The notes beneath the pieces are model-generated. The model saw only the letters and a program-made list of their open reading frames with translations, searched no databases and was not told the DNA's origin. Shown here piece after piece: positions 1 to 14,023 of a stretch of DNA of 14,023 bases. Source of the stretch: a virus (taxonomy: Duplodnaviria > Heunggongvirae > Uroviricota > Caudoviricetes); IMG/VR virus record IMGVR_UViG_3300042868_008486, positions 172,810 through 186,832 of that record, one strand, 5' to 3'. Numbering within the stretch: the stretch's first letter is position 1; every line of letters begins with the position of its first letter. Position numbers and translations under genes: made by a program.

Positions 1-1765
1 GGTAAACGTTACCATCAATCTTTCGATTTGTACCATTCTTTTCAGTTTCCAATTCAGTAATTCGTTGACCTGCCTTCAATAATTGGTTCTCGATTTTATC
101 GTTCGCCAAAATTTTGTCTTGTAACTCATTATACTTTTGTAACTTGTCATTCAATCCTTTGATTTTTAAATCATAAGACTCAATCGTTAGTTCGTATTTT
201 TCCTTGATTAACTTATTTTTCTCATACTCATCAAACTCTTTTTTAAGAGCAACAAAACCTTTCTCTTTGCCTGATAAAACCGTCATTAACCCCTCAATTT
301 GGTCTTTATGCGTGATAAAACCTGCAAGTTCATTGATTTTTGCTTGAGTAATTGAAGCGTTCATTAAATCAATACCACAGTGTTCACAAATGATACCCCC
401 ACTTACCGATGACTGTAATTTTTCGATAGATGTAATTTCACTTTGAACCCTAACAGACTCTTTGTATTGAATGTTGTACTCATTCTTAACCTCATCGTGT
501 TTATCTTCGTGATAAAACTCACTTGGTTCAACAACCCTTAATTCCAACAACTGTTTTTCAACCCCACCTTTCTGACTAGTTAATAGTAGTATTTCACCAT
601 TAACTTTCTCAGGTGATAATTGACTAATTTCTCGGTCAATATCAGTGTGTTTACTCTGCATCAAACTATCACGATATTCTTGACCTTTAATGATTCGGTC
701 TTGTATATCAATCAAAGTTTTTTGTAACTCAACATTTTCATCAGTCATTGTCTGAATATTTGTTTTGTAAGTCTCAATATCAGTTTTTAATGATTCCGAA
801 TTATACACATTCGATATCATTGATTTTGAGAACTCACTATACAATTCTTTCCCTGTGTCTTCTTTTCTTTTAAGGAAATCAAGACCCATAAATCGAGACA
901 AGACCTGACCACGAGCAGTTGGTTTAGAATCAATTAACTCTTCAAGGTTTGTTGCGGTAGTTAAGATTGTCATCAAAAAATCTTCTTTTGTACCGATGGA
1001 AGTTTTAATAAACGCTTCAGTTTCACGTCTCTGTTCACCTGTAAAGTTTTGTAAACTCCCATCAGCCAATTTTTTGAAGAAATCTAATTCTGTCTTAACT
1101 GTCCAATCACCACTTTTTGATAATTTACGAGTAATGTTTCTCTCAATGATATAATCATCCCCATCAATAACAATCTCACCTTTAACTGATACCTTATTCT
1201 TATCTGTAAATCTATTAAAGATTTCTTCTGCCTTAGTAGTTTTAGTCGTTTCGTTAAAGAATAGAAAGAATAGTAAATCGACACTAAGTACCGTTTTACC
1301 ACCAAAGTTAGGTGGGTTTGATTCCACTACTGAAATACCATCACACTTATCAAAATCTAATCGTTGGTTCTCACCATAAGATAAGAAGTTGGAGAACTCA
1401 ATGTTTTTAATAAACCATTTTTTAAAGGGGGTTACCTCAGATTGGTTCATTATCATTTTATTATCCACTTGATTATCTAACTCATAGATTTTATCGTAGT
1501 AACCCTCGTTAGACTTAGATTTTAAGAATGACTCAACTAAAGTTAACTGATAATTTTTATCCAAGATATTAAAAGAAATGTCAACATTATGTGTTGTTTC
1601 CTTACTAACTTTAGTTTTGGTAATTACATTGATATTCGTTGTCGAATACTTTTGTTGGAAATAATGTTTAACACTCTTAATTTTCTCTTGTGTAAAGTTC
1701 TCAGCATAATCCTCCCAAACTACTTGTACGTAAGGATTATCGAACTTAGTTAAATCAACACTCAT
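1..1765 (-). CDS. sbcC: SbcC/Rad50/T4 gp46-like recombination ATPase with a ~113-aa N-terminal extension; partial, runs off the left edge (588 codons in window)
   Basis: Hand-translated open frame from ATG at 1765 (MSVDLTKFDNPYVQVVWED...) to the window edge with no stop. It shows the SMC/Rad50 N-terminal strand motif WFIKNIEFSNFLSYGENQRLDF (from residue 117), a P-loop ESNPPNFGGKT (1292-1324), a long coiled coil, and a Zn-hook-like CEHC at residues 460-463 (377-388). Absent from the ORF track because it has no stop in the window. The symbol is a family label. Confidence 0.93.
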   Translation of the reverse strand, partial: MSVDLTKFDNPYVQVVWEDYAENFTQEKIKSVKHYFQQKYSTTNINVITKTKVSKETTHNVDISFNILDKNYQLTLVESFLKSKSNEGYYDKIYELDNQVDNKMIMNQSEVTPFKKWFIKNIEFSNFLSYGENQRLDFDKCDGISVVESNPPNFGGKTVLSVDLLFFLFFNETTKTTKAEEIFNRFTDKNKVSVKGEIVIDGDDYIIERNITRKLSKSGDWTVKTELDFFKKLADGSLQNFTGEQRRETEAFIKTSIGTKEDFLMTILTTATNLEELIDSKPTARGQVLSRFMGLDFLKRKEDTGKELYSEFSKSMISNVYNSESLKTDIETYKTNIQTMTDENVELQKTLIDIQDRIIKGQEYRDSLMQSKHTDIDREISQLSPEKVNGEILLLTSQKGGVEKQLLELRVVEPSEFYHEDKHDEVKNEYNIQYKESVRVQSEITSIEKLQSSVSGGIICEHCGIDLMNASITQAKINELAGFITHKDQIEGLMTVLSGKEKGFVALKKEFDEYEKNKLIKEKYELTIESYDLKIKGLNDKLQKYNELQDKILANDKIENQLLKAGQRITELETEKNGTNRKIDGNVY

Positions 1766-1766
1766 A

Positions 1767-2006
1767 TTAGTTTGCAGTTTCAGTTTCTGTTTCAGTAGTT
1801 GGTTCAAAGTCAGTTACTTCAACAATTTCGTTATTTAACGCGATATTAACTTCTTCATCAGATAAGTTAGCGAATTTATCTTTTAATTCAGCCATTTTAG
1901 CTTCCATAGCAGATTTATACGCTTTATCAAAGATGTTTTTTTCTTGTTTTAAACGAGCGTTACGTTTCTCAACTTTTTTTCTGTGTTCTTTTGCTTTTTT
2001 ACCCAT
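1767..2006 (-). CDS. Hypothetical protein, 79 aa, basic N-terminus (MGKKAKEHRKKVEKRNARLK) and acidic C-terminus
   Basis: Track ORF 1767..2054. I prefer the ATG at 2006 because the longer start overlaps a sigma70-like promoter and 2006 has an A/T-rich leader. Its stop is joined to the SbcC start by TAA-T-ATG. Confidence 0.7.
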   Translation of the reverse strand: MGKKAKEHRKKVEKRNARLKQEKNIFDKAYKSAMEAKMAELKDKFANLSDEEVNIALNNEIVEVTDFEPTTETETETAN

Positions 2007-2032
2007 TATTCTAAATTTAAATTGTTTTAATA

Positions 2033-2061
2033 ATATTAGAGAATTTAATCTCAATAGTCAA
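2033..2061 (-). promoter_or_regulatory. Putative sigma70-type promoter TTGACT-N17-TAATAT
   Basis: Minus strand reads ttgact attgagattaaattctc taatat, in the only sizeable gap in this part of the operon, upstream of the 79-aa gene and sbcC. Confidence 0.5.
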
Positions 2062-2062
2062 A

Positions 2063-2407
2063 TTATTTTGAAGGTCTATTTTCCTCAAACCATTCAACAA
2101 TAGAATTAATCGCCCATACACATCCTGACGCAAATAACCCATCAAAGAACCAAGATACGTGGTTATTACATCCTAAGTGTAAGTTAGTTGGTGAATACAC
2201 CGCCAACCCAATAAAGAAACCAACCCAAGTACTTGTACACATCATACAAGACAATAAATCGGCAAAAAAACCACCAATACCCTGAAATGGCATAAAAGGA
2301 TTATCACCCCAACTTTTAAGACCATTTCTTAACCAATTAAATATTGACCCATAAACTAGTATGTTACTCATACCATAAGCCATTAATACCCAAATAAAAA
2401 TTTCCAT
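2063..2407 (-). CDS. DUF1360-like small membrane protein with CxxC motif
   Basis: 114 aa with several hydrophobic segments and the motif LLSCMMCTSTWVG, which resembles the CxxC-x3-W signature I associate with DUF1360. Confidence 0.6.
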   Translation of the reverse strand: MEIFIWVLMAYGMSNILVYGSIFNWLRNGLKSWGDNPFMPFQGIGGFFADLLSCMMCTSTWVGFFIGLAVYSPTNLHLGCNNHVSWFFDGLFASGCVWAINSIVEWFEENRPSK

Positions 2408-2409
2408 AA

Positions 2410-3156
2410 TTACATTTTTTCTGATATATTGGAACCTTTTAAATAAACCGCAGGTTGCTGAATATTAGATTCCAATTGTTTATTTTTTAAAATTAACTCA
2501 TCAATTAATGAGTTTTTCAACGATAATTCTTTTCTTAAATTCAATATCGTCGATTCTAACATTTTTTGTTTTGAATTGTCAACAGTAACCTCTTTGATAA
2601 CTTCAACATTTTCGTTTTTATTACTTAGTTCGTCTAAATCACGTCTAAGTTCGTCTAATATTTTATCCTTGTTAGACATTTCATCTTGGAAAATATTTCC
2701 CATTTCTTTAGTTTTAATGGAAAATTCTTGCCTTTCAGACTCCAAATCTTCATTTAAGTGGAAAATGGTTTCATCCAACTGTTGTATTTTTAACAACAGT
2801 TCATTCTCAGATGTTTTGTCACTAATATATTCTATTTTTGTGACGATTTTTTCGATAGGAACTTCCTTAATAACTTCTCTATCCACATATTCAATAACTT
2901 TTACTTCAATAGGAACTTCAATTATTTTCTCAACTTCCTTTATTACTTCAACAGGGATTTCTACACGTTTTTCAACAATTACCTCAGTTTTTAAGTGTTT
3001 TTCACCTTCATTAAGTGAATTTCCCAAAAATCCGTATTTCTTTATATCAAAACCTTGTTTGAAACATTGTGTTACAAATAAATTAACATCCTCAATATTG
3101 TTTATTTTACAATACTGTAGGATGTCATTTTCATATTTCGAATTTATGTTAAGCAT
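2410..3156 (-). CDS. Hypothetical coiled-coil protein with V/I/E/K/P-rich (VPV-like) repeats
   Basis: 248 aa. Residues ~58-111 are VEKRVEIPVEVIKEVEKIIEVPIEVKVIEYVDREVIKEVPIEKIVTKIEY, followed by heptad-like L/E/K-rich helices. Overlaps the sbcD stop by 8 nt. Confidence 0.8.
   Translation of the reverse strand: MLNINSKYENDILQYCKINNIEDVNLFVTQCFKQGFDIKKYGFLGNSLNEGEKHLKTEVIVEKRVEIPVEVIKEVEKIIEVPIEVKVIEYVDREVIKEVPIEKIVTKIEYISDKTSENELLLKIQQLDETIFHLNEDLESERQEFSIKTKEMGNIFQDEMSNKDKILDELRRDLDELSNKNENVEVIKEVTVDNSKQKMLESTILNLRKELSLKNSLIDELILKNKQLESNIQQPAVYLKGSNISEKM
2824..2985 (-). repeat. Degenerate EVIKEV/EKIIEVP peptide repeats within the 248-aa CDS
   Basis: Repeated EVIKEV, EVPIE and EKIV-type units in the translation; one more VEVIKEV copy at residues 184-190. 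Confidence 0.7.
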
Positions 3157-3928
3157 TCGCTAGTTTTTCACTACCACTTTCAATGTCATCATAAGAACTC
3201 AACTTAAATGATAAGAATGGTCTTGGGTTATCTAAATCAACAAAACTGTAATCATCTTTCTCAACGTCATAAATTCCGAATCCGTGTTTAGTAATTGTCT
3301 CACCATAATTTTGTTGGATAGTAGAACCAACCATATAAGCTTTCTTACCACCAGGTATGTTGAATACTTGTCGTTTGTGGATATCACCACATAACACTAA
3401 ATCACAACCCCCAAACTTATCAGATTCAAAACCACTATCGAATTTATATCCGATGTCGGTTGTTAATCCCTGAACAGGTCCGTGGAATAAACCAATCTTA
3501 GTTCTACCCGTCTTTTCAATATCAGGGGGGATGTTATGGTCCATTAATGAGAATACAACCCAATCAACATTTTCATCTTCGTATTCTCCACGATTTTTTA
3601 AATAAACAATGTTTTCATTTTTCAATGAATCTATGATAGGTGTTAACGCATCCAATCTTGACATATTATTCTCAAGGAAATCGTGGTTACCAATAATCAA
3701 AATTGTTTTTGCAATCTTAGAACATTCGGTTAATGTCTCAGCAACAAACTCAATTAACTCAGGTGTCATTTGGTTTTTAGAATGTACCAAATCACCTGTA
3801 AATACGATTCTATCAGGTTTGATTTCTCTGAATCGGTCAAACATATCGTTCAATATTGAACGGTATAAATCGTGGTCTTTAAATAACCTAATGTGTAGGT
3901 CTGAAAAATGTACTAACTTTTTAATCAT
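3149..3928 (-). CDS. sbcD: SbcD/Mre11/T4 gp47-like metallophosphoesterase nuclease, catalytic domain only (259 aa)
   Basis: All five calcineurin-like phosphoesterase motifs are present: HFSDLH, FTGDLVH, IGNHD, LFHG and CGDIHKRQ. They are followed by YMVGSTIQQNYGE and HGFGIYD, typical of the SbcD/gp47 branch. A Rad50-like gene lies in the same operon. The symbol is a family label. Confidence 0.92.
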   Translation of the reverse strand: MIKKLVHFSDLHIRLFKDHDLYRSILNDMFDRFREIKPDRIVFTGDLVHSKNQMTPELIEFVAETLTECSKIAKTILIIGNHDFLENNMSRLDALTPIIDSLKNENIVYLKNRGEYEDENVDWVVFSLMDHNIPPDIEKTGRTKIGLFHGPVQGLTTDIGYKFDSGFESDKFGGCDLVLCGDIHKRQVFNIPGGKKAYMVGSTIQQNYGETITKHGFGIYDVEKDDYSFVDLDNPRPFLSFKLSSYDDIESGSEKLANA

Positions 3929-4878
3929 AAGTTTCTATTCATTTGGGTTTTACGAATCATATTCTTTATCTTTTTATCATTTTTTTCAAAGTCGCTCATT
4001 CTATCCTCAACTTCTTTATTTTTTTTCAAAAAATCCTTTAACCTAGTATTATCAAATGGTCTTGGTACGTTATTAATATCTAAAAACTTGTTAATCAATT
4101 CCTCAGTGATTGTCTTAGGGTCAGTCCCAATCTCATCAATAAATTTATCTTTTAAATGTGGTGGTATAATTTTATTATTTAACCTCAACTCAATTTCACC
4201 AGGTTTAACAACATTTTGTTCGAAATAGTAAACCGCATAACCAACATCTTCAGGTTTATTAGCGGTTAAATCAACATCATAATGGTTTATAATAGATTCA
4301 GACCCATCATAATTATCAACCACCTCAAATAATCCCCTAATCAAAACACCTCGAAATCCTTTAGTTTTGTATTCGTCAGGGTTATTCAAAACATCATCCA
4401 ATAACTTATGAATATCATTTCTTAATGTTGAGTCATAATTAGCTCCTGACACATCTTGAGCCATTTCAGGTGACCAAGTTAATAAAATATGTTTTCTTGG
4501 TTCAAATGTTGATGGGTCATAAATTGTCGGTCCCATCGCGGCACCATTCTTAACAGGTCTAAGTAGTTGATTTGGGTCATACATTTCAGGTGTTAACGCC
4601 AAGGATAATAAATAACATTTACCTTTAAATTCCGTTAAATCTGATATTTTAATAGTTTGAGTTGTGTAAACTTTATCATTTTTACCTTTAACTAACGGCA
4701 TTGTTAAAATATCTAATGAATCACATTTTGCAAATTCATCACATTCTTTAATGATGTTTTTATATTTATCCAATTCATTACCATAAAGACTAGTTTCATC
4801 AACAAAAGTTTCATTAATTAAACTTGGGTTATTCTTTTTACTTAATAAAGCAACTTCTAAAAATTCTTTTAATTTCAT
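3925..4878 (-). CDS. Hypothetical protein, 317 aa
   Basis: Long open frame coupled to neighbours by an ATGA overlap (3925-3928) and TAA-T-ATG (4878-4882). No confident family assignment. Confidence 0.8.
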   Translation of the reverse strand: MKLKEFLEVALLSKKNNPSLINETFVDETSLYGNELDKYKNIIKECDEFAKCDSLDILTMPLVKGKNDKVYTTQTIKISDLTEFKGKCYLLSLALTPEMYDPNQLLRPVKNGAAMGPTIYDPSTFEPRKHILLTWSPEMAQDVSGANYDSTLRNDIHKLLDDVLNNPDEYKTKGFRGVLIRGLFEVVDNYDGSESIINHYDVDLTANKPEDVGYAVYYFEQNVVKPGEIELRLNNKIIPPHLKDKFIDEIGTDPKTITEELINKFLDINNVPRPFDNTRLKDFLKKNKEVEDRMSDFEKNDKKIKNMIRKTQMNRNL

Positions 4879-4879
4879 A

Positions 4880-5110
4880 TTACATTACTATTTTTGGTGG
4901 ATGACCTAAATCATCCTTATCCCCAAGTGGAATAGTTACCGGATTAAATGGGGATGTCTGTTTATTAGTTCTAAGTGAATTTAAATCAAATTCACCTGTA
5001 ACCTCTTTCATTTTATCTTTAATTGCCTCAACGTCCGTCTGTTGGATTACCTCCCAACTTCTATTAGTTAGAAACCCATCCAACCAAATAAAAAATTCTT
5101 TATGGTTCAT
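4880..5110 (-). CDS. Hypothetical phage protein, 76 aa
   Basis: Starts MNHKEFFIWLDGFL, similar to an F-x-x-W-L-x-G-F N-terminal pattern I recall from small phage proteins. Coupled upstream by a TAATG overlap. Confidence 0.7.
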   Translation of the reverse strand: MNHKEFFIWLDGFLTNRSWEVIQQTDVEAIKDKMKEVTGEFDLNSLRTNKQTSPFNPVTIPLGDKDDLGHPPKIVM

Positions 5111-5346
5111 TATTGAATGAGATTGGTTTTATTTTCTTCGTCAAACAACGCGAATTCCGAATTAACGTGACCACAATCATCACATTTATAAGTTGGGAAT
5201 GGCACTAACGTATCTTCCTTACTTCCCGTCATTAATGCAGGGACTTTTTTAATTAATACAACTTCCTTGAAGTACATACTATTACACTTTTCACAAACAA
5301 TTGTTGGTTGTTTTTTCAAGTCAATTCTTGGTTGATTTAATTCCAT
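5110..5346 (-). CDS. Small C4 zinc-ribbon protein, 78 aa
   Basis: Two CxxC pairs (CEKC and CDDCGH) about 35 residues apart; tight coupling on both sides. Confidence 0.8.
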   Translation of the reverse strand: MELNQPRIDLKKQPTIVCEKCNSMYFKEVVLIKKVPALMTGSKEDTLVPFPTYKCDDCGHVNSEFALFDEENKTNLIQ

Positions 5347-5347
5347 A

Positions 5348-5605
5348 TTATTCTTCTTTTAATAAATGTAATGTATATTCCTCTTGTGTGAATTTATCCT
5401 TTATAATATCCCTATTAAACTCAAACTCACCACCTAAACTTTCTTCATCAGCATTATTCAATTGGAAATCCCATTTATTTTCATCCAAATATTGTAAAGC
5501 TTCCTCATCAGTTAAACCTTCCAACTCAGGATAATCTTCTTTGTTAATTTCAATCGTGTCATACAATTCGTAAACCATATAACTTTTACTCATTCTAATC
5601 TTCAT
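5348..5605 (-). CDS. Small acidic hypothetical protein, 85 aa
   Basis: Track ORF 5348..5671. The start is moved to the ATG at 5605 (MKIRMSKSY), which overlaps the stop of the upstream 31-aa ORF as ATGA. By hand count, 24 D/E versus 9 K/R. Confidence 0.7.
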   Translation of the reverse strand: MKIRMSKSYMVYELYDTIEINKEDYPELEGLTDEEALQYLDENKWDFQLNNADEESLGGEFEFNRDIIKDKFTQEEYTLHLLKEE

Positions 5606-5697
5606 TTTATTATGTATTTTATGTTTATTTTTCCAAATACCAAATTGTCCCAAGTTGTGGAATAACACCATATGGGCTCCATTATCATTTCATTCAT
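5602..5697 (-). CDS. Putative 31-aa small protein MNEMIMEPIWCYSTTWDNLVFGKINIKYIIK
   Basis: Fills the gap between the nuclease stop (5711) and the acidic-protein gene. It has an A/T-rich leader, and its TGA overlaps the next ATG (ATGA at 5602-5605). Below the track length cut-off. Confidence 0.55.
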   Translation of the reverse strand: MNEMIMEPIWCYSTTWDNLVFGKINIKYIIK

Positions 5698-5710
5698 AAT
5701 TAATAATAAT

Positions 5711-6580
5711 TTATCTAAGTTTATTAGTCAAATATTTTGACATATCCATATTAAAGATTGTCGTCTGAACTTCTTTAGGTACTCGAAATTCCTCATACTC
5801 CCCCGTTTCTTTAATTAGAACTATAATACAACCATACAATTTAATATTTTCAAATTTAGAACCCTGTAACATTTTCAATAATAATTTACCATAAAATGGT
5901 AATTGTGTGAAGTAGTGTCCTAACGCATTATTCGGGTGTTGTTGGAATGGAAACTTCATTGGTTTAGTAAAATAATTACTTTCAAAGTTTTTTGGTTTGT
6001 TCGTTTTCCAATCGGTAATTATAATTCCGAACTCAGTACCTTCCTTATTCATAATCAACCATACTTTATCGGGTTGTCCTGTGTACCCCAATTCAGGGTC
6101 ACCAAGAACAATCTCAGTATCTAATAACACCGCACCCCTATCAATCATCAATTGTAAGAAATCTTTACCGGCAGTAATCATACTATCACTCGTTAGTATT
6201 TGTTGAAAATCACACTCAAAGATTGGTTCCCTAACATCCTTGTAGTTACCAAATAACTTGATAGTTTCTTTCTCCAACAAGAAGTGAGCTCGTGACCCCA
6301 TATTTGTTGAGTAATCACCAGCAGCCTTCCATTCCGCCAACAAACGTTCTTTTTCTTCAGGGTCACCTTTTGATTTTTTCTCAGCAATTTCATCAGCGGG
6401 AAACTCATCATAAAAATATTTCATTACTTTTGACACAGATGGGTAATCACTTCTTATTTCCCCATTTAAATCCCTCATATAATAAGTGTGTGTGTCTTCG
6501 ACGAACGTTAAGTCTAACAACCTACGTCTCTTATCTAAAACTTCCCTAATCTCAAGCGCAACCTCATTTAAATCTATCAT
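5711..6580 (-). CDS. PD-(D/E)XK superfamily (RecB/Cas4-like) exonuclease
   Basis: 289 aa with LTFVEDTHTYY, PSVSKV, GSRAHFLLE, the catalytic motifs E...GYTGQPD and ITDWKT, and Y-x-x-QL-x-x-Y (YFTQLPFY). No Cas4 Fe-S cysteine set is evident. Confidence 0.88.
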   Translation of the reverse strand: MIDLNEVALEIREVLDKRRRLLDLTFVEDTHTYYMRDLNGEIRSDYPSVSKVMKYFYDEFPADEIAEKKSKGDPEEKERLLAEWKAAGDYSTNMGSRAHFLLEKETIKLFGNYKDVREPIFECDFQQILTSDSMITAGKDFLQLMIDRGAVLLDTEIVLGDPELGYTGQPDKVWLIMNKEGTEFGIIITDWKTNKPKNFESNYFTKPMKFPFQQHPNNALGHYFTQLPFYGKLLLKMLQGSKFENIKLYGCIIVLIKETGEYEEFRVPKEVQTTIFNMDMSKYLTNKLR

Positions 6581-7479
6581 CGCATATCATAATAATACTC
6601 CTCTTTTATTTCACCCCGTAAATCAGCAATATCTGACTCTCCCGGTAGTTTAATCACTTTTATTTTCCCATATAACCCACCACCATTCAATTCGTGGAAT
6701 AATTTTACAGAGTTTGGCCAAGCGTCGGCATCCAAACAAATTATAATATTCCCCATCGCTTTTTGATAGATAGTGTCGAATAATAACTCGGACATATGTT
6801 TACCTAACATAGGAATACTATTGGGTACGAAGAACCCATCAAATACCCCCTCAACTAAGTATATGTCCTGATTCCAATTAATCAAACTCTCATTGAATAT
6901 GATTTTATCTTTCTCAGCTTCAGGGTTTTTATATTTCGCTTTAGTATTAGGATACCAACTTCTTGCAATATAATAGTTTAATTTACCAAAACTATCATAA
7001 GAAGGGACGATAATCCTACCTGCGTGGTCACCTGTTCCACAAAAACCAATCTTGTATTTTTCGATAATTTCATCAGTAATACCCCTACTTTGTAGGTAAT
7101 TATACGCTTGTCTCCTAACAGGGTATGCCGGACTAACATCCTTGAATAATTTAAAATCATCAGGTAACTTTAATTTGACGTATTTCTTTTCTTTAGGTTT
7201 AAACGCCTCAGGTTGAAGAACTTCATATATCTTCTTTTGTTTTTTATTCCCATATAAATCAAATAGTTTACCCAAAGGTCCGTGAGTTCCGTTTTCGTCA
7301 GAACAACTCCAACATTTATATACGTGTGAGAAGTAATTAACTTCAAGATTACCTTTATGTCTCCCGTCATCACAAACAGGACAATCAAACGAGATTTGAC
7401 CTCTTGATTCATAATGTAAGTGTTCATCACCTAAAACATCACATAACAACTCTACCAATATTTCTTTATCATCAGACAT
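6577..7479 (-). CDS. dnaG: DnaG-type (Toprim) phage DNA primase with N-terminal Zn-binding domain, ~300 aa
   Basis: CPVC...KCWSC zinc-binding domain, YLQSRGI, GRIIVPSYD, KYKNP, Toprim IYLVEGVFD and CLDAD. The start is moved from 7515 to the ATG at 7479 (MSDDKEIL) because the longer start overlaps the divergent regulatory gap. The symbol is a family label. Confidence 0.93.
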   Translation of the reverse strand: MSDDKEILVELLCDVLGDEHLHYESRGQISFDCPVCDDGRHKGNLEVNYFSHVYKCWSCSDENGTHGPLGKLFDLYGNKKQKKIYEVLQPEAFKPKEKKYVKLKLPDDFKLFKDVSPAYPVRRQAYNYLQSRGITDEIIEKYKIGFCGTGDHAGRIIVPSYDSFGKLNYYIARSWYPNTKAKYKNPEAEKDKIIFNESLINWNQDIYLVEGVFDGFFVPNSIPMLGKHMSELLFDTIYQKAMGNIIICLDADAWPNSVKLFHELNGGGLYGKIKVIKLPGESDIADLRGEIKEEYYYDMR

Positions 7480-7495
7480 AACACCAAAAATAATC

Positions 7496-7503
7496 ATAAA
7501 TAT
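7496..7503 (-). promoter_or_regulatory. ATATTTAT motif upstream of the primase operon
   Basis: Plus strand ataaatat at 7496-7503 equals minus-strand ATATTTAT, ending 16 nt before the primase ATG. Confidence 0.4.
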
Positions 7504-7517
7504 TAAACTAATCAACC

Positions 7518-7551
7518 TTCACAAGTTTCCATCAGTCTTTATATTTATTAT
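7518..7551 (+). promoter_or_regulatory. Putative promoter TTCACA-N18-TATTTAT (ATATTTATTAT box) for the plus-strand module
   Basis: ttcaca at 7518-7523 and atatttattat at 7541-7551, 14 nt before ATG 7566. The same 11-mer precedes ATG 12349. Confidence 0.45.
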
Positions 7552-7565
7552 AAAACAAAAAAACA

Positions 7566-7781
7566 ATGCCTAAAATAATAACAATTACCGATATTACGGG
7601 CTCAACCCCATTTAATGTTTCGTTATGTGACAATCCCGTCACAATATGTGTTTATATTGACACTATAACAACATTACCATATTCGTTCGAGGTTCCACAA
7701 ATTATTCAAAGCCAAGACGACTTCACATTAAAAGTCGAAGATGAAAATGGGTGTATTAACTATTCAATTTTAACATTATAA
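7566..7781 (+). CDS. Small Cys-containing beta-rich protein, 71 aa; stand-alone paralogue of the N-terminal domain of the 12349 ORF
   Basis: Track ORF. ITITDITG-STPFNVSLCD-x5-C...KVEDENGC aligns by eye with [19 protein letters not shown]-x5-C...KVVSHDC. Confidence 0.8.
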   Translation: MPKIITITDITGSTPFNVSLCDNPVTICVYIDTITTLPYSFEVPQIIQSQDDFTLKVEDENGCINYSILTL

Positions 7782-7782
7782 T

Positions 7783-9273
7783 ATGGATTGTCCTACAGAA
7801 TATTGCATAAGTAACACTAATATCCCAACATATAATGATAACTTTTCATTTAATGGTGATTACGACGGATACTATAGTTGGTCAGGTTATACAAATGGCT
7901 ATTTTATTTATTTTAAAACAGAAACAACACAATGGTGTTTATCCGACACTTTAGGTGGTGATTGTTTATTATCGGGTAAATCACCCTGTACTAGCGAATG
8001 TCCTGATTTATTTGGGGCTTACTTTTCAACAGGTATTTGTGTAACCCCAACACCAACACCAACAAATAATTGTTCTGTTTTAGATTTCGAATCCTTTTTT
8101 GATTGTTCACCAATTAGTTACTTAACCCCAACACCTACATCAACAACAACCACTACCCCAACCCCAACACCAACATCAACTAACTTTTGTAATCTCTTAA
8201 ATGTTGATGCCGACATAGTTAGTATATCTTCAACACCAACACCAACCCCGACACCAACACCAACATCGTCAAAACCCGTAACTAGAAATTGTTCATTTGG
8301 GGGTGATGTAACATTTAACACCGTTAATGTGAATATTAATTGCCCAATCAGTAAACAATTCAGTGATTGTAATGAACCTAATATCATCTACACAACAACC
8401 GATGTTTTAACAGTTCAAGGTGGTTCCGAACTTTCACAATATATGGTATTTAACGCATATGTCGATGGTAATGTTAAATGTATCTCATATATTGGCGTTA
8501 CTTATGACACCATAGGTGGTAATTCAATTGAATTGAATACCCCACCATTAGGTTATTCTAATTTAGGTGGTTGTACTTTTTGTCAACCAACAAGGACTCC
8601 AACACCTACACCAACAGGAACACCAATTCCAACACCAACACCTACACCTACAAGGACCCAAACACCAACACCTACACCTACTAATACTCCAACAAGGACC
8701 CAAACACCAACACCTACTAACACTCCAACACCTACTAACACTCCAACACCTACTAACACACCTACAAGTACAATCCCATCAATTAATTATTGTGCTAGAA
8801 GTCCATTTACAGATGGTATAACAACGAGTTCTGTTAGTTCAACAGGATGGAAATGGTTTATGTGGGAAAGAGGATATAATAACCACTATTCATATCCTGA
8901 TGGTGAATTCGACCCTAATACTTTAACTTTATTAAATTTCCCGTGGTCAAACGATTCCCAATATAGTGCAACTTCGGTTAATTTCACAACAGAGTATATG
9001 AACCCTTCATTCTATAATTACTTTGGTTATATGGAAGTTATTGTTATGAACTGTTCACAAAATCAATTTTATATAGTCGATAAATGGTTAACACAATACG
9101 GACAACCAAGAAGATATTGGCCGTCAAAAACATTAACCGCATTACCACCAACAACAGGAACTTACGTTTCAGGTTTGTGGGCAACAACTCAACCATATGA
9201 TGTGAAAAACCCAAAATACAATACTTGGGGTAATTTCCCAACTTGGCCACCTAATAATAGTCCAAACCCTTAA
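7783..9273 (+). CDS. Cys-rich modular protein with Pro/Thr linkers, putative virion fibre/adhesin, 496 aa
   Basis: About 18 Cys by hand count, four PT-rich tracts separating small domains, and an aromatic-rich C-terminal domain. No N-terminal signal peptide is evident. The function is inferred. Confidence 0.75.
   Translation: MDCPTEYCISNTNIPTYNDNFSFNGDYDGYYSWSGYTNGYFIYFKTETTQWCLSDTLGGDCLLSGKSPCTSECPDLFGAYFSTGICVTPTPTPTNNCSVLDFESFFDCSPISYLTPTPTSTTTTTPTPTPTSTNFCNLLNVDADIVSISSTPTPTPTPTPTSSKPVTRNCSFGGDVTFNTVNVNINCPISKQFSDCNEPNIIYTTTDVLTVQGGSELSQYMVFNAYVDGNVKCISYIGVTYDTIGGNSIELNTPPLGYSNLGGCTFCQPTRTPTPTPTGTPIPTPTPTPTRTQTPTPTPTNTPTRTQTPTPTNTPTPTNTPTPTNTPTSTIPSINYCARSPFTDGITTSSVSSTGWKWFMWERGYNNHYSYPDGEFDPNTLTLLNFPWSNDSQYSATSVNFTTEYMNPSFYNYFGYMEVIVMNCSQNQFYIVDKWLTQYGQPRRYWPSKTLTALPPTTGTYVSGLWATTQPYDVKNPKYNTWGNFPTWPPNNSPNP
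8044..8772 (+). repeat. Four Pro/Thr low-complexity linker tracts (about 8044-8064, 8125-8181, 8229-8270, 8587-8772)
   Basis: (TP)n, TPTRTQ and TPTN runs in the translation. Includes an 18-nt tandem unit acacctactaacactcca at 8710-8745, followed by a partial third copy. Confidence 0.85.
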
Positions 9274-9285
9274 TATTTAAAAATT

Positions 9286-10062
9286 ATGAATTTTACTAAT
9301 CAACATCAACCTTATATTTTTAAGAACATAAATAATGAAATTAACATTATTGTTAGTGAATTTAGTCGTGATGGTATCACCTTTAATTTTGGAAATTATC
9401 AATCAACTGAAGATAGATGGAAATTACATCTATTAGACGCTAATTTCGTTAAAACAGTCATTAACACTCCCAATACTATAATATATGACGATATAACCTA
9501 TGATGTTATTGCGGAATGTAATGGTTATGTTGAAGACAATAAAATAAGTTATGTTATTGGTGGTTTTGACAAAATAAACCAATATTATTTCTATTTTTTG
9601 GTTTCAGGCGAATTTAATAATAACACAGTGTCTAACTTAAATGTTTTGGGAAGACATAGAACTGGGTTCCACAAACAAAACGATATTTACACAATTAATA
9701 AAAATAAAATCACAAGAAATAATTTAGAACTAGACATTAATCTAAACCCGTACCTGATTTCAATTGTGAGAATTATTCCAATATACGGTCATAATAAAAT
9801 GTTAATAACCGGTACTGACCATACAACAAATCACATAACATTGTTATATGATTTGGGTAACAATACATTACAAAAAATAACTACCCCAACGACTGACCAT
9901 ATTTATAAATCATCAATATATGATTATGATAATACCAAATTAATGGCTTATACCGATAAAATATATTCGACAGATAATTATGAAAAATTACAATTATCAC
10001 AATCAAGTCATAATTATAACCTAAACATTGAATCAGATTTCATTCTCAGTGAATTAAATTGA
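9286..10062 (+). CDS. Hypothetical Asn/Ile/Tyr-rich beta-strand protein, 258 aa
   Basis: Track ORF with an A-rich leader. Short hydrophobic strands separated by D/N/G turns, possibly propeller-like; only one Cys, unlike its neighbours. Confidence 0.75.
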   Translation: MNFTNQHQPYIFKNINNEINIIVSEFSRDGITFNFGNYQSTEDRWKLHLLDANFVKTVINTPNTIIYDDITYDVIAECNGYVEDNKISYVIGGFDKINQYYFYFLVSGEFNNNTVSNLNVLGRHRTGFHKQNDIYTINKNKITRNNLELDINLNPYLISIVRIIPIYGHNKMLITGTDHTTNHITLLYDLGNNTLQKITTPTTDHIYKSSIYDYDNTKLMAYTDKIYSTDNYEKLQLSQSSHNYNLNIESDFILSELN

Positions 10063-10092
10063 TTGACCAAAAGTTCTTATAACTATTATAAT
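10063..10092 (+). promoter_or_regulatory. Near-consensus sigma70-type promoter TTGACC-N18-TATAAT
   Basis: ttgacc at 10063-10068 and tataat at 10087-10092, in the intergenic gap 15 nt before ATG 10108. Confidence 0.6.
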
Positions 10093-10107
10093 AATAAATA
10101 AAAAAAT

Positions 10108-12312
10108 ATGCCGTTTTCAGTATCAACGTGTTTAACAGGATTAGGGACCGTAACATTAGGTCCCACATTAACAATATATAGTAACCCAATTCCGCCTAAT
10201 AATCAAGGTGTTTTTGTTGGTAATGTCGCAACATCATTAATCACAGGAAATGCTTGTCCTTACACTTTCGTTGTACCTGATGGGACCACAACAGTACGTT
10301 TATTCGACCCCGTTACTTTTTGTTATGCCGACATACCTGTAAGTAATAATAATGTCTGTTCAACGTGTAATTTAACTTTTACCTCGATTAGTAACAACCT
10401 TTTATCAACAATAAATGTCGGTTCTTTAGCCGGTACTTGTGACCCAGCAATCACTGATTATAGAATTAATTGGTATGGACCTAATAATTCAACACTATTA
10501 GCTTTTACTTCAGGTGCGGGAACTATATGGCCCGTTAGAGACGCCACTCAACCAATAACACCAACATCACTTGATGCTCCATTTTTAGAACCCGGAACTT
10601 ATGTTTCTAAAATCACTGAAGTTGAGCTAAATAATGTTAGATTCTCATATATCGGAGGAACCAATAACGTATTATCACCAAGTCTATTAAATTGTTCATA
10701 CACCGTATCTGTCTCACCTTATACTTGTCTTAATGGTTCTCCCCAACCAATTGATGGTTATTATGCACATCAAAAAACCTACATAACCGATGGTTCGTCA
10801 CCACCAAAATCAGGGAATGCGACAATTTCGTTAGGCGCCGGAACTCAATCCCTTATTTGGGCATTTTCAGGAGTTTCTATTTATGATACCTTAACGTTAA
10901 CATTTAACGGTAGTAGTTATTCAAACCCCATAGTTCTTGAAAGTTTTAGATTAGGCGGTGATGTTTCAAACGATACACGACCAACCACTTTTCCAAAAAC
11001 ATATGGTAATTCAGGTGAATTTAAAAAAATAACAATGTTAACAGGTTTAATTGTTAATAACAATGATACAATTGTGATTAATGTAACCCCAAACCCTAAT
11101 CCCGCATATGCAACATCTTGGAATTTAAAATTTGGTTGCCGTACTAACACACCTGCAAGTAAAATTTGTTTAGATGATTATAAAAATAAACCTTATAAGA
11201 TTCAAAAAAGTTCAATCCTTGCAACACCAATTTCTTGTGGTAATGTCAAAATATATTTTGAAATTAGTGGTTGTAGTACTAATGATAATGCGTTATTCTT
11301 CAATTCTGATTTGGTTAAACTAACATCATATATTGATAATGGGGTTTACAGTTTTGATAATACTACGAAATTAAGGTCATTTGGGTATGACTATTTTAGG
11401 CCACAATTATCCTCAATAAACCAAAACAACTCATCTTTAACATCAGAATGTACTAGTTCAGGTGCGAACACCGGAACCATAACAATTAGTAAATCAAATG
11501 TTAATGAGTTCACTATTTTTTGTAGTAATCAATCCGACATATTAGCGTTCGAATCATCATTTAACACTAGTAGAAACACCGCAATTAATACCGCAGGTCT
11601 TCCCGCATATACCCCGAATGACCCAACAAACATTAATTATTATCGTTTTTTCCAACTTGAATATTATACAAACTTAGGGAATTATTCTTGTGGTGATGGG
11701 GCTATAGTTACATCGGCGTGGTTACACTGTAATTCAACCTACACATTAAACCCAACTGTTGGTGGTTATCTTATGACTATACAGACCCCTTTGATATCAT
11801 ACAATCACCCTTGTACTGGTTGTAATCCTGGTTGTTCTAATTTGTTATATTACGTAACACAAGCTAACAATCTTAGAAACTCAACTTTTAATTATTCAAA
11901 CACGTCAGGTCTAAGAAAAACAAACCCTTTTAGGTTTTCTATGGCATATTCCGAAGGTTCAACGCCCGCCATTATGGAAAGAGAATTTATTGGTACTGTT
12001 AATGTTAGCCCTAAATATTCGACAAATACCTACGCGTCAACAAGTGATGGGTTAAACACTTTATTACCTTCGTTATCCGCAACATCTTGGGATTGGGAAA
12101 ACCATTTTGCCGAGGTTGACGCGACTACAGTAAACCCATTTTATAGACAACAACTTTTTAAATATAAAATAGTTGTCGTAACATTCACTCCATTAAGATT
12201 CCAACTATTTGGAGCACCAATTACTAATTTTTTAGCAGGTGCTTATGACCCAACACCTATTTATGACTCTTTATTCCCAAACTCATATAATAGTACTTAT
12301 ATATATGTTTAA
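10108..12312 (+). CDS. Large Cys/Thr/Ser/Asn-rich multidomain beta protein, putative virion structural/fibre protein, 734 aa
   Basis: Track ORF with about 19 Cys by hand count (including PCTGCNPGC), beta-rich composition and few charged residues. No signal peptide is evident. The function is inferred from composition and context. Confidence 0.75.
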   Translation: MPFSVSTCLTGLGTVTLGPTLTIYSNPIPPNNQGVFVGNVATSLITGNACPYTFVVPDGTTTVRLFDPVTFCYADIPVSNNNVCSTCNLTFTSISNNLLSTINVGSLAGTCDPAITDYRINWYGPNNSTLLAFTSGAGTIWPVRDATQPITPTSLDAPFLEPGTYVSKITEVELNNVRFSYIGGTNNVLSPSLLNCSYTVSVSPYTCLNGSPQPIDGYYAHQKTYITDGSSPPKSGNATISLGAGTQSLIWAFSGVSIYDTLTLTFNGSSYSNPIVLESFRLGGDVSNDTRPTTFPKTYGNSGEFKKITMLTGLIVNNNDTIVINVTPNPNPAYATSWNLKFGCRTNTPASKICLDDYKNKPYKIQKSSILATPISCGNVKIYFEISGCSTNDNALFFNSDLVKLTSYIDNGVYSFDNTTKLRSFGYDYFRPQLSSINQNNSSLTSECTSSGANTGTITISKSNVNEFTIFCSNQSDILAFESSFNTSRNTAINTAGLPAYTPNDPTNINYYRFFQLEYYTNLGNYSCGDGAIVTSAWLHCNSTYTLNPTVGGYLMTIQTPLISYNHPCTGCNPGCSNLLYYVTQANNLRNSTFNYSNTSGLRKTNPFRFSMAYSEGSTPAIMEREFIGTVNVSPKYSTNTYASTSDGLNTLLPSLSATSWDWENHFAEVDATTVNPFYRQQLFKYKIVVVTFTPLRFQLFGAPITNFLAGAYDPTPIYDSLFPNSYNSTYIYV

Positions 12313-12328
12313 TTAAACTCAACTTTGA

Positions 12329-12339
12329 ATATTTATTAT
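12329..12339 (+). promoter_or_regulatory. ATATTTATTAT box upstream of the Thr/Pro stalk gene
   Basis: Exact 11-mer match to 7541-7551, ending 9 nt before ATG 12349. Confidence 0.45.
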
Positions 12340-12348
12340 TAAAAGAGT

Positions 12349-14023
12349 ATGACTTCAATTCAAATTACCGAGATAACAGGGTTAGCACTTCCATACAATA
12401 TATATGTATGTGATGTGTTCGGTAATCAATGTTCTTTAGTTGCTACAGTTAATACTAATATACCCCCAATCACATCATTATTATTACCCCCACAATTTAA
12501 CACCGCTCCTGCCGTTGGAGTTAAGGTAGTTTCTCACGATTGTACGAGATTTAACATTGTTTATTGTTACTTAGTGTACACAAGAACTCCTACACCAACA
12601 CCAACAAACACACCTACCCTTACTCCAACACCAACAAACACTCCCACACCAACCCCAACTCCAACAGAAACACCAACTCAAACACCTACTGAAACCCCAA
12701 CTAACACCCCAACGAACACACCTACTCTTACACCTACCCCAACTGAAACACCAACTAATACACCAACGAACACTCCAACCGAAACCCCAACAAACACACC
12801 GACAAACACCCCAACCGAAACCCCAACAAACACACCGACAAACACCCCAACCGAAACTCCAACTAATACACCAACAAATACGCCAACAAATACGCCGACG
12901 AATACCCCAACAAATACACCAACAAGTACTGTTACTCCAACTAATACACCAACTAACACCCCAACCGAAACTCCAACTAATACACCAACTAATACCCCAA
13001 CAAATACCCCAACCGAAACTCCAACAAATACCCCAACAAGCACCGTAACACCAACAAATACCCCAACTAACACTCCAACTAATACTCCAACTAATACACC
13101 AACTAATACACCAACAAATACTCCAACAAACACTCCAACAAACACACCAACAAGTACTGTTACTCCGACGAATACACCAACTAATACACCAACTAATACA
13201 CCAACGAACACTCCAACTAACACACCTACTGAAACACCAACTAATACACCTACGAACACGCCTACGAATACCCCGACAAGTACTGTTACTCCGACTAACA
13301 CCCCAACAAATACGCCTACTAATACCCCAACTCAAACACCAACTAATACCCCAACGAACACTCCAACAAATACCCCAACAAACACACCAACAAGTACTGT
13401 TACTCCTACTAACACACCAACTAATACACCGACTAATACTCCGACAGAAACCCCAACTAATACACCGACTAATACACCTACAAATACACCAACAAATACA
13501 CCTACAAATACTCCAACAAATACTGTCACACCAACAAATACACCAACGAACACACCTACTAACACCCCAACGAACACACCTACGAATACCCCGACAAATA
13601 CACCAACAAATACACCAACGAACACGCCAACTAATACCCCAACTAATACGCCAACAAGTACTGTCACTCCGACTAATACGCCAACTAATACCCCAACTAA
13701 TACGCCAACAAACACTCCAACAAGTACTGTCACACCAACGAATACTCCGACTAACACACCAACTAACACTCCAACAAGTACTGTCACACCAACTAATACC
13801 CCAACTAATACGCCAACAAACACTCCAACAAGTACTGTCACACCAACGAATACTCCGACTAACACACCAACTAACACTCCAACAAGTACTGTCACACCAA
13901 CTAATACCCCAACTAATACGCCAACAAACACTCCAACAAGTACTGTCACACCAACGAATACTCCGACTAACACACCAACTAACACTCCAACAAGTACTGT
14001 CACACCAACTAATACCCCAACTA
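12349..14023 (+). CDS. Thr/Pro-repeat stalk protein with a ~78-aa Cys-containing N-terminal domain; partial, at least 558 aa, runs off the right edge
   Basis: Hand translation: [79 protein letters not shown], then TPT[N/E/Q/L] repeats open to the end. Synonymous third-position variation shows this is the coding frame. Absent from the track because it has no stop. Confidence 0.92.
12586..14023 (+). repeat. Coding tandem repeat: 12-nt (NTPT) units punctuated by STVTPT
   Basis: About 479 codons. STVT-type punctuation begins at 12925, 13039, 13153, 13279, 13393, 13519 (NTVT), 13657, 13723, 13777, 13831, 13885, 13939 and 13993. Confidence 0.95.
13681..14023 (+). repeat. Perfect 108-bp tandem repeat (about 3.2 copies; alternating 54-bp A/B subunits)
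   Basis: Units at 13723, 13831 and 13939 are nucleotide-identical (A). Units at 13777 and 13885, and the partial unit at 13993, are identical (B). A and B encode the same 18 aa with different synonymous codons. Confidence 0.9.

What the first reader, a model, noticed from the sequence alone, without database searches (positions are those of the whole stretch)
1425..3928. Re-partitioned Mre11-Rad50: the nuclease C-terminal cap and Rad50-binding region appears fused to the ATPase N-terminus
Seen: the SbcD/Mre11 gene is only 259 aa and ends about 35 residues after its last catalytic-domain motif (...GFGIYDVEKDDYSFVDLDNPRPFLSFKLSSYDDIESGSEKLANA*). The SbcC/Rad50 ORF carries ~113 extra residues in frame before the canonical IKNIEFSNFLSYG start. 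Established: Mre11/SbcD/gp47 normally continue into a capping domain and a helix-loop-helix that grips the Rad50 coiled coil. Inference: the extension looks like that missing part. VDLTKFDNPYVQVVWED resembles the DYKDFTNLSVRVIV-type cap strand, and QLTLVESFLKSKSNEGYYDKIYELDNQV resembles the terminal LQTLMEEYI...ALIQYANQL helices of T4 gp47 (recalled from memory, not aligned computationally). The cap domain would then be split between two polypeptides and completed in trans, and the nuclease could be a detachable subunit. Three unrelated genes separate the halves. One route would be an ancestral Mre11-Rad50 fusion re-split at a new point.
Basis: partly seen in the sequence, partly recalled or inferred. 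Interest (0 to 1): 0.85.

Follow-up and report, generated by a model that had tools for sequence, protein, structure and literature searches.

The report
Phage Mre11-Rad50 re-split inside cap
In this lake-water phage the DNA-end-processing enzyme Mre11-Rad50, which close relatives make as one fused protein, is cut into two genes at an unusual point, so that most of the nuclease's "cap" and its Rad50-gripping helices now sit on the front of Rad50 and the cap probably has to be rebuilt from two chains.

Summary
SbcD/Mre11 (3928..3149, minus strand) is 259 aa and stops about 25 residues after the phosphoesterase core. The Rad50 gene starts at ATG 1765 and has about 118 residues before the usual IKNIEFSNF start. 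Three genes lie between them.

- A natural single-chain Mre11-Rad50 fusion (P0238, 1065 aa) matches SbcD 1-250 with its residues 1-251. It matches Rad50 13-770 with its residues 271-1036. The break therefore falls in a 19-residue loop and nothing is lost.
- In an AlphaFold model of that fusion, residues ~237-310 superpose on the Mre11/SbcD capping domain. Two later helices fall where full-length E. coli SbcD carries its C-terminal Rad50-binding region.
- A complex model pairs the SbcD tail strand (235-246) with extension strand 8-19 (ipSAE 0.84, best control 0.00).
- Wherever an SbcD was found upstream in related viral loci, the nuclease ends at the same point, with 0.9-7 kb of genes between the halves.
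- A tree nests the split clade inside the fusions.

Fusions (2011) and a different SbcD fracture after motif V (2009) are published. First readers of this scan noted this same cap split in other genomes. I rate it a new variant of a known kind. Binding is modelled, not measured.

The parts
3149..3928 (-). SbcD/Mre11 nuclease subunit, 259 aa: the phosphoesterase domain plus only the first strand or strands of the capping domain
   Evidence: Pfam Metallophos E 1.8e-13 and PHROG 100 SbcD-like E 9.4e-33. 43% identical to residues 1-251 of the fused P0238.
3152..3226 (-). SbcD tail, residues 235-259: cap strand PRPFLSFKLSSY plus a conserved C-terminal peptide. This is the predicted docking element.
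   Evidence: Interface residues 235-246, 249, 252, 254, 256-257 and 259 in the complex model. Mean pairwise identity of the tail is 70% (235-246) and 64% (247-259), against 73.5% for the catalytic part, over 44 distinct relatives.
2410..3156 (-). Gap gene 1, 248 aa: small N-terminal domain, EV-rich repeats, coiled coil. Function unknown.
   Evidence: No significant Pfam or PHROG family. Homologues sit in the same gap in most related loci examined.
2063..2407 (-). Gap gene 2, 114 aa: hydrophobic, membrane-protein-like sequence
   Evidence: Borderline DUF1360 hit (E 3.5e-4, at the cut-off) and phrog_781. Conserved in the gap in most examined loci, including the distant relative L008.
1767..2006 (-). 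Gap gene 3, 79 aa: charged small protein. Its stop lies one base before the Rad50 ATG.
   Evidence: A contig from an RNA library spans 1341-1983 without a joint.
1412..1765 (-). Rad50 N-terminal extension, residues 1-118. It corresponds to the segment between nuclease and ATPase in single-chain fusions.
   Evidence: Rad50 13-770 aligns to P0238 271-1036, E 3e-121. Conserved in 113 clusters at 50% identity. The AF2 model of the extension alone has mean pLDDT 87.
1613..1729 (-). Remainder of the capping domain on Rad50: strand 13-19, helix 26-40, strand 45-51
   Evidence: Secondary structure. It maps onto E270-277, H284-298 and E302-310 of the fused model, inside the part that superposes on Mre11/SbcD nuclease-plus-capping structures. 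It contacts the SbcD tail in the complex model.
1436..1558 (-). Helical pair, residues 70-83 and 87-110: candidate equivalent of the Mre11 Rad50-binding helix-loop-helix
   Evidence: The equivalent helices 328-341 and 348-359 of the fused model fall inside the range aligned to E. coli SbcD in the SbcCD head complex (model 3..368/369 against chain 1..395). A search with the isolated fragment was uninformative.
2..1411 (-). Rad50/SbcC ATPase body: Walker A NFGGKT at residue 153, zinc hook CEHC at residue 460 (window 377-388). It continues beyond the window to residue 774.
   Evidence: PHROG 77 SbcC-like E 2.8e-21. Full ORF in L001. Motif positions.

Best explanation
This is a two-gene Mre11-Rad50 (SbcD-SbcC) nuclease that descends from a single-chain Mre11-Rad50 fusion gene. 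The fusion was broken again at a new place, in a loop inside the Mre11 capping domain.

The upstream gene keeps the phosphoesterase domain and the first cap strand or strands (259 aa). The downstream gene begins with the rest of the cap (strand-helix-strand) and a helical pair, followed directly by the Rad50 ATPase head, coiled coil and zinc hook. That helical pair lies where Mre11 normally has its Rad50-binding helix-loop-helix.

The inferred mechanism has three parts.
- The two chains assemble when the SbcD tail strand (residues 235-246) adds onto the edge of the Rad50-borne cap sheet (strand 13-19, backed by helix 26-40). This rebuilds a complete cap in trans and holds the nuclease on Rad50.
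- The helical pair binds the base of the coiled coil within the same chain.
- The enzyme then works like other phage Mre11-Rad50 enzymes, with ATP-driven processing of DNA ends and hairpins for recombination-dependent replication.

Shown here: the anatomy, the homology, colinearity with fusions, conservation across the clade, and nesting of the split clade among fusions. Inferred: physical assembly, the in-chain helix to coiled-coil contact, and activity.
For: Colinearity:
- P0238 (1065 aa, one chain) matches SbcD 1-250 with residues 1-251 (43% identity, E 2e-69). It matches Rad50 13-770 with residues 271-1036 (32% identity, E 3e-121).
- The 19 unaligned fusion residues correspond to the 9 + 12 residues at the two new termini.
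- Fusions are also seen in Microcystis phage Mel-JY01, the huge phage LR756501 and Tenacibaculum phage pT24.
- At least 1190 longer homologues of the window's SbcD were found, and nearly all of the 120 listed are ~1040-1100 aa.

Identity of the segment:
- The AF2 model of P0238:1-385 has mean pLDDT 84.7.
- Mre11/SbcD nuclease-plus-capping structures align over model residues 2..307 (7dog_A: Z 25.9, rmsd 3.2, 276 aligned).
- Full SbcD from SbcCD head complexes aligns to 3..368/369 (7yzo_B, 6s85_B: Z 23.4-23.9, 323 aligned).
- Metallophosphatases without a cap stop at ~234.
- hhalign of the fused profile against T4 gp47 is colinear over gp47 residues 2-328 of 339 (E 1.3e-5, probability 80%).

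Assembly:
- Complex model of SbcD with Rad50 1-120: ipSAE 0.84 in three runs, best of 3 controls 0.00. That mark was reached by 58 of 80 solved complexes and 2 of 110 mismatched pairs.
- The runs agree in at least 62% of contacts, and the partner's pLDDT is 58.
- The least-error contacts are 239:13, 241:15 and 243:17, which are the two strands.

Selection:
- The SbcD tail is about as conserved as the catalytic core.
- The extension is conserved in 113 clusters at 50% identity.
- In 60 of 84 surveyed loci an SbcD was found upstream on the same strand, and every complete copy ends at the same point (258-271 aa in nearly all; 293 aa in L030/L032). It lies 945-6969 bp upstream of the extended Rad50.

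Polarity: in the nuclease-domain tree, rooted on canonical Herelleviridae SbcD, all 15 split sequences fall inside a starred clade (SH-aLRT 95) with 10 fusions, and 19 further fusions lie outside it.
Against: - No experiment shows that the two proteins bind or that the enzyme is active.
- The complex pass may owe something to likeness with solved Mre11 cap structures, because these are halves of a split gene. My own alignments were used, so the calibration counts hold only roughly.
- The extension's profile alone finds no Mre11 chain by sequence and does not match gp47. The model of the extension alone finds only generic matches (best Foldseek E 0.2; best VIA Z 4.8).
- The helix-loop-helix assignment rests on position, helix pattern and alignment ranges. 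It does not rest on a specific match or a modelled contact with the coiled coil.
- The tree used the quick method, has a very long outgroup branch (3.2) and places the fused P0238 between split lineages with support of only 85.
Confidence: 0.82

Rival explanations
1. The split arrangement is the older state, and the single-chain fusions arose from it by loss of the intervening genes and read-through.
For: P0238 (fused) sits between L009 and the other split sequences in the tree, so at least one extra change of state is needed in either direction. The root lies on a long branch.
Against: 19 fusions branch outside the starred clade that holds every split sequence. Canonical Mre11 proteins (T4 gp47 at 339 aa, Herelleviridae SbcD at 341-350 aa) carry the cap and the C-terminal helices on the nuclease gene. 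Moving those parts onto Rad50 is most simply done by first fusing the adjacent genes.
Confidence: 0.08
2. The extension is an unrelated N-terminal domain of Rad50, for example a DNA-binding module. SbcD is then simply a minimal nuclease that lost its C-terminus.
For: The extension alone gives no significant sequence or fold match to Mre11.
Against: It is homologous and colinear with the segment that directly follows the nuclease domain in one-chain relatives. That segment superposes on solved capping domains.
Confidence: 0.03
3. The two halves are rejoined into one chain by an intron, an intein or trans-splicing, so the working protein is still a fusion.
For: Fractured phage genes that use split inteins are known (PMC2677866).
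Against: The two ORFs together account for the whole length of the fusion loop, which leaves no room for intein halves. No Rfam family, introns included, reaches threshold in the window. The gap holds three conserved protein genes. No contig from an RNA library joins across the gap, although contigs cannot prove absence.
Confidence: 0.02
4. The two genes no longer work together. SbcD(259) acts alone or with another partner, and the cap remnant on Rad50 is a relic.
For: The genes can lie up to 7 kb apart. In five surveyed loci with about 10 kb of upstream sequence (L061-L064, L072) and in L007 (about 7 kb), no SbcD was found upstream.
Against: Both the tail and the extension are conserved to their ends at deep divergence. 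The complex model places them together with high confidence against null controls.
Confidence: 0.05

Closest known systems
Natural single-chain Mre11/Rad50 (SbcD/SbcC) fusion proteins (Yoshida, Claverie and Ogata 2011, PMC3175470). Phage examples seen here: Microcystis phage Mel-JY01 WWT39521.1, Tenacibaculum phage pT24 BAV39141.1, and metagenomic P0238.
   Same: Same domains in the same order: nuclease, cap, helical pair, short linker, Rad50 head, coiled coil with CxxC hook. Direct homology: 43% identity to SbcD and 32% to Rad50 for P0238.
   Different: Here the chain is broken inside the cap. The two genes are separated by 1.38 kb that holds three other genes.
'Fractured' SbcD-like gene from Lake Gatun data, with a Vsr-like homing endonuclease between the halves (Dassa et al. 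2009, PMC2677866). The motif-V splits already described in this scan belong here too.
   Same: A phage Mre11-type gene made in separately translated pieces that must reassemble without an intein. Some members of this very clade (L008, L089) and LR756508 (L006) also carry the motif-V break, with a TnsA/Vsr-like or NUMOD3-bearing ORF inserted.
   Different: That break lies after phosphoesterase motif V (GDIHKRQ), inside the catalytic domain, and it holds an endonuclease gene. The break here is ~50 residues further on, in a cap loop. It holds no recognisable endonuclease and is fixed across a large clade.
Canonical two-gene enzymes: T4 gp47/gp46, Herelleviridae exonuclease A/B, E. coli SbcCD (6S6V, 6S85, 7YZO), T. 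maritima Mre11-Rad50 (3THO)
   Same: Gene order is nuclease first, then small ORFs, then ATPase. Same catalytic motifs and same overall folds.
   Different: In those enzymes the cap and the Rad50-binding helices belong to the nuclease chain, and the contact between the subunits is helix-loop-helix to coiled coil.
Other phage 'genes in pieces': Aeromonas phage Aeh1 NrdA split by mobE, and T4 topoisomerase gp39/gp60. Cited from my own knowledge and from earlier scan notes, not re-read here.
   Same: An essential enzyme that is one chain in relatives is made from separately translated parts that reassemble non-covalently.
   Different: A different enzyme. In Aeh1 the intervening gene is a homing endonuclease.

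Membership tests
Mre11/SbcD nuclease | Calcineurin-like phosphoesterase domain with the conserved metal-binding motifs | tested here: met
   Pfam PF00149 E 1.8e-13. D10, H12, D46, N81, H82, H149 and H184 are invariant in a 41-row alignment. The fused homologue's model aligns to Mre11/SbcD structures at Z 24-26.
Mre11/SbcD nuclease | Capping domain directly after the nuclease domain, on the same chain | tested here: not met
   The SbcD ORF ends at residue 259 with only the first cap strand or strands. The rest is encoded at the start of the Rad50 gene. A cap is present in the system but is divided between two chains.
Mre11/SbcD nuclease | C-terminal helix-loop-helix that binds the base of the Rad50 coiled coil | tested here: inconclusive
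   Two helices (70-83 and 87-110) lie at the expected position. Alignments of the fused model to full E. coli SbcD reach chain residue 395. The isolated fragment finds only generic helical hairpins (Z <= 4.8). No contact with the coiled coil was modelled.
Rad50/SbcC ATPase | Split ABC ATPase head, long coiled coil, CxxC zinc hook | tested here: met
   PHROG 77 E 2.8e-21. PF13558 is recorded for the identical protein P0005. Walker A NFGGKT is at residue 153 and CEHC at residue 460. The C-terminal signature and Walker B region are present in the 774-aa ORF.
Mre11-Rad50 complex | The nuclease and ATPase subunits bind each other | not testable with these tools
   Only a model exists: ipSAE 0.84 against a best control of 0.00. 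That mark was reached by 58 of 80 solved complexes and 2 of 110 mismatched pairs. Run agreement is at least 62% and the partner's pLDDT is 58. The model supports binding but does not show it.
Single-chain Mre11-Rad50 fusion (Yoshida 2011 type) | Both enzymes encoded in one open reading frame | tested here: not met
   There are two ORFs, 1383 bases apart, with three genes between them. The same layout is seen in the surveyed relatives that have an SbcD upstream. The system is homologous to that family but is not a member of it.
Fractured gene with a homing endonuclease (Dassa 2009 type) | An endonuclease gene lies between the two halves | tested here: not met
   The three gap proteins of the window have no endonuclease family hit in Pfam or PHROGs. 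Other gaps hold cargo such as a Dam-type methylase, a PLP enzyme or an ABC membrane protein.

The most novel reading that the evidence does not exclude
The break inside the cap may be more than a tolerated scar. It could make the nuclease a separately dosed, exchangeable subunit that docks on Rad50 only by edge-strand complementation. Cutting activity could then be switched by how much SbcD is made, or by the conserved gap proteins (a coiled-coil repeat protein, a hydrophobic membrane-like protein and a small charged protein). That would be a natural split-protein control of an Mre11-Rad50 enzyme.
Probability: 0.12. Interest if true: 0.75.

Novelty: new variant of a known kind. Interest (0 to 1): 0.5.

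Why it matters
Mre11-Rad50 is a central DNA-break enzyme in all domains of life. How the nuclease is tethered to the ATPase, and how it is repositioned on it, is at the heart of its mechanism.

This large clade of uncultured freshwater phages offers a natural variant in which the usual tether lies within the Rad50 chain. The only inferred link between the nuclease and the ATPase is a cap domain assembled from two chains. That makes two questions directly testable. Is a covalent nuclease-to-cap link needed? Can the cap act as a docking platform?

The clade also documents a fusion-then-fission path that moves a domain boundary between partner proteins. In some members a second, known fracture site is present as well, giving three-piece enzymes.

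Tried and rejected
- Profile of the extension (A7) against all PDB sequences: no Mre11 or SbcD chain was found. The best hit was RB69/T4 gp32 at E 0.0055 over a helical stretch, which I treat as chance.
- hhalign of A7 against T4 gp47 alone: probability 0.2%, so nothing.
- AF2 model of the extension alone (pLDDT 87, pTM 0.44) against PDB. Foldseek's best hit had E 0.2, and T. maritima Mre11 appeared only at rank 9 with rmsd ~13. VIA-align across 48,161 chains gave a best Z of 4.8, all generic helical hairpins or beta-alpha-beta units. An Mre11-Rad50 complex chain (9bi4_B) scored Z 4.3, tied with unrelated rows. A fragment of a domain plus a flexible helical pair is too small for these searches. 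This is inconclusive, not negative.
- Pfam on the extension alone gave only a sub-threshold EZH2_N hit. PHROGs gave a weak 'terminal protein' hit at E 0.0016. I disregard both.
- Internal start at M104/M106: rejected, because those Met residues are not conserved while the upstream 100 residues are.
- Intron, intein or splicing: there was no Rfam hit in the window. Contigs from RNA libraries showed no joint from the SbcD end to the Rad50 start. One contig (X15, 1341-1983) runs continuously from gap gene 3 into the extension. These are contigs, which may include DNA carry-over and cannot show absence. The joints listed inside 2248-2936 lie in the repeat-protein gene and look like strain length variants.
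- Literature search for Mel-JY01 found no paper.
- I did not model the full 2:2 complex or the contact between the helical pair and the coiled coil.

Full report
**Where the window lies.** The window is the last 14 kb of a 186.8-kb IMG/VR viral contig, estimated 64% complete. G+C is about 30%. Near-identical DNA occurs in many lake-water metagenomes. Related contigs reach 370 kb.

**Checking the observation.**
- The minus strand carries, in order: a 259-aa SbcD/Mre11 gene (3928..3149), three ORFs of 248, 114 and 79 aa, and a Rad50/SbcC gene.
- The Rad50 ATG at 1765 lies one base after the preceding stop codon.
- SbcD has the Metallophos domain (E 1.8e-13) and matches the PHROG SbcD family (E 9.4e-33).
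- The Rad50 frame matches the PHROG SbcC family (E 2.8e-21). It reads 118 residues before the usual IKNIEFSNF start.
- The complete protein, read from the parent contig, is 774 aa.

**The extension is a real, conserved part of the protein.**
- 1672 proteins match residues 1-120 at E <= 0.01. The best 120 are ~774-790-aa Rad50 homologues.
- An exhaustive search of 1.84 billion cluster representatives finds 113 clusters. The match lies at the very N-terminus in nearly all of them.
- Alignments show strong conservation down to ~30% identity. The signature is VxWEDxxENF, then YFxKKY, then DxNYQxxL, then LDxxVN.
- M104 and M106 are not conserved, so a general internal start is excluded.

**The key result: relatives make one fused protein.**
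- A translated search of phage genomes placed the best SbcD and Rad50 matches side by side in Microcystis phage Mel-JY01 and in two huge uncultured phages.
- In Mel-JY01 both matches lie in one annotated 1066-aa CDS. In LR756501 both lie in one 1202-aa ORF. Tenacibaculum phage pT24 has a 1310-aa fusion.
- Searching for longer homologues of the window's SbcD returned at least 1190 proteins. Nearly all of the 120 listed are ~1040-1100 aa and carry both the Metallophos and the SMC/AAA families. They are 35-45% identical to SbcD.
- The best one, P0238 (1065 aa), aligns to SbcD 1-250 with its residues 1-251 (43% identity, E 2e-69). It aligns to Rad50 13-770 with its residues 271-1036 (32% identity, E 3e-121).
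- The window's two proteins are therefore colinear with a single chain. The break falls in a 19-residue loop, matched by the 9 + 12 terminal residues of the two pieces.
- A joint alignment shows the same thing for Mel-JY01, LR756501 and LR756508.

**What the transferred segment is.**
- An AlphaFold2 model of P0238:1-385, built from 40 sequences, has mean pLDDT 84.7. After the phosphoesterase sandwich it shows strands 239-246, 249-255 and 270-277, helix 284-298, strand 302-310, and then helices 328-341 and 348-359.
- Solved Mre11/SbcD 'nuclease and capping domain' structures superpose over model residues 2..307. Examples: S. aureus SbcD 7dog_A at Z 25.9, rmsd 3.2 Å, 276 aligned; also E. coli, T. 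maritima, P. furiosus and human Mre11.
- Full-length E. coli SbcD from SbcCD head complexes aligns over 3..368/369 against chain residues 1..395 (Z 23.4-23.9, 323 aligned).
- Metallophosphatases without a cap align only to about residue 234 (Z 18-20).
- The window's extension maps onto the fused model with a constant offset of 258. Its own model (pLDDT 87) has strand 13-19, helix 26-40, strand 45-51 and helices 70-83 and 87-110.
- The extension is therefore the latter part of the capping domain, plus a helical pair in the place of Mre11's Rad50-binding helix-loop-helix.
- T4 gp47, taken from its record, aligns end to end with the fused profile (residues 2-328 of 339, E 1.3e-5). Its ...NLSVRVIV... 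falls on the strand equivalent to YVQVVWED. Its ...LQTLMEEYI... falls on the first helix of the pair.
- The extension taken alone is too small for either sequence or fold searches to single out Mre11.

**Do the halves fit together?**
- I ran a complex prediction of SbcD (259 aa, 41-row alignment) with Rad50 1-120 (52-row alignment). It scored ipSAE 0.84-0.85 in three runs, against 0.00 for all three controls.
- The tool's mark was reached by 58 of 80 solved complexes and by 2 of 110 mismatched pairs. The runs agree in at least 62% of contacts, and the partner's pLDDT is 58.
- The confident interface is SbcD 235-246 (PRPFLSFKLSSY) against Rad50 8-19 (FDNPYVQVVWED) and helix residues 28-40. The least-error pairs are 239:13, 241:15 and 243:17.
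- Caveat: these are halves of a split gene and the cap fold is solved. The pass may partly reflect that likeness, and it does not show binding.

**Conservation argues that the contact matters.** Across 44 distinct relatives, mean pairwise identity is 70% for SbcD 235-246 and 64% for 247-259, against 73.5% for the catalytic part. Every protein stops within three residues of the same point.

**Survey of relatives.**
- In 60 of the 84 loci that matched the extension, an SbcD was found upstream on the same strand.
- In those 60, the SbcD ORF ends at the residue equivalent to 258-259. It lies 945-6969 bp upstream of an extended Rad50. The distant members L008 and L009 show the same arrangement.
- Homologues of the window's gap genes recur in that gap in most of the examined loci (the 114-aa one in 12 of 13, the 248-aa one in 11, the 79-aa one in 7). 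They sit among variable cargo such as a Dam-type methylase, a PLP enzyme and an ABC membrane protein.

**Direction of change.**
- I built a nuclease-domain tree of 46 sequences and rooted it on canonical Herelleviridae SbcD. All 15 split sequences fall within a starred clade (SH-aLRT 95) together with 10 fusions. A further 19 fusions lie outside it.
- Canonical enzymes carry the cap and helices on the nuclease gene. Together with the tree, the simplest history is adjacent genes, then fusion, then fission at a new site.
- Caveats: the quick tree method was used, the outgroup branch is long, and the fused P0238 falls between split lineages at support 85. The number of fission events (one or two) is therefore open.

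**Rivals.**
- The extension as an unrelated domain is excluded by the colinearity.
- Rejoining by intron or intein is unlikely. There are no spare residues, no Rfam hit, three conserved genes occupy the gap, and no joined contig appears in RNA libraries. That last point is weak, because contigs cannot show absence.
- Functional uncoupling of the two genes cannot be excluded without experiments, but conservation argues against it.

**What is already known.**
- Natural Mre11/Rad50 fusions were described in 2011. That paper noted that a region of cap-plus-helix-loop-helix length is kept and that a short linker suffices (PMC3175470).
- A 'fractured' SbcD-like gene with a Vsr-like endonuclease between its halves was described in 2009 (PMC2677866).
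- Follow-ups in this scan have described that motif-V fracture in fused phage genes. I saw it again here in LR756508, L008 and L089, where a TnsA/Vsr-like or NUMOD3-bearing ORF follows GDIHKRQ.
- L008 and L089 also have the cap split, so their enzyme comes in three pieces.
- The cap-loop split itself was noted by first readers of this scan in several other genomes. I found no follow-up on it and no paper.

**Verdict.** This is a new variant of a known kind: a clade-wide re-partition of Mre11-Rad50 in which the subunit boundary runs through the capping domain. Interest is moderate. The result is not a new enzyme but a clean natural experiment on how the nuclease is held on Rad50.

Noticed in passing
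L008:2586-4316, L089:1035-2779 and L006:4950-9175: Some relatives carry a second break in the nuclease gene, just after motif V (GDIHKRQ). An ORF is inserted there: zinc finger plus TnsA/Vsr-like in L006 and L008, NUMOD3-bearing in L089. In L008 and L089, which also have the cap split, the enzyme is then encoded in three pieces. The middle piece is only 74-76 aa.
   Followed up: partly
window 2410-3156 (-), 2063-2407 (-) and 1767-2006 (-): Homologues of the three genes between the halves recur in the same gap in most related loci examined: the 114-aa one in 12 of 13, the 248-aa one in 11, the 79-aa one in 7. They are a coiled-coil protein with EV-rich repeats, a 114-aa hydrophobic membrane-like protein and a small charged protein. 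Their function is unknown, and a link to the nuclease is possible. Contigs from related strains show length variants inside the repeat protein gene.
   Followed up: partly
window 3191-3241 and 1715-1759 (-): The SbcD tail (…FVDLDNPRPFLSFKL…) and the Rad50 head (…VDLTKFDNPYVQVVW…) share a VDL..DNP-then-strand pattern. This could be chance. It could also be a remnant of a short duplication made when the gene was broken. An earlier scan note reports a junction duplication at the other split site.
   Followed up: no
window 1292-1309 and 377-388 (-): The Rad50 Walker A reads NPPNFGGKT and the zinc hook reads CEHC rather than the more usual CPxC. Both were also flagged by a first-reader note (e1-5443663). 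I located them but did not analyse them.
   Followed up: no
A7 profile positions 40-101 against RB69/T4 gp32 residues ~157-220: The profile of the extension's helical part gives a borderline sequence match (E 0.0055) to the C-terminal part of the gp32 core (DxxFQxxL…LNxKxN). This is probably composition or helix periodicity.
   Followed up: no
L080/L081/L083 around 9947-10552: In three related loci the extended Rad50 frame stops after ~200 aa. This suggests a further interruption of the ATPase gene in those phages.
   Followed up: no
window 5711-7515 (-) and L001:298-912 (-): Upstream of the SbcD block lie a PD-(D/E)xK-type exonuclease (phrog_298) and a DNA primase (phrog_47). In relatives, Rad50 is followed downstream by a DUF6576 protein and a full sigma-70-family factor. 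The split nuclease therefore sits in a conserved replication and recombination module.
   Followed up: partly
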